NCBI GenBank assembly: GCA_043758895.1
Contig: JAYVMP010000175.1
Coordinates: forward strand, 2,764 to 66,763
Length of the DNA: 64,000 bases
Reading direction: 5' to 3'
Source: Bacteroidota bacterium
GTDB taxonomy: Bacteria; Bacteroidota; Bacteroidia; Cytophagales; Cyclobacteriaceae
Part shown: piece after piece, positions 1 through 64,000 of the stretch
Layout: the number at the start of each line of letters is the position of its first letter
How positions within the stretch are numbered: the first letter of the stretch is position 1
Position numbers and translations under genes: made by a program
Notes under the pieces: model-generated
Databases searched by the model: none
The model's input: only the letters and a program-made list of their open reading frames with translations
What the model was told of the DNA's origin: nothing

Positions 1-176
1 ATGCCCCTGATTTCATTCAAATCCCGCTGAAATGTGCGTTTAGAAATGCTCAGTTCAATGTCCTTAATCTCAGATTCCCTCTCCAGGTAGTCGTTTATCT
101 CTTCAAAGGATGCGTTGCATTTTTGAAGTCGATAGATCACTCTTGAATAACGCAGGAAATAATTTCGCTTAGCCAT
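1..176 (-). CDS. WYL-domain transcriptional regulator, N-terminal wHTH part (runs off the window edge)
   Basis: Hand translation from the ATG at 176: MAKRNYFLRYSRVIYRLQKCNASFEEINDYLERESEIKDIELSISKRTFQRDLNEIRG. The S-x-R-T-F-x-R-D-L wHTH pattern is typical of Bacteroidota WYL (PafB/YafY-like) regulators. It starts 3 nt after the exonuclease stop. The WYL domain itself lies outside the window. Confidence 0.72.
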   Translation of the reverse strand, partial: MAKRNYFLRYSRVIYRLQKCNASFEEINDYLERESEIKDIELSISKRTFQRDLNEIRG

Positions 177-179
177 AAC

Positions 180-662
180 CTATTGCGTTTGACTGTTTAG
201 ATACTTTAAAAACAAAGTTGCGCAAGCCATCGCATCCGACAATGCGTTGTGATGGTCCAGTTCGATATTCTCCTGGTCGCAAAGTTTGTTTAATGACTTG
301 TTGAAAATACGATACGTGCAGTGCCCTTCAAATTCAGGCTCATCAATCCCATACCAGTTTAGTGTTTGCTTTAGGCATGCAAAATCAAAAGCGCTGTTGT
401 GCGCCACCACCCGTTGCTGACTTATGTAGCCTTCAATCAACGGCCAGACATCATCAAAAGTGGGCGCATGTCTTGTTGTATTCCAATCGATACCATGAAT
501 TGAAACGAAGCTTTTCCAATAGTAATTATCGGGCGGCTGGACCAGCAACTCCATCTTTGCTGTAACGTATCCATTGACTATCCTAACCAGCCCAACCTGG
601 CAAATACTCCACCGATATCCCTGAGCGGTTTCAAAATCGATGGCGGTAAAGGTCGGTTGCAT
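180..662 (-). CDS. DEDDh 3'-5' exonuclease (DNA Pol III epsilon-like, stand-alone)
   Basis: ExoI AIDFETA, ExoII VAHNSAFD, ExoIII HHNALSDA. Confidence 0.92.
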   Translation of the reverse strand: MQPTFTAIDFETAQGYRWSICQVGLVRIVNGYVTAKMELLVQPPDNYYWKSFVSIHGIDWNTTRHAPTFDDVWPLIEGYISQQRVVAHNSAFDFACLKQTLNWYGIDEPEFEGHCTYRIFNKSLNKLCDQENIELDHHNALSDAMACATLFLKYLNSQTQ

Positions 663-676
663 ATTGCAAGAAAATA

Positions 677-1741
677 TCAGGCCATGCGAAGGTTAAAGCC
701 AATCTTATTCTTTTGGCCTTCGAAATGAAAACCGGCATCGCTCGCACCATAAATATCTGCAAGCGTCATTGCCGCGGATACCTCATACTCTATTTTACCA
801 AGATCATCGAGCAAAGCTCTCGACTTTTCAATCGACAATGGCTTGAACTCGTAAAGAATTTTCAATCGCCCTTTCCGCAAGAGCGCCTTGTCAATATTTT
901 GAAGAGCTGTGTTGAAGGTGCAGATGAACTGTATGTTCAGGCTGGCACCAAGCAAACCATCGGTCAGGTTCAGCAGCATGGAAATTCTCGAATTGTTTTC
1001 GCGATCGCGGGAAGCTAACAGTCCTTCAGCATCTTCGATCACCACAATAGAATTAGGATTGTCCAAAATGGTTTCAATTATTTGTGGTGCGTCTAAATCG
1101 GCAGCCAGTTTCGGTGGGATGAAGATTACTTTCTTTGTTGAGTGATTGATCAGATGTCGGATGTAGGTTGACTTCCCCGTGCCCGGCTCGCCATGGAAAA
1201 GAACGAGTCCGCTTTCTTTCTTTTTTAGAAATCCATTGATCTTGGGATGGATCAAAAGCAGGTCTTCGTTATAATTTTTATTCAAAGAAAGCCGCAGTTT
1301 GGAATTTTTGATCCTTCTTAAGACTGTACTTTGTCCGATAGAGGTGACCATTGTTAAATTACCAGTTGACCTGCGCTTGGGGAATTTTTTTAGAGTTCTA
1401 AAAATGTTTTCGACTTGTTCATGGTTCCTGGAGAAAAGTATTTCTCCGGAATTGTCACTTTTATCGAGGTGCAACAAAATTTCTCCGGCCAGCAAATAGA
1501 TTACCCGATGGCTACTGTTTTTTGCTTCAAGGTGGGTTGATCTCGATATTATTTTATCGTTCAATTCACCATCAATCCAGGCAATTGCTTTCTTTATGTC
1601 GACTTGCTTGACCCGTAGCTCGCTTGGGATCGTTTGAAAAAACGAACAATAAAGTTTCTCTATACGAATGCCACCGTAAGGCTCAAAAATATTGTGTGAA
1701 TGTAATTTTGGGGCAGCTTTTAGCGCTGATAATTTTTCCAT
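677..1741 (-). CDS. AAA+ ATPase with uncharacterised N-terminal domain
   Basis: Walker A GEPGTGKS, Walker B VVIEDAE, SRH-like DKALLRKGRL. Confidence 0.9.
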   Translation of the reverse strand: MEKLSALKAAPKLHSHNIFEPYGGIRIEKLYCSFFQTIPSELRVKQVDIKKAIAWIDGELNDKIISRSTHLEAKNSSHRVIYLLAGEILLHLDKSDNSGEILFSRNHEQVENIFRTLKKFPKRRSTGNLTMVTSIGQSTVLRRIKNSKLRLSLNKNYNEDLLLIHPKINGFLKKKESGLVLFHGEPGTGKSTYIRHLINHSTKKVIFIPPKLAADLDAPQIIETILDNPNSIVVIEDAEGLLASRDRENNSRISMLLNLTDGLLGASLNIQFICTFNTALQNIDKALLRKGRLKILYEFKPLSIEKSRALLDDLGKIEYEVSAAMTLADIYGASDAGFHFEGQKNKIGFNLRMA

Positions 1742-1761
1742 GGCCTTGTGTTTTGTTTTTC

Positions 1762-1769
1762 AAAACTAC
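1762..1769 (-). promoter_or_regulatory. Bacteroidota sigma70 -7 element upstream of the AAA ATPase
   Basis: Minus strand TAGTTTTG matches TAnnTTTG, 20 nt before the ATG. No well-spaced -33 TTTG seen. Confidence 0.45.
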
Positions 1770-1807
1770 ATGGCGGGTGCGACAAAGGATGACGTTGAAT
1801 TTTTGGT

Positions 1808-2527
1808 TTACGTACATTTCCAGCGTTTGTACGCACGAAGAATCGAGTCTACATAATCTGGGTGTTTCATCTGTGTATTTGCCGGATGGTACACTTCAAG
1901 GAATAAACGTCCATTATCTATCCAAGCTCCCACCCCCGATTTCTTAAGTTCATCAAACTCTTTTATTTTATGCTTATTAGTCAATTTAAAAATTGACTCT
2001 TTATATAAGTGAAATGTACCGCCAAAAATCAAAATTGAAGGATTGAGCAAGTCTATCTGTTGTTTTAGAAAATTTTGAAATTCCTCAAAGCCTTTCTTAA
2101 GATTCGAAGCTGTTGTTCTTGAGTACGTTTGTGAAGGAAATTTATTTGCATTGATGATCGCAATTTGCTTAATAACATCACACATTGATGGATCCCCTTT
2201 AATATCATACATATCATTGTATGAGTCATAGTTATTTAGAATAGCATAACTACTATATATGATTGGATGCCATGTTTGAGTGGCTTTAAGTTTAAAAAAA
2301 TTATTATAGGCATCCTCCTGGCCATAATGTTTCTTGATATGAAATCCGTTTTCTTCAACGGTGTATGCCTCCTTTAAGAACCAAGCAATTTTAGGGTTGC
2401 TCCTAAAATACATTTTTGCCTTAACTAACCCATCTACTATGACCTTACCGTTGTACGAGCGCAAATCATTCTCCCAGGTTTTTACTTTTGTCTTGAATTC
2501 TTTAAAATCATCATAGAAATTTGTCAT
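1808..2527 (-). CDS. Hypothetical protein, probable uracil-DNA-glycosylase-like fold
   Basis: KIAWFLKEAY resembles UDG motif 1, QQIDLLNPSILIFGGT resembles the EI..I.P..I..LG element, and C-terminal YHPA resembles motif 2 (HPS). AT-rich gene. Confidence 0.55.
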   Translation of the reverse strand: MTNFYDDFKEFKTKVKTWENDLRSYNGKVIVDGLVKAKMYFRSNPKIAWFLKEAYTVEENGFHIKKHYGQEDAYNNFFKLKATQTWHPIIYSSYAILNNYDSYNDMYDIKGDPSMCDVIKQIAIINANKFPSQTYSRTTASNLKKGFEEFQNFLKQQIDLLNPSILIFGGTFHLYKESIFKLTNKHKIKEFDELKKSGVGAWIDNGRLFLEVYHPANTQMKHPDYVDSILRAYKRWKCT

Positions 2528-2679
2528 GAATTTTTGGGTTTGAATTCTATAAAATTAATATTTTCCATAATGGCTTGAAAGAAATGTTCAAAGAAAATGT
2601 GAGAGTGATTGTTTTATCCAATTTGTTTAGGGCTTGATCAATATTCAACTACAGCATTTAGCTATGATTCAAACTCTCA

Positions 2680-3116
2680 TTAACCGATCTTTGCCGTTTG
2701 GCTCTCGAATATGTGAACCTCAAATCTCACATCGGTGATTTTGAAAATATCATCTCGTCTGAAGCGATTGGAATGATTCCATAAACTATGCATGGTATAA
2801 CACCACTTTTGATTTATGTCAGGAAAGCCATGTTCAGACCAATCCTCATCAAAGCCAAAGGGAGATCCTTTATCAAAACTATTTCTGCGAATATCTTGCA
2901 CATAAAAATAGCGTGGTCGTGAGATTTATAATGAAGTGAAATAATTACTTCAATGCAGTCTAAATTCTTATTTTGTTTTTTCAGGGCTTTAGACATATGC
3001 GTTTCATGAGCATTTAAAAGAACCTTGCAACGCGCCAGAAGTTGCTTTTCTTTTGCTGCAATAATCTGCTTTAATTTTTTAAGGAACTCTACCTGATGTT
3101 TATTTAGTCCATTCAT
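2680..3116 (-). pseudogene. Single hypothetical gene (~145 aa) split by a 1-nt frameshift
   Basis: ORFs 2814-3116 and 2680-2901 overlap. One extra T in the T5 run (plus-strand A5 at 2904-2908) joins them as ...HDHAIF-YVQDIRRN...; 437 nt + 1 = 438 nt, divisible by 3. Confidence 0.5.
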
Positions 3117-3142
3117 TCGTAATATTCAGTTACTCACATCAG

Positions 3143-3270
3143 TGGAAATTCCGGGCTGGGTGACCACTTCTTTTCGCGACCTTGAAATAATCTTAAACGA
3201 CTGATAATGAGCGTTTATTGGTGGTCACCTTTGTGACGGAAAAAACTGGTCAGGCTCAACGGAATTTCCA
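3143..3270. repeat. Nested inverted repeats (long hairpin or cruciform)
   Basis: TGGAAATTCCG 3143-3153 / CGGAATTTCCA 3260-3270; GGTGACCAC 3159-3167 / GTGGTCACC 3221-3229; TAAACG 3194-3199 / CGTTTA 3212-3217. Confidence 0.6.
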
Positions 3271-3340
3271 GTCGAGTCTACTTAATTGATGGAAACGACA
3301 GTATCCTCTGTGCTTCTACTTTTATATAAAATGTAAAAAA

Positions 3341-3385
3341 AGTGGGTGAAAGTGGTAGGAAGTGGTTAAAATTTACCTATTTTTG
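3341..3385 (+). promoter_or_regulatory. dcw promoter with three MraZ-type direct-repeat boxes
   Basis: AGTGG at 3341, 3351 and 3361 (10-bp period, like the GTGGG MraZ boxes), followed by the -7 element TATTTTTG at 3378-3385. Confidence 0.75.
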
Positions 3386-3415
3386 CTTAGGAGGAAAAGA
3401 CAACCACTACCGTCT

Positions 3416-3859
3416 ATGACTTTCTTCACCAGTGAATATGAATGTAAACTTGATGCCAAGGGCAGGCTTGTGCTGCCTGCACGGATCAAAAACCAGCTTC
3501 CCGAAGGGGACAGCCAGGAGTTGGTCATTCGCAAAGGTTTCGAGCAATGCCTCATCATTTACCCTTTGGTGGAGTTCAAAAAGGTCTTCTCAAAAATTTC
3601 AGGGTTAAACGAATTCAACGAAGAGTACCGCAAGCTCCAGCGCAACTTTTTGTCGGGCGTGGTCACCGTAGAGTTGGACGGCAATGGGCGTTTTCTGCTG
3701 CCAAAAAACATGTTGACTTACGCCAATATCGACAAAGAGGTACTGCTGGTAGGAACCGGCACGAAGGTGGAAGCATGGAACCCCGCTATTTATGAGAAGC
3801 ACCAAATTCAAGATCCCGGTGAATTGTCGAAACTGGCTGAGAAGTACCTCAACGAGTAG
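3416..3859 (+). CDS. mraZ: Division/cell-wall cluster transcriptional repressor MraZ
   Basis: MTFFTSEYECKLDAKGRLVLP and ELDGNGRFLLP (two AbrB-like repeats); first gene of the dcw cluster. ATG at 3416 preferred over the 3362 start of the ORF track. Confidence 0.97.
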   Translation: MTFFTSEYECKLDAKGRLVLPARIKNQLPEGDSQELVIRKGFEQCLIIYPLVEFKKVFSKISGLNEFNEEYRKLQRNFLSGVVTVELDGNGRFLLPKNMLTYANIDKEVLLVGTGTKVEAWNPAIYEKHQIQDPGELSKLAEKYLNE

Positions 3860-3934
3860 CATCTGTAAAGTAGCTATGAGTTAAGCGCAATGGCCGCGGG
3901 TTATTTGGGTTTTCAACCTTGAACTTTAGTTGAC

Positions 3935-4084
3935 ATGAAGAATTTTAAGAAGCTGAAGATATGGCAAAAGGCTATTGACCTGTTGAGCTATGGTGTTAAA
4001 GAGTCACGAGCCCTAATCCTATCTGGAGTTGATGAAGTGCAGAAGATGATCCAAAGCTTTATCATAACGGTGGAAAGCAGATGA
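3935..4084 (+). pseudogene. Internally deleted four-helix-bundle protein (23S rRNA IVS/TIGR02436-like) remnant, 49 aa
   Basis: MKNFKKLKIWQKAIDL (family N-terminus) joined to ...DEVQKMIQSFI (family C-terminus). Its TGA overlaps the rsmH ATG (ATGA). Confidence 0.72.
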
Positions 4085-5010
4085 CTCAAGGCGCGCGGCC
4101 CGAAACTCGAAGCTATCACAACCCCGTTATGCTCAGCGAGTGCATCGAAGCACTGAACATTATTCCGGAAGGCATCTATGTGGATGCAACTTTCGGGGGA
4201 GGTGGGCATAGTTTAGCCTTGTTGGGGAAGCTAAAAGGTGGAAGGCTGATTGCTTTCGATCAGGATGAAGACGCAAAGAAGGAAGCAGGGAAAATACAAC
4301 ATCGTTCTTTTACATTTTGTCAGGCCAACTTCCGATACATGAAGCAGTATTTGAAGTTGAATGAGGTAACTAAAGTCAATGGAATATTGGCCGATTTGGG
4401 AGTTTCATCGCACCAGATTGATTCAGCAGCGCGTGGGTTTTCTACCCGCTTTGATGGGCCACTCGATATGCGAATGGATCAGCGGGCGAAGTTAACTGCG
4501 GCAAAAATCCTGAATGAATACAGTGAAACGGAATTGCATAAAATTTTTGGAATGTATGGTGAGTTGAAAAATGCAAAGACTGCGGCAAAGAAAGTCGTTG
4601 AGCAAAGGAAGAAGAGCCCTATGAAAACAACACTCGACTTGAAAACGACTTTAAGCCCTATTGCCCCCCGAGGCAAGGAGCATAAATATTTCGCCCAGGT
4701 GTTTCAGGCATTGCGCATCGAAGTAAATCAGGAGATGCAGGCACTTGAAGATTTTTTGCACCAATGTGGCGATGGGATGGAGAGGGGAGGAAGATTGGTC
4801 GTGGTGAGTTATCATTCGTTGGAGGACAGATTAGTGAAGAGCTACATCAACACCGGTAAAATGTTTGGCGAGGTGGACAAAGATTTTTTTGGAAATAAGA
4901 TAAAACCTTTTGAAGCAGTGAATCGAAAACCAATAGGGGCTTCAGAAGAAGAAATAGAAGAGAATAATAGAGCAAGGAGCGCGAAGTTGAGAGTGGCTGA
5001 AAAAAGTTAA
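4081..5010 (+). CDS. rsmH: 16S rRNA m4C1402 methyltransferase
   Basis: HNPVML, DATFGGGGHS, DLGVSSHQID, YHSLEDRLVK, NNRARSAKLR. Confidence 0.98.
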   Translation: MTQGARPETRSYHNPVMLSECIEALNIIPEGIYVDATFGGGGHSLALLGKLKGGRLIAFDQDEDAKKEAGKIQHRSFTFCQANFRYMKQYLKLNEVTKVNGILADLGVSSHQIDSAARGFSTRFDGPLDMRMDQRAKLTAAKILNEYSETELHKIFGMYGELKNAKTAAKKVVEQRKKSPMKTTLDLKTTLSPIAPRGKEHKYFAQVFQALRIEVNQEMQALEDFLHQCGDGMERGGRLVVVSYHSLEDRLVKSYINTGKMFGEVDKDFFGNKIKPFEAVNRKPIGASEEEIEENNRARSAKLRVAEKS

Positions 5011-5071
5011 TCGTTAAATAGTGAATGGGATGTTTAACTAATAATTAATAATCAATAACGGATAACCAACT

Positions 5072-5464
5072 ATGGCGGAAAACAAAATCAGAACAGAACC
5101 CGATCGTACCAACGAAGTACGTATCCGGCCAGCGCAAAGCAATGGCAAGAGTGCGTTCTCGGGTTTGGAAAAACGATTGAAACTCGAATCCTATTTTGAG
5201 GAAGGCTTCCCGGTGCAATACCTCCCCAAGATTTTGTTCGTTATTTTTTTAGGATTGCTCTACATCAGCAACACGCACTATGCCGACAAGACCACACGCA
5301 CTATTGATAGAGCCCAAAGTGAAGTAGAAGATTTGCGTGCCGACTTTACTACACTCAAAGCCGATGTCATGTTTGCCAGTAAACAAAGTGAAGTCGCTAG
5401 AAGGGTAAAGTCAATGGGGTTGGAGGAAAGTTTGAGCCCGCCTTTTAAGATAGCCGTAAAATAA
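5072..5464 (+). CDS. ftsL: FtsL-like cell division protein
   Basis: One TM segment (ILFVIFLGLLYI) plus a coiled coil; lies between rsmH and ftsI. Confidence 0.8.
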   Translation: MAENKIRTEPDRTNEVRIRPAQSNGKSAFSGLEKRLKLESYFEEGFPVQYLPKILFVIFLGLLYISNTHYADKTTRTIDRAQSEVEDLRADFTTLKADVMFASKQSEVARRVKSMGLEESLSPPFKIAVK

Positions 5465-5574
5465 ATAGTAGGCAGTAAGAAGTACACCAGATTAAGGATT
5501 AGATAAATTATTGAAATGACCTGTTTTAAACTGACACTAAATTATAAATCTTCTCTCCTGTTGAGGGATTAGGT

Positions 5575-7665
5575 ATGAATATCAAAAAGTCCATATTAAT
5601 AAGAGTACGCATAGCTTTTTTAGGTGTAGTAATTTTTGCCCTCTGTGTCGGTGCCAAGATTGGCCATATTCAAATCGCAGAAGGTGAGAAGTGGTCGAAG
5701 ATGGCAGAAGAAACGATGTTCGACTATAAAAAAGTGTCCGCCACGCGTGGCAACATTTATTCCGACAACGGAAGTTTGCTCGCTACTTCATTGCCTTTCT
5801 ATAAAGTGGCAATGGACCCCACGCTGCCGAGAGAAGAAGTATTCAAAAAGGGAATTGATTCGCTCGCCTTTCTCCTGGCCCGGTTTTACAAAGACCGCTC
5901 AGCCAAAGAATACAAGGAGATGTTGAAGGACGCGCGCACTTCAGGAAAGCAATACCTCACCATCAGCCGCAAACAAATCAATTATCAAGCGAAGAAGGAA
6001 GTAGCCTCTTGGCCGATCTTCCGTGAAGGAAGATACAAAGGTGGGGTGATTTTCGAAAAAATGGATGTGCGCTATCGTCCATTTTCAAACCTTAGCCGCA
6101 GAACAATTGGATTTGTAAACGAAGATCAAAAAGGCGCGGGCCTTGAATATAGTTTTAATGCGGCACTGGGCGGACAAGATGGTGAGGCGCTCTTTCAAAA
6201 AATCGCTGGCGGGGTCTGGAAGCCTGTGTTTGATGGCAACAATATCCGTGCTGTGGATGGCATGGACATTCAAACAACGATTGATATCAACCTTCAAGAC
6301 GTTGCCGAGACTTCTTTGTTTGAAGCCATGCGCTCGCACGATGCGGATGAAGGCACAGTAGTGGTGATGGAAGTGAAGACGGGTTTCATCAAAGCAATTT
6401 CAAACCTGAGCAAAGACGGTGATGGCGACTATACGGAAAAACTCAACCATGCCGTTGGCGGGTTGTTTGAGCCAGGCTCGACCTTCAAGTTGGTAACGAT
6501 GATGGCGTTGCTCGAGGAAACCAATATTCAATTGACCGACACGATCAATACAGGAAAAGGCGAGTTCACTTTTTATAACAAAAAAGTTCGCGATCATGAA
6601 GAAGGTGGTTATGGACGCATTTCTGTACGTGATGCATTTCAGCGTTCGTCCAACATTGCGATGGCTAAGTTGCTCGACAAACATTTTGGAACAAAGCCTG
6701 AAAAGTTTTTGAATTATGTAGATGAACTGAAATTATCAAAACCGTTGGGCTTGCAAATCAATGGCGAATTATATCCAAAGATCACGCGTCCTAAAGATAA
6801 AAATTGGAGTGGCATTACCTTGCCGTGGATGGCGTATGGGTATGGATTTGAAATTTCTCCACTGCATACCCTTGCGATTTATAATGCGATAGCCAATGAC
6901 GGCAAAATGATCAAGCCGATTTTTGTAACAGCCGTAAGGCAAGCGGAGAACACGATTACCACCTTCGAGACGGAGACATTGAATTCAAAAGTGTGCGCTA
7001 CCAAAACATTGGATCAACTCAAGCTCTTGCTGGAGGGGGTTGTTGAATATGGCACGGCAAAAAATTTAAGGAACTCCTATTACCGCATCGCGGGTAAAAC
7101 CGGAACGGCACAGATATTAAAAGACGGTCATTATGAAAAAAAATACATCACTTCGTTTGTCGGTTATTTTCCGGCCCATGCGCCTAAGTATTCCGCCATC
7201 GTGCTGATAAAAAACCCGAAAGGAATTTATCAGTACGGCAACAGTGTAGCGGGCCCGGTGTTCAAAGATATTGCCGATAATATTTATGCGCGTGACCTCA
7301 GTTTGCATTTGGCGATGGAGAAAAAGAAAGTCACCGAGCCAGGTGTTGTTCCTGTTGTGCGCGCGGGCAAGCACGAAGACGTAGCCCTGTTGTGTAACGA
7401 ACTGGGGGTTTCCAATCATTCAGCGACTGATGAAGAATGGGTTAGGGCTTCCAAAGAAGCAAGTTCAATCGTTCTAAAGAAAAATACGATCATAAAAGAC
7501 CTGGTTCCCAATGTAACCGGAATGACTTTTCGTGATGCCATTTATTTGTTAGAGAAATCCGGCATGCGTGTGTACTTCGATGGCAAGGGCCGGGTAGTTG
7601 AGCAATCACTAGGGCCGGGTACTCGGTTTTCAAAAGGAACCAGGATTCATTTAAAGTTAAGTTGA
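5575..7665 (+). CDS. ftsI: Septal class B PBP (transpeptidase) with C-terminal PASTA domain
   Basis: RGNIYS, STFK (SxxK), SSN (SxN), KTGT; PASTA-like VPNVTGMTFRDA. Confidence 0.95.
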   Translation: MNIKKSILIRVRIAFLGVVIFALCVGAKIGHIQIAEGEKWSKMAEETMFDYKKVSATRGNIYSDNGSLLATSLPFYKVAMDPTLPREEVFKKGIDSLAFLLARFYKDRSAKEYKEMLKDARTSGKQYLTISRKQINYQAKKEVASWPIFREGRYKGGVIFEKMDVRYRPFSNLSRRTIGFVNEDQKGAGLEYSFNAALGGQDGEALFQKIAGGVWKPVFDGNNIRAVDGMDIQTTIDINLQDVAETSLFEAMRSHDADEGTVVVMEVKTGFIKAISNLSKDGDGDYTEKLNHAVGGLFEPGSTFKLVTMMALLEETNIQLTDTINTGKGEFTFYNKKVRDHEEGGYGRISVRDAFQRSSNIAMAKLLDKHFGTKPEKFLNYVDELKLSKPLGLQINGELYPKITRPKDKNWSGITLPWMAYGYGFEISPLHTLAIYNAIANDGKMIKPIFVTAVRQAENTITTFETETLNSKVCATKTLDQLKLLLEGVVEYGTAKNLRNSYYRIAGKTGTAQILKDGHYEKKYITSFVGYFPAHAPKYSAIVLIKNPKGIYQYGNSVAGPVFKDIADNIYARDLSLHLAMEKKKVTEPGVVPVVRAGKHEDVALLCNELGVSNHSATDEEWVRASKEASSIVLKKNTIIKDLVPNVTGMTFRDAIYLLEKSGMRVYFDGKGRVVEQSLGPGTRFSKGTRIHLKLS

Positions 7666-7749
7666 AAAATAATGAGCCCATGTTTAATGCATCGATGCGA
7701 CAAGGCAGCAGGAATGATAAACTAATTTGACAAGTTTGATAGTTGTGAA

Positions 7750-18515: not shown

Positions 18516-18588
18516 AAATCCTTAATCTGGAGCTTGAAATTTTGAATTATAATAAAGCGAACAAACAAAACCACTAAATACTAAAGTC

Positions 18589-20232
18589 ATGTTTGAAACA
18601 GGATCATACAAATTTGATCTGCCGAAGCACCACAAATCGATCATCAAAGTGATAGGCGTGGGGGGCGGTGGCAGCAATGCGGTGAACCACATGTATAAGC
18701 AAGGCATCAAGGATGTCGAGTTTGTTGTGGCCAACACCGATCTGCAGGCGCTCAACAGCAGTCCTGTGCCGTATAAACTTCAGCTCGGTGTGAACCTTAC
18801 AGAAGGGCTCGGTTGCGGAGCAAACCCCGAAGTTGGCCGCGCAGCCGCGTTGGAAAGCAAAGACCAGATTCGCGAAATGCTCGCGGACACAAAAATGGTT
18901 TTTGTTACGGCAGGCATGGGCGGAGGCACGGGCACAGGTGCAGCTCCGGTGATCGCCAAGATTGCCAAAGACATGGACATCCTTACCGTAGGGATTGTGA
19001 CTGTTCCTTTTTCTTTCGAAGGAAAGAAAAAATTTACACAAGCTGAGGTGGGCATTGAGGCGTTTCGTGCGAGCTGCGATACCGTGCTGGTGATTTTGAA
19101 CGACAAGCTGCGCGAAATTTATGGTGATCTTCCGGTAGGGCAAGCTTTTGGCGAGGCCGACAATGTGTTGACCACCGCTGCGAAAGGCATAGCGGAAGTA
19201 ATCACCTTGGCGGGATATGTGAATGTTGATTTTCAAGATGTGCGCACGGTGATGCTGAACGCTGGTGCTGCGGTGATGGGCACTGCGGAAACCCGTGGCG
19301 ACACGCGCGCGATCAAAGCGGCACAGCAAGCATTGGCTTCTCCGCTGCTCGATAACCATGACATCATGGGGTCCAAGAAAATTTTGCTCTCCATTATTTC
19401 GGGTGAGGAAGCTGAATTGAAAATGGATGAGTTGACTGCGATTACCGAATACATTCAACAGCAGGCGGGCGAAGAGGCCGAAGTGATTTTTGGTCACGGT
19501 GTCGATGCAGGTCTTGGTGACCGCATTCGCGTAACGGTGATTGCCACGGGGTTCATCAGCGAAGGAAAAGAAAAAAAGATGGAGAAGACCACACGCGAAT
19601 TGGACCGCTCGCAAATCTCTTTGTTTGAACAACCGGACAACTCGGTGAACCAACGCGGGGCAGAAATCGAGTTGAAATTGAAAGACGATGGTGATCGCCC
19701 GATACTTCAAGAGCCTGAGAAACCGAATGTTCAAAAGCCTGTTGACAAACCAGTTGTGGCTCGCCCTGCCGATAAGCCGATCCTCAACAAACCGGGATAC
19801 CAACCGCTCGACAAGGAGGAAGAAACGGAAGAACGTTCCTATGTTTTTGACTTAAAACCATCGTCCAATTCATTTGTGGAAGAGGAGGGTGAAGAAAGCC
19901 TCTTTGCCGAAGACGATGAATTTAAAGTGGGCAATGAAATCGCTGCCGACCAAGTGATCAACGAGGAGGGCATGATGCAGGTACGCAAAACCAAGGAGAG
20001 GTTGGAGCAACAAGCAAAAGAGCGGAGGGAAAAACTGAAAGCCAACCGGAAGCAGGAGATGACCAAAGAAGAGTTCAACGAAAAGTGGACTTTGCCCGCT
20101 TATTTACGAAGAGGGGTGAAGGTGGACAACGATGTGCCCCATTCTTCCGAGCCCTTTATCTCGCGGTATAACTTGAACGATGATAACAACTTGCTGGGGA
20201 ACAATAAATTTTTGCATGACAATGTGGATTAA
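18589..20232 (+). CDS. ftsZ: Cell division protein FtsZ with long acidic C-terminal linker
   Basis: GVGGGGSNAV, GMGGGTGTG, NVDFQD; 547 aa; C-terminal PAYLRRG peptide. Confidence 0.99.
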   Translation: MFETGSYKFDLPKHHKSIIKVIGVGGGGSNAVNHMYKQGIKDVEFVVANTDLQALNSSPVPYKLQLGVNLTEGLGCGANPEVGRAAALESKDQIREMLADTKMVFVTAGMGGGTGTGAAPVIAKIAKDMDILTVGIVTVPFSFEGKKKFTQAEVGIEAFRASCDTVLVILNDKLREIYGDLPVGQAFGEADNVLTTAAKGIAEVITLAGYVNVDFQDVRTVMLNAGAAVMGTAETRGDTRAIKAAQQALASPLLDNHDIMGSKKILLSIISGEEAELKMDELTAITEYIQQQAGEEAEVIFGHGVDAGLGDRIRVTVIATGFISEGKEKKMEKTTRELDRSQISLFEQPDNSVNQRGAEIELKLKDDGDRPILQEPEKPNVQKPVDKPVVARPADKPILNKPGYQPLDKEEETEERSYVFDLKPSSNSFVEEEGEESLFAEDDEFKVGNEIAADQVINEEGMMQVRKTKERLEQQAKERREKLKANRKQEMTKEEFNEKWTLPAYLRRGVKVDNDVPHSSEPFISRYNLNDDNNLLGNNKFLHDNVD

Positions 20233-20300
20233 ATCCGTTACTGGTTATCTGTTAGTCGTTAATGGCTAAGGGCGATAACGAAGAACGATTACCTGATAAC
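20233..20300. repeat. 7-nt-period array with inverted arms
   Basis: CGTTACT GGTTATC TGTTAGT CGTTAAT, then GATAACG AAGAACG ATTACCT GATAACG. Confidence 0.65.
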
Positions 20301-20312
20301 GGGGAAAGGCAT

Positions 20313-20460
20313 GGCATATCCGACACGACTGGTTTTACTCCATTCGTAGTGGTTGTTGGAAGTAATAATTTTTTGCCGGTGTCGGTGTGCCTTCTTACTT
20401 GGCCAGGTGTTTGTAAAGGCAGTAACTTATTTTTTGCTGCGCTGGCCGTAAGTTTTTTAA
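20313..20460 (+). ncRNA. Candidate structured RNA, two hairpin domains (unidentified)
   Basis: Stem GGCATATCCGACAC / GTGTCGGTGTGCC (13 bp, 1 bulge); stem CTTAC-TT-GGCCAG / CTGGCC-GTAAG followed by T6. No known family recognised. Confidence 0.35.
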
Positions 20461-20464
20461 CCTG

Positions 20465-20497
20465 AAAGGCTGGGAACTATGTCCCGGCTTTTCTTTT
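20465..20497 (+). terminator. Rho-independent terminator downstream of ftsZ
   Basis: AAGGCTGGGA-ACTATG-TCCCGGCTTT followed by TCTTTT. Confidence 0.7.
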
Positions 20498-20641
20498 AGA
20501 TTTGAGTTTACCTGCTTTCTACTTGCATTCCTTCCACTGGTGTGCCTATCCCACAATTATTTTCTTCTATCTTAAACTTTGTTGTTCATTATTTACCTTT
20601 GAAGTCCTTTTAGTAACTGACAGTACTGACTTATAAATTTT

Positions 20642-22285
20642 ATGACTGACGAGAAGAGCTTGAACTTTCTGGAAGAGATCATCGGACGCGATATGAAGGA
20701 AGGCAAATACAAAACCATTGCCACGCGGTTTCCACCCGAACCCAACGGCTACCTGCATTTGGGCCATGCCAAAAGCATTTGCCTGAATTTTGGACTGGCA
20801 CTGAAGTATGGGGGCAAAACCAACCTGCGCTTTGACGACACTAACCCGGTGACGGAAGAAACCGAATACGTAGAGAACATCAAGAGCGATGTGCGCTGGC
20901 TCGGCTTTGAGTGGGCGGAAGAACTCTATGCATCGGATTATTTTCCGCAACTCTATGCGTTTGCCGTGACGCTGATCAAGAAAGGCATCGCCTACGTGGA
21001 CGACAGCACAAGTGAGGAGATGGCACAACAAAAAGGAACGCCAACACATCCTGGCACTAACAACAAATACCGCGACCGCTCCGTGGAAGAAAACCTGAAG
21101 CTCTTCACCGAGATGAAGGAAGGCAAACATCCTGACGGCAGCAAAGTGCTGCGTGCCAAGATCGATATGGCACATATCAACATGCTGCTACGCGACCCGG
21201 TGATTTATCGCATCAAACACGCGCATCATCACCGCACGGGCGATGCGTGGTGTGTGTATCCCATGTACGATTTCGCGCACGGCCAAAGCGACTCGATCGA
21301 ACGGATCACTCACAGCATCTGTACGCTGGAGTTTGTGCCACACCGCGAACTGTACAACTGGTGCATTGAGAAACTGGAAATCTTTCCGAGCAAGCAATAT
21401 GAATTTGCGCGGCTGAATATGACGTACACCATGATGAGCAAACGCAAACTGTTGCAACTGGTGAACGAAAATTTAGTGAACGGCTGGGACGACCCGCGCA
21501 TGCCTACCCTTAGCGGCATGAGGCGCAGGGGCTACACGCCCGAAAGCCTGCGCGAATTTTGCGATAAGATCGGTGTGGCCAGGCGCGACAACCTGATCGA
21601 CATCAGCTTGCTGGAGTTTTGTGTGCGCGACCAACTGAATAAATCTGCCTTGCGCAGGATGGTGGTATTCGATCCATTGAAAGTAGTGATCACCAACTAC
21701 GAAGAAGGAAAATCAGAAATGATGCCGAGCGAGAACAACACGGAGGCGGAAAATGCCGGTGCGCGCGAGATGCCGTTCAGTCGCGAGTTGTGGATTGAAA
21801 AAGAGGATTTTATGGAGAACCCTCCGAAAAAATATTTCCGCTTGGCGCCCGGGCAAATGGTGCGTTTGAAAAGCGGTTTCATTATCAAGTGCGATGAAGC
21901 GATCAAAGACAGTGCGGGCAACGTGACTGAACTTCATTGTACCTACTTTCCCGAAAGTCGCAGTGGACACGATACGTCAGGCCTTCATGTGAAGGGCGTG
22001 ATCCATTGGGTGAGTGTGCAACATGCGGTGCCGGCAGAGGTTCGGTTGTATGATCGATTATTCCTTACCGAAGACATGAGCGCGATTGAAGATGATTTCA
22101 AAAATCATTTGAACCCGAATTCACTGCAACTGTTGCCAAGGGTTTACGTTGAGCCGGAATTGCTCAACGCCAAACGCGAAGATCATTTTCAATTTTTGAG
22201 GATGGGGTATTTTGTTTTGGATGCGGATTCCACAATGGAGAAGTTGGTGTTTAACCGCACAGTGACATTGAGGGATAGCAAGTAG
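20642..22285 (+). CDS. glnS: Glutamine--tRNA ligase
   Basis: [14 protein letters not shown] (HIGH-like), MSKR, FLRMGYF; -7 element TACCTTTG at 20594-20601. Confidence 0.98.
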
Positions 22286-22373
22286 TTACCGCTGCCGTTA
22301 GTTGGAAAATGGTCATTCGTACCGCTACTTTGGGCAACCATTAAATAGAAGCCATTTCAAAAAATAAAAACAC

Positions 22374-22449
22374 GTCTTTGCGAGGACGGACCAAAGCAAT
22401 CCCCTATTAAAACTCCGAATTGAGGATTGCTTTACTTCGATGCAATAAC
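22374..22449. repeat. REP-like palindrome
   Basis: AAAGCAATCC 22393-22402 / GGATTGCTTT 22424-22433 with an imperfect outer stem. Resembles, from memory, the Bacteroidota GTCATTGCGAGG...AAGCAATC REP class. Confidence 0.6.
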
Positions 22450-22522
22450 AATGATATTTTTGAGATGAGTTCTAACAACGAACAATCGGAAAACTATATC
22501 TTTAACAAAATATTTGATTCCA

Positions 22523-23191
22523 ATGAACCGACTCATCCTGTCCCTCCTTGTGCCGCTTGTCAGCACTGCGGTAACTGTTGGTCAAGATATTTCAAAAACG
22601 GAAAAGCAACTTGATTCATTGGAAAGACCAAAAGGAGGAGTTCCTTATTTTTTCTTCGATGATTTTTCAGATAACAGAAATGGCTGGCCCTTGTACTCCA
22701 CCGCTGATCATGAAATGACCATTATTTCTGGTAAATTAAGGATAAAGGGAATTTCAGCCAAGCTGAATTATCGTGCTTGGAGGATTTTGGAAAAACTGGA
22801 TTTAACAAAAGATTTTAGTTGCTCGGTATCAATGACGTGGGTGGAAGGGGTTAACAGCAACGGCTTCGGGTTAGAGTATTGTTCCAATAACTCTTCGGAT
22901 TCATACAATCTTTTTATCATCTCCGGTAGTGGTCATTACGAAATTTTAAAGTTCAGGAACAAATGGATCACCCCAAAACCCTGGACTTTGTCTTCGTTCA
23001 TCAATCAGGGAAATGTGAGCAATGTACTGCTCATAGAAAAGAGGGGTGATTACCTTCAATTTTCAATAAACGAGCATTGGGTTGACAAATTCCCAGTTGA
23101 TCTTGATTACGGCAGCATGTTTGGAGTGAGGGTCTTATCTAATCAAACCGTAGAGTTTGACAACTTTGAACTGCAAGGAACTGCAAAATGA
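22523..23191 (+). CDS. Secreted hypothetical protein, probable beta-jelly-roll (LamG/DUF1080-like)
   Basis: Signal peptide MNRLILSLLVPLVSTA; FFDDFSDNRNGW start and VEFDNFEL end are typical of ConA-like domains. AT-rich. Confidence 0.55.
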   Translation: MNRLILSLLVPLVSTAVTVGQDISKTEKQLDSLERPKGGVPYFFFDDFSDNRNGWPLYSTADHEMTIISGKLRIKGISAKLNYRAWRILEKLDLTKDFSCSVSMTWVEGVNSNGFGLEYCSNNSSDSYNLFIISGSGHYEILKFRNKWITPKPWTLSSFINQGNVSNVLLIEKRGDYLQFSINEHWVDKFPVDLDYGSMFGVRVLSNQTVEFDNFELQGTAK

Positions 23192-23243
23192 TTTAAAAGA
23201 ATGTTGATAGAAGCCATCTCAAAAATAAAAAAAGCGTCTCTGC

Positions 23244-25148
23244 TCAACGAAAGTACTTCTTCCACCACCATTGAAAAACAAGTAGCGCCCAGATGCGTGC
23301 GTGCACATCGCCAGGGTTGGATGAAAATAGTTGTTTTTTTAATTGTGCGATAGTCGAATAGTTAAAAATATTTTGCTCGAGGATAGATTTTTCTGAAAGC
23401 AGGTCGTCTTCAATCAACGATTTCATTTCTTTTCGAAGCCATTTCAACAACGGCACTTCAAAACCCTTCTTTGGTCGGTTATACAATTCTGAAGGAAGAA
23501 AATCTTTGAACGCGTCTTGCACGATTCGCTTTCGGATTTTCGGATTGATCTTAAATTCGCCAGGCAAGGAGAACGCGAAATTCACCAATTCGAAATCCAA
23601 AAATGGCGTGCGCACCTCCAGCCCGTTGGCCATGCTCATCAGATCCACTTTGGCAAGCATGTCGTTGGGCAATACCAAATTCATGTCGGTGAGTAGAATA
23701 TCGTTGATGGTTTCTTTGTCGGGAATGGGTTTTAATAAATTGTCTTTGAGCAGATCAAATTCATGTACATTAAAATTGCTCTTTGATTTCTCTGAGAATA
23801 ATTGATACGCTTTTTCGCGTGAAGCAAAACCAGCCCAATGCCAGTACCGTTCCTTCGAAGAAAGTTTCATGCCTTCAGCGAAGCGTTGCAACTGTCTTGA
23901 TTTGTTGCTAAAAAAATTGTTCCGCGACTGCGGAAAGTTCTTCCACAACGGCAACAACGAACCAGCCAGCGCCTCTTTCCAACCCGAATGAATAGCTCGG
24001 TAAAAAGCTGCGTGTTTGTTGTAGCCCGCCAACAGTTCATCTGCGCCATCACCCGAAAGTGCTACGGTGGCATGCTTGCGAGTCTCTTTGCTCAAAATAA
24101 AAGCATTGATGGCAGATGAATCGGCAAAAGGTTCATCGATGTAATCCAGAATAGAGCTTACATGTTCGTACAGATCATGGTTCGTCAACGAGAAAACGGT
24201 GTGTTCTGTTTTAAAATGCTTGGCGACCAATCTCGCATAGTTGGTTTCATCAAAAAACTTTTCATCGCGAAAACCAATGGAGAACGTGTGAAGATTAGCT
24301 TTATGTTTTGCTGCCAAACCTGTAACGACTGATGAATCAATTCCTCCACTTAAGAAAGTACCTAATGGTACATCGGCTATTAATCTGCGTTGGACAGAGG
24401 CCTCGAGGAGTTGTTTGAATTTTTCTTTAGCGTTATCGTAAGTCAACTGTCGACTATCGACTATCGACTGTTGACTAATTGAGTAATAACTTCTAACTTC
24501 TAACTTCCTGCTTCTAACTTCCAAAAAATGTCCCGGCAAAAGTTTTTTTACATTCTGAAAAATCGTGCGTGGCGCAGGGATGTAATTAAGTTGCAAGTAA
24601 GTATGCAATGAAGTGTAATCTAGTTCTTTCTCAATGCCATACGCGAGAATGGATTTCATCTCCGAAGCGAACAGAAACTTATCTTCATCAAACTGGTAAA
24701 GCAAAGGCTTTACGCCATAGCGATCGCGGGCGAGGAAAAAAGATTGCTCTTGTTTATCATAGATACAAAATGCGAAAAAACCATTCAGTTTATTCAGGCA
24801 CTTCTCCCCATCAAGAATAAAAAGTTTAAGAAGCACTTCTGTGTCTGAGTGAGAGAAGAAGGAAGTAACTCCTCTCACTTCCAATTCTTTTTTTAATTCT
24901 AAAAAATTAAAGATCTCGCCATTATAAATGATGCAGTACCGTTTCGTCTCGTCCCACATCGGCTGATGGGCTACGGCACTCGTATCGATGATGCTCAACC
25001 TGCGATGACCGAGGCCAACAAATTCGTCATGATAAATATCCTGGTTATTAGGCCCGCGTTTGGCGAGGGTTTGTGTGGCTGCAGTTATGTTGACCAGATT
25101 AAACTTGCCAACGAGGTTAAACGCAAAAATTCCGGTGATGCCGCACAT
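23244..25148 (-). CDS. asnB: Asparagine synthase (glutamine-hydrolysing)
   Basis: MCGITG Ntn start, GHRRLSIID, YNGEIFN, FLSGGIDSS, LSGDGADE, RTPFLD. Confidence 0.96.
   Translation of the reverse strand: MCGITGIFAFNLVGKFNLVNITAATQTLAKRGPNNQDIYHDEFVGLGHRRLSIIDTSAVAHQPMWDETKRYCIIYNGEIFNFLELKKELEVRGVTSFFSHSDTEVLLKLFILDGEKCLNKLNGFFAFCIYDKQEQSFFLARDRYGVKPLLYQFDEDKFLFASEMKSILAYGIEKELDYTSLHTYLQLNYIPAPRTIFQNVKKLLPGHFLEVRSRKLEVRSYYSISQQSIVDSRQLTYDNAKEKFKQLLEASVQRRLIADVPLGTFLSGGIDSSVVTGLAAKHKANLHTFSIGFRDEKFFDETNYARLVAKHFKTEHTVFSLTNHDLYEHVSSILDYIDEPFADSSAINAFILSKETRKHATVALSGDGADELLAGYNKHAAFYRAIHSGWKEALAGSLLPLWKNFPQSRNNFFSNKSRQLQRFAEGMKLSSKERYWHWAGFASREKAYQLFSEKSKSNFNVHEFDLLKDNLLKPIPDKETINDILLTDMNLVLPNDMLAKVDLMSMANGLEVRTPFLDFELVNFAFSLPGEFKINPKIRKRIVQDAFKDFLPSELYNRPKKGFEVPLLKWLRKEMKSLIEDDLLSEKSILEQNIFNYSTIAQLKKQLFSSNPGDVHARIWALLVFQWWWKKYFR
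24442..24521. repeat. Two five-unit heptamer arrays inside the asnB coding sequence
   Basis: GTCAACT GTCGACT ATCGACT ATCGACT GTTGACT (24442-24476) and TAACTTC x3 CTGCTTC TAACTTC (24487-24521). Confidence 0.85.
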
Positions 25149-25209
25149 AAAATCCGTTGTTGGTTATTCGAAAACCGTTATTCGTTCAACGGATAGAAAC
25201 GAACGAGAA
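25149..25209. repeat. 7-nt-period array with inverted arms
   Basis: CCGTTGT TGGTTAT TCGAAAA CCGTTAT TCGTTCA, then ACGGATA GAAACGA ACGAGAA. Confidence 0.6.
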
Positions 25210-25974
25210 TCAAAGCGTTTTAATCATCACATTCCTAAACCACACTTCGTGGCCATGATCTTGCAAGTCGATGTGGCCTTTGGGTGCCATGCCATATCCT
25301 TTGGCTTCTTTCCACTTGCCGTTTTCTTTGCGCTTGACCCAGTCGGGTGAACCCAATTCGTATTCCACAATTTTTTGACCGTTGAGCCAATGTTCTACAT
25401 GTTTTCCGTTGGCCACAATTTTTGCAGTGTTCCATTCGCCCACAGGTTTTAATGTTTTGGGCACCGTTGCGTGCATGCCATAGTTGGCTCCAGACTCTTT
25501 CAATTCTTTGGGGACTTCCGGATATCCAATATCATCCTTTATTTGGAATTCAGGGCCTGAGTAATAAGGTTGCTCAAATTCTTCCGTCACACGAAACATC
25601 ACCCCGCTGTTGCCTTGCGGAGAAATCTTCCAATCAAATGTCAGCTCAAAATTTTCAAATTCATCGGTCGTCATAAGGTCTGCGCGTTCATCGCCATCGC
25701 CTTTCATACTTTCATTGAGCGGTTTGCAATGCAATGCACCATCCTTTGCTTCCCAGGTGTTGTTTTTGCGAGCTTTAAAAATCTGCCAGCCGTTGAGGGT
25801 CTTTCCATCGAAGAGCAATTTCCATCCTTCTGTTTTTTGGGCATCGGTAAGGGAGGGCAATGAAGCACCAGTTCCTTCAGCTACCAATGCAGGAGCACTT
25901 TGTGTTTCTTGATTTTCTTTTTTGGCGGGCGAACAGGCCGCTGCCAATAACAAAAGGCAAATTAATTTTCTCAT
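25210..25974 (-). CDS. DUF1080 (3-keto-disaccharide hydrolase-like) lipoprotein
   Basis: Lipobox LAAAC; GWKLLFDGKTLNGW, GNSGVMFR, GEWNT, GHIDLQDHG, VWFRN. Confidence 0.92.
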   Translation of the reverse strand: MRKLICLLLLAAACSPAKKENQETQSAPALVAEGTGASLPSLTDAQKTEGWKLLFDGKTLNGWQIFKARKNNTWEAKDGALHCKPLNESMKGDGDERADLMTTDEFENFELTFDWKISPQGNSGVMFRVTEEFEQPYYSGPEFQIKDDIGYPEVPKELKESGANYGMHATVPKTLKPVGEWNTAKIVANGKHVEHWLNGQKIVEYELGSPDWVKRKENGKWKEAKGYGMAPKGHIDLQDHGHEVWFRNVMIKTL

Positions 25975-25994
25975 GAGAAGATCTATTATTTTGT

Positions 25995-26513
25995 TTAGGA
26001 AGTAAAGTTGCTAAAATCCCCGTCCGGTTCAAAGTTATTTCTTAACGCAGGGGGTGTGTGGGCAAGGGCTTCTATTACAAGAATAGAACCACGAAGATCG
26101 TTGACAATTTTGTGTTGCCAAAAACGGATCACTGTCCAGCCGAGTGTATCCAACTGCTCGTTCACCTCATCATCTCGTTGGATGTTGCGCTCGATTTTAG
26201 GGATCCAAAATCCGCGGTTGGATTTTATTTTCTCTTTCTTTTCGTCCCAGTTGTGGCCGTGCCAAAATTCACCGTCCACAAAAATGGCGAGTTTGTATTT
26301 GGTAATGACAATGTCGGGTTTACCTGGGATTTTTTTTACATTAGTTCGATACCGATAGCCCCGCGACCATAGTTCTTTTCTCAGTGTGATTTCTGGTTTA
26401 GTATTTTTTGACCGGATTTTTTTCATCGCCTCCGATCGTTTGGGTGAGGTGTAAAAACCGGCCGCCTCTTCGAAACGTGGAACCTTAATGGGTTTAGTTG
26501 TGTAGGGCTTCAC
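25995..26513 (-). CDS. vsr: Very-short-patch repair endonuclease
   Basis: MKKIRSKNTKPE, PGKPDIV, IFVDGEFWHGH, KIERNIQRD, GWTVIRFW. Confidence 0.93.
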   Translation of the reverse strand: MKPYTTKPIKVPRFEEAAGFYTSPKRSEAMKKIRSKNTKPEITLRKELWSRGYRYRTNVKKIPGKPDIVITKYKLAIFVDGEFWHGHNWDEKKEKIKSNRGFWIPKIERNIQRDDEVNEQLDTLGWTVIRFWQHKIVNDLRGSILVIEALAHTPPALRNNFEPDGDFSNFTS

Positions 26514-26526
26514 CTTATGCCGGTAG

Positions 26527-27933
26527 TTAAACCTTGACTGTCTTCCAGGTTCCTCTTCTAAACAAATATATTCCTGCCACGGCTATTGCCGATTCGGCAA
26601 TAGCAATAGCTGCATACACGCCATTGGGGCCAAAATTTAATTGGATAGCGAGCAGGTATGCCAACGGAATTTGAAAACACCAAAACCCAAAGAAGTTGAG
26701 CAGGGTAGGAGTCTTGGTGTCGCCCGCCCCGTTGAACGATTGGGTGATCACCATGCCGTAGCCGTAAAATAAATAACCGAACGCCACAATCTGTAAACAT
26801 TGTGTTCCATATTCAACAACCATCTCATCGGTAGAAAAGAAATGAAGGATTGGTGCTGACAAAAACAAGAAGACGAACATCACCAAACCGAGGAACACCA
26901 TATTGTAAAACCCAGTCTTCCACACCGATTTCTCCGCCCGCTCCGGTTGGCCTGCCCCCAGGTTTTGTCCAACGAGTGTGGCTGCGGCATTGGCCATACC
27001 CCACGATGGAAGGATCGTGAATACAATCACCCGAATGGCAATGGTGTAGCCCGCCATGGCCGCACTGCCGAAATGTGAAATGATACGGGCGAGGAAAATC
27101 CAGCTTGCGGATGAAATCAAAAATTGCCCTGTGCCGCCAGCGGACACCTGAAGCACGTGCTTGATTATTTTCCAGTCGAACCTAAAATTTTTGGCGTTCA
27201 TTTTCACAATGCCTTTGTCGGAAAACAAATAGTACAATTGAAAAAGCACACCGATGCCTCGGCCAATGTTTGTTGAAATGGCGGCACCCTCCACACCAAA
27301 AGCGTGAACAGGGCCAAGTCCAAATATCAAGATTGGATCAAGTGCCATGTTGATCAGGTTCGCCAGCCACAAGGCCCGCATGGCCACCGCTGCATTGCCC
27401 GCCCCGCGAAAGATTCCATTGATAAGGAACAGCATCATGATTGTCATGTTTCCGGCCAGCATCCAACGGGTGAAACCCGAACCGATCTGAATCACCGATG
27501 TGGATGCACCCATCAACCGCAGCAAGTCATCGTAGAAAAACAATCCGGATAGTGAAACCAACAACGAAATCACAACACCAACAATCATGGCCTGCACACC
27601 GGCCACAGCAGCGCCTTCAGGGTCTTTTTCGCCAACCCTTCGTGCCACCAGTGCCGTGGCGCCCATGCTCACGCCCCAGGCAACGGAATACACCAATGCC
27701 AGCAGTGATTCAGTTAGCCCGATGACGGCTACCGCATCGCTGTTGTTGAGCCGGCTCACAAAAAAAATATCTACTACGGCAAAGACCGATTCCATCGCCA
27801 TCTCCAGGATCATGGGAATGGACAATAAAAAAATGGCCTTGTTGATGCTGCCGTCCGTGAAGTTTTGTTCTTCGCCTTTGATGGCAATTCTAAACAGATG
27901 AAAAAAATACCTAATACGTAAAATGAATTTCAT
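26527..27933 (-). CDS. MATE family efflux transporter
   Basis: About 12 TM in two repeats; LDPILIFG, GAAISTNIGRG, LVGQNLGA. Confidence 0.94.
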   Translation of the reverse strand: MKFILRIRYFFHLFRIAIKGEEQNFTDGSINKAIFLLSIPMILEMAMESVFAVVDIFFVSRLNNSDAVAVIGLTESLLALVYSVAWGVSMGATALVARRVGEKDPEGAAVAGVQAMIVGVVISLLVSLSGLFFYDDLLRLMGASTSVIQIGSGFTRWMLAGNMTIMMLFLINGIFRGAGNAAVAMRALWLANLINMALDPILIFGLGPVHAFGVEGAAISTNIGRGIGVLFQLYYLFSDKGIVKMNAKNFRFDWKIIKHVLQVSAGGTGQFLISSASWIFLARIISHFGSAAMAGYTIAIRVIVFTILPSWGMANAAATLVGQNLGAGQPERAEKSVWKTGFYNMVFLGLVMFVFLFLSAPILHFFSTDEMVVEYGTQCLQIVAFGYLFYGYGMVITQSFNGAGDTKTPTLLNFFGFWCFQIPLAYLLAIQLNFGPNGVYAAIAIAESAIAVAGIYLFRRGTWKTVKV

Positions 27934-27985
27934 AATTGAACTGACAAGGATTTAAAAATTGGAAACGGAAGGCATATATCAGCTG

Positions 27986-28040
27986 AAAAAAGTACCTCCT
28001 ATGAGAGGAGAATCAGGGGTACCGAAGTGGTCAGGATCAT
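27986..28040 (-). promoter_or_regulatory. Putative leader peptide (MILTTSVPLILLS*, 28040-27999) overlapping an intrinsic terminator upstream of MATE
   Basis: Minus strand GTACC-CCT...AGG-A-GGTAC-TTTTTT; alternative stem TCTCCT/AGGAGG; the stop codon lies inside the hairpin. Confidence 0.5.
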
Positions 28041-28295
28041 AGGCGTAACCAATAGGTGTAAAGCTACTCTTTTTTTAAAACCCAATACAGTCCTCACAAC
28101 AAACCGAGTCGATCAATACTTCTACAATCCTGAACAGGGAAAATACCCATTTTCTCCTCGTCCATTCATTAAACTACATCCTGAAAAAGGTTATCGGTTT
28201 CTAAAATAAAATTTTCTGTTCCTTTGATCAGAAAATAATCAATGCCTCTCCTCCTATTAATCCAAATTCTTTGGATGGATTCATGAAAGAGTCAA

Positions 28296-29924
28296 TCACT
28301 CCACCCACGGCACCAACTTGGATCGGTAGAAATTAATACCCATCGCTTTAAAACGTGGGCCATGATTAGCCAGCCGAACTTTATACTCATCCCAATTTCT
28401 TGAACTGGGTTTTCCGTCTGGTGTTGCAGACCAACCGATCTCGGCATGGCCGGGCAAACGGGGAAACGTGAGATAATCAATGTCCGCTCGGGTTTGAATT
28501 GTTTCCGACCATAATGCAGACTCTACGCCATAAATATTTTTGCGGCTTATTCCTTTGGCATACGTGGTGGGATCCCACGCATAGGCACTGTCCACTTCAA
28601 TGTAAGCGGCCCAATGTAATCCAAGCTTCGAAGTGGAGTCATAGCTCATGTCCAAATAGGTTTTGTTTGCCGGAGACATGATCAACTTCGCTCCCTGGGC
28701 AATCGCCAGTTTTCCATTTTCTGCCTTTGCCCACACTTGCGCCATGGCGTTGCCCTGTAACGTACTGATGGCCATCTCATCCCAACCTACAACTTTTTTG
28801 CCATGGGCGATGACTAGCTCTTGCACTTTGCTCACAAAGGGAATGTAATCTTCTTTTTTGGTAGCATGGCTTTCATCGCCACCGATATGCAAATAAGGGC
28901 CGGGCGTTATCTCCGCCAGTTCACGAACTACATCGTCAACAAACTTGTAAGTACTCTCTTTGCTTGTACAAAGCGTGCTAAAACCCACTTCAATTCCGGT
29001 GTATAACCCGGGTACTTTGCGCTTCACTTCATTTCCCGGATTTAGTTTTATGGTTTGCTCGCTGCAGTTCAATTCTGGATAAGACGCCAATGCAGCATTA
29101 GTATGGCCGGGCATGTCAATTTCGGGAACCACGGTAATGTACCTTTCGGCTGCATATTTCACCACCTCTTTGTATTGGTCCTGCGTATAAAATCCACCTT
29201 TGCCTCCGCCTACCTGTGTAGAACCGCCATGCGCAGTCAAGTTAGGCCAAGATTTGATTTCGATGCGCCAACCCTGGTCATCGCTCAGGTGCCAATGAAA
29301 TACATTGAGTTTATAGTAGGCCATTTCATCCAGCAGTCTTTTTACTTCTTCCACACTAAAAAAGTGACGTGCCACATCGAGCATCATGCCGCGCCATTCA
29401 TAATTTGGGAAATCGCGGATGGTACCTGTTGGAACTGTCCATTTGATTCCTTTTTGCAAACCCGGACTCTCAATAGCAGCCGGTAAAAGTTGGCGGATAG
29501 TTTGAATGCCTCGAAACAACCCAGCTGCTGTTGGCGCAGTTAGTTTTACTTGATTTTCGGTAACAGTCAGTTCATAGCCTTCATCACCTAATTGAGCATC
29601 GGCACCCGATTGAACAAACACAATGCCGTTTGTTGCCGGCTCGCCAGACCCAACGCTTACCGGAAACCCGAAACCTGTGGCCGGTCGTAATTTTTGCGAT
29701 AGATAATTAGCAATAGAAAGGATTTCTTCAGAGCCACTATCTACATAAATCGCTGTCTTATCCGTGATTTCAAATTCTTTTCCTGTTTTGGTTACCGACT
29801 GTGGTTTTGGAATAAGGGCATCCATCGTGGTTAGCTCGCCATCCCTTTTGGGTGCATGGCAAGCTGTGAATGAGCTCAGCAAAAAGAAAACCAAAGCTTT
29901 TTTGAATCCAATGTTTGTGACCAT
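28296..29924 (-). CDS. GH20 beta-N-acetylhexosaminidase, lipoprotein
   Basis: Lipobox FTAC; RGMMLDVARHF, HWHLSDDQGWR, PEIDMPGH, catalytic HIGGDE. Confidence 0.96.
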   Translation of the reverse strand: MVTNIGFKKALVFFLLSSFTACHAPKRDGELTTMDALIPKPQSVTKTGKEFEITDKTAIYVDSGSEEILSIANYLSQKLRPATGFGFPVSVGSGEPATNGIVFVQSGADAQLGDEGYELTVTENQVKLTAPTAAGLFRGIQTIRQLLPAAIESPGLQKGIKWTVPTGTIRDFPNYEWRGMMLDVARHFFSVEEVKRLLDEMAYYKLNVFHWHLSDDQGWRIEIKSWPNLTAHGGSTQVGGGKGGFYTQDQYKEVVKYAAERYITVVPEIDMPGHTNAALASYPELNCSEQTIKLNPGNEVKRKVPGLYTGIEVGFSTLCTSKESTYKFVDDVVRELAEITPGPYLHIGGDESHATKKEDYIPFVSKVQELVIAHGKKVVGWDEMAISTLQGNAMAQVWAKAENGKLAIAQGAKLIMSPANKTYLDMSYDSTSKLGLHWAAYIEVDSAYAWDPTTYAKGISRKNIYGVESALWSETIQTRADIDYLTFPRLPGHAEIGWSATPDGKPSSRNWDEYKVRLANHGPRFKAMGINFYRSKLVPWVE

Positions 29925-30053
29925 GTTTTTTTTGAATAAAGAATTTCCCTAAAAGTAATTAAAATGGAGTTACCTGACCACATTAAGCGACAGCGAATCT
30001 GGCCGTGTCAAATTTTTAAATTCAAAAGCCTACCTTTGCCGCGATTTTAAATT

Positions 30054-31964
30054 ATGATTTCCGTATCAAATATTTCTTACTTCATCGGTGGACGGGCACT
30101 TTATGAAAATGCGTCCATGTTTATCCGCCCCAACGACAAAATCGGGCTTATCGGACTGAACGGCCGCGGCAAATCCACCTTGCTCAAAATCCTGGATGGC
30201 GAACTGACGGTGAGCGAAGGCTCTATCAGCAAAGCCAAGGATTGTACCATCGGGTTTCTCAACCAGGACCTCCTCTCGTATCAAACGGACGATGCCATCC
30301 TTACCGTAGCGATGGGCGCCTTTAAAGAGGCAGTGGCAACACAACGGCAAATCGAAAAAATATTGCACCAACTCGAAACCGAATACACGGACGACTTGGT
30401 GGATAAACTCACTCAACTTCAGGAAAAATTTGAACACCTCGATGGTTATACGATGCAGTCGAAGGCCGAAGAGATTTTGGAAGGGATCGGCTTTTCTACA
30501 CAGGATTTGCATCGCGCGTTGCGCGAATTCTCGGGTGGATGGCGCATGCGTGTGATGCTGGCTAAATTGCTTTTGGAAAAACCTTCTTGCCTGATGCTCG
30601 ATGAGCCGACCAACCACTTGGACCTTCCATCCATCGAATGGGTTGAAAACTATTTGCGCAATTACGATGGTGCGGTGATCATTGTATCGCACGACCGCAC
30701 TTTTCTGGATAATGTGATCACTAAAACGGTGGACGTTACCAACCAACAGTTAGTGACCTACGAAGGAAATTATTCTTACTACCTGCAGGAAAAAGAAATG
30801 CGTGAAGAAATCCAGCAGGGCGCGTATGAAAACCAACAGGCCAAAATCCGGCAGACGGAGCGGTTCATCGAGCGGTTTCGGGCAAAGGCAACAAAATCGA
30901 AGCAAGTGCAATCGCGCGTAAAAGCCTTAGACCGGATGGATAAAATTGAAGAGGTAGTGAATGATGTGGCTGAAGTAAATTTTCGTTTCACCTTTAAACA
31001 ACCTTCCGGCCGCCAAGTGGTCACGCTGAAGGACGTGTCCAAATCGTATGGGCCACTCGACATTTTAAAACGCGCCAATGCAACGATTGAGCGAGGTGAT
31101 AAAATCGCCTTGATCGGTGCAAACGGAAAAGGAAAATCCACCTTGCTGCGGATGTTGGCGGATACTGAGCCCGTGGAAGGCGAGCGCATTATTGGCTACA
31201 ATGTGATCTACGGTTTTTTTGCCCAGCATCAGCTGGAGTCGCTGCACGTGGACAACGAAATTTTGGAAGAGTTAAAACAAGCGGGCAGCGGCAAGACCGA
31301 GCAAGAGTTGCGCAATGTGCTCGGCTGCTTTTTGTTTTCGGATGAAGACGTTTTCAAAAAAATAAAAGTGCTTTCGGGAGGTGAGAAATCGCGTGTTGCG
31401 TTGGCGAAGACATTGATTTCCGAGGCAAATTTTTTATTGTTGGATGAGCCCACCAACCATTTGGATTTTATCTCTGAAAACATTTTGATCCAATCGTTAC
31501 AGCAATACAAGGGCACTTTTGTAACGGTGAGCCACAATCGGCATTTTGTTAGCCAGATCGCCAATAAGATTTGGTTTATCGAAAACCATGAACTCAAAGA
31601 ATACCCGGGCACTTATGAGGAGTACGAATATTGGCGCAAAAAAAAGGAAACCAATGCAGTGCCGGCAGTGCATGTTGCGAAAAAGGAAGTTCCAAAGAAA
31701 GCACCAAAAATTGTCGTTCCTGAAAATCAAAACAAACTCAATGCACTAAATAAGGACTTGATTAAAACGGAGGCAATCATTCAGAAATTGGCCAAGGAAA
31801 AGGAAACCATCGAAGAAGGACTTTCAAAACAGGAAATTTACAGCAACCCTGATAAGCTCCTGGAGGCGCAACAGCAATTTGAAAAGGTGGACGCGCAGTT
31901 AGAGGAAGAAAATAAGAAATGGGAGTCGATTGCGCTGGAGATCGAGGAGATGGAGGGGAAGTAA
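30054..31964 (+). CDS. ABC-F family ATPase (two ABC domains, C-terminal coiled coil)
   Basis: GLNGRGKST / FSGGW / LDEPTNHLD repeated twice, no TM; -7 element TACCTTTG at 30031-30038. Confidence 0.95.
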   Translation: MISVSNISYFIGGRALYENASMFIRPNDKIGLIGLNGRGKSTLLKILDGELTVSEGSISKAKDCTIGFLNQDLLSYQTDDAILTVAMGAFKEAVATQRQIEKILHQLETEYTDDLVDKLTQLQEKFEHLDGYTMQSKAEEILEGIGFSTQDLHRALREFSGGWRMRVMLAKLLLEKPSCLMLDEPTNHLDLPSIEWVENYLRNYDGAVIIVSHDRTFLDNVITKTVDVTNQQLVTYEGNYSYYLQEKEMREEIQQGAYENQQAKIRQTERFIERFRAKATKSKQVQSRVKALDRMDKIEEVVNDVAEVNFRFTFKQPSGRQVVTLKDVSKSYGPLDILKRANATIERGDKIALIGANGKGKSTLLRMLADTEPVEGERIIGYNVIYGFFAQHQLESLHVDNEILEELKQAGSGKTEQELRNVLGCFLFSDEDVFKKIKVLSGGEKSRVALAKTLISEANFLLLDEPTNHLDFISENILIQSLQQYKGTFVTVSHNRHFVSQIANKIWFIENHELKEYPGTYEEYEYWRKKKETNAVPAVHVAKKEVPKKAPKIVVPENQNKLNALNKDLIKTEAIIQKLAKEKETIEEGLSKQEIYSNPDKLLEAQQQFEKVDAQLEEENKKWESIALEIEEMEGK

Positions 31965-31979
31965 AGATTCGCCTAATTG

Positions 31980-32696
31980 TTATTTCCAACCCACGGACAT
32001 GATCAATTGCACCCGGCTCATATCTTGAGTTATAGCCGTAGTTGAAATTTGATTAGTGGTAATGTAATAATTGCACGTGGGGCAATTGGGATAAAGCTGA
32101 AAATAAGCGCTCGAATAATGTATTCTCTGAAATTTATACCCTACCGCCATCGACAATTTAAGATTGTAATACTTCATCCGATAACCAATCTGTGGATTGA
32201 TCGTACGCCCACCCGATGCGCCTGAAAAAGGATCGGAAGTATAACTGCCGTATGCCCCATCGCGAATAAACCAGGGATGGGCCCAGCCATAGGCCATTTG
32301 CAGGAACACCGCATTTTTATTTTTGTTGCCAATCAAATCCCAACTTGCTACACCATAGATCGGAAGCGTTTGCCAGTTTTGGTACGAATCGAAACCAAGG
32401 CCAAGCCCGGCCCTCAGCTTTCTGCCAATCGTTATTCCATGAACGGTGGTTGCACTAAAAGTTAACTCCTTTGCTTTGCCGCAATCATTACAGCCTACCA
32501 GCAATCCCGTCTGTACATTGAAAAAGTATTCTATCTTCTTTGACAACTGAATTTCTTCCTTTGCCTTCTTCCTAATTTTTGCTTGTGGCTTGGGGATGGG
32601 CGTGTAATAGACCGAATCAAAATCATAATTTTGGGCGTAGCCAATGGAAGTGCCTGCCATCAAGAGGAGTAAAAAAATCGTTTGGCGTATTCTCAT
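31980..32696 (-). CDS. Secreted hypothetical protein, probable outer-membrane beta-barrel
   Basis: Signal peptide, alternating amphipathic strands, C-terminal VGWK; ATGA overlap with the upstream gene. Confidence 0.65.
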   Translation of the reverse strand: MRIRQTIFLLLLMAGTSIGYAQNYDFDSVYYTPIPKPQAKIRKKAKEEIQLSKKIEYFFNVQTGLLVGCNDCGKAKELTFSATTVHGITIGRKLRAGLGLGFDSYQNWQTLPIYGVASWDLIGNKNKNAVFLQMAYGWAHPWFIRDGAYGSYTSDPFSGASGGRTINPQIGYRMKYYNLKLSMAVGYKFQRIHYSSAYFQLYPNCPTCNYYITTNQISTTAITQDMSRVQLIMSVGWK

Positions 32697-34003
32697 TTTG
32701 TTACAATTTCAATTTTACTCAAGAGTTTGATATTGTTCAGTTTTGAATAATCGTACTGGTACAAGCCGTCTGCCCCGATGACCAGGGCAATGTTGTCCAA
32801 TGGGATCACGTCAAGCGCATTGCCAACCGGATAGCGGGCCAATTGCCTCGAAGAAATGTTATCAGGACTGCTGGCATCGAATATTTTCAAGCCATCGCTG
32901 CCATCGCAGATAAACAAAAGATTTTTATCAATGCCAAGCCCGTGGGGGTTAGTCATCGGATAGGTAGTGTGGAGGGAGGGATTTTTTAAATCGGTGATGT
33001 CGATCACCTGGAGTTCATTGGTATTGTTATGACAGATGTTGCCATTGTACAACGTAACGTATGCATAATTTCCTTGCACCACCACCGGATCGCAACTGTA
33101 AATGTGTTGAAACTGGCTCAACAAAACAGGCTGGCCAGGTGACGTGAGATCGTAAATCGACATGCCTGCACGCGACCCGACAAAAAGATTTTGCCCGTAG
33201 GGGAATAAAGTCTCTGGCCATGTAAAAAGTGGTTGATCAGTTTTCCGTTCGGGCTGCGTAGGGTTGTTAATATCCACTACTGCTAAGATTGACCCATCAA
33301 TGGCGTAGAGAAAATTATTCGTAATGGTGAAGCGCGCCATAGAACCGCTGACTCCGGTCGAGAGATTGGTGGGAACAGCAGTTTGTGCAGTGTAGTTAAC
33401 CCCACTGGTCAGAGGCATCGCCACACCCTTTCCGTAATAGATCCCGCCCCAGTTTTGGAGTTGACTTGGACTGCAATTATTTTCTGTGAGCGTAACCGTT
33501 CCGGTCCTTTCCCAACTTGTAACGATGCCCTTAACGGGATCTGCATAAAATCCCATCGTACTGTAGTTTTTAAAAAAACCTTCCAATCGATTGATCTCTT
33601 TGATCGCTGTGAGATTGGAAACATCAAACAACACCAGGTCAACGTAGCTATCCGCATATAAAATGTTGCCAAGAATAGCGAGATCGTAATTTCCGGGGAT
33701 GTTGAGAAACCCGAGAGGTCGCGGAGAAGCTGGGTTGGAGTTATCAAAAAGGTGAATGCCCTTCCCGGTTTCGTTAACGAATAAATTTTTGTCCTTCAAA
33801 TAGATTTTTCCAGGAGACGACAGCGGTTCGGCAACTTTTAGTCCGGTAGCTGCTTTGATCTGAGCGGTGGTTGAATAGACAGGCTGGTAACTATAATAAG
33901 TAGTTTTTACCTGGCATCTGTCGGAGCAGCTCAGCAGCGTACCCACCGCGAGCATAACGATGAGGGCTATTACTTTTTGTAGGGAGGCGATTGTTTTATT
34001 CAT
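32693..34003 (-). CDS. LVIVD-repeat lipoprotein
   Basis: Lipobox LLSC; repeats NILYADSYVDLVLFDVSN, LAVVDINNP, LQVIDITDLKNP, GLKIFDASSP. Confidence 0.8.
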   Translation of the reverse strand: MNKTIASLQKVIALIVMLAVGTLLSCSDRCQVKTTYYSYQPVYSTTAQIKAATGLKVAEPLSSPGKIYLKDKNLFVNETGKGIHLFDNSNPASPRPLGFLNIPGNYDLAILGNILYADSYVDLVLFDVSNLTAIKEINRLEGFFKNYSTMGFYADPVKGIVTSWERTGTVTLTENNCSPSQLQNWGGIYYGKGVAMPLTSGVNYTAQTAVPTNLSTGVSGSMARFTITNNFLYAIDGSILAVVDINNPTQPERKTDQPLFTWPETLFPYGQNLFVGSRAGMSIYDLTSPGQPVLLSQFQHIYSCDPVVVQGNYAYVTLYNGNICHNNTNELQVIDITDLKNPSLHTTYPMTNPHGLGIDKNLLFICDGSDGLKIFDASSPDNISSRQLARYPVGNALDVIPLDNIALVIGADGLYQYDYSKLNNIKLLSKIEIVTK

Positions 34004-34175
34004 AACCAGACTTTTAAGTTTCAAAAAGATAGACACGCACTTGCCTGATTAAGTTGGAATGGCATAGGCATTTTTTTCAAATAAGTGATCACCCCGGCTT
34101 ATGTAAATAATGAATGCTTGGCGAGTACCTGTGTTGAATGCGATGGTGCGAAGCCTGTGCGAATGTTTTGGCGAG

Positions 34176-35579
34176 TTATTTAATGATATACCTCAATCTA
34201 AACCCGACATCCCAGAGCCAGGGATTGCTTATGGAATTTGTATTCGCCCTTAAAACCGGATTGAACGAGTAACGGAATCCGGGCACAAATGAAATCCGGT
34301 AACGGCCACTAAATCTATAACTCACTTCACTGCTTACTAGTGCGGCAAAATCAACGGATCGATATGGGGAATTTTGCCCTGCCCCCTGCGAATAGCTTTG
34401 TAGCCGTCCGTTGGGGTCGGTGAGTGTGTTGCGGATAAAGACGTCAGTTGCACCTCCGGCATTTAATTGAAGACCGATTTTTTTATCAATAAACAGATAA
34501 CCCAATAGTACCGGCACCGATACAAATTCATTAGCGCTAATTATGCGATAGGGTGATGTAGTGCCGTAAGTTGATGGCGAAGGGGTTTTAATATAGTTGG
34601 CGACCGAAGCCAGGGAGTTTGTGGGATTGATATTTGAAAGCGAACCGGAAGACTGATTGATGTAAAGCAGCCCCGATTGAAGCACCAAACGGTTCGTCAT
34701 CCGCACACCGCCCAGCATTCCGATCGAATACGAAGTTCCATTTACAGCAGGAAAATTGGGAGATGATGAACTTTGCGGGCCTGCAGCATAGGAATACGCT
34801 GGATTTGAATAGGCACTTGCAGTTGAAGTAAAACGTCCACTTGAGGCGGTGACAGAAGCCCACAATTTTTCTTGCATTGTCTTGTCCTTCATCCGATTCA
34901 TAAAGGCACCGGGTATGGCCGTTAACTTTCGTACAAGCACTGTAATAACAGGTTCTCCCTGCACTTTTTCAATGGGCAAAAGATCCAACCCGGGAATTGC
35001 GTTGTTTTGGTGGTGTAGTTTTTTACTGCGTTGCGTGGAAGCCATTTTTTCCTCACTGGCTTTATCGGTTTTGGAATTATCCCACTGAGCGTTCATCGCA
35101 AGCGTCAACTTATTTTTCAATTTATTGCTATCCCCAGGTATTGAATTTGAGAAAGTGAAATTATTTTTCACTGTGCGTTGCGCCAAGTTAGTAGTGGTTG
35201 AAGCACTTTCATTTTCCTTCGGGGAATCCGTAGGGACTGCCTCGGCAAGAACTGTTTCTTTTTCTGATTTCGAACCCAATAAACTTTTTCCTTTGCCTAC
35301 TAATTTCTGGTGGCCCTGTTCCAAGGGCTTATCCTTGATCGATTTTTGCAGTGTTAGTTTTGAAGGGGTACTGCTCCACCGATATACACCGAAAGAGCCG
35401 GCAAGCAGGGCAAAAAGAAGGGAAGCCGCAGCAATGCGTTGGTACACTACAACTCTTTTTTTCATGGATTTGCCATCCGCACCGGCCAGGCCACGGTCAA
35501 TCGTTGCCCATACCGAGTCGGAAGGAGAAACTTCGGCCTTTTTAAAAACTTCTTTCCAACTTTCCTCAAACTTTCCCAT
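34176..35579 (-). CDS. Anti-sigma-like protein with N-terminal cytoplasmic domain, TM, linker and C-terminal OM beta-barrel
   Basis: N-terminus FEESWKEVFKKAEVSPSDSVW, TM IAAASLLFALLAGSFGVY, low-complexity linker, beta-strands ending VGFRLRYIIK; directly downstream of an ECF sigma. Confidence 0.65.
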   Translation of the reverse strand: MGKFEESWKEVFKKAEVSPSDSVWATIDRGLAGADGKSMKKRVVVYQRIAAASLLFALLAGSFGVYRWSSTPSKLTLQKSIKDKPLEQGHQKLVGKGKSLLGSKSEKETVLAEAVPTDSPKENESASTTTNLAQRTVKNNFTFSNSIPGDSNKLKNKLTLAMNAQWDNSKTDKASEEKMASTQRSKKLHHQNNAIPGLDLLPIEKVQGEPVITVLVRKLTAIPGAFMNRMKDKTMQEKLWASVTASSGRFTSTASAYSNPAYSYAAGPQSSSSPNFPAVNGTSYSIGMLGGVRMTNRLVLQSGLLYINQSSGSLSNINPTNSLASVANYIKTPSPSTYGTTSPYRIISANEFVSVPVLLGYLFIDKKIGLQLNAGGATDVFIRNTLTDPNGRLQSYSQGAGQNSPYRSVDFAALVSSEVSYRFSGRYRISFVPGFRYSFNPVLRANTNSISNPWLWDVGFRLRYIIK

Positions 35580-35629
35580 ACTTCAAGTTCATGTTGCTAA
35601 TTTTTTTATTAAAATCTTCACGGCTCATT

Positions 35630-36193
35630 TTAATTATCGTTCCTTTGGATCTGCCTGGCGGAAGAGCATTTTACGTTTTCTAATTTTGCTTGAAGCAAAC
35701 TTTTTGCACGTTTGTATTGCGATTTGGAAGTGCCCTCGCTGATCCCCAGCAGCTCACCAATTTCTTTGTGTCCATAACCCTCCACGGCAAATAAGTTGAA
35801 CACGAGGCGACAGCCATCGGGTAAAGATTGGACGATGCTCATCAATTCAGACAAATGAAAATCAGCCAAATTTATTTTTTCATCGGCCGGCAAGTCGGCC
35901 TCAACCACATCAACCATTGGAAGTAGGTAAAGTTTTTGTCGTTGATGGTTTAATGCAGTGTTGATGGCAATACGGGTCATCCAGGTATCCAGCTTTGATT
36001 CATACCGAAAAGTATTCAGGCTACTAAAAATTTTCATAAACGATTCTTGCAAAATATCTTCAGCCTCGGGCACATTCTTGGCATAGCGAAGACACACGGC
36101 CATCAGTCTGCGGCTATAGCGGTCATATAAAGCCCGCTGCACAGTTCGTTCGCCATTGGCACATCCCCTTACAAGCTCTTTTTCACTGAGCAT
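35630..36193 (-). CDS. ECF RNA polymerase sigma factor
   Basis: AEDILQESFMKIF, WMTRIAINTAL, GYGHKEIGELLGISEGTSKSQYKRAK. Confidence 0.96.
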   Translation of the reverse strand: MLSEKELVRGCANGERTVQRALYDRYSRRLMAVCLRYAKNVPEAEDILQESFMKIFSSLNTFRYESKLDTWMTRIAINTALNHQRQKLYLLPMVDVVEADLPADEKINLADFHLSELMSIVQSLPDGCRLVFNLFAVEGYGHKEIGELLGISEGTSKSQYKRAKSLLQAKLENVKCSSARQIQRNDN

Positions 36194-36329
36194 TTATTCC
36201 GGTCTCGGTTTTAGACACATTCATAAAACTAAAGGTTGGAATGCGAAACGATTTACTTTTTCGTTTAGCTTTGAAACTCGAATGGCAACAATAAATAGCT
36301 TTTTGAAATACCCTCTCGGAAATAGGAGG

Positions 36330-37634
36330 ATGGGCTTCGTGAGCGCTTTAGGGAAGTTGCCAGTCTGTCAAAGTTTACCTCATTTACTTCTCTTATTAGT
36401 ATTAGCAGTACAAGTTAACCTCTTTGCGCAAAAGCAACTCTCCTTCACCGACAAAATCTACGAACCGCAGATAAAAACCGTGCAGTTGTATCCTAACCTG
36501 GGCGGTACGCAGGATTTCTTGCAGCCTTCTTCGGCCTCCATTCATCAGCAAAATCTTTTGCTCGAATTTGACGACCTGCAAGACCAGCGCAGCAACTATT
36601 ATGCGAAGCTGATCCATTGCAACTACGACTGGACTCAATCGCAACTGGTGGATTTGGATTACCTAGAAAACTTTAACGAGTTCCCCTTTACCGATTATAC
36701 CCTTTCGGTCAACACGCACTTGCGCTACATCCATTACCGCTTTCAGGTACCACCTGTAAAATTCCCCGGCAATTATTTGCTCGTGATTTATCGCGATGAC
36801 ATAAAAAATCTAATACTTACCAAGCGGATGATGGTGTTTGATACCCAAATCAGTTTTACTAAAGACGATGAATTTATAGGTGCAGGTTCCCTTAACACCG
36901 CATTACAGCCGTTTAATTTTGTGGTCGATTACAAGGATGTGGAAATTATGAATCCCACAGAATCGATGCACGTGAACCTGCGGCAAAACCAACGGTGGGA
37001 TAACCCCAAGATTAATCTGCCTGCCAGCTTTGTACGGGATGACCAATCGCAATTGGAATATAAAATGACCGATCCTGCGTGGCAATTCAGGGGCGGCAGT
37101 GAATTTCACTTTGCCGATTTTAGGTCGCTGAATTACCCGGGGGTGAATACAGGTAAAATCATCCGCAGCAGCAAGCCATTCGAACTTTTTATTGACATGG
37201 ACAAACCCCGGGGTGATGACCCGTATTCACAGACCAAAGACAATGATGGAGGGTATATCATTGACAACACCGACACGGGCGAGCCGGCTACCAACGGAAA
37301 CTACCTGTACGTGGATTTCGCGCTAAAAGCAGAGACGCCTTACGATGGCGATGTTTACCTCATAGGCAAGTTCAACGATTACCAGCGCACGGCCGAAAAC
37401 CGGATGACGTACAATGTGGCCACCGGAATTTATGAATCGCGTCAACTGATCAAGCAAGGCTGGTATGATTATCAATACGTGGTGGATTCAAAAAAACTTG
37501 ATCCCAACGTGATTGAAGGCTCTCATTTTGAAACTGAAAATACCTACGAGATCGCTATCTACAACCACGCCATGCAACCCAATGCAGATCTATTGCTGGG
37601 ATACTACATCGTGACAGTCAATCCAAGACAATAA
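36330..37634 (+). CDS. DUF5103 domain protein (start uncertain: 36282 or 36330)
   Basis: Signal-like LLLLLVLAVQ; LLLEFDDL, YYAKLIHCNYDWT, NLRQNQRWDN, KQGWYDYQY, GSHFETENTY. Confidence 0.7.
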   Translation: MGFVSALGKLPVCQSLPHLLLLLVLAVQVNLFAQKQLSFTDKIYEPQIKTVQLYPNLGGTQDFLQPSSASIHQQNLLLEFDDLQDQRSNYYAKLIHCNYDWTQSQLVDLDYLENFNEFPFTDYTLSVNTHLRYIHYRFQVPPVKFPGNYLLVIYRDDIKNLILTKRMMVFDTQISFTKDDEFIGAGSLNTALQPFNFVVDYKDVEIMNPTESMHVNLRQNQRWDNPKINLPASFVRDDQSQLEYKMTDPAWQFRGGSEFHFADFRSLNYPGVNTGKIIRSSKPFELFIDMDKPRGDDPYSQTKDNDGGYIIDNTDTGEPATNGNYLYVDFALKAETPYDGDVYLIGKFNDYQRTAENRMTYNVATGIYESRQLIKQGWYDYQYVVDSKKLDPNVIEGSHFETENTYEIAIYNHAMQPNADLLLGYYIVTVNPRQ

Positions 37635-37769
37635 CTTTATCAGGCCGGTCAATATCTCAGTACTCCAATTTCAATACCCAACCATTAACCTCTCTAAATC
37701 ACCTTTCCTGTAAGTGGTTTTGCCGGCCGATTGAAATCGTTTACTTTTCAGTTTCGATAAAACCTGATT

Positions 37770-39533
37770 ATGATGGAACGATATTATTTTACTGCTCACG
37801 CTTGGAGCGTTGCTTTTGCAATTTCCCTTTTGGTGCCAACCCTTCTCTTGGCGCAAGACGAAAAACCAGTTGCACCGGTTGGCCGGACTTACGCCATTAC
37901 CAATGCGACCATTGTGCAGGCACCCGGCCGTAAAATTGATAAGGGTGTAGTGGTGATGAAAGATGGATTGATCACAGCCGTGGGTAATAATGTTACGATC
38001 CCACCAGAAGCGATCATCATCAAAGCCGACTCCATGTTTGTGTACGCGGGGTTCATCGATGGGCTTTCGCGAACTGGAGTAACCCGGCCCAAAGAAGAAA
38101 AGGAAAAAGAGAAGGTGAAAGATCCCGGCAACCCTCCGGCCGACCGCGCTGGCATAACACCACAACATGATGTGCGTGATTTCCTTAATCCTGATGATAA
38201 ATCCGTAGAAGAATTGAGAAACATTGGCTTCACCGTTTCACAAGTTGTTCCTTACGGAAATTTTTTGCCTGGAAACTCGGCTATTGTGTTATTGGGTGGC
38301 AAATCGCCAGACAACATGGTGCTGGTAAACAATGCTGCGCTTTATTCCGAACTTTCGGGCACTCAAGGTTTATACCCCAACACCGTGATGGCGGTGATGG
38401 CCAAGTGGCGAGACCTTTACAAAAACGCTTCGCTTGCAAAGTCGTATCAAGCCGCCTTTGCCACCAACCCCAGCGCAATACCACGGCCAACCAATGATCG
38501 GATTTTGGAGGCTTTCTATCCCGTGATCGACCAACGCATCCCCGTATTGTTCAAGTCAGACAAGGTAATGGAAACACAGCGTGTCTTTACCTTAAAAAAT
38601 GACCTGAATTTTCCTCTCATGGTTGGCGATGTAAAAGAAGGCTGGCCGATCATCACTAAAATAAAATCATCAGGAGCCAAAGTTTTCCTGTCGCTCGATC
38701 TGCCCGAAGAGCCAAAGAAAGACGATAAGAAAGAGAGTTTGACTTCAGGCCAGGTACGAAAGAAAGAAGATAAAAAGGAGGCAGCGAAAGACAGCACCAA
38801 AACGAACAAGCCAAAAAAAGAAAAACCAAAAACCGCGCTCGACCTGGAAAGGGAGGCACTCGAGAAAAGAAGGAAAGACGTAGTCACTCTATATACTTCA
38901 CAGGCCGCTGAATTTAATAAGGCCGGAGTTCCGTTTGGATTTTCTGCCTTGAGTGCCAAGACAAAAGACATCCAATCGAACTTAAGAAAAATGATTGCGG
39001 CCGGCTTGCCAGAAGATGCCGCATTGGCAGCCCTCACCACCCAGCCTGCACAATTGCTCGGACTGAGCGATCGCATCGGCACGATCGACAACGGGAAGAT
39101 GGCCAACCTGGTCATTACCTACAAACCGTATTTCAATGAAAAGGCAAAAGTTCGCTATGTGTTTGTGGATGGCAATGTGTACACGATGGAATTGAAAGAA
39201 CCGAAGAAGGAAGTTAAAATCTCTGCAAGCGGTAACTGGAGCTATACAACGGATACACCTCAGGGTACTTATACTGGTAAAGTGGCGATCAAAGATGAAA
39301 ATGGGAAACTAACAGGCTCTATTTCCAATAGTCTTTCAGGAAAGGACACTCCACTTAACAATGTTTCTTTAGATGGAAATTACTTAACCTTTGATTTTCC
39401 CTATGATGCCGGAGGCGAAACCATTACCATCGAAGCAGCCGTGACCATCGATGAGAACACCTTTGAGGGAACGTTGACCGCTGGCCCCAACGGAAGTTTT
39501 CCCATTAAGGCATCGAAAGACCCCAAATTTTAA
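37770..39533 (+). CDS. Amidohydrolase-fold protein lacking the HxH motif, with extra C-terminal beta domain
   Basis: YAITNATIV, YAGFIDGLSRTG (no HxH), PAQLLGLSDRIGTIDNGKMANLV. Confidence 0.82.
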   Translation: MMERYYFTAHAWSVAFAISLLVPTLLLAQDEKPVAPVGRTYAITNATIVQAPGRKIDKGVVVMKDGLITAVGNNVTIPPEAIIIKADSMFVYAGFIDGLSRTGVTRPKEEKEKEKVKDPGNPPADRAGITPQHDVRDFLNPDDKSVEELRNIGFTVSQVVPYGNFLPGNSAIVLLGGKSPDNMVLVNNAALYSELSGTQGLYPNTVMAVMAKWRDLYKNASLAKSYQAAFATNPSAIPRPTNDRILEAFYPVIDQRIPVLFKSDKVMETQRVFTLKNDLNFPLMVGDVKEGWPIITKIKSSGAKVFLSLDLPEEPKKDDKKESLTSGQVRKKEDKKEAAKDSTKTNKPKKEKPKTALDLEREALEKRRKDVVTLYTSQAAEFNKAGVPFGFSALSAKTKDIQSNLRKMIAAGLPEDAALAALTTQPAQLLGLSDRIGTIDNGKMANLVITYKPYFNEKAKVRYVFVDGNVYTMELKEPKKEVKISASGNWSYTTDTPQGTYTGKVAIKDENGKLTGSISNSLSGKDTPLNNVSLDGNYLTFDFPYDAGGETITIEAAVTIDENTFEGTLTAGPNGSFPIKASKDPKF

Positions 39534-39545
39534 CCTGATTTTTTT

Positions 39546-40964
39546 ATGAAGAAACTATTTTCAATTCTCCTTTGCATACTCTGTTCGGGTTGGGCTATTG
39601 GCCAGGACAAAGGAAACATACTGATCAAAAATGGAACGGTGCTTACCGTAACAAAAGGAACACTGACTGAAACCGATGTGCTTGTTAAAGACGGCAAGGT
39701 TGCGCAGATCGGAAAAAATATTGCCGCGCCACAAGGCGTGAAAGTGATTGACGCCAAGGGTTTGTTTGTCATGCCCGGTATTATTGATGCGCACTCGCAC
39801 ATTGCCATTGACGGCATCAATGAAGCAACAAGTCCAGTAACGGCCGAGGTGAACGAAGGCGATGTGGTGAACCCGTTGCAGATTTCGATTTACCACGCAT
39901 TGGGTGGAGGTGTTACGGCCGTTCATGCGATGCACGGTTCTGCCAACGCCATTGGTGGCCAGTGCGAAACCTTGAAGCTGCGCTATGGCACATTTGATAA
40001 CGATGCGATGAAAATGGAAGGAGCACCACGCACCATCAAATTCGCATTGGGAGAAAACCCGACTCGTGTTCACGGTGGTGGCAACAACATTGTGCCGCGC
40101 ACCCGCATGGGTGTAGAGTTTGTGATTCGCCAGGCGTTCTCCCAAGCAAAAAAATACTCGGAAGACTGGGATGCCTACAATAAAAATAAGTTGATGAAGG
40201 GTTCTGCCGGACAGGGAGGCTTTCGCGGGGCTCCGCCTGCCTATAATTTGCGGTTGGAAACTTTAGCAGAGATTTTGAAAGGCAACATCATCGTGCACTG
40301 CCATAGCTACCGGGCCGATGAGATTTTTATGCTGTTGAAAGTGTGCAAAGATTTTGGAATCAAACGTATCGTATTCCAACACGTGAACGAAGGTTTCAAG
40401 GTTGCGCCTGAGCTCGCTGCGTATGGTGCGATGGCTTCGGTATTCTCCGATTGGTGGGCATATAAATTTGAAGTGTACTACTCTACAGCCTACAATGCGG
40501 CCATCCTCACCAAAAATGGAGTGGTCACCTCCATTAATTCCGATGATGCCGAGATGATGCGCCACCTGTACCACGAAGCGGCCAAGACACAGAAATATGG
40601 TAATCTTTCTGATGATGAAGCCCTGGCACTGATCACCATCAATCCTGCCAAACAATTGGGGATTGATTCCCGAACAGGCTCATTAGAGACAGGCAAAGAT
40701 GCTGACATCGCTATTTTTAAAAACCATCCGCTTTCCATTTATGGTGTTCCACAATACACCATTGTAGATGGCATTGTTCGTTTTGATCGCGCCAACGATG
40801 CGGCCGACATGCGGTTGATGGTCGATCCAAAGCAAAACTTGGACGATTTTACTTGGCGCGATAAGCAAGCAGATCACTGCATGGAAGGAACAGAATTTTT
40901 ATTTGGCCTATCCGAAGAGACGGAAGCGAACGCGACAGGCATTTTGAGAACGGAAAAAAAATAA
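39546..40964 (+). CDS. Amidohydrolase family protein with intact metal ligands
   Basis: MPGIIDAHSH, KFALGENP, HCHSYRADE, SINSD, GSLETGKDADIAIF. Confidence 0.92.
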   Translation: MKKLFSILLCILCSGWAIGQDKGNILIKNGTVLTVTKGTLTETDVLVKDGKVAQIGKNIAAPQGVKVIDAKGLFVMPGIIDAHSHIAIDGINEATSPVTAEVNEGDVVNPLQISIYHALGGGVTAVHAMHGSANAIGGQCETLKLRYGTFDNDAMKMEGAPRTIKFALGENPTRVHGGGNNIVPRTRMGVEFVIRQAFSQAKKYSEDWDAYNKNKLMKGSAGQGGFRGAPPAYNLRLETLAEILKGNIIVHCHSYRADEIFMLLKVCKDFGIKRIVFQHVNEGFKVAPELAAYGAMASVFSDWWAYKFEVYYSTAYNAAILTKNGVVTSINSDDAEMMRHLYHEAAKTQKYGNLSDDEALALITINPAKQLGIDSRTGSLETGKDADIAIFKNHPLSIYGVPQYTIVDGIVRFDRANDAADMRLMVDPKQNLDDFTWRDKQADHCMEGTEFLFGLSEETEANATGILRTEKK

Positions 40965-40968
40965 TTTT

Positions 40969-42282
40969 ATGAAGAACCTTCAATTGATAGCTGGATTTTT
41001 TACTGCCTTGTTGTGCACTGTGGTGTTTCATATCGAGGCGCAAAACCCAAAGGGCAAATACGGCACGTTTGCATTAACCAATGCCACCATTGAAACGATA
41101 ACAAAAGGAACGATCACCAACGGCACAGTTTTGATCAGCAACGGAAAAATTTTAACGGTTGGCACGAACGTAACCGTTCCGCAAGGTGCAGAAGTAATTG
41201 ACTGCCAGGGATTGTTCATTTATCCTGGTATGATCGATGGCGGCACCAACCTCGGGCTTTCAGAAATTGGGTCTGATCCGCGCACACAGGACTTCAGCGA
41301 ACTGGGCGATGTTGTGCCGCAGATGAAGGCACTCACCGCGGTGAACCCCAATGCGGTGGCCATTCCGGTTACGCGCGTAAGTGGAGTAACTACAGCGTTG
41401 GCCTCACCTTCGGGTGGGATATTTTCCGGAACTGCTGCCTTGATCAATTTGCATGGCTACACACCGGAACAAATGTTTGCCGGCTTTGAAGGTATAGTAA
41501 TGAATTTTCCCAGTGGTGGACGCAGGGGTTTCTTTGACCGCAGAACTGATGAAGAAATAAAAAAGGCAACGGAGGAGGCGCTAAAGAAATTAAACGAAGT
41601 GTGGGAACGGGCCGTGCAATATTATAAAGTGGACTCGGCTACGAACGGAAAAAATGCGGGCTACTATCCTGAGATGCAAGCCCTCTTACCAGTGGTGAAA
41701 GGAGAGCGGACTTTGTTAATTGAAGTGAATAAATCAAAGGACATCGCCACCGTTTTGAAATGGGTAAAGGAAAGAAAAATCACCAACGTGGCGCTCACCG
41801 GTGTAGCTGAGGGGTGGCGTGTGGCTGACCAGATTGCCAAAGCAAAAATCCCGGTGATCACAGGCGGGGTTCTGGAAATACCGACTCGCGATTATGACCG
41901 CTATGATCAGGCCTATGCCAATGCGGGAATATTGAAAAAAGCAGGCGTAAAAGTGGCAATTCGCTCAGATGAAGGGAACAACCAAAATTACCGCAACCTA
42001 CCTTACCATGCAGGTTTTGCCGTGGCTTATGGCATGGACAAGACCGAAGCCATGAAAGCTATTACGATTGTGCCTGCCGAAATTTTTGGAGTGGCTGATA
42101 AGCTCGGCTCGATTGAAGCCGGCAAGAGCGCCACTCTATTTGTATGCGATGGTGATCCGTTTGAAACCAAAACACAAATCAAGCACGTATTCATTGACGG
42201 TTGGCGAATCCCATTGACGAGCCGCCAGACTTTATTGTACGATGAATTTTTGAAACGCGAACCTGGCGTGAGCAAAAAATAA
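40969..42282 (+). CDS. Amidohydrolase-fold protein lacking the HxH motif
   Basis: ALTNATI, YPGMIDGGTNLG, PAEIFGVADKLGSIEAGKSATL. Confidence 0.85.
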   Translation: MKNLQLIAGFFTALLCTVVFHIEAQNPKGKYGTFALTNATIETITKGTITNGTVLISNGKILTVGTNVTVPQGAEVIDCQGLFIYPGMIDGGTNLGLSEIGSDPRTQDFSELGDVVPQMKALTAVNPNAVAIPVTRVSGVTTALASPSGGIFSGTAALINLHGYTPEQMFAGFEGIVMNFPSGGRRGFFDRRTDEEIKKATEEALKKLNEVWERAVQYYKVDSATNGKNAGYYPEMQALLPVVKGERTLLIEVNKSKDIATVLKWVKERKITNVALTGVAEGWRVADQIAKAKIPVITGGVLEIPTRDYDRYDQAYANAGILKKAGVKVAIRSDEGNNQNYRNLPYHAGFAVAYGMDKTEAMKAITIVPAEIFGVADKLGSIEAGKSATLFVCDGDPFETKTQIKHVFIDGWRIPLTSRQTLLYDEFLKREPGVSKK

Positions 42283-42410
42283 TGGAGATCAATAGCTAAC
42301 AAATGTTTCGCTGAAATGGCGAACAGTAATTTCATGCCTTTTAGCTAATCTTGTTGTGCAATAAAGTTTTAAAATACTTTGATGTAAACAATGCAAATAC
42401 CAGGTAGAGT

Positions 42411-43493
42411 ATGATCGAATCGGTTTTGAATGAATACGGTATCCACGATGAAGAGGGCCGCATTGAACCGCTCACTAACGGCCTCATCAATAGCACCTGG
42501 AAGATTACCACCGGGAAACAGCAATTTATTCTTCAGCGCATTAACGAGTTGGTTTTTAAGAACCCGTATTTCCTTGCCGAAAATGTCCGAATGGTTGACC
42601 AGTATTTGGCACAGCAAAGCCCATCTTACTTATTTGTATCACCCATAAAAACCAAGCAACAGAAAGAAATTTTTCATGACAAGCAAAAGGGCTACTTCAG
42701 GCTTTTTCCTTTCGTGCAGGGGTCACACACGATCAATGTTGTCTCAACCCCCGATCAGGCGTTTGAAGCGGCTCTGCAATTCGGAAAATTCACTAAGCTT
42801 TTGTCAGGCTTTGATGCGAAGAAGCTTCACCTCACCTTACCTGATTTCCACAACCTCACCCTTCGCTACCATCAATTTGATGACGCTATAAAGAACGGAA
42901 ATGCGGATCGAATAAAACAAGCGGAAGTTCTGATTTCTGAAATCAAAAAGCGCCAGCACATCCTTGTTTCTTACGAAAAAATAAAATTGAACGAGCAGGT
43001 CCGGCATCGGGTTACCCACCACGACACTAAAATCAGCAACGTGCTCTTTGACGATCGGGGTAAGGGATTAGGCGTGATCGACTTGGACACCATTATGCCT
43101 GGCTATTTTATCAGCGACATGGGCGATATGATGCGAACTTATCTTTCTCCTGCCAATGAAGAGGAAAATGACTTTAGCAAAATAGAAATTCGCGATGATT
43201 TCTTTCACGCCATAGTTCACGGGTATTTGCATCAGCTAGGCGATGAGCTGACGCCCGAAGAAAAAACGATTATCCTCTACGCTGGTTCTTTTTTGATTTA
43301 CATGCAGGCCATCCGCTTCCTTACCGATTACTGCAACAATGATATTTATTACGGGGCGACCTATGCGGAACAAAATTTTGTGCGGGCCGGAAACCAAATT
43401 TGTTTATTAAAGAAGCTCGAAGAGAAGGGAGGAAGATTACAGGAAATGATCGCAGCTGAACTATCCATGAAAAACTATTTCTTCCTTGGTTGA
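42411..43493 (+). CDS. Aminoglycoside-phosphotransferase-fold kinase (N-acetylhexosamine 1-kinase-like)
   Basis: GLINSTW, ILQRIN, Brenner motif HHDTKISNVLF, VIDLDTIMPG, QAIRFLTDY. Confidence 0.82.
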   Translation: MIESVLNEYGIHDEEGRIEPLTNGLINSTWKITTGKQQFILQRINELVFKNPYFLAENVRMVDQYLAQQSPSYLFVSPIKTKQQKEIFHDKQKGYFRLFPFVQGSHTINVVSTPDQAFEAALQFGKFTKLLSGFDAKKLHLTLPDFHNLTLRYHQFDDAIKNGNADRIKQAEVLISEIKKRQHILVSYEKIKLNEQVRHRVTHHDTKISNVLFDDRGKGLGVIDLDTIMPGYFISDMGDMMRTYLSPANEEENDFSKIEIRDDFFHAIVHGYLHQLGDELTPEEKTIILYAGSFLIYMQAIRFLTDYCNNDIYYGATYAEQNFVRAGNQICLLKKLEEKGGRLQEMIAAELSMKNYFFLG

Positions 43494-43496
43494 TTC

Positions 43497-43949
43497 TCAT
43501 CTAATTTCCCCGATCACAAAATCCTTTCCATTAAAAGTAAATGGATCCCCCCTCTTTAATCCCAATAATTTTTGGGCGATAGGCGAAACTGGTGAAACCG
43601 GAAAATAAGTTTTGCCTTCAAGGGTGAAAGGCGCGGCAGCGATGGCAATGTAAAAATTTCCTTGGTTCGTGATGACCAAACTCCCAGCTTGGGCAGATCC
43701 GGATTTTTGAGCGGGATCAATTTTTTCTAAAACCCGTTTTAGCTTTTGTGCCTCCGCAAGTTGCGTGCTGTGCTTCTCTATTTCTAATTGCGCCATTGCC
43801 CGTCCGGTTTCGTATTTATCGCCTGCACTGCTTTTGCTTTCTTCGTTGGCCGAGGCTTGAGCAGCGTGGATCGCTTGTGTTGCCAGGTCAATCCGTTCTT
43901 CTGCATAAGCTAGACAATGTGCGTGAAGCTGTTGTTTGAGATTGACCAA
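43497..43949 (-). CDS. GreA/GreB-like factor (Bacteroidota divergent type)
   Basis: Coiled coil with SKSSAGDKYETGRAM tip; C-terminal ISPVSPIAQKLLGLKRGDPF-like Gre domain (VSPVSPIAQKLLG). Confidence 0.72.
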   Translation of the reverse strand: MVNLKQQLHAHCLAYAEERIDLATQAIHAAQASANEESKSSAGDKYETGRAMAQLEIEKHSTQLAEAQKLKRVLEKIDPAQKSGSAQAGSLVITNQGNFYIAIAAAPFTLEGKTYFPVSPVSPIAQKLLGLKRGDPFTFNGKDFVIGEIR

Positions 43950-43952
43950 GGG

Positions 43953-44708
43953 CTAAATCCTTTTCGCAGATTTTAAAATCAACAACGCCTTCGCTAAATC
44001 TTCTGGGGTATCGATGCAAATACTTTCTTCCATTTCGGTCTCTACCGTTTTTATTTTGAATCCATTTTGAACCCATCGCAACTGTTCGAGGGACTCGGCT
44101 TTCTCAAGTAGCGAGGGCTTGAGCTTTGTGATTTTCTCTAACACATCGGCCCGATAGGCATACAACCCAACATGCCGATAAAATGTAGTTTTTGTCAGCC
44201 AATCTTGTTGTTCTGCTTTTTGTACAAACGGAATTGGTGAGCGACTGAAGTAAATGGCTTCATTCAAATGGTTGATCACCACCTTGGCTTCCCCGGGTGA
44301 AAGCAATTGTTCAACCGTAGCAATTTTTTGAATCAGCGTTGCTAATTCTGTTTTCGTAGTTAGCGATGAGCACAATAGATCAATTTGGTCGGGATTGATA
44401 AACGGCTCATCACCCTGTACGTTGATAGCAAAATCAAATAGCTCGTGTTGTTTTTTTAGTGCTTCAAAGCAACGGTCTGTTCCACTGGGATGATTTTCTG
44501 CCGTCAAGCAAGCCAAACCGCCAAACGCCAACACATGGTCATAAATCCGTTCATCATCTGTGGCGACAATAACTTTTGAAAGGTGCGTTGATTTTTTTAC
44601 CTGATAGTAAACCCGTTGGATCATAGTCTGACCCAGCATGTCCACCAATGGTTTGCCGGGAAACCGTGATGAAGCATAGCGCGCGGGAATGATGCCGAGT
44701 ATTTTCAT
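43953..44708 (-). CDS. kdsB: 3-deoxy-manno-octulosonate cytidylyltransferase
   Basis: IPARYASSRFPGKPL, HPSGTDRC, NVQGDEP, RHVGLYAY, ESLEQLRW; own -7 element TACTTTTG on the minus strand at 44717-44724. Confidence 0.97.
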   Translation of the reverse strand: MKILGIIPARYASSRFPGKPLVDMLGQTMIQRVYYQVKKSTHLSKVIVATDDERIYDHVLAFGGLACLTAENHPSGTDRCFEALKKQHELFDFAINVQGDEPFINPDQIDLLCSSLTTKTELATLIQKIATVEQLLSPGEAKVVINHLNEAIYFSRSPIPFVQKAEQQDWLTKTTFYRHVGLYAYRADVLEKITKLKPSLLEKAESLEQLRWVQNGFKIKTVETEMEESICIDTPEDLAKALLILKSAKRI

Positions 44709-44734
44709 ATTCCCTTCAAAAGTAAAAAAATGTT

Positions 44735-46132
44735 TTAACCTTGTACGGTCGGTGCAAATTCATTTCGGATCCGACAAGCCGAAGGGTAGAGGTTATTCAT
44801 CCGGTTGCCGAGCAAGTTGGCCCAACCCAGCGGTGTGTTTTGATATTTCATGAGGGTAAATCCCAGAGCTGCACCCGATGGATTCAAAACATCTTTTCTT
44901 AAATACGCTATGGCCTGATCGTGGTCCAATTCAACGCTCGGAAAATTTTCAATTTTCAATTTTGTTGACACAGCAAGGGCATGGTCGGGAATAAGTTTAT
45001 CGTGCTTGAGGGTAGCGATGGCTGTTCCCTTTTGAATCACTTTTAAAACTTTTGTCAACAAGCTGATTTCGTAAATATAATTTTCTGGCAAGGCGATGAT
45101 TAGTTCTTCGTGGATGGCATACCCGGTTTCAATGGGATTCGCGACCCAGTTGGAAAGCCGCTCAATTATTTTTTTGTTGGGCGAAGTGAATATGTTTTTG
45201 CTGTGAACCCTGATTTCTTCTTGCTTCTCTTTCTTGCGCACCACGGAAATAAAAAAACCCTCTCCTTTTACACGATGTGGATAAAAACGGTAGCCGAAAA
45301 CATCGCCCATTTTTATTTCCTCAACACCCCAATCACTTTCAGCTCCTGCCTGGCTGGCAGGCAGGTTCAACTTTATGCTATCCGCTTTCTTTTCCCGCAC
45401 CAACCAACTTATGTTTTCTTCATTTTCTTTTTCACCGTAGGTACACGTACAATAAATCAAAATACCATTTTCCTTTAATGAAGGCCAGATTTGTTTTATG
45501 ATTCGCTGCTGTCGCAAGGCGCACAGGTCAACATTTTCTTTTGTCCATTGTTGCATGGCCTGCCTATCTTTTCGGAAAAGCCCCTCCCCAGAGCAAGGGG
45601 CATCCACCAAAATGACGTCAAAGAATCCTTCCAGCCGGTGAAAATCTTCGGGGTCATTGTTGGTAACTACCGTATTGCCATAACCCCACTTCTGAATATT
45701 TTCTGAAAGAACGGTAGCGCGCGACCGGATGGTTTCATTGGCTACAAGTAGCGATTGGTCAGCGAGCAAACTCAACAAGTGAGTTGATTTTCCTCCGGGG
45801 GCCGCACACAAGTCCAACACAGTTAAAGGCAGGGTCAAATCCACCGTCTGTTTCAGTGCCTGTTCGAGGAACATGGAACTTGCCTCTTGAACATAGTAGG
45901 CACCGGCATGGAATAGCGGATCGAACGTAAACGAGGGCCGTTGCTTTAAATAATAACCAAAATCTGTCCACCGCACTTTTTCAAATTCTTTTGCTGAACT
46001 TTTTTTTGGATTGATCCGGATACTGGTGGGCGAGGGCTGTGCGTGCGCGGAGATAAATTTTTGCCAATCATTTTGGAGGCGCAGTTGCATTTGCTGGGCA
46101 AATGCGGGGGGAAAGTCGAAGCGATCAGCCAT
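44735..46132 (-). CDS. RsmB/NOP2 family rRNA m5C methyltransferase (RsmF-like)
   Basis: YVQEASSM, DLCAAPGGKST, VDAPCSGEG, YCTCT, GEGFF, C-terminal PUA-like region. Confidence 0.93.
   Translation of the reverse strand: MADRFDFPPAFAQQMQLRLQNDWQKFISAHAQPSPTSIRINPKKSSAKEFEKVRWTDFGYYLKQRPSFTFDPLFHAGAYYVQEASSMFLEQALKQTVDLTLPLTVLDLCAAPGGKSTHLLSLLADQSLLVANETIRSRATVLSENIQKWGYGNTVVTNNDPEDFHRLEGFFDVILVDAPCSGEGLFRKDRQAMQQWTKENVDLCALRQQRIIKQIWPSLKENGILIYCTCTYGEKENEENISWLVREKKADSIKLNLPASQAGAESDWGVEEIKMGDVFGYRFYPHRVKGEGFFISVVRKKEKQEEIRVHSKNIFTSPNKKIIERLSNWVANPIETGYAIHEELIIALPENYIYEISLLTKVLKVIQKGTAIATLKHDKLIPDHALAVSTKLKIENFPSVELDHDQAIAYLRKDVLNPSGAALGFTLMKYQNTPLGWANLLGNRMNNLYPSACRIRNEFAPTVQG
45345..45365. 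repeat. 21-bp palindrome in-frame within the methyltransferase (encodes LPASQAG)
   Basis: CCTGCCTG-GCTGG-CAGGCAGG. Confidence 0.75.
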
Positions 46133-46598
46133 TCATTTTCTTATCATTATACTCGATAATGGAAACCAATTTCTGCAAAAGGTCGTCATAATTTTTCTTT
46201 CCCATCTCCTTCCTATATTCGTTCATCAACTGGGCAACACTTGCTCTTGCGCTCATCACAAAGCTTTTTCCTTTTGATGTGAGGCTGAAGATCGTGCTGC
46301 GCTTGTCGGTAGGATCGGTTTTGGATGAAATGTAGCCTGACTTTTTCAACTCGTTGATCACCTTGCTCATGGCTTGCTTGGTCACGTTGGCGCGGTTGGC
46401 CAGCTCATTGTTGTTTGTCCCGGTCATGTCGATATTCATAATCACCGGCATATAAGTCATTTTGAAGTCCGTATAGCCCTTTTTCGCTAAACGGTCGATC
46501 GCCCATTGATCGAATTGCTCCTTTAAATGTTTGATAACCTTAGCCCAACCATGCAATTGGATGTAGTCGGTGTCTTTAAAGATGTGGTCGAGTGCCAT
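46125..46598 (-). CDS. MarR family regulator
   Basis: wHTH NNELANRANVTKQAMSKVINEL, DPTDKRS, LTSKG; divergent from the efflux operon. Confidence 0.93.
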   Translation of the reverse strand: MALDHIFKDTDYIQLHGWAKVIKHLKEQFDQWAIDRLAKKGYTDFKMTYMPVIMNIDMTGTNNNELANRANVTKQAMSKVINELKKSGYISSKTDPTDKRSTIFSLTSKGKSFVMSARASVAQLMNEYRKEMGKKNYDDLLQKLVSIIEYNDKKMNG

Positions 46599-46633
46599 CG
46601 CTAACGGTTGCACAAAATTAGTCAAAAAAAAAT

Positions 46634-46674
46634 AATAGTCAACTGTATTGACTATTTAGTCAACCTGGTTTACT
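46634..46674. promoter_or_regulatory. Putative MarR operator (tandem palindromes)
   Basis: AATAGTCAA-CTGTA-TTGACTATT (46634-46656) plus imperfect AGTCAAC-CTG-GTTTACT (46658-46674) in the divergent spacer. Confidence 0.7.
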
Positions 46675-46696
46675 TTCGTCCCATAATTCAAAAATC

Positions 46697-47740
46697 ATGG
46701 AGCCAGCCGAACCTACCCCGAAAAAAAGAAATATTGCGCCTTTTATTATTGTACCTGTTGTGGTCGTGTTGTTGTTCTTTGGAATTCGCGCCTTGCTGTG
46801 CAGCTTTTCCTACGAATCCACCGATAATGCCCAAATCGAAACCAATGCGATTCCTATCGTAAGCCGGTTGGCCGGGTTTATTGATTCGTTAACCGTGGTG
46901 GATTATGGTACCGTGCGACAAGACAGTTTGCTGATTTCCATTGACGATCGCGAATATTTATTGGCAGTACTTCAATCCGAAACGGATTTGGCCAATGCCC
47001 ATGCCGACTTGGCCAATGCCCAAGCTCAATTGAACAACAGTTTGGCCAACAAACAAGTGACGTTGGCAAATGAAGATGTGCAGCGTACGCGTTTGCAAAA
47101 GGCCACTGATGATTTAAAGCGTGATGAAGGTTTATTTAAAGATGGGGCCATCACGCAAAAGCAGCTGGACGACAGTCGCAATAATTTTGAAGCTGCCGAG
47201 AAACAGTTGACGTCCAATCAACGGCAGGTAACTTTTGCGGTTTCACAAGTGGCCACTTCGCAAGCACAGATCAAAAAAGCAGAAGCCTCGGTGGAGACAG
47301 GCCTTGCCGCCCTGGAGTTGAGCAAACTTCGGTTGAGCTATTGCAGCATTTATGCCCCGGTAAACGGAAGGATCGGAAAGCGGAATTTGGAAGTGGGGCA
47401 ATACGTTCAGCCCGGCCAGCCTTTAATGACCGTAGTGAACAACGATAAGTTTTGGGTCGTGGCCAATTTTAAGGAAACCCAGTTGGAAAAAATGATGGTA
47501 GGGCAGGAGGTGAGTGTGAAGTTGGATGGCTACCCGGATATTGATATCAAAGGGAAAATTGCTTCGTTCAGCCTGGCCACAGGTGCCAAGTTTTCGCTGT
47601 TGCCACCGGATAATTCTACCGGAAATTTTGTAAAGATTACACAGCGGGTTCCGGTAAAAATTGAATTGGATGACGACTCAAAATACAAAGACATTCTCAA
47701 GGCTGGCTTGAGCGTGGAGGTGGAGGTAAAAGTGAAGTAA
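46697..47740 (+). CDS. EmrA/HlyD family membrane fusion protein
   Basis: ESTDNAQI, IYAPVNG, VVANFKETQL, FSLLPPDNSTGNFVKITQRVPVKI. Confidence 0.95.
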   Translation: MEPAEPTPKKRNIAPFIIVPVVVVLLFFGIRALLCSFSYESTDNAQIETNAIPIVSRLAGFIDSLTVVDYGTVRQDSLLISIDDREYLLAVLQSETDLANAHADLANAQAQLNNSLANKQVTLANEDVQRTRLQKATDDLKRDEGLFKDGAITQKQLDDSRNNFEAAEKQLTSNQRQVTFAVSQVATSQAQIKKAEASVETGLAALELSKLRLSYCSIYAPVNGRIGKRNLEVGQYVQPGQPLMTVVNNDKFWVVANFKETQLEKMMVGQEVSVKLDGYPDIDIKGKIASFSLATGAKFSLLPPDNSTGNFVKITQRVPVKIELDDDSKYKDILKAGLSVEVEVKVK

Positions 47741-47744
47741 CCCG

Positions 47745-49340
47745 ATGTCGGCATCACCCTCTTCTGCATTGCCTACCGGTTTCGCGCGGGCCATCATTGT
47801 GATCACCACGATATCGGCCGCGATCATGGAGTTGATTGATACGTCCATCGTCAATGTGGCCTTGTCAGATATCAGTGGAAACCTGGGGGCAACTATTGAA
47901 GATACCTCATGGGTGGTGACGGCTTACGCGATTGCAAACGTGATAATCATTCCGCTCACGGGTTTTTTTGCCAAGTTATTTGGCCGGAAAAAATATTACA
48001 TCGTATCCATTTTTATTTTTACCATCTCTTCGTACATGTGCGGTCAGGCAGGAAGCCTGATCTCATTGGTGATCTGGCGCTTTATTCAAGGCATAGGGGG
48101 AGGTGCATTGCTTTCTACTTCGCAGGGAATTTTGTTTGATGCTTTCGAGCCGGCCAAGCGCCCGATTGCCTCCGCCATGTTTGGAATGGGCATTGTGCTC
48201 GGGCCGACTATCGGGCCCATCTTAGGCGGTGTCATTGTCGATAATTATTCGTGGCCTCTCATTTTTTACATCAATATCCCATTTGGGATCGTGGCTACCA
48301 TCCTCACGTTGCGCTATATCAGACGGACGGAAGATGAAAAGAACCCTAACCGTCAAAAGCCGGTGATTGATTTTCTGGGTATTTCTCTTTTGGCTGTTGG
48401 CGTAGGGAGTTTGGAGTATGTGCTGGAGAAGGGGCAATCGGACGATTGGTTTGAGGACACCACGATCTTAATCCTTTCGATTGCTGCCGCTGTGGGGTTG
48501 ATTACTTTTATTTATCGCGAACTCACTGCCGAGAAGCCCATGATCAATTTGCAGGTAATGAAGCGAAGGAACCTGTGGGCCAGCAACGTGCTCACTTTTT
48601 CGGTAGGCTTCGGCATGTTTGGTTCGGTATTTATTTTTCCCGTGTTGGTGCAGCGCATTTTGGGCTACACACCAACCGATGCGGGCATCGGGTTAGTGCC
48701 GAGTGCCATCGCAGCAATTTTCTGCATGCCCATCATCGGCCGTAGGCTTGGGGCTGGTACACCCCCGTTACTTTTTGTGGTCATCGGTTTTTTGTTTTTT
48801 ATTTTGCATGGCTACACTTCTTCGCTCGTTACACCCGATGTAGGGCTTCCCTTTTTCTTTTGGACACAAATATTTCGGGGGATAGGAACAGCCTGCCTAA
48901 CGGTGCCATTGATCAATCAAGCAGTAGTAGGACTTACGCCACAAGAAATGCCGAGTGGAATTGCGCTCACCAATATGCTTCGGCAATTGGGTGGCGCATT
49001 TGGTATAGCGGTGATGAACACCTACCTGACACAGCGGTATGCCGTGCACCGGAATGACTTAGTGAGCAATTTGCAGCTATCCGATCCGAACCTGATTCAG
49101 CGGCTGTCGCAATACCAGGTTGGTGCGGTGAATGCGGGCATCAACTCAACCCAGTCAACCGATTTTAGTTATAAACTATTGGACTTGGCGGTGACCAAGC
49201 AAAGTTTTTTGATGGCTTATGCCGATACGTTTATATTGATCGCGCTCTTTTTTGTGTGCGTGATCCCGTTCATGTTTTTGCTGCGAACCCAGAAAGTGAG
49301 CAAAGCCACAATGCAAAAAATTTCAGAAGAAAGTCATTAG
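47745..49340 (+). CDS. DHA2 family MFS efflux permease (EmrB-like)
   Basis: 14-TM; MELIDTSIVNVAL, SWVVTAY, RFIQGIGGG, GPTIGPILGG, RQLGGAFG. Confidence 0.95.
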   Translation: MSASPSSALPTGFARAIIVITTISAAIMELIDTSIVNVALSDISGNLGATIEDTSWVVTAYAIANVIIIPLTGFFAKLFGRKKYYIVSIFIFTISSYMCGQAGSLISLVIWRFIQGIGGGALLSTSQGILFDAFEPAKRPIASAMFGMGIVLGPTIGPILGGVIVDNYSWPLIFYINIPFGIVATILTLRYIRRTEDEKNPNRQKPVIDFLGISLLAVGVGSLEYVLEKGQSDDWFEDTTILILSIAAAVGLITFIYRELTAEKPMINLQVMKRRNLWASNVLTFSVGFGMFGSVFIFPVLVQRILGYTPTDAGIGLVPSAIAAIFCMPIIGRRLGAGTPPLLFVVIGFLFFILHGYTSSLVTPDVGLPFFFWTQIFRGIGTACLTVPLINQAVVGLTPQEMPSGIALTNMLRQLGGAFGIAVMNTYLTQRYAVHRNDLVSNLQLSDPNLIQRLSQYQVGAVNAGINSTQSTDFSYKLLDLAVTKQSFLMAYADTFILIALFFVCVIPFMFLLRTQKVSKATMQKISEESH

Positions 49341-49375
49341 GATTTACGGTTTACGATTTTTGATTTACGATTTTA
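49341..49375. repeat. Heptamer array
   Basis: GATTTAC GGTTTAC GATTTTT GATTTAC GATTTTA. Confidence 0.75.
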
Positions 49376-49385
49376 ATAGGACCTT

Positions 49386-50663
49386 ATGAAAAAGATAGTT
49401 GCATCCATTGCCTTTTTGTTTGTATTCGCTTTCGCGGAGGCGCAGACCAACAACGAATTGAATACGCTAATCAATCAATCGTTCACTTATTTTCCACGCA
49501 TTCAGGAACTGCATAAAGCGGCAGAAGTCTCCGACTTGCGCGTGGGGCTGTCGCGCAGCAATTATCTTCCGGTAGTGGCGGGCAACGGATCCTATACCTA
49601 CGTAACTCCTTTAAGCAAAGCGAATTTTGGCGGCAGTGAATTTAAGTTTCAGCCCAACAACAATTACAACTTCAACCTCTCTGTAACACAACCGATCTGG
49701 GATTTTGGAAAGACAAATGCCTTGATCGCAAAATCAAAAACGGAATTGCTAACGGCCACCACCAACATCGAGCAAACCAAAGCACAGGTAGCATCTCAGG
49801 TGGCCACCGTTTATTATTCGATGGTTTATTTAAAGAAAGCGATTGCTGTGGAAGACTCGATTTTGTCTTTTCTGCGGGCTAACAAAACCATCGTTGAAAA
49901 CCGGATCAAACGGGGCGATGTATTGCAGATTGATGCAACCAATATTCAAAGCAACATCGACCTGGAGGAAAACCGAAAAGTAGATTTTGTGAATTCATGG
50001 CAGAAACAAAAAGCGTTGCTGGAATACTCCACCGGGGTGAGCGCGGAGCCGGTGTCATCCGATTTCGATTTTCCCGCTTTCGTGGAGTCGCCCATTGCCG
50101 ACTATGCCAAGCAAAATAATTTTGATCTTCGGTTAGCCAATCAACGGACGTTGGCGAGTGAAATGGATTTGAAATTTTCTGAAAATAACCGCTACCCCAT
50201 TCTATCATTTGTTGGAGGCACGGGTTACAAAAATGGGTACCAGCCCAACATCAATCCACTGATTTTTAATTACGCGTTGGGGCTGAACCTGAGTGTGCCG
50301 ATTTACAATGCCGGAAAAAACAATCAAAACGTTCACATCGCGCAAAAGACATTGGAGGCGAACCAATTGGCCGTGAAGGCCACCGAAAATAATTTGCGCA
50401 GAGAACTTGCCCAAGTACAAGCCGACTTGACCTCAAATGCGGAGCGGATTAAAAATTCAGAAAGCCAAGTGAACTATGCACGGGAAGCTTTGACGTTGAC
50501 CCAATCGCGCTACCAGCATGGTGTGGCCACGCATTTGGATTTGCTCAATTCATCTTCCAACCTGCAACGTATTTTGCTTAACCAAATCCAGTTTCAATAC
50601 CAACTTTGCACGGCCCGTATTGAGCAGGCAAGGTTGCTCGGGTGGAAGTATTGGGGAGAATGA
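49386..50663 (+). CDS. TolC family outer-membrane channel
   Basis: Signal peptide, two OEP repeats, QPIWDFG, LSVPIYNAG, RYQHGVATHLDLL. Confidence 0.93.
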   Translation: MKKIVASIAFLFVFAFAEAQTNNELNTLINQSFTYFPRIQELHKAAEVSDLRVGLSRSNYLPVVAGNGSYTYVTPLSKANFGGSEFKFQPNNNYNFNLSVTQPIWDFGKTNALIAKSKTELLTATTNIEQTKAQVASQVATVYYSMVYLKKAIAVEDSILSFLRANKTIVENRIKRGDVLQIDATNIQSNIDLEENRKVDFVNSWQKQKALLEYSTGVSAEPVSSDFDFPAFVESPIADYAKQNNFDLRLANQRTLASEMDLKFSENNRYPILSFVGGTGYKNGYQPNINPLIFNYALGLNLSVPIYNAGKNNQNVHIAQKTLEANQLAVKATENNLRRELAQVQADLTSNAERIKNSESQVNYAREALTLTQSRYQHGVATHLDLLNSSSNLQRILLNQIQFQYQLCTARIEQARLLGWKYWGE

Positions 50664-50694
50664 TCACTCACTGAAGATTACTTTAACCATCCCA

Positions 50695-51453
50695 TCAAAA
50701 CACAAAACTGATTTCTTTTAAACTGAACAATTCACTCCGGTTGTCATGGCGAACAATTAATTCACCATTTTCGCTGAGTCCTTCGATCACCCCATCAAAC
50801 TTTCGATCGCCAGAGGTAAAAAGCCTTCGTTCGCCAAGACCGAAAAGGTTTTCTAAATATTCCTTTTTAAGCCTGCCATGTTTCCCGCCACGTAATTGCA
50901 GGTAACGTTGTTCAAATTTTTCCAAAAGGGAATTCAACGCGTCATTCAAATTAAAATTTTGGTTGGTCAGTGCGGCCACTGACGTAGCTGATGGCGTAAT
51001 AAATTTTTTCTGGTTGATATTTAGCCCAATGCCAATGATGCTCTGCTGGATCGATCCGCCCTGAATGGAATTCTCGATCAAAATCCCGCAGATTTTATTT
51101 TGGCGCACAAGCACATCGTTAGGCCACTTTATTTTTATTTCCCCGATAGACTTGGTTATTAAAAAGTCTGCGATGGCCAAAGAGGTAATGATGGTAAGGT
51201 AGAACTGGTTTTTGACCGGCAGAAAGGAGGGCTTTAGCAAAATAGAGAACGTGAGGTTCATTCCAGCCTCTGTTTCCCAAGTGTTTCCACGTTGCCCCCG
51301 GCCAGCCGTTTGATTGGAAGTGATCACCACCGTTCCCTCCAACGGAATACTTTGGGAAGCTAGTTCGGATGCCAATGAATTGGTGGAATGACATTCTGGC
51401 ACGGAAACAAGCCTTTGTCCGATGAAAAGAGTATTGGCAAAGATTTTATACAA
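50695..51453 (-). CDS. birA: Biotin--protein ligase (no N-terminal HTH)
   Basis: STNS, QTAGRGQRGNTW, KWPNDV, KICGILIE. Confidence 0.96.
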   Translation of the reverse strand: MYKIFANTLFIGQRLVSVPECHSTNSLASELASQSIPLEGTVVITSNQTAGRGQRGNTWETEAGMNLTFSILLKPSFLPVKNQFYLTIITSLAIADFLITKSIGEIKIKWPNDVLVRQNKICGILIENSIQGGSIQQSIIGIGLNINQKKFITPSATSVAALTNQNFNLNDALNSLLEKFEQRYLQLRGGKHGRLKKEYLENLFGLGERRLFTSGDRKFDGVIEGLSENGELIVRHDNRSELFSLKEISFVF

Positions 51454-51564
51454 TAGTTTTTGGTTAGATTTGCAAGTTATGTTGTGCTGATTACCGAAAA
51501 AAGGCCGTAGGTCAAATTTGAGTAACGGACTTTAAGCAGTTAAAATAAAACCCCAAATTAATTA

Positions 51565-51933
51565 ATGGCAAGAAAGAAAAAGCCTGACTCTGAAAAACTT
51601 GCCGACCTGGTGGTGAAAGGAATGCAGGAGAAGAAAGCATCCGATATTGTGGTAATGGACTTGCGCGAAGTAAAGAACGCAGTAACTGATTTTTTTGTGA
51701 TTGCCTCTGGTAATTCAGATAAGCAATTGAGTGCCATTTCAGATTCGGTGGACGAATTTGTTGCAAAAGGACTTAAAGAAAACCCATGGCATAAAGAAGG
51801 GCACAACAATAAAGAGTGGGTGCTTCTCGACTACATCACCGTGGTGGTGCACATTTTCAATAAAGACCGAAGATCTTTTTTTGGGCTGGAGAAACTTTGG
51901 GGCGATGCAAAGATTACGATGATTGAAGATTGA
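51565..51933 (+). CDS. rsfS: Ribosome silencing factor
   Basis: KKASDIVVMDL, DFFVIASG, WVLLDYITVVVHIF, FFGLEKLWGDA. Confidence 0.96.
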   Translation: MARKKKPDSEKLADLVVKGMQEKKASDIVVMDLREVKNAVTDFFVIASGNSDKQLSAISDSVDEFVAKGLKENPWHKEGHNNKEWVLLDYITVVVHIFNKDRRSFFGLEKLWGDAKITMIED

Positions 51934-51981
51934 ACCATTACTTTAAAACACCGTTAATTCATTTTTTTAACATTCAATTCA

Positions 51982-54024
51982 ATGGCAGACAAAGAGCGAG
52001 GTATGGACAAGGATAGGAAAATATTGCCACCTAAGGTTCCCAAACCCAATTATCAGGTGTGGGTGATTTTAGCATTGACGGCCGTGGTGCTCGGTATTAC
52101 CTTCTTAAAGGGCGCCCGCGGCCTGATCGACATTCAGACATCACAGTTTGAAGCAATGATTGCCAGCAACGATGTGAAACGAGTTCAGTTGTATAAGCAA
52201 GATGCGGAAATCCAAATCACCTTGAAGCCGGAAGCATTGCAAAATGCCAAGTATAGAATAGAATTAGGAAAAGATAGCCCTTTGGGATTAGGGCAAAGTG
52301 GGCCGCACTACATCTGCAAAATCGGAAGCCAGGAAGTTTTTGAGAACCGCTATGCCGAACTCAGAAATAAATATCCCAATGCGCCAGACCTTGAATACGA
52401 AAGAGGCGGACAGTACGACTGGATCACAAGTTATGGTATTCTCATTCTCTTGCTCGTTGGTTTTTGGATGCTCATGCGCAGGATGACGGGTGGTGCCGGG
52501 CCAGGCGGACAAATTTTTAATATCGGAAAAAGCAAGGCCGCGCTCTTCGATGCCGAAAGCAAAGTGAAGATCACCTTCGAAGATGTTGCGGGCTTGGAAG
52601 AAGCCAAAGAAGAAGTAAAAGAGATTGTTGATTTTTTGAAGACGCCTCAAAAATTTACGAAGCTTGGGGGAAAAATCCCCAAAGGAGCATTGCTCGTTGG
52701 CCCTCCCGGAACGGGCAAAACATTGTTGGCGAAAGCAGTGGCCGGAGAAGCGGCTGTGCCCTTCTTCTCTCTTTCAGGCTCTGACTTTGTCGAGATGTTT
52801 GTGGGCGTAGGCGCAGCTCGTGTGCGCGACCTCTTCAAGCAAGCAAAAGAGAAAGCCCCCTGCATCGTTTTCATTGACGAGATCGATGCCATCGGCCGCT
52901 CCCGAGGCCGTGGTCAAATGCCCGGTGCAAATGATGAACGCGAAAATACCTTGAACTCGCTGCTGGTGGAGATGGATGGCTTCGCCACCGATAGTGGTGT
53001 TATTATTTTGGCTGCCACCAATAGACCTGATGTGCTGGATTCGGCCCTGATGCGGCCCGGGCGTTTTGATCGCCAGATCAGCATCGACAGACCCGATATC
53101 GCTGGGCGCGAGCAGATATTTAAAGTGCACCTCAAGCCGATCAAGCTCTCCAAAGATTTAGATATAAAAAAATTGGCGGCACAAACCCCGGGCTTTGCCG
53201 GAGCAGAAATTGCCAACGTGTGCAATGAAGCAGCACTCATTGCGGCCCGGAGAGACAAGAAAGAAGTGGAGATGATCGACTTTCAGGATGCGGTCGATCG
53301 CGTGATCGGTGGCCTTGAAAAGAAAAATAAAATCATCTCCCCGGAAGAAAAGAAAATCGTGGCCTACCATGAAGCTGGTCATGCCGTGGCCGGTTGGTTT
53401 TTGGAGCATGCCGATCCCCTCGTGAAGGTGAGCATTGTGCCACGCGGTGCAGCCGCGCTCGGCTACGCCCAATATTTACCGAAAGAACAATTTCTCTACC
53501 AAACAGAACAGTTGATCGATGAAATGTGCATGGCCTTTGGTGGCCGTGCTGCCGAAGACCTTGTGTTTGCAAAAATTTCCACCGGAGCGTTAAGCGATCT
53601 GGAGCGGATCACCAAATTGGCATACAGCATGGTAACTGTTTATGGTATGAATAAAGAGATTGGAAATATTTCTTTTTATGACTCCAAGCAATCGGATTAC
53701 ACTTTTAACAAGCCGTATTCTGATGCAACCGCAGAACGTATTGATCAGGAAGTGAAGAAGATCATCGAAAGCGCATTTGAACGAACGAAGAGCCTGTTGA
53801 GTCATCACCGGGAAAAGCTGGAGATCATTGCCAAGGAGTTGCTGGAAAAAGAGATTTTATTCCAATCGGATTTGGAGCGATTGATTGGCAAGAGGCCGTT
53901 TGCCCACCAGACCGCATATGAGAAATTCACCAATGGGGCTGCCCTTCCAGAAAAGAAGGCGCCTGAATTGGGAAGTGTGAATGGTGCAGAACCTGCCCCC
54001 GAAACCACCTCTGTTCCTAAATGA
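51982..54024 (+). CDS. ftsH: ATP-dependent zinc metalloprotease FtsH
   Basis: 2 [28 protein letters not shown]. Confidence 0.99.
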
Positions 54025-54116
54025 AATAAACAGCATTGCCTAACAAGTTTTAAAAACCTGTAAGGCTCAACTGTACAGGAGGAGCTGGCAAAAGCAGGTT
54101 TTTTATTTTTACTGAT

Positions 54117-54881
54117 ATGCAAATCAATCTCCCTGAAGGAAAAAAAATCTATTTTGCTTCTGATTTTCATTTAGGAGTGCCGGGCCGTGATTCCAGTTTG
54201 GTTCGTGAAAAAAAAATCGTGGCCTGGCTAGATCAACTACAACACAATGCGCACTCCATTTACCTCTTGGGTGATATTTTTGACTTTTGGTTTGAGTACA
54301 AGCAGGCCATACCCAAAGGGTTTATCCGGCTGCAAGGAAAATTAGCCGAGCTTAGAGACAAGGGATTGCCCATTTATTTTTTTACCGGGAATCATGACAT
54401 GTGGATGTTTGATTATTTCACCAACGAATTAGGTATTGTCATTTACCGTGAGCCCCAGGTTTTGAATGTAAATAGTCTAAAACTTTTGATCGGCCACGGA
54501 GACGGCCTGGGGCAGGGTGATACAATTTATAAGTTGCTGAAATGGTTTTTTAACAGTGGTGTCTGCCAGTGGTTGTTTGCACGCATCCATCCCAACCTGG
54601 GGATTTCATTAGCTAAATTTTGGAGCCGCAAGAGCAGGATCAGCAACAACGCAAGGGAAGAAAAATTCAATGGAGAAGAAAATGAGTTTTTATTGACGTA
54701 TTGTAGGGAGTTAGAAAAAAGACAACATTACGACTTCTATATTTTTGGGCATCGCCACCTACCGTTGGATTTAAAAGTAGGAGAGAACAGCCGTTATATC
54801 AATTTAGGCGAGTGGGTGCATTTCAATACGTACGCTGTGTTAGATGGCCAATCGATAGCGTTAAAGACATTCGAAGGCTAA
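54117..54881 (+). CDS. lpxH: UDP-2,3-diacylglucosamine diphosphatase
   Basis: ASDFHLG, LGDIFDFW, GNHD, GHGDG, FGHRH, NLGEW. Confidence 0.9.
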   Translation: MQINLPEGKKIYFASDFHLGVPGRDSSLVREKKIVAWLDQLQHNAHSIYLLGDIFDFWFEYKQAIPKGFIRLQGKLAELRDKGLPIYFFTGNHDMWMFDYFTNELGIVIYREPQVLNVNSLKLLIGHGDGLGQGDTIYKLLKWFFNSGVCQWLFARIHPNLGISLAKFWSRKSRISNNAREEKFNGEENEFLLTYCRELEKRQHYDFYIFGHRHLPLDLKVGENSRYINLGEWVHFNTYAVLDGQSIALKTFEG

Positions 54882-55702
54882 TGGATTGCGCTCTTTTTTT
54901 TAAATCCGTCTTTGCATTGTTTTTTTCTGCCGCATTACTTTTTAGTTCGTCCACTCAAGGGCAAGTCTTAAAAAAAATAAAAGAATTCCGGCCGGGGAAA
55001 ATTGAAAATGTTTCGATTGACCGGCTCGGTAATTTTTTTTTGATTTTCAAAAATGGCAGGATAAAAAAATACAATGCCAATGGAAAGGTCTTGGCATCAT
55101 TAAAGAATGAAAAAAGCCCGACCCTGATCGAACCTTGGTTTCATCCTAAAATTTTCGTTTACGAACAAGTGAATCATACTTGGATGAGTTATGACCGCAA
55201 TTTTAAAAATAACGAGACCTATCCGCTGGATCCATCAGTAGCCATCAGCCCTTTGCTGGTATGCCCAACCGGTGACAATAAACTATTGGTATTGGATAAA
55301 GCCGATTACTCTATAAAAAGCGTAAATCCATTTCGTAGTGAAGTTACATCTGAATTTTACCTTGACTCTGCAGAAAATCACCCCGATTTTATTTATTTAA
55401 GAGCGTATCAAAACCTGATTTTTTTGCTCGATAAAAATTCAGGTATCCACATTTACAACAAAGAAGGAAAAAAAGTCAATCAGCTTAAGACAACTTCTAA
55501 CAACTTTGGTTTTTTTGGCGAGGAACTTTATTTTATTCAACTCGGTAAAATTGTTTTTTTTGATTTGTACACTGAGAAAATCAGGGAATTGAAGATTGCT
55601 GATGCCAGATTTGTTCTGGTTTCCGATGAAAGGATTTTGTTGGTCAGTAGCAATGACGAAGTTTCTATTTTTGAGTTTTCGGCTGATAAATTGAAAGATT
55701 GA
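54881..55702 (+). CDS. Secreted hypothetical protein, possible beta-propeller
   Basis: Signal peptide after the ATG at 54881; SIDRLGNFFL, IKKYNANGK, IHIYNKEGK repeats (NHL-like). Confidence 0.55.
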   Translation: MDCALFFKSVFALFFSAALLFSSSTQGQVLKKIKEFRPGKIENVSIDRLGNFFLIFKNGRIKKYNANGKVLASLKNEKSPTLIEPWFHPKIFVYEQVNHTWMSYDRNFKNNETYPLDPSVAISPLLVCPTGDNKLLVLDKADYSIKSVNPFRSEVTSEFYLDSAENHPDFIYLRAYQNLIFLLDKNSGIHIYNKEGKKVNQLKTTSNNFGFFGEELYFIQLGKIVFFDLYTEKIRELKIADARFVLVSDERILLVSSNDEVSIFEFSADKLKD

Positions 55703-55846
55703 TTTATGGATGTATCCATTTAGCTTCTCTGTTCAATTTTGGGCATCTTTGTATGAAGCTGGACATTGGCGGAACGAATAGACATTTTTGGTCCCCTTCA
55801 ATTGGCATAATTTTTCTTATGAGGAATATCCACTAAACTTGAACCT

Positions 55847-57214
55847 GTGAACGAGAGCGGTAAAATATTGATGATCGATGACGATGAGGATGTGCTGTTG
55901 GCAGCCAAGATGTTGTTGAAAAAATCCAACCATCAGGTAATCATCGAAAAAAATCCCAACAAGATCCCTTTCTTGCTGAATAACGATACCTACGATGTGA
56001 TCTTGCTCGACATGAACTTCAGCAAGGATACCACCAGCGGCAAAGAAGGTTTTGAATGGTTGAAGCAAATCAAGGGCCGCGACCCCCAAGCCGTGGTGAT
56101 CATGATCACGGCCTTTGGCGATGTGGAGATGGCAGTGCGCGCCTTGAAAGAGGGGGCAACGGATTTCATATTGAAGCCTTGGCAAAACGAAAAATTAGTT
56201 GCCACCATTTCTACTGCGATCAAACTGAAGAAATCATACAATGAAGTGGATAAACTCCGCAAGGCGAAACAAATGCTGGAGGAGCAGATCAGCCAACCGT
56301 TTCGGGATATCATTGGGCAAAGCGCCTCGCTCAAGGAAGTTTTTTCATTGATCGACAAGGTGGCAAAAACCGATGCCAACATTTTGATCCTTGGCGAGAA
56401 CGGAACAGGCAAAGAGTTGGTGGCCCGTGCCATTCATCAAAACTCGTTGAGAAAGGATAATTCATTTGTAGCGGTGGACATGGGTGCCATCACTGAAACA
56501 CTGTTTGAAAGTGAATTGTTTGGTCATAAAAAGGGTGCCTTCACCGATGCGCGCGAAGATCGGCCGGGTAGGTTTGAGTTGGCCAATCACGGCACACTTT
56601 TCCTCGATGAAATTGGCAACCTCGGCATGAGCCTTCAAAGCAAACTCCTAAGTGCACTGCAATCGCGGCAAGTTACACGGGTAGGGGCAAACCACGCCAT
56701 GGACATTGACATCCGTTTGATTTGCGCCACCAACATGCCCCTGCACGACATGGTCAAAGTAGGAAGGTTTAGACAAGATTTGTTATACCGGATCAATACC
56801 GTTGAGATTAACATTCCGCCTTTGTGCGACCGCATTGACGATATTCCTTCACTTGCCCTCCACTTCTTGAATTATTATTCTAAAAAATACCACAAAGAGG
56901 TGATCTCCATTTCACCGGATGCGATTGGTAAATTAAAAAAATATCCCTGGCCTGGCAACGTGCGTGAATTGCAGCATGCCATCGAGCGTGCCGTGATCAT
57001 GGCCGATTCAAACACGCTTCAGGAAAGTGATTTTTTATTTAGTAGAAAGGGGAACGAAATCGCTTCGTTGGATACCTTGAATTTGGATGAAGTAGAAAAG
57101 TCTGCGGTAGTGAAAGCGATTCAGTTGCACAGCGGCAATATTTCAAAAGCGGCCGAAGAGCTGGGGCTCACGCGCGCTTCGCTCTATCGCAGGATGGAAA
57201 AATATGGACTTTAA
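55847..57214 (+). CDS. Sigma-54-dependent response regulator (NtrC family)
   Basis: Receiver IDDD/LLDMN, GENGTGKE, ESELFGH, GAFTDA, LFLDEIG, WPGNVREL, Fis HTH. Confidence 0.96.
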   Translation: MNESGKILMIDDDEDVLLAAKMLLKKSNHQVIIEKNPNKIPFLLNNDTYDVILLDMNFSKDTTSGKEGFEWLKQIKGRDPQAVVIMITAFGDVEMAVRALKEGATDFILKPWQNEKLVATISTAIKLKKSYNEVDKLRKAKQMLEEQISQPFRDIIGQSASLKEVFSLIDKVAKTDANILILGENGTGKELVARAIHQNSLRKDNSFVAVDMGAITETLFESELFGHKKGAFTDAREDRPGRFELANHGTLFLDEIGNLGMSLQSKLLSALQSRQVTRVGANHAMDIDIRLICATNMPLHDMVKVGRFRQDLLYRINTVEINIPPLCDRIDDIPSLALHFLNYYSKKYHKEVISISPDAIGKLKKYPWPGNVRELQHAIERAVIMADSNTLQESDFLFSRKGNEIASLDTLNLDEVEKSAVVKAIQLHSGNISKAAEELGLTRASLYRRMEKYGL

Positions 57215-58460
57215 TTGGCGCTCACCCTTATTTACCAGGCTCTCTATCTTGGCTGCTTCTGTTTTTGTGCTCGGCTATTCCATGGGCAGCAAATTCAGTT
57301 TCACGGTCATGTTGGCGCTGCTCGTTGCCATTGCTTTCCAAACGATTCAGTTGATGCGCTTGGCCGAACAGCCTACTGAAAAACCGATCGAGAAAAAAGT
57401 TGAAAAGCCGGCCCCTCAAGACATACCGATCAAGTTTGACGATGTAGCGCAGTTCTTCAAAAATATTGTGCAACACGTAGGTATCGGCATTCTTACTTTT
57501 AATAAGGCTGGAACGATTCAAACCATGAATACCACCGCCAAGCGGCTGCTCCGCGTGGATAAAGTTGAAAAACTTGATGACCTGCGCGAAGTGGACTCGG
57601 CTTTGGTTGATTCATTTCTCAAATTGAAAACGGGCGGCCGAGAATTGCTCCGGCTAAAAATGGGAGATGAAACACTTTATCTTTCTCTGTATGCCATTGA
57701 GCTGACCTTACGTGGCGAGGTGATGAAACTTATTTCGATGAGCAACATTCAAAGTGAGCTGGAAGAAAAAGAAATGGAGGCGTGGCAAAATTTGGTGCGC
57801 GTGCTCACCCATGAAATTATGAATTCGGTTACCCCCATTTCTTCTTTGGCAGGAATGGTGGAGGAAGAGCTGGATAGCAAAATCAAAAATTCAGATTTTA
57901 TTTTGAAAAAGGAAGAGACCGAAGACATGCACCTGTCGGTGCAAACCATCGGCAAGCGCAGTGCCGGGCTAATAAAATTTGTGAAGGAATTCAGAAACCT
58001 CACACACGTTCCCAAACCGAATTTAACGGAAGTGTTGGTAAAGGATTTATTGGACCAGATGGCGATGCTCCACAAAAAGGAATTGGCTGATCACGGAATT
58101 AGTTCGGCTGTGCAGGCGCAAACAGAAGCCCTGGTGGTGCAAGCTGACAAAACCATGATCGAGCAAGTGCTGATCAACCTGATCAAAAACGCAATCCAAG
58201 CCTTCGATGGTCAATCTGATAAAAAAATTATTCTTTCGGCCCACACCAATGAGGGGCACGTGATTATTTCAGTGAAGGACAATGGCAGCGGTATCGATGC
58301 CGATGCCATAGAGCGGATTTTTGTTCCTTTTTTTACCACCAAGAAAACAGGCTCGGGCATTGGCTTGAGCCTTTCGCGGCAGATCATGCGGCAACATGGC
58401 GGGCAGATCACCGTGAAATCAAAACTGGGGGAAGGCACCGAATTCCTGCTCCGGTTTTAA
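57204..58460 (+). CDS. Sensor histidine kinase
   Basis: HEIMNS, NLIKNA, DNGSGI, PFFTTK, GSGIGL. Confidence 0.95.
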   Translation: MDFNWRSPLFTRLSILAASVFVLGYSMGSKFSFTVMLALLVAIAFQTIQLMRLAEQPTEKPIEKKVEKPAPQDIPIKFDDVAQFFKNIVQHVGIGILTFNKAGTIQTMNTTAKRLLRVDKVEKLDDLREVDSALVDSFLKLKTGGRELLRLKMGDETLYLSLYAIELTLRGEVMKLISMSNIQSELEEKEMEAWQNLVRVLTHEIMNSVTPISSLAGMVEEELDSKIKNSDFILKKEETEDMHLSVQTIGKRSAGLIKFVKEFRNLTHVPKPNLTEVLVKDLLDQMAMLHKKELADHGISSAVQAQTEALVVQADKTMIEQVLINLIKNAIQAFDGQSDKKIILSAHTNEGHVIISVKDNGSGIDADAIERIFVPFFTTKKTGSGIGLSLSRQIMRQHGGQITVKSKLGEGTEFLLRF

Positions 58461-58469
58461 CCATCCGGC

Positions 58470-58501
58470 TTTGGCAGAAAACCCGAAAAGGGTTAGCTTT
58501 G
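58470..58501 (+). promoter_or_regulatory. Bacteroidota sigma70 promoter for the ACP gene
   Basis: TTTG (58470-58473), 20-nt spacer, TAGCTTTG (58494-58501). Confidence 0.7.
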
Positions 58502-58517
58502 AAAAATTGGAATCTTC

Positions 58518-58757
58518 ATGCAGGACGTAAAACAAAAAATCAACGCCATTCTTATCGAGAAATTGGGAATCCCCGAGTCTCAGATCACTTCTGATGCAAG
58601 TTTTGTCAGAGACTTGGGAATCGATTCATTGGATTATGCCGAATTGGTCATGGAGTTTGAGCAAACTTTTGATATAAAAATCCCTGATGACGATGCCGAA
58701 AAGATGCAAACCATCGGGCAGGCAGTTTCATACATTGAAGCTAAAATCAAAAAATAG
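58518..58757 (+). CDS. Acyl carrier protein (probably a paralogue, not in a fab cluster)
   Basis: DLGIDSLD phosphopantetheine site, ELVMEFEQTFDIKIPDDDAEK. Confidence 0.95.
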   Translation: MQDVKQKINAILIEKLGIPESQITSDASFVRDLGIDSLDYAELVMEFEQTFDIKIPDDDAEKMQTIGQAVSYIEAKIKK

Positions 58758-59115
58758 TCTTTTTGAAGTCGAGCGCATCCTTAGAAAGCTCGAAAAAGTT
58801 TCCAAATCTTTTCATCCGTTCAGCATCCTTGGTTATAAAAGGAGCGCGGTTTTCGCGGCTTGTCAAGGTTGCGTAGTACCATCCGTTTTTATCTTCATTC
58901 CAGAAGACAATGTATTTATCAAGGGAAATGAAGAGCACATCCATATCATAAATTTCCTCACCTTCTTTGTCAATCAGGCCGGTAAACTGTAACAAGACAT
59001 GATTTTTTTTGATCAATTCGCCTTTGTTGCATTCAATATTGTTTAATCGCATGAGGAGGCGGTGTTCTTGGTCCCAGGCTTTGAACTTTATTTTTCTTGG
59101 AGTGAAGTCAGTCAT
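58747..59115 (-). CDS. YopX family protein
   Basis: RKIKFKAWD, LLQFTGLIDKEGEEIYDMD, C-terminal GNFFE. Confidence 0.85.
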   Translation of the reverse strand: MTDFTPRKIKFKAWDQEHRLLMRLNNIECNKGELIKKNHVLLQFTGLIDKEGEEIYDMDVLFISLDKYIVFWNEDKNGWYYATLTSRENRAPFITKDAERMKRFGNFFELSKDALDFKKTIF

Positions 59116-59259
59116 ATAAAATTAGCGTTTGGTCAGGTTTGTAAATTCGGTTAGGTTTGAGTTCAGGTAGCAGTAAAGTTAAAACCTTTTAGTGACCATG
59201 CCACAGCCCAACAAGGGCCTCCGTGGAAAACAGGACACGGTGAACAGCTATAAATTTTT

Positions 59260-60162
59260 ATGAAGTTAAAGCATGCACTCTTCATCATAAATAAATTTTC
59301 GGGCGGGGGATACCGGCCGGAAGAAGAAGGCCGCATTATTGAACAGTGCAAAAGACTGAACATTGAAAGCACCATCGAATTTACACAAAGCCGTGGTCAT
59401 GCGGTGGAGCTTGCGCAAAACGCAGTGAAACATCAAGTCGATTTTGTTTTTGCCGTGGGTGGTGACGGCACGGTAAACGAGGTGGCACAGGGATTGATCG
59501 GCACTGGTGTGCCCTTGGGTATTTTACCAAAAGGATCAGGAAACGGTTTGGCACGACACCTCGGAGTGCCGATGTCGTTCAAAAAATCCTTAGCGATCCT
59601 TCAGCATCACCAAGAGCAACAAATCGACACCGTTTTGGTGAATGGAAAATTGTCCGTGAATGTTTCCGGGATCGGATTTGATGGGCACATTGCAGGGCTT
59701 TTTGCCAACAAGGCAAAGCGTGGGTTAGTTGGCTACGCCAAATTAGTGTTTAAAGAATTCATTGACTTTAAATCTTTTGATGCCGAAGTGGTAATGAATG
59801 GAAAATCAATGCGATCCAATGCGTTCATCATCGCGTTGGCAAATTCTTCACAGTTTGGCAACAATGCGCGGGTTGCCCCGCAAGCTTCGGTCAGCGATCA
59901 ATTGATAGATGTGTGTTTCATCAAAAAAGTTCCGTTGGCTCAGGCTGTAGGTTTTGCGGGCAAGCTGTTCACCGGAAATTTAGCACAGTCCCGATTTGTT
60001 GAGATGATAAAAACAGACCGACTGTCAATCCGGCTCAATCAACCAATTGCTTACCATATTGATGGAGAGGCGATGCCTTCTTCCGATTCGTTTGAAATAA
60101 CAATCCAACCCGCTTCCCTGAAGATCCTGTTACCGATCCGACCAACGGAAATACCCAATTAG
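59260..60162 (+). CDS. Diacylglycerol/lipid kinase family (YegS/DgkB-like)
   Basis: INKFSG, VGGDGTVNEV, LPKGSGNGLA, GIGFDG, NSSQFGNN, HIDGE. Confidence 0.93.
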   Translation: MKLKHALFIINKFSGGGYRPEEEGRIIEQCKRLNIESTIEFTQSRGHAVELAQNAVKHQVDFVFAVGGDGTVNEVAQGLIGTGVPLGILPKGSGNGLARHLGVPMSFKKSLAILQHHQEQQIDTVLVNGKLSVNVSGIGFDGHIAGLFANKAKRGLVGYAKLVFKEFIDFKSFDAEVVMNGKSMRSNAFIIALANSSQFGNNARVAPQASVSDQLIDVCFIKKVPLAQAVGFAGKLFTGNLAQSRFVEMIKTDRLSIRLNQPIAYHIDGEAMPSSDSFEITIQPASLKILLPIRPTEIPN

Positions 60163-60181
60163 AGGGGATACCTTTTTTTGA

Positions 60182-60216
60182 AGTGTTCCGTTAAAAGCGG
60201 AACATTCCTTTTTTTT
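60182..60216 (+). terminator. Rho-independent terminator after the lipid kinase gene
   Basis: TGTTCCG-TTAAAAG-CGGAACA followed by TTCC and a T run. Confidence 0.6.
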
Positions 60217-60234
60217 AATCAACCAAAATTTTTT

Positions 60235-61359
60235 ATGAAAAAAATAATTACTGCTTTAGCGATGGTAGCATTCGCAAGCTATGGGTTTGCACAAAGTTTG
60301 CTGGCGCCCCCCAGTGGAGGCAATCAAAAGGCAAAGGTGAATCAAAACATCGGCCTCGTGGAAATTTCACTTGCGTACAGCAGCCCGCGTGTCCATACCC
60401 CACAGGGAGTTGACCGCACAGGGCATATCTGGGGTGAGCTTGTGCATTACGGCTTTGCCGACCAGGGCTTTGGTGTGAAGTCCGCACCATGGCGGGCAGG
60501 CGCAAACGAAAATACCATGATCACCTTTTCAAACGATGTGAAAATTGAAGGCAAAAATTTGAAGGCGGGCACGTACGGACTTTTTTTGGCCACTGCAAAA
60601 GAGGGACCTTGGACCTGGATTTTTTCCACCAATGCGAGCAGTTGGGGAAGTTACTCGTACAATCAGACAGAAGATGCTTTGCGCGTTGAAGTAACTGCAA
60701 AAGATGCCCCGTTTACCGAATACTTGACGTACGGCTTTGATGACAGGCAGGCCAATTCGGCAACAGCCTATTTGCAGTGGGAATACAAGCGTATCGCTTT
60801 TAAAATCGAAGTGCCGGATGCAAATAACCTTTATGTTGCAGCGATGAGAAACCAATTGCGATCAAACGTGGGCTTCGACTACCGCAATTATTCTCAGGCC
60901 GCAACTTTCTGTGCGCAAAATAAAATCAATCTTGATGAAGCCCTAACTTGGGCCAACAATGGAATAGACCCTGCCCTTGGCGGCCGTGAGGAGTTTGCCA
61001 CCTTGCAGGCAAAGTCGGATGTGCTTCGTGCCATGGGCAAAGAGGCGGATGCCGATGCAGCGATGGAAAAAGCTATCCGTATGCCCGATGCCAATGTTCA
61101 GATTGTGCACCAATACGGGAGGTCATTATTAAATGCTGGCAGGAATGAGAAAGCTATGGAAATATTCAACTACAACGCAAAGAAAAACCCGAACGACAAG
61201 TTTACACCCAATGTTGGATTAGCCCGCGGCTACACCGCTTTGGGCGATAAGAAAAAAGCGATCAACCATTGGGAAGAAGCGATTAAAAACATCCCGGAAA
61301 ATCAGAAGCCTTTCATTAAAACTTATCAGGCGGAATTGGATAAGTTAAAGGCCAACTGA
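60235..61359 (+). CDS. DUF2911 domain protein with C-terminal TPR
   Basis: Signal peptide; YSSPRV, IWGELVHYG, PWRAGANENT, GTYGLF; TPR-like tail. Confidence 0.88.
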   Translation: MKKIITALAMVAFASYGFAQSLLAPPSGGNQKAKVNQNIGLVEISLAYSSPRVHTPQGVDRTGHIWGELVHYGFADQGFGVKSAPWRAGANENTMITFSNDVKIEGKNLKAGTYGLFLATAKEGPWTWIFSTNASSWGSYSYNQTEDALRVEVTAKDAPFTEYLTYGFDDRQANSATAYLQWEYKRIAFKIEVPDANNLYVAAMRNQLRSNVGFDYRNYSQAATFCAQNKINLDEALTWANNGIDPALGGREEFATLQAKSDVLRAMGKEADADAAMEKAIRMPDANVQIVHQYGRSLLNAGRNEKAMEIFNYNAKKNPNDKFTPNVGLARGYTALGDKKKAINHWEEAIKNIPENQKPFIKTYQAELDKLKAN

Positions 61360-61391
61360 TAAGTTGATTTGCAATGCTCTTGCCCCAGGAA

Positions 61392-61418
61392 CCACTGTCG
61401 GTTGGACAGTGGCTTTTT
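61392..61418 (+). terminator. Rho-independent terminator
   Basis: CCACTGTC-GGTTG-GACAGTGG-CTTTTT. Confidence 0.75.
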
Positions 61419-61565
61419 AATTTTGGTTCTACTGGGAATGTTGTGGTAAATATTTGGCGAAAAATATTAAGAGCTATCAAAAAACGTTCAAATCAGAATG
61501 GTTTTTAGCTCAAATGTTAAATTCCGAACAATTCCACCACAATATATCCAGTAGAACCTTAATTT

Positions 61566-62015
61566 TTATTTCGCCTCGTATTCTTCGTCCACCAAAAGTT
61601 TTCTGTCGGAGGCTGCCTGCACGGCCAAAAAATCGCATCGTTCATTTTCGGCATGGCCTGCATGGCCTTTGATCCATACCAATTTTGGTTTTAGTTTTTG
61701 GTGCAAGGGGATATACCGCATCCAAAGGTCAACGTTGGCCTTGTCTTTGAATTTTTTCTTTTGCCAATTCCAGAGCCATCCTTTTTCAACGGCCTCCACT
61801 ACGTATTTTGAATCAGAATAAATCGTGATGGGGATTCCATTTTTTTTAATCGCCTCCAGCCCTTTGATCACGGCCAGCAATTCCATGCGGTTGTTGGTGG
61901 TGAGCCGAAACCCTTCGGAAATCTCTTTTACAGCGTCATTGAACTTGAGGACTACACCATAGCCGCCCGGTCCCGGGTTTCCCTGTGCTGCGCCATCGGT
62001 GTACATGCGGATCAT
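61566..62015 (-). CDS. rnhA: Ribonuclease HI
   Basis: YTDGAAQGNPGPGG, TNNRMEL, SDSKYV, WIKGHAGHAENERCD. Confidence 0.98.
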   Translation of the reverse strand: MIRMYTDGAAQGNPGPGGYGVVLKFNDAVKEISEGFRLTTNNRMELLAVIKGLEAIKKNGIPITIYSDSKYVVEAVEKGWLWNWQKKKFKDKANVDLWMRYIPLHQKLKPKLVWIKGHAGHAENERCDFLAVQAASDRKLLVDEEYEAK

Positions 62016-62332
62016 CCGATGGGGATGGCTATACCGGTGCGTTCGATTTCACCAATGAAAGGGTTGGTACTTTTGCTATCGGCTGAATGGAACGTGTGTA
62101 CTTCCAACAGGTGGTGGAATTTTTTCTTGGATGGAATAATCAGTTCAATGTCGGCTGGAAGGCACCCACTAAATTTATCATCCCACACGGCCAGGTCGAT
62201 GTCTGAGTTTTCGTGGGCTATGCCTTTGGCATACGAACCAAAAAGTATTGCCCTGCTGGGGGCGAACCCTCGTGTTTTCAAGTCCGCTATAAATTCTTTT
62301 GAAATTTTTATAACAGTTGATCGAGCAAACAT
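62012..62332 (-). CDS. Minimal nucleotidyltransferase (MNT)
   Basis: LFGSYAKGIAHENSDIDLAV (GS-x10-DxD). Confidence 0.92.
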   Translation of the reverse strand: MFARSTVIKISKEFIADLKTRGFAPSRAILFGSYAKGIAHENSDIDLAVWDDKFSGCLPADIELIIPSKKKFHHLLEVHTFHSADSKSTNPFIGEIERTGIAIPIG

Positions 62333-62700
62333 TGGCGGAGTTTTTTGGCAAATTCAAATTTTTCTTCCGTGTACTCTTTCGTTGCCATCCTGCTGATCTT
62401 CTGCTGATAATCAGGGTAACGCCCTTCCAGGTTCCAGGCGTTCAACGTACGCATTTCATCAATATCCTTCGCGGGCAAGTCAATATTTGTATTGCTAAAC
62501 AAATGTTCTAAACTGTGTGTGTAAGGAGGAATGTCTCCGGTATTGTCTTTTACCCAATTTGCTTTCAGTAATTTTTCAATCGTTAAATGAAAAAAAAATA
62601 GCGCATGCGCATACCGCTTGCTTTTCAGCAGTTCTTGCGCTACCTCCCAGTCTTCTTCTGCTATTTGCAGCCAATAATTTATTTGTTCTTTCTTTCCCAC
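62308..62700 (-). CDS. HEPN domain protein
   Basis: AEEDWEVA, ALFFFHLTIEKLLKA, THSL, RYPD; overlaps the MNT gene by 25 nt. Confidence 0.9.
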   Translation of the reverse strand: MGKKEQINYWLQIAEEDWEVAQELLKSKRYAHALFFFHLTIEKLLKANWVKDNTGDIPPYTHSLEHLFSNTNIDLPAKDIDEMRTLNAWNLEGRYPDYQQKISRMATKEYTEEKFEFAKKLRQCLLDQLL

Positions 62701-62718
62701 TTTGTAAAATTGATGAAC

Positions 62719-63288
62719 CTAACTTAACATCATGTTGGTTTTGAAAATCTTCACCGCTATGGAAAGCAGGATGACGCCAAACACCCTACGCAAAACGGCA
62801 AACCCCGACTTGCCGATTTTCTTTTCAAGCCAGGAACTGGAGCGGAGCACCATGTAAACAAAGATGAGGTTCAATACAATCCCAATGAGGATGTTCCCCT
62901 CTTCATAAACTGCCCGCAATGAAAGTAGTGTGGTGAGCGTGCCTGCGCCTGCGATCAACGGAAAAGCAATCGGCACAATGGAACCCGAACCTTTGGCGTC
63001 CGGATCATCTTTGATCAAAGTAATCCCAAGGATCATTTCCATGGCAATAATAAACATCACGATCGACCCGGCTACGGCAAATGAACCGACATCCAGTCCA
63101 AACAAATTTAAAATGGACTGACCAAGATAAAGAAATGCCACCATTAAAGCTGCTGCGATGGCGGTGGCGCGCTCGGCATAGATGCGGCCTTCGCGCTGGC
63201 GGATCAGAATAATAAAAGGGATTGAGCCCACGATATCGATTACCGAAAAGAGAATAAGGCTGACCGAAAAAATTTCTTTGAAGTTCAT
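62719..63288 (-). CDS. MarC family membrane protein
   Basis: LFSVIDIVGSIP, VPIAFPLIAGAG, RVFGVILLSIAV. Confidence 0.93.
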   Translation of the reverse strand: MNFKEIFSVSLILFSVIDIVGSIPFIILIRQREGRIYAERATAIAAALMVAFLYLGQSILNLFGLDVGSFAVAGSIVMFIIAMEMILGITLIKDDPDAKGSGSIVPIAFPLIAGAGTLTTLLSLRAVYEEGNILIGIVLNLIFVYMVLRSSSWLEKKIGKSGFAVLRRVFGVILLSIAVKIFKTNMMLS

Positions 63289-63461
63289 GCGAATTTAATT
63301 GCACTGTAAAATTAACGAAAAAAAACAGCAGCCTTTGATTAAGGCCTGAAACTAAGTAAGCACACCGTCAGCTCCGCTTATCAAAATGATTACTGAATCG
63401 ATCGCCCGAATGATTGGCTTTCCGTTTTCTCTTGCTAAATTCCATTTCTAAATATTAACCC

Positions 63462-64000
63462 ATGAGCAAACTCACTTTATTTCTTTGCTTTTCGCTGTTG
63501 GCGCAACTTCTTTTTGGGCAAACCTACGATCCCCAATTGTTTGCACAGCTCAAGTTCCGTTTCATTGGGCCGGATGGCAACCGCATGATTGCCGTAGTCG
63601 GTGAGCCGGGCAATCCGATGGTATCGTATGCGGGCGCGGCAAGTGGCGGAATATGGAAAACAGAAGATCAAGGCGTTACTTGGAACCCTGTTTTTGACAA
63701 GACGGAGGACTCTTCTATTGGGGCGTTGGCTATCGCTCCTTCCAATCCCAAACAAGTTTGGGCGGGCACGGGCGAAACATTTTTGATCCGCCCGGCACAT
63801 GCCGTGGGCAATGGCGTTTATAAGTCTTCCGATGCGGGAAAAACGTGGAAGCACCTTGGCTTGGAAAAAACGTATCGCATTAGCCGTATGATTGTTCATC
63901 CCACCGATACCAACACTATTTATGTGGCATCGTTGGGCCATGCCCATGGCCCGCAGCAGGAACGGGGTGTTTACAAAACAATCGATGGTGGAAAAAACTG
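63462..64000 (+). CDS. VPS10/BNR-repeat (sortilin-like) secreted glycosyl-hydrolase-like protein, truncated at window end
   Basis: Hand translation MSKLTLFLC...FRFIGPDGNR...GAASGGIWKTEDQGVTWNP; further Asp-boxes SSDAGKTW and TIDGGK. Confidence 0.85.
   Translation, partial: MSKLTLFLCFSLLAQLLFGQTYDPQLFAQLKFRFIGPDGNRMIAVVGEPGNPMVSYAGAASGGIWKTEDQGVTWNPVFDKTEDSSIGALAIAPSNPKQVWAGTGETFLIRPAHAVGNGVYKSSDAGKTWKHLGLEKTYRISRMIVHPTDTNTIYVASLGHAHGPQQERGVYKTIDGGKN

Follow-up and report, generated by a model that had tools for sequence, protein, structure and literature searches.

Why should the spacers of an essential operon be filled with short tandem repeats whose unit changes from one spacer to the next? 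The question is raised by a stretch of 64,000 nucleotides from an uncultured member of the Cyclobacteriaceae (hereafter the window), which contains a dcw operon of cell-division genes, and whose arrays a preliminary description took for empty or scarred sites of a repeat-generating insertion system linked to four-helix-bundle (4HB) genes. To our knowledge, the over-representation of heptamer tandem repeats in many bacteria has been on record since 2007 at the latest, and no origin for them is generally accepted. No function is known for the widespread TIGR02436/S23p family of 4HB proteins, of which a structure has been solved. A literature search of full texts found TIGR02436 named in no paper, and PF05635 only in a review of diversity-generating retroelements (DGRs). 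The analysis below ties the heptamer-repeat puzzle to this protein family. We think it rather more probable than otherwise that the arrays are components of foldback cassettes that form one family, and that the dcw operon of the window holds mainly their decayed and miniature forms (Table 1).

Arrays, inverted arms and a separate MITE

In the window, TRF returned 12 rows of period 7/8, compared with 3.95 ± 1.96 in block-wise dinucleotide shuffles, and 6 rows of period 14-16, compared with 0.95; the remaining periods were close to chance (11 vs 8.7). A TRF row with a score of at least 30 was present at 8/10 sites listed in the preliminary description, and missing at 16970-17107 and 25149-25209. 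Genome-wide, 1575 spacers of 30-600 nt were scanned, an array being called when a 21-nt window held at least 15 lag matches. Arrays were found at lag 7 in 67 spacers (7.5 ± 2.5 in shuffles), at lag 8 in 28 (5.8) and at lag 14 in 44 (7.8), with no excess over shuffles at other lags. The 98 arrays fell into 29 unit clusters, and occurred in 69/990 co-directional and 25/325 divergent spacers, and at the level of chance in convergent ones (4/260). Clearly, the period-7/8 arrays in operon spacers and the variation of their unit from site to site, both noticed at the outset, are real, and the arrays have the properties that define STRR-like repeats: head-to-tail 7-nt units, an intergenic location and a period over-represented relative to others.

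The inverted left and right arms, which had been ascribed to several sites, were significant at only 3/10 listed sites and around the 4HB remnant. RNA fold z was below -3 at 9214-9336, 13373-13521 (the central AGCT-unit hairpin) and 20230-20305, but there was no fold excess (z about -0.8 to +0.9) at 16113-16198, 25146-25212, 5008-5074, 17140-17210 and 49330-49390; these five sites are single arrays adjoining start codons. The symmetry that seemed to be present at 10565-10724 and 16970-17107 is in large part that of a MITE, with its terminal inverted repeat and 10-12-nt target duplication. This element of 88-89 nt is present in the genome in 27 complete copies plus fragments, with a target duplication of mostly 10-11 nt, and 82/91 array spacers are free of it. 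In 19 of these 82 spacers, a reverse complement of the array was found in the same spacer (score at least 20), compared with 0 in both cross-spacer and shuffled controls. The initial observation of the arrays was thus genuine but overstated, and is partly confirmed.

Two arrays had also been said to run up to TTG-start genes. This stands for murG, where the ATTCTAA array reaches the TTG at 13522 and an ATTCTAN array before TTG is common to L003 and L004, but not for the TTG at 9334, which is probably not the mraY start, judging from relatives that use an ATG corresponding to 9340.

Table 1. Arrays, cassette remnants and MITE copies of the window (positions are those of the window; z, RNA fold z).
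Feature	Position	Strand	Remark
mraZ-rsmH cassette remnant, left arm (AGCT/GAGTT-type units)	3860..3934	+	Homologous to arms of intact L003 and L007 cassettes in the same spacer
TIGR02436-type 4HB remnant, 49 codons, internally deleted	3935..4084	+	TGA stop overlaps rsmH ATG (ATGA)
mraZ-rsmH cassette right arm, now first rsmH codons	4085..4114	+	Resembles L007 right arm: gcggctcaaggcttgaagc vs gactcaaggcgcgcggcccgaaactcgaagc
Single array, TAATNAA/TAAC-type, ending at ftsL start codon	5035..5071	+	TRF period 7; z +0.45
murE-mraY gene-less two-arm foldback, 8-mer ATTTGAAA / TTTCAAAT	9217..9333	+	z -3.1
mraY-murD gene-less cassette derivative, left arm (GATTTAA/GATTTTA units)	10564..10624	+	Left-arm sequence common to intact L004 cassette
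88-nt MITE, unrelated to arrays	10625..10712	.	Target duplication GATTTTGGATTT on each side
mraY-murD scar remainder, to derived murD start ATGGTAAATCG	10713..10805	+	Derived start common to L004
Composite ftsW-murG spacer	13371..13521	+	TRF; central hairpin z -4.1
ftsW-murG, CAAT-type array	13374..13402	+	
ftsW-murG, AGCT-unit hairpin	~13410..13489	+	
ftsW-murG, ATTCTAA array	13490..13521	+	
murG-murC spacer, CAAT-type single array right after stop codon	14635..14732	+	No fold excess
murC-ftsQ spacer, small hairpin and short AACTCGA array	16116..16195	+	Paired arm absent; TRF 2.1 copies; z -0.84
Second MITE copy, 89 nt, within four-unit GTTTAAAG-type 8-mer array	16993..17081	.	Target duplication GGGTTTAATG
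Single TAACAAT/TAACGGA array, unstructured ftsA leader	17150..17207	+	TRF period 14; z -0.3
Post-ftsZ gene-less two-arm foldback (CCGTTAC/TGGTTAT units and complement)	20233..20305	+	Adjoins stop codon; z -3.4
Weak CCGTTNN periodicity between two minus-strand genes	25149..25209	-	No TRF row; z +0.34; weakest listed site
Single GATTTAC array, 5.3 copies, before start codon at 49387	49337..49375	+	TRF; no fold excess; unit family of the L004 mraY-murD cassette left arm

Filled, remnant and empty alleles in relatives

The link between arrays and 4HB genes was to be given up if orthologous spacers never contained such genes, and it withstood this comparison. Nine intact 4HB genes (TIGR02436) were found at orthologous spacers of 16 same-genus dcw clusters, namely mraZ-rsmH, murE-mraY, mraY-murD and murD-ftsW, all four of which are also expanded in the window, and a 17th locus from another family (L017) contributed three more, one of them in a fifth spacer (murG-murC). 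The remaining dcw spacers of relatives were mostly shorter than 40 nt. Spacer ORFs of relatives (7-9) scored 73-123 bits with the TIGR02436 HMM, and C259, a 4HB gene of the source genome itself, scored 95 bits, all above the cut-off of 24 bits.

Two spacers of the window are tied directly to such cassettes. In mraZ-rsmH, the ORF of the window is orthologous to the 4HB gene of L003 and L007 (120 aa there) but has an internal deletion: its alignment covers the 17 N-terminal residues and, at the C terminus, DExQKMxQSFI, and about 71 residues are missing. With 49 aa it is too short to reach the NCBIfam cut-off, and was assigned through the alignment with the same-site ortholog and through our own HMM of 52 4HB proteins of the genus (12.5 bits, residues 1-16). 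Of the arms noticed earlier around 3872-4114, the left one is homologous to arms of the L003 and L007 cassettes and the right one resembles that of L007. L004 has an intact cassette in the mraY-murD spacer, of which the window keeps a gene-less derivative: the two have their left-arm sequence in common, and also a derived start of murD, and in L004 the AAATCGT unit of the right arm extends into codons 1-4 of murD. A translated match of the scar to the C-terminal 18 residues of the 4HB protein of L004 was also seen, but is weak (39% identity, with E 0.007 from a very small search space). In other relatives, the murE-mraY spacer contains an intact 4HB gene with different arms. A possible N-terminal remnant (M-x-x-FENLK) in the murE-mraY left arm of the window is suggestive only, having no HMM score.

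Truly empty alleles are junctions of 0-20 nt free of arrays, such as the ATGA overlap of mraY and murD. In sister species, one allele is filled (L008) and the other is an ATGA overlap without arrays (L009), which indicates that the arms arrive together with the gene. Of the empty or scarred sites proposed at first, the scars are thus borne out at mraZ-rsmH and mraY-murD, but empty alleles carry no arrays, and most arrays have no coding remnant. With the genus 4HB HMM, coding remnants were found genome-wide in only three spacers, all known loci; there were none in other array spacers, which are not enriched for them, and gene-less arrays were accordingly rejected as carriers of coding remnants.

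The site downstream of ftsZ shows that a foldback can be present where no gene has been seen. In 67 relatives it holds inserts of 10-168 nt, 22 with period 7 and 25 two-armed, with diverse units, and a 4HB gene was found there in none of 80 relatives and is ruled out among them. Hence a gene-less foldback need not be the scar of a gene-bearing insertion.

A compact natural experiment is thus available in this genus, set in an operon that is both syntenic and essential. Corresponding dcw junctions are found as clean overlaps, intact cassettes, internally deleted genes and gene-less foldbacks, and therefore gain, loss, co-option as a leader and recognition between protein and repeat become directly testable. 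There is also a consequence for annotation, as murD and rsmH take start codons and N-terminal codons from array-derived sequence, which also yields spurious TTG starts.

Cassettes, their proteins and other explanations of the arrays

A complete cassette would consist of a left arm of 3-8 tandem 7-/8-nt units, a promoterless TIGR02436 gene of about 120 codons and a right arm that is the reverse complement of the left. Cassettes appear to occupy spacers that are transcribed, in most cases flanked by co-directional genes and oriented like them, and their arms abut the stop and start codons of the neighbours. In the genus, 33/39 resolvable cassettes were co-directional with both neighbours, and among 104 cassette arms period 7 was found in 49, period 8 in 5 and any other lag in at most 1. 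All four 4HB loci of the source genome lie between operon genes and have site-specific inverted arms; one of the genes is intact, compared with about 90 array spacers, a disproportion that counts against the cassette reading. Orthologous 4HB proteins are 57-82% identical while their 4-fold sites are saturated, indicating that they are under purifying selection.

In this foldback-cassette reading, arms and gene would form one unit that is gained and lost as a block. Slippage between short direct repeats bracketing the foldback could remove it and leave a clean junction, and internal deletion could produce a scar. The window would then hold four forms: the mraZ-rsmH cassette with an internally deleted gene and both arms kept; the mraY-murD derivative, gene-less here and intact in a sister species, presumably hit later by the unrelated MITE; three gene-less two-arm foldbacks; and several single arms kept beside start codons, where they may now provide the gene downstream with its leader and in some cases with its first codons. 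The gene-less foldbacks may be non-autonomous relatives, existing or arising without the gene. The cassettes diverge about as much as their host flanks and so give no sign of recent mobility, and recent horizontal spread was rejected, as the nucleotide identity of cassettes is close to that of the flanks and 4-fold sites are saturated in every pair except L003/L007 (0.70).

The first alternative, which we hold to be rather unlikely, is that the arrays are simple-sequence repeats born in place by heptamer-favouring polymerase slippage, and that 4HB genes land later in AT-rich, hairpin-prone spacers. That heptamers are over-represented is established, and slippage has been put forward as the reason (PMC4692102, citing Mrazek 2007; PMC4679880). 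The high diversity of units, the gene-free post-ftsZ site in 80 genomes and the lack of excess of coding remnants in array spacers would all fit, and so would the persistence of arrays in genomes without a 4HB gene, which are still above chance there (7 vs about 1.5 expected). However, array density follows 4HB density: in nine same-genus genomes, the fraction of array spacers correlated with 4HB genes per Mb (Spearman 0.92, p 5e-4, a value that ignores kinship and includes some small samples), and array spacers numbered 7/289 in genomes with no 4HB gene vs 42/576 in those with seven or more. Slippage would not predict that the difference between filled and empty sister alleles comprises both the arms and the gene, with empty sites array-free, nor that convergent spacers of similar composition are at chance. 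Moreover, the arms of 34/52 genus cassettes are complementary to each other and not to those of other cassettes (above the 95th percentile of cross-cassette controls), and the unit co-varies with protein lineage at non-orthologous sites, where arms of related proteins have more 6-mers in common (4.3 vs 2.3, p 0.0014).

It seems to us improbable, and more so than slippage, that the arrays are host regulatory RNA, that is, G-poor unstructured leaders for Shine-Dalgarno-independent initiation in Bacteroidota together with mRNA-processing or stabilising stem-loops (RNase III sites, as in rRNA intervening sequences), with 4HB genes as incidental passengers. Intrinsic terminators are GC-rich hairpins with a T run behind them, and would be enriched at the ends of genes, convergent spacers included; the foldbacks are AT-rich and have no T run, and a terminator function was rejected from the chance frequency in convergent spacers. 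The avoidance of these spacers is in keeping with a leader role, as is the placement of the arrays, 31/44 of those in the 3' half of a spacer ending at most 8 nt from a start codon, distances that are approximate because gene calls were ORF-based and crude. Start-proximal arrays are G-poor (12% G), and conservation well beyond that of 4-fold sites (82-85% vs 38-46%) is seen in the pre-murG array and in the murE-mraY left arm, the latter with 82-85% identity in L004 and L007. TAACTGA repeats just upstream of start codons have been proposed as translational regulators (PMC4679880), and RNase III cuts the stem of the Coxiella intervening sequence (PMC4990558). Against this, closely related species differ at one and the same junction of this essential operon, both in whether an array is present and in its unit, and a paired right arm would conceal the very leader that is supposed to be exposed. 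Arm mismatches show no bias of G-U over A-C types (45 vs 45), from which selection on a sense-RNA stem was rejected, and no Rfam family was found in the window, nor in 20200-20700 at E ≤ 1. In the foldback-cassette reading, arm pairing would matter as DNA (hairpin or cruciform) or reflect the way in which arms are made.

Finally, that the architecture is a by-product of the MITE, its terminal inverted repeats, target-site duplications and excision footprints accumulating tandem copies, is very improbable and as a general explanation largely refuted: the element lies in 2/10 listed sites, where its inverted repeat and duplication mimic arms, and its pre-insertion sites are mildly array-enriched (3/27 vs 0.7 expected), too few for a cause or strong targeter of arrays, but its duplication is not 7-8 nt long, a common terminal inverted repeat and a fixed-length duplication are found in this element and not in the arrays, and cassette arms enclose a gene and not a MITE.

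As for a mobiliser, no transposase had been seen near the arrays, which was borne out: a search for RT or HUH genes found none that co-distributes with the cassettes. Counts of Y1 HUH genes (PF01797) did not track those of 4HB genes (8 4HB and 0 Y1 in G003; 0 4HB and 7 Y1 in G015), so that a RAYT/IS200-type Y1 transposase was rejected. RT (PF00078) had no match in the source genome, nor in G003, G004, G013, G018 and G022, which have 7-10 cassettes each, and a link to RT or DGRs was likewise rejected. The interpretation first offered is, overall, partly supported, and the system may be repeat-generating.

A bolder proposal, which we put forward tentatively and would not yet bet on, is that TIGR02436 4HB proteins are the trans-acting partners of foldback mobile elements that lack a transposase. 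Every lineage of these proteins would have a 7-8-nt unit that it recognises, and would assist in building, maintaining or moving inverted arrays of this unit; gene-less foldbacks and single arrays, among them much of the so far unexplained heptamer content of bacteria and the ORF-less rRNA intervening sequences, would be non-autonomous or decayed products, sometimes co-opted as leaders or even first codons.

Comparison with known systems

Like REP/BIME elements, the foldbacks are short, non-coding intergenic palindromes inside operons. REP/BIME families have one consensus each and depend on RAYT, whereas the arrays have diverse units and PF01797 counts do not follow 4HB counts. The 4HB proteins have distant sequence similarity to Avd of DGRs and belong to the same fold class; they matched the Avd profile NF033474 with E 6e-8 to 4e-3, below its cut-off, and their closest solved structure is 2RLD (five chains). 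Unlike DGRs, the cassettes have no pair of template and variable repeats and no adjacent RT, RT being absent from the source genome and most cassette-rich relatives.

The foldback (FB) transposons of Drosophila and other eukaryotes have long inverted arms made of degenerate short tandem repeats in variable copy number. Repeat-built inverted arms and an optional central coding segment are features that the cassettes share with them; FB transposons are eukaryotic and far larger, and the likeness is architectural only, with no homology implied.

STRR are intergenic heptamer repeats of filamentous cyanobacteria. TAACTGA heptamers occur in Beggiatoaceae, cyanobacteria and some Bacteroidetes (PMC4679880), and 70-75 of the GGGAATC repeats of Xanthomonas occur as convergent (inverted) pairs (PMC4692102). 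Our arrays resemble all three in being intergenic tandem heptamers, often just upstream of start codons and variable among close relatives, and the Xanthomonas repeats also in the inverted pairing. In the published accounts each genome has a single dominant unit, and a protein gene linked to the repeats is not reported (PMC4679880, PMC4692102). In contrast, the arrays studied here comprise dozens of units per genome and are demonstrably associated with 4HB cassettes.

Another parallel is found in the intervening sequences of 23S rRNA. ORF-bearing ones are known from Leptospira and from Coxiella burnetii. That of Coxiella lies in helix 45 and carries an S23p ORF (PMC4990558). The cassettes differ in their host, which is the spacer of an mRNA operon and not an rRNA helix, all cassettes and arrays studied lying between protein-coding genes and none in helix 25 or 45 of 23S rRNA; in their flanks, which are tandem 7-8-nt arrays with a unit varying between cassettes; and in the wobble test, which gave no sign of selection on an RNA stem. 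In both systems, however, an S23p/PF05635/TIGR02436 gene sits in the loop between complementary flanks, as seen in the 34/52 cassettes above; both are selfish-looking inserts in a highly transcribed unit; and in both the ORF is subject to reductive evolution, with short ORF-less forms occurring.

Arrays, four-helix-bundle genes and their cassettes

The host genome belongs to an uncultured Cytophagales lineage (3.29 Mb in 287 contigs, 44% GC), and the window covers positions 2764-66763 of its contig C175. The heptamer and octamer arrays of the preliminary description proved to be real: in the window, TRF returned 12 rows of period 7/8 as compared with 3.95 +/- 1.96 in block-wise dinucleotide shuffles, and 6 rows of period 14-16 as compared with 0.95, the remaining periods being at the chance level. 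Among 1575 spacers of 30-600 nt, taken genome-wide from crude ORF-based gene calls, local periodicity was in excess at lags 7 (67 spacers, 7.5 expected), 8 (28, 5.8 expected) and 14 (44, 7.8 expected), and neither at other lags nor in coding chunks. Altogether, the genome contains 98 arrays in 29 unit clusters. Two adjoining five-unit heptamer arrays (ACTATCG and TAACTTC), similar in style to the intergenic ones, lie in frame inside an intact asnB-like gene.

The proposed link of the arrays to genes of the four-helix-bundle family TIGR02436 (4HB) was supported by their co-distribution. In nine genomes (the whole of the window's genome and 80-400 kb from each of eight same-genus genomes), the proportion of spacers containing period-7/8 arrays tracked the density of TIGR02436 genes (counted per Mb; Spearman 0.92, p 5e-4, with no phylogenetic correction): arrays were present in 42 of 576 spacers in the three genomes with seven or more such genes, versus 7 of 289 in the three devoid of them. 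The latter were nevertheless above chance, as the array-spacer fraction in shuffles was about 0.4%. The window's own genome has three TIGR02436 matches (an intact gene, a pseudogene and a fragment), and a remnant in the window brings its 4HB loci to four; each of these is situated between genes of an operon and has inverted arms, specific to the site, on its two sides. The intact protein matches PDB 2RLD (uncharacterised protein, five chains).

We aligned the left arm with the reverse-complemented right arm in 52 cassettes, each a 4HB gene with its two flanking arms, using cross-cassette pairs as controls. Complementarity exceeded the 95th percentile of the controls in 34 cassettes and the 99th in 24; period 7 was found in 49 of the 104 arms, period 8 in 5, and any other lag in at most 1. 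Most resolvable cassettes (33/39) were co-directional with both neighbours. Pairs of proteins with 55% identity or more, located at non-orthologous sites, had more arm 6-mers in common than unrelated pairs (4.3 versus 2.3, p 0.0014); the arms thus tend to travel with the gene. Orthologous 4HB pairs are 57-82% identical in protein and saturated at 4-fold sites, and the divergence of the cassette DNA is similar to that of the host flanks; by these comparisons, the cassettes appear to be old, selected residents, not recent invaders. The two spacers flanking a thiolase gene, apparently in an operon for fatty-acid oxidation, are occupied by 4HB cassettes whose protein lineage and unit vary from species to species (relatives' loci L139, L145, L160, L171 and L140, L144, L146, L147, L161; contig C18:5531-5857 in the window's genome); as hot spots, they resemble the dcw spacers.

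Filled and empty spacers of the dcw cluster

In 20 fetched dcw regions, 16 from same-genus genomes (L001-L016) and 4 from other families, synteny was conserved and spacer lengths were variable. Junctions measure 0-40 nt in most same-genus relatives, and an ATGA overlap joins mraY to murD in 13 of 17 same-genus loci, the window counted. Spacers of 413-513 nt were found in mraZ-rsmH (L003, L007), murE-mraY (L001, L011), mraY-murD (L004, L008) and murD-ftsW (L001, L007, L011), and the locus L017, from another family, has comparable ones of 433-471 nt in murE-mraY, murD-ftsW and murG-murC. An ORF is present in every one of these long spacers. Seven of the ORFs, run against NCBIfam, scored 73-123 bits on TIGR02436 (cut-off 24 bits), and all same-genus ones reached at least 40 bits on a genus HMM built from 52 4HB proteins. 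The insertion system inferred in the preliminary description, which would fall if orthologous spacers never held 4HB genes, is therefore not refuted on this point.

Features of the window, with positions and details
Feature	Position	Size	Details
Complete dcw cluster	3416-20232		mraZ, rsmH, ftsL, ftsI, murE, mraY, murD, ftsW, murG, murC, ftsQ, ftsA, ftsZ
ORF, 4HB remnant	3935-4084	49 codons	alignment to 120-aa genes of L003, L007
TTG mechanically called as mraY start	9334 (9334-9342)		probably array artefact; relatives' ATG corresponds to 9340
Significantly stable folds	9214-9336; 13373-13521; 20230-20305		z -3.1; -4.1; -3.4
Single arrays adjoining start codons	5008-5074; 16113-16198; 17140-17210; 25146-25212; 49330-49390		folds not significantly stable
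MITE	10625-10712; 16993-17081	88-89 nt	AATGTCGTTTCCTTAAG...CTTAAGGAAACGACATT
(A/C)AACCACT(A/T)A motif	~17183-17207; ~18566-18588		8-20 nt upstream of ftsA and ftsZ starts
Conserved non-coding element 3' of ftsZ	20310-20420		ATGGCATATCCGNCACGACTGGTTTTACTCCATTCGTAGTGGTTGTTGG..., then GCCGGTGNCGG (complement)
Next gene after this element	20642-22285
asnB-like ORF, minus strand	23244-25148	634 aa
In-frame heptamer arrays	24446-24524		inside asnB-like ORF

Two spacers of the window can be tied to cassettes. At mraZ-rsmH, the remnant ORF can be aligned with both ends of the L003 and L007 genes, over their N-terminal 17 residues and the C-terminal DExQKMxQSFI, with about 71 residues missing; in L001, the N-terminal 32 residues alone remain there. 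At mraY-murD, the window shares its left-arm sequence with L004, and likewise a derived start of murD, ATGGTAAATCG; the cassette of L004 is intact, and there this start is the right-arm unit AAATCGT running on into murD codons 1-4. Cassette-less species have the ATGA overlap and another murD N-terminus. In two sister species, this junction is either filled with a cassette (L008) or consists of the ATGA overlap without arrays (L009), a comparison indicating that the arms are gained and lost along with the gene, and that a site which is genuinely empty has no arrays. The inserts in L008 and L004 are bracketed by short direct repeats (ATGA, TAATG), and slippage between these could restore a clean junction.

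The dcw spacers of the window are the most expanded among the 17 same-genus genomes (11 of 12 junctions at least 64 nt, versus less than 40 nt in most relatives), in contrast to the single intact 4HB gene in its whole genome. The conserved motif upstream of ftsA and ftsZ, found in nearly all same-genus genomes among the spacers listed and absent from ftsQ-ftsA of L013, probably belongs to an initiation region that lacks a Shine-Dalgarno sequence, or to an internal promoter.

Inverted arms, MITEs and gene-less foldbacks

The reverse complement of an array recurred within its own spacer in 19 of the 82 MITE-free array spacers and in none of the cross-spacer or shuffled controls. Inverted arms are thus real as a class, but the symmetric architecture applies to a minority of the sites first listed, three of which fold with significant stability (Table). 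At two others, much of the apparent symmetry is accounted for by the inverted repeat and target duplication of a MITE. This element, for which no transposase was identified, is separate from the arrays; it has 27 complete copies in the genome and a long form of 218 nt with an additional GC-rich hairpin. It can largely be dismissed as a general source of the arrays, since its target duplication of 10-11 nt does not fit their period and no more than 3 of the 27 pre-insertion sites fall within arrays (0.7 expected). A second hairpin family, GC-rich and REP-like (CCTCACCCC...TCTCC-loop-GGAGA...GGGGTGAGG), occurs in operon spacers of the same kinds in relatives (after ftsZ in L177, L179, L184 and L194; rsmH-ftsL of L006; ftsL-ftsI of L004; ftsI-murE of L017), and also within the long MITE form.

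Taken together, the arrays and the 4HB cassettes are parts of one system. Their status as scars holds for a part of them, which are demonstrable remnants, but this part is a minority of the listed sites: genome-wide, the genus HMM detected coding remnants in three spacers only, with no enrichment in array spacers, and the 98 arrays stand against one intact 4HB gene. In 67 relatives, inserts of 10-168 nt lie between the ftsZ stop and a non-coding element that is conserved downstream of it; their units are many, 22 have period 7 and none another period, and 25 are two-armed. A 4HB gene was found at this site in 0 of 80 loci. Gene-less foldbacks therefore exist or arise independently of the gene, and we regard them as non-autonomous relatives, not always scars. 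The element itself is strongly conserved directly after the insert in at least 67 related genomes (L177-L256), matches nothing in Rfam at E <= 1, and could represent either a structured RNA that has escaped annotation or a leader belonging to the next gene.

Relation of the arrays to gene starts and to known repeats

Arrays were at the chance level in convergent spacers (4/260), as compared with 69/990 co-directional and 25/325 divergent ones, and 31 of 44 downstream-half arrays end at most 8 nt from a start codon. Both features argue against a role of the arrays as terminators, and against their origin by plain composition-driven slippage. The distribution fits a promoterless cassette that would require read-through, the right arms of which would be kept after becoming the leader of the next gene. 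Some gene-less arms are conserved well beyond the neutral level (82-85%, versus 38-46% at 4-fold sites), in agreement with such co-option. The left arms are rich in G and poor in C, and the opposite holds for the right arms. Arm mismatches were equally of the G-U type (45) and the A-C type (45), and thus do not point to selection for base-pairing of the sense RNA. An Rfam search gave zero matches. As to the enzymes suggested as co-distributed partners, Y1 HUH transposases do not track the cassettes, nor do reverse transcriptases.

A full-text literature search found TIGR02436 named in no paper, PF05635 named in one DGR review, and no published link between heptamer repeats and the 4HB family. 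Heptamer over-representation is established, and TAACTGA repeats precede start codons (PMC4679880). In Xanthomonas, GGGAATC arrays occur as convergent pairs (PMC4692102), and the Coxiella IVS, which is excised by RNase III, contains an S23p ORF (PMC4990558).

What the first reader, a model, noticed from the sequence alone, without database searches (positions are those of the whole stretch)
24442..24521. Heptamer arrays written into the asnB reading frame
Seen: two adjacent 35-bp arrays of five heptamers each, of the same style as the intergenic ones, inside an intact 634-aa ORF and read as LEVRSRKLEVRSYY and SQQSIVDSRQLT. The first array is self-complementary at its ends (AGTCAAC/GTTGACT). 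They fall near the junction of the glutaminase and synthetase domains. Inference: the repeat-generating process also acts on coding DNA and survives where frame and function tolerate it. From memory, homologues are of similar length here, which would mean overwriting rather than insertion; that needs an alignment.
Basis: partly seen in the sequence, partly recalled or inferred. Interest (0 to 1): 0.7.

Follow-up and report, generated by a model that had tools for sequence, protein, structure and literature searches.

The report
Heptamer repeats rewriting protein-coding loops
Two runs of 7-base repeats really do sit in frame inside an intact asparagine synthase gene of a Cytophagales bacterium, replacing rather than lengthening a beta-hairpin and a domain linker, and the same thing happens in other housekeeping genes of this group, which shows that a 7-base repeat-homogenising process keeps rewriting tolerant protein segments.

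Summary
Window 24442-24476 and 24487-24521 hold two imperfect five-unit heptamer arrays, (AGTCGAY)5 and (GAAGTTA)5 on the coding strand. They lie in frame in an intact 634-aa asparagine synthase gene (TIGR01536).

They are not chance. In this 3.3-Mb Cytophagales MAG, period 7 gives 55 arrays against 9 or fewer for any other period. A fixed-window scan finds 16 lag-7 arrays in coding DNA and none at lags 5, 8, 10, 11 or 13.

They are not a by-product of the peptide. Synonymous-codon resampling gives P about 1e-4 for one array and below 5e-6 for the other.

They are not insertions. In 101 orthologues the hairpin has invariant length, and the linker differs by about one residue from array-free orthologues.

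Relatives carry arrays at the same place and in the same register, but with different units (TCAATTG, GCAGTAG, ACAGTCC, CGACCAT). Synonymous sites are near saturation, so homogenisation must be ongoing. ValS, LeuS and IcmF show the same length-neutral pattern. In the free-length DsbD linker an array does add residues.

Best reading: these are heptanucleotide simple-sequence repeats kept periodic by out-of-register (7-nt) slippage or conversion, filtered by frame, length and stop avoidance. The molecular mechanism is inferred, not shown. I rate it a new variant of a known kind, of moderate interest.

The parts
23244..25148 (-). Intact 634-aa asparagine synthase (glutamine-hydrolysing) gene, asnB type, which hosts both arrays.
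   Evidence: ORF list. Pfam GATase_7 at residues 48-169 and Asn_synthase at 244-628. NCBIfam TIGR01536 scores 466.5 bits against a cutoff of 267.1. PDB relatives are 7YLZ and E. coli AsnB 1CT9.
24487..24521 (-). Array 2: GAAGTTA GAAGCAG GAAGTTA GAAGTTA GAAGTTA, codons 210-221 (EVRSRKLEVRSY). It forms the last beta-hairpin of the glutaminase domain.
   Evidence: TRF gives period 7, 5.0 copies. Codon map. Predicted strands E207-212 and E215-220. Hairpin length is invariant in 101 orthologues. Synonymous resampling gives P=9.5e-5. A perfect array would put TAG in frame exactly where unit 2 deviates.
24442..24476 (-). Array 1: AGTCAAC AGTCGAT AGTCGAT AGTCGAC AGTTGAC, codons 225-236 (SQQSIVDSRQLT). 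It lies in the interdomain linker.
   Evidence: TRF gives period 7, 4.6 copies. 24 of 28 lag-7 matches. Synonymous resampling gives P below 5e-6. pLDDT is below 50 at residues 228-231. The linker length is within about 1 aa of array-free orthologues.
24477..24486 (-). 10-nt spacer between the two arrays (TTACTCAATT, part of the conserved YY-S-I).
   Evidence: Y221, Y222 and I224 are invariant or nearly invariant in the orthologue alignment.
24441..24476 (.). Near-palindrome formed by array 1, with arms at 24441-24453 and 24464-24476.
   Evidence: the repeat finder I4: 13 nt, 92% complementary. The RNA fold of the 106-nt context gives -21.7 kcal/mol, z=-2.0. This is a by-product of the GTCGAC core, because relatives with a CGACCAT unit lack it.
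13490..13522 (.). Intergenic heptamer array of the same class (ATTCTAA x4.7).
   Evidence: TRF; sequence.
49337..49373 (.). Intergenic heptamer array of the same class (TTACGAT x5.3).
   Evidence: TRF; sequence.
10576..10625 (.). Intergenic degenerate heptamer array (GATTTAG x6.9), next to a MITE.
   Evidence: TRF; sequence.
20233..20300 (.). Intergenic pair of inverted degenerate heptamer arms (a xxGTTAx arm followed by a xTAACxx arm).
   Evidence: TRF period 14; sequence.

Best explanation
The two arrays are heptanucleotide simple-sequence repeats of the kind that litters this genome and its relatives. They sit in two tolerant segments of AsnB: the last beta-hairpin of the glutaminase domain and the interdomain linker.

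They are kept periodic by a DNA-level homogenising process with a 7-nt register. The most likely form is transient out-of-register (plus or minus one unit) strand misalignment during replication or repair. Copying, or mismatch correction of the slipped duplex, then makes neighbouring units alike. This is concerted evolution.

Selection removes every outcome that changes the frame, changes the length of a length-constrained element, or creates a stop codon. In this gene, therefore, only length-neutral 'overwriting' is visible, and the deviating units are those that avoid stops. The encoded 7-residue peptide repeats (LEVRSRK/LEVRSYY) are by-products of the DNA process.

Shown:
- the arrays are real and far above chance;
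- the periodicity is at the DNA level, not the peptide level;
- there is no length change relative to array-free orthologues;
- relatives carry arrays in the same register with different units;
- the arrays persist beyond synonymous saturation;
- the pattern is repeated in ValS, LeuS and IcmF, and an array adds length in DsbD.

Inferred:
- the molecular mechanism (slippage or conversion);
- why the step is 7 nt.
For: Period 7 dominates the genome: 55 arrays against 9 or fewer for any other period. CDS arrays number 16 at lag 7 and 0 at lags 5, 8, 10, 11 and 13. Loci from relatives show the same lag-7 excess.

Given the peptide, the observed periodicity needs rare codons (AGA, AGG, TTA, AGT, CGA, ATA, GTC). 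Resampling gives P=9.5e-5, below 5e-6, and below 5e-6 for array 2, array 1 and both together.

The hairpin has the same length in all 101 orthologues, and the linker is within about 1 aa.

The arrays occupy the same 35-nt register in more than 20 species but use different units: GAAGTTA, AAAGTTG, ACAGTCC, GCAGTAG and TCAATTG in the hairpin, and AGTCGAC, CGACCAT, CCAACAA and CTATCAA in the linker. The linker array marks a 100%-supported clade of 16 species in the tree.

L001 and its sister L031 are 90% identical outside the arrays and 29% identical inside. Four-fold sites differ at 0.51-0.70. A perfect array left to decay neutrally for that long keeps at least 22 of 28 matches with P about 6e-4, yet L001 has 22 and 24.

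A perfect (GAAGTTA)n array would read E V R S * in this frame. Two of the three deviations from the consensus lie in that codon. In array 1, T at unit position 7 occurs only in the two units where T+AG is out of frame.

Replicates in other genes:
- ValS carries AAATTCA, CACTCGA, CAGTCAA, CATCCAG or AATCTAA at one site in five species, with length 14-18 aa against 15 aa in array-free orthologues.
- LeuS in G000 has four perfect ATCCAAA units at the same length as a relative's decayed ATTCAAA array.
- The IcmF linker is 78-80 aa in all genus members and in most other families.
- DsbD in G000 is 13 aa longer than in its closest relative, and the extra residues are the AATTCAA array.

Literature: heptanucleotides are the commonest long SSR class in many bacteria, and slippage with a 7-nt polymerase contact has been proposed (Mrazek 2007, as summarised in PMC4679880; PMC4692102).
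Against: No direct evidence for slippage or conversion exists.

The arrays are imperfect and short (about 5 units), which is not the profile of a fast-slipping microsatellite.

Unit types do not follow the species tree strictly. L031, the sister of L001, carries the ACAGTCC type that is shared with L035, L092 and L038. That could mean recombination between species or repeated de novo writing rather than gradual drift.

One unit family (ATTCAAA-like) makes up 42% of the arrays in this genome and is sporadically amplified in unrelated Cytophagales. Pure slippage from random seeds does not predict this.

How an array first spreads over unique coding sequence without an intermediate that changes length is not explained.
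Confidence: 0.62

Rival explanations
1. A dedicated, length-preserving 'writing' activity, for example a repair polymerase that fills a short gap by copying a 7-nt template over and over. It would lay down whole arrays of about 35 nt at once, independently in each lineage, at sites that tolerate them.
For: Different, sometimes unrelated units occupy the same site in sister species, and their distribution conflicts in part with the tree. Arrays are length-neutral inside a structured hairpin, where an intermediate of plus or minus 7 aa seems costly. A restricted vocabulary of units recurs across genes and species: GTCGACA in AsnB of G000 and IcmF of G018, and CGACCAT in AsnB of L037 and IcmF of G001. 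One unit shows sporadic genome-specific bursts.
Against: Divergence inside the arrays (0.29-0.62) is no higher than at four-fold sites (0.51-0.70). Drift of the unit plus homogenisation is therefore enough, and wholesale replacement is not required. Array lengths form a decaying tail from the detection threshold and show no characteristic size. Where length is free, the array adds length. No candidate enzyme was identified.
Confidence: 0.12
2. In-frame insertion of a repeat cassette or mini-element (as with Rickettsia palindromic elements), followed by a compensating deletion of neighbouring codons.
For: Orthologues do carry in-frame palindromic inserts in this same linker, in L002, L023 and L026. 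The DsbD array is a net insertion. MITEs of this genome lie within heptamer arrays.
Against: The hairpin has exactly the same length in 101 orthologues, and the array sits in the same codon register in more than 20 species. There are no terminal inverted repeats, target duplications or shared element sequence. The units differ between loci and between species.
Confidence: 0.08
3. Phase-variation switch: the heptamer tract lets asnB be turned off and on by frameshifts of plus or minus one unit.
For: Intragenic heptanucleotide repeats are used in this way in some pathogens (literature cited in PMC2651432, listed). Seven is not a multiple of three, so a slip of one unit shifts the frame.
Against: The tracts are imperfect (78-84% matches, and at most three identical units in a row). 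All 101 orthologues are in frame. The same arrays occur in essential single-copy genes (ValS, LeuS), where switching off would be lethal, and in intergenic DNA.
Confidence: 0.04
4. Protein-level selection or chance: the hairpin simply favours a 7-residue repeat such as LEVRSRK/LEVRSYY, and the DNA periodicity follows from it.
For: The family consensus already has L-K/E-V at both strand starts, 7 residues apart. The E/R pattern could form cross-strand salt bridges (inference).
Against: Synonymous resampling rejects this at P of 1e-4 or lower. The residues that repeat (212 and 219) are not cross-strand partners. Array-free orthologues keep the fold without the repeat. The control lags are empty genome-wide.
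Confidence: 0.03

Closest known systems
Heptanucleotide long simple-sequence repeats of prokaryotes (Mrazek, Guo and Shah 2007, as summarised in PMC4679880 and PMC4692102)
   Same: Tandem 7-nt units with many different unit sequences. Period 7 is over-represented against all other periods. The arrays are mostly intergenic. Slippage with a roughly 7-nt polymerase contact was proposed as the cause.
   Different: That work reports that units in multiples of three are the ones found in genes. Here, non-triplet arrays sit in frame in conserved enzymes, are length-neutral, and are shared in one register by many species with turnover of the unit.
STRR heptamers of heterocystous cyanobacteria (Mazel et al. 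1990, from memory; the three tandem heptanucleotides of Calothrix PCC 7601 are cited in PMC4692102), TAACTGA repeats of Beggiatoaceae, Cyanobacteria and five Bacteroidetes (PMC4679880), and GGGAATC repeats of Xanthomonas (PMC4692102)
   Same: Short heptamer arrays of a few units, often next to start or stop codons, sometimes as inverted pairs, with a sporadic phylogenetic distribution. Other heptamer repeats were noted in Bacteroidetes spacers.
   Different: Those systems are defined by one or a few fixed units and are described as under-represented in, or excluded from, coding regions. Here the units are diverse and the focus is on translated arrays.
Cryptic simplicity and concerted evolution by slipped-strand mispairing (Tautz, Trick and Dover 1986; Levinson and Gutman 1987; from memory)
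   Same: Slippage-like turnover creates fast-evolving, repetitive segments inside coding regions. The units are homogenised within a species and differ between species.
   Different: That work described mainly eukaryotic genes and triplet or mixed motifs with length change. Here the period is strictly 7 nt, the genes are bacterial housekeeping genes, and there is no length change.
In-frame repeat or palindromic element insertions such as Rickettsia palindromic elements (from memory, and as named in the earlier scan notes)
   Same: Repeat DNA is translated as part of an otherwise normal enzyme, at surface loops.
   Different: Those elements add residues and share one element sequence. The asnB arrays add none, and no element sequence is shared between loci.

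Membership tests
Heptanucleotide long simple-sequence repeats (LSSR) | Head-to-tail tandem copies of a 7-nt unit (three or more to four or more copies) | tested here: met
   TRF gives 4.6 and 5.0 copies at 84% and 78% matches. Lag-7 matches are 24 of 28 and 22 of 28.
Heptanucleotide long simple-sequence repeats (LSSR) | Genome-wide excess of period 7 over other periods, mostly in intergenic DNA | tested here: met
   55 arrays against 9 or fewer for other periods. Density is about 5.5 per Mb in CDS and roughly 40-60 per Mb in intergenic DNA.
Heptanucleotide long simple-sequence repeats (LSSR) | Copy-number change by slippage between strains or species | tested here: inconclusive
   The DsbD linker in G000 is 13 aa longer than in G018, and the extra residues are the AATTCAA array. 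No length change is seen in AsnB, ValS, LeuS or IcmF. Read-level data were unavailable.
Cyanobacterial STRR / TAACTGA / GGGAATC repeat families | One fixed, family-defining unit sequence | tested here: not met
   The units here are GAAGTTA and AGTCGAY. The genome's commonest unit is ATTCAAA-like, at 42% of arrays. None of the published units dominates.
Phase-variable intragenic SSR (contingency locus) | A perfect repeat tract, with frameshifted alleles among relatives | tested here: not met
   The tracts are imperfect. All 101 orthologues are intact and in frame. Population reads could not be tested.
In-frame mobile mini-element insertion (RPE-like) | Extra residues relative to orthologues, and a shared element sequence at many loci | tested here: not met
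   The hairpin length is invariant and the linker is within about 1 aa. The units differ between loci and species.
Asparagine synthase (glutamine-hydrolysing), TIGR01536 | An N-terminal class-II glutaminase domain starting at Cys2, plus an Asn_synthase domain, with a score above the curated cutoff | tested here: met
   The protein starts MCG. Pfam finds GATase_7 and Asn_synthase. TIGR01536 scores 466.5 bits against a cutoff of 267.1. Enzyme specificity was not tested: TIGR03108 also scores 489 bits, but that is below its own cutoff.

The most novel reading that the evidence does not exclude
Cytophagales of the Ohtaekwangia/Chryseolinea group may possess an active DNA-rewriting process with a fixed 7-nt register. 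If the unchecked earlier scan notes are right, CPR bacteria, Omnitrophota and cyanobacteria may have it too. A candidate mechanism is a repair or replication polymerase that realigns its primer by exactly one heptamer. Such a process would repeatedly overwrite patches of about 35 nt without changing their length. It would act in essential genes, and would serve as a built-in generator of hypervariable protein loops and of spacer hairpins.
Probability: 0.12. Interest if true: 0.85.

Novelty: new variant of a known kind. Interest (0 to 1): 0.55.

Why it matters
Non-triplet microsatellites are normally thought to be excluded from genes, or to serve there as on/off switches. Here a 7-nt repeat process demonstrably shapes the amino-acid sequence of conserved enzymes (AsnB, ValS, LeuS, IcmF). 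It does so without breaking them and without changing their length, and it stays active for longer than it takes synonymous sites to saturate.

This gives a clean natural system for separating mutation pressure from selection: one register, dozens of species, and stop-avoiding units. It also allows the old proposal to be tested that a 7-nt polymerase-DNA contact sets the slippage step. It explains local hypervariability (29% identity inside against 90% outside between sister species), which would otherwise be read as positive selection or misalignment.

For annotation, it warns that 7-residue peptide repeats such as NSKFKIQ, VDSRQLT or PSTIDH in bacterial proteins can be footprints of DNA repeats rather than functional motifs.

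Tried and rejected
(1) The first DNA alignment of the genome-search loci mixed strands, because those loci keep the orientation of their contig. It was useless as an alignment, but it supplied the sequences, and everything was redone from oriented CDSs.

(2) A scan whose window scaled with the lag was unfair to long lags. It was replaced by a fixed 28-comparison window.

There was therefore no read-level test for plus or minus 7 or 21 nt variants, conversion alleles or frameshift alleles.

(4) A characteristic array size of about 35 bp was considered as a hint of a patch-filling enzyme. It was rejected because the lengths form a tail that decays from the detection threshold.

(5) A functional RNA hairpin was considered for array 1. 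The palindrome follows from the GTCGAC core, the fold z-score is only -2.0, and relatives with other units lack it.

(6) Protein-level covariation in the hairpin was considered. The repeated residues (212 and 219) are not cross-strand partners, and resampling rejects a peptide-level cause.

(7) The enrichment of mismatches in would-be stop codons is partly forced, because the ORFs are intact. It is used only to explain which units deviate, not as an independent test.

(8) The literature searches did not retrieve Mrazek 2007 or Elhai 2008 themselves. Their content is cited only as summarised in PMC4679880 and PMC4692102, or from memory.
Full report
**What is there.** The + strand at 24442-24521 carries two runs of five heptamers separated by 10 nt. 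On the coding (minus) strand they read GAAGTTA GAAGCAG GAAGTTA GAAGTTA GAAGTTA (24521 down to 24487) and AGTCAAC AGTCGAT AGTCGAT AGTCGAC AGTTGAC (24476 down to 24442). TRF reports period 7 with 5.0 and 4.6 copies, at 78% and 84% matches.

Both runs lie in the intact 634-aa ORF 23244..25148. They encode codons 210-221 (EVRSRKLEVRSY) and 225-236 (SQQSIVDSRQLT). The protein has a class-II glutaminase domain (Pfam GATase_7, residues 48-169) and an Asn_synthase domain (244-628). It passes NCBIfam TIGR01536, asparagine synthase (glutamine-hydrolysing), and aligns with E. coli AsnB 1CT9 and with 7YLZ through this region with only 2-4-residue gaps.

An AlphaFold model built from 30 orthologues (mean pLDDT 78.7) puts array 2 on a beta-hairpin (strands 207-212 and 215-220). 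It puts array 1 on a low-confidence segment (pLDDT below 50 at 228-231) just before the first long helix of the synthetase domain.

**More than chance.** The window lies in a 3.29-Mb, 287-contig, 44% G+C assembly. Its AsnB orthologues are MAGs and isolates labelled Cytophagales, Cyclobacteriaceae, Ohtaekwangia, Chryseolinea and Chryseosolibacter.

- TRF on the whole genome finds 55 arrays with at least four copies at period 7, against 9 or fewer at any other period.
- With a fixed window of 28 comparisons and at least 21 matches, lag 7 gives 16 arrays in coding DNA, 15 in intergenic DNA and 7 at ORF edges. Lags 5, 8, 10, 11 and 13 give none in coding DNA. The crude gene set covers 88.9% of the genome.
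- The arrays are thus about ten times denser between genes, but the coding ones are far above background.
- The same lag-7 excess appears in about 470 kb of loci from about 100 related genomes.

**DNA level, not peptide level.** I kept the peptide fixed and redrew synonymous codons from the genome's own usage.

| Segment | Lag-7 matches on resampling (mean) | Observed | P |
|---|---|---|---|
| Array 2 | 10.6 of 32 | 23 | 9.5e-5 |
| Array 1 | 11.4 of 32 | 24 | below 5e-6 |
| Both together | 25.9 of 77 | 51 | below 5e-6 |

The arrays depend on minority codons: AGA and AGG for Arg, TTA for Leu, AGT for Ser, and CGA, ATA and GTC. The 7-residue peptide repeat is therefore the consequence of the DNA repeat, not its cause.

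**Replacement, not insertion.** In 101 distinct orthologues (49-88% identity) the segment PGH...YY that holds array 2 has exactly the same length everywhere. The linker that holds array 1 is within about one residue of the array-free consensus IPYDxxxAESNPISYDDAK.

**A shared, concertedly evolving state.** I printed the hairpin DNA in blocks of seven starting from codon 210. More than 20 species then show arrays in the same register, but with different units:

- GAAGTTA (own genome)
- GAAGTTA/AAAGTTR (L002, L036, L040)
- ACAGTCC/ATAGTCG (L031, L035, L038, L092, L034, L005)
- GCAGTAG (L037, L051)
- TCAATTG (L045, L046, L047, L050, L064, L073)

The linker shows AGTCGAC (own genome, L034), CGACCAT (L037, L038, L092), CTATCAA (L005), CCAACAA (L040, L036) and ACAACGA-like (L004). 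More distant orthologues are at background, with 13 or fewer matches in 28.

On a tree built without these columns:
- The linker array marks a 100%-supported clade of 16 species.
- The hairpin array is wider but patchy.
- Unit types only partly follow the tree.

Between the own genome and its sister L031, the protein is 90% identical outside the arrays and 29% identical inside. Four-fold degenerate sites differ at 0.51-0.70 even for the closest relatives. A perfect array decaying neutrally over the L001-L031 distance would keep at least 22 of 28 matches with P about 6e-4, yet both arrays here have 22 and 24. Periodicity is therefore being renewed within lineages. Divergence inside the arrays (0.29-0.62) does not exceed that of four-fold sites, so neutral drift of the unit plus homogenisation is sufficient. 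Wholesale replacement is not required, though it is not excluded.

**Selection as the filter.** A perfect (GAAGTTA)n array would read E-V-R-S-stop in this frame. The one deviating unit (GAAGCAG) supplies AGG at exactly that codon.

In array 1, unit position 7 is T only in the two units where T+AG is out of frame, and it is C where TAG would be in frame. Across 21 strong arrays in the orthologues, 9 have a consensus unit that would create in-frame stops. The deviations are concentrated there: 16 of 30 nt, against 97 of 705 elsewhere. This is partly forced by the ORFs being intact. Stop-free units such as AATTCAA and ATCCAAA occur as nearly perfect arrays in DsbD and LeuS.

**Replication in other genes.** Besides asnB, this genome has internal arrays in ValS, LeuS, an IcmF-type fused mutase, DsbD and a YfhO-type membrane protein.

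- **ValS.** Five species carry five different units (AAATTCA, CACTCGA, CAGTCAA, CATCCAG, AATCTAA) at one site before the QDxDVLDTW motif. The segment is 14-18 residues, against 15 in array-free orthologues.
- **LeuS.** The genus shares an NSKFKIQN-type peptide, a decayed ATTCAAA array. The own genome has four perfect ATCCAAA units at the same length, and other families have an unrelated loop of about the same length.
- **IcmF.** The linker is 78-80 residues in all genus members and in most other families. Arrays are present in four species, with units GACAGTC, TGACCAT and ACAACGA.
- **DsbD.** Only in the DsbD linker, whose length varies freely (94-129 residues), does the own genome's AATTCAA array appear as about 13 extra residues relative to the closest relative.

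Length neutrality is thus imposed by selection, not by the process.

**Mechanism.** The best-supported reading is that these are heptanucleotide long simple-sequence repeats. They are homogenised by out-of-register (7-nt) misalignment during replication or repair, that is, by concerted evolution. Purifying selection then removes frameshifts, length changes in constrained elements, and stops.

The literature describes heptamers as the commonest long SSR class in many bacteria, with slippage tied to a roughly 7-nt polymerase contact as the proposed cause. It also describes such repeats as mainly intergenic (PMC4679880; PMC4692102). The molecular step is inferred here, not shown.

Several points fit less well:
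- Unit types are partly incongruent with the tree.
- A limited unit vocabulary recurs across genes.
- ATTCAAA-like units make up 42% of arrays.
- (AATTCAA)4 is sporadically amplified in unrelated Cytophagales: 14 hits here, 57 and 40 in two other families, and none in most genomes.

These points leave room for a more active writing process. I give that about 12%.

**Rivals.**
- In-frame insertion of an element plus a compensating deletion is unlikely for the hairpin (invariant length, one register), but is plausible in free linkers.
- A phase-variation switch is unlikely. The tracts are imperfect, every orthologue is in frame, and the same arrays sit in ValS and LeuS.
- Peptide-level selection or chance is rejected.

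**Earlier scan notes.** Notes from this scan describe in-frame heptamer arrays in housekeeping genes of CPR bacteria, Omnitrophota, Dehalococcoidia and others. One note reports arrays 'rewritten' faster than the surrounding gene. These notes agree with the present reading, but they are unchecked AI notes and are not used as evidence. A note on this genome describes the intergenic arrays, and I saw the same sequences.

**Verdict.** The kind of repeat is known. Its length-neutral, register-conserved, concertedly evolving presence inside a structured hairpin and in several essential enzymes is, as far as I could find, not described for bacteria. I rate it a new variant of a known kind, with interest 0.55.

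Noticed in passing
own genome, contig C150 3994-7404 (outside the window); also locus L168: The leucyl-tRNA synthetase gene carries an in-frame insert of about 150 aa that, from memory, resembles a DUF559/Vsr-like endonuclease domain (…ILWEKLRNSKLGHKIRRQHVIDIFIADFVCLDRRLVIEVDGEYH…). The insert is flanked by SPSPVERG and SPGEGWGEA. A near-identical insert sits in the LeuS of another genus member.
   Followed up: no
loci L002, L023 and L026 (asnB orthologues), in the linker and one other loop: These orthologues carry in-frame palindromic inserts: CCCGATAGCTATCGGG in L002, CCCCCGAAGGGG…CCCCTTCGGGGG in L023, and GTAGAGACGTTGCATACAACGTCTCTAC in L026. Small hairpin elements therefore also land in the tolerant loops of this gene.
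   Followed up: partly
whole own genome; window examples at 44944-44963 and 9232-9250: ATTCAAA-like units make up 26 of 62 heptamer arrays. Many of them sit at or just upstream of ORF starts; the 'edge' and N-terminal cases include C140, C274, C1 and C181. (AATTCAA)4 is sporadic across Cytophagales: 14 hits here, 57 and 40 in two other families, and none in most genomes. A role in promoters or translation initiation is possible.
   Followed up: partly
window 10625-10723 and 16990-17085: Two copies of a roughly 90-bp MITE with AATGTCGTTTCCTTA…TAAGGAAACGACATT ends lie inside or beside degenerate heptamer or octamer arrays in the dcw-cluster spacers.
   Followed up: no
window 20233-20300; own genome contig C18 23011-23119: Intergenic arrays often come as inverted pairs, with unit U repeated and then its reverse complement repeated (for example TAGGAGT… then CTAACTC…). 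Such pairs could fold as long imperfect hairpins.
   Followed up: no
loci L170 and L172 (IcmF) compared with window 24442-24476 and L037 (AsnB): The same heptamer units, and hence the same peptides, recur in unrelated genes of different species. GTCGACA gives VDSRQLT in AsnB here and in IcmF of G018. CGACCAT gives PSTIDH/Y in AsnB of L037 and TIDH…TID in IcmF of G001.
   Followed up: partly
loci L131 and L194 (genome G012): The ValS and IcmF matches in this relative contain in-frame stops (1 TGA and 1 TAA each). This suggests assembly errors or pseudogenes in that MAG.
   Followed up: no
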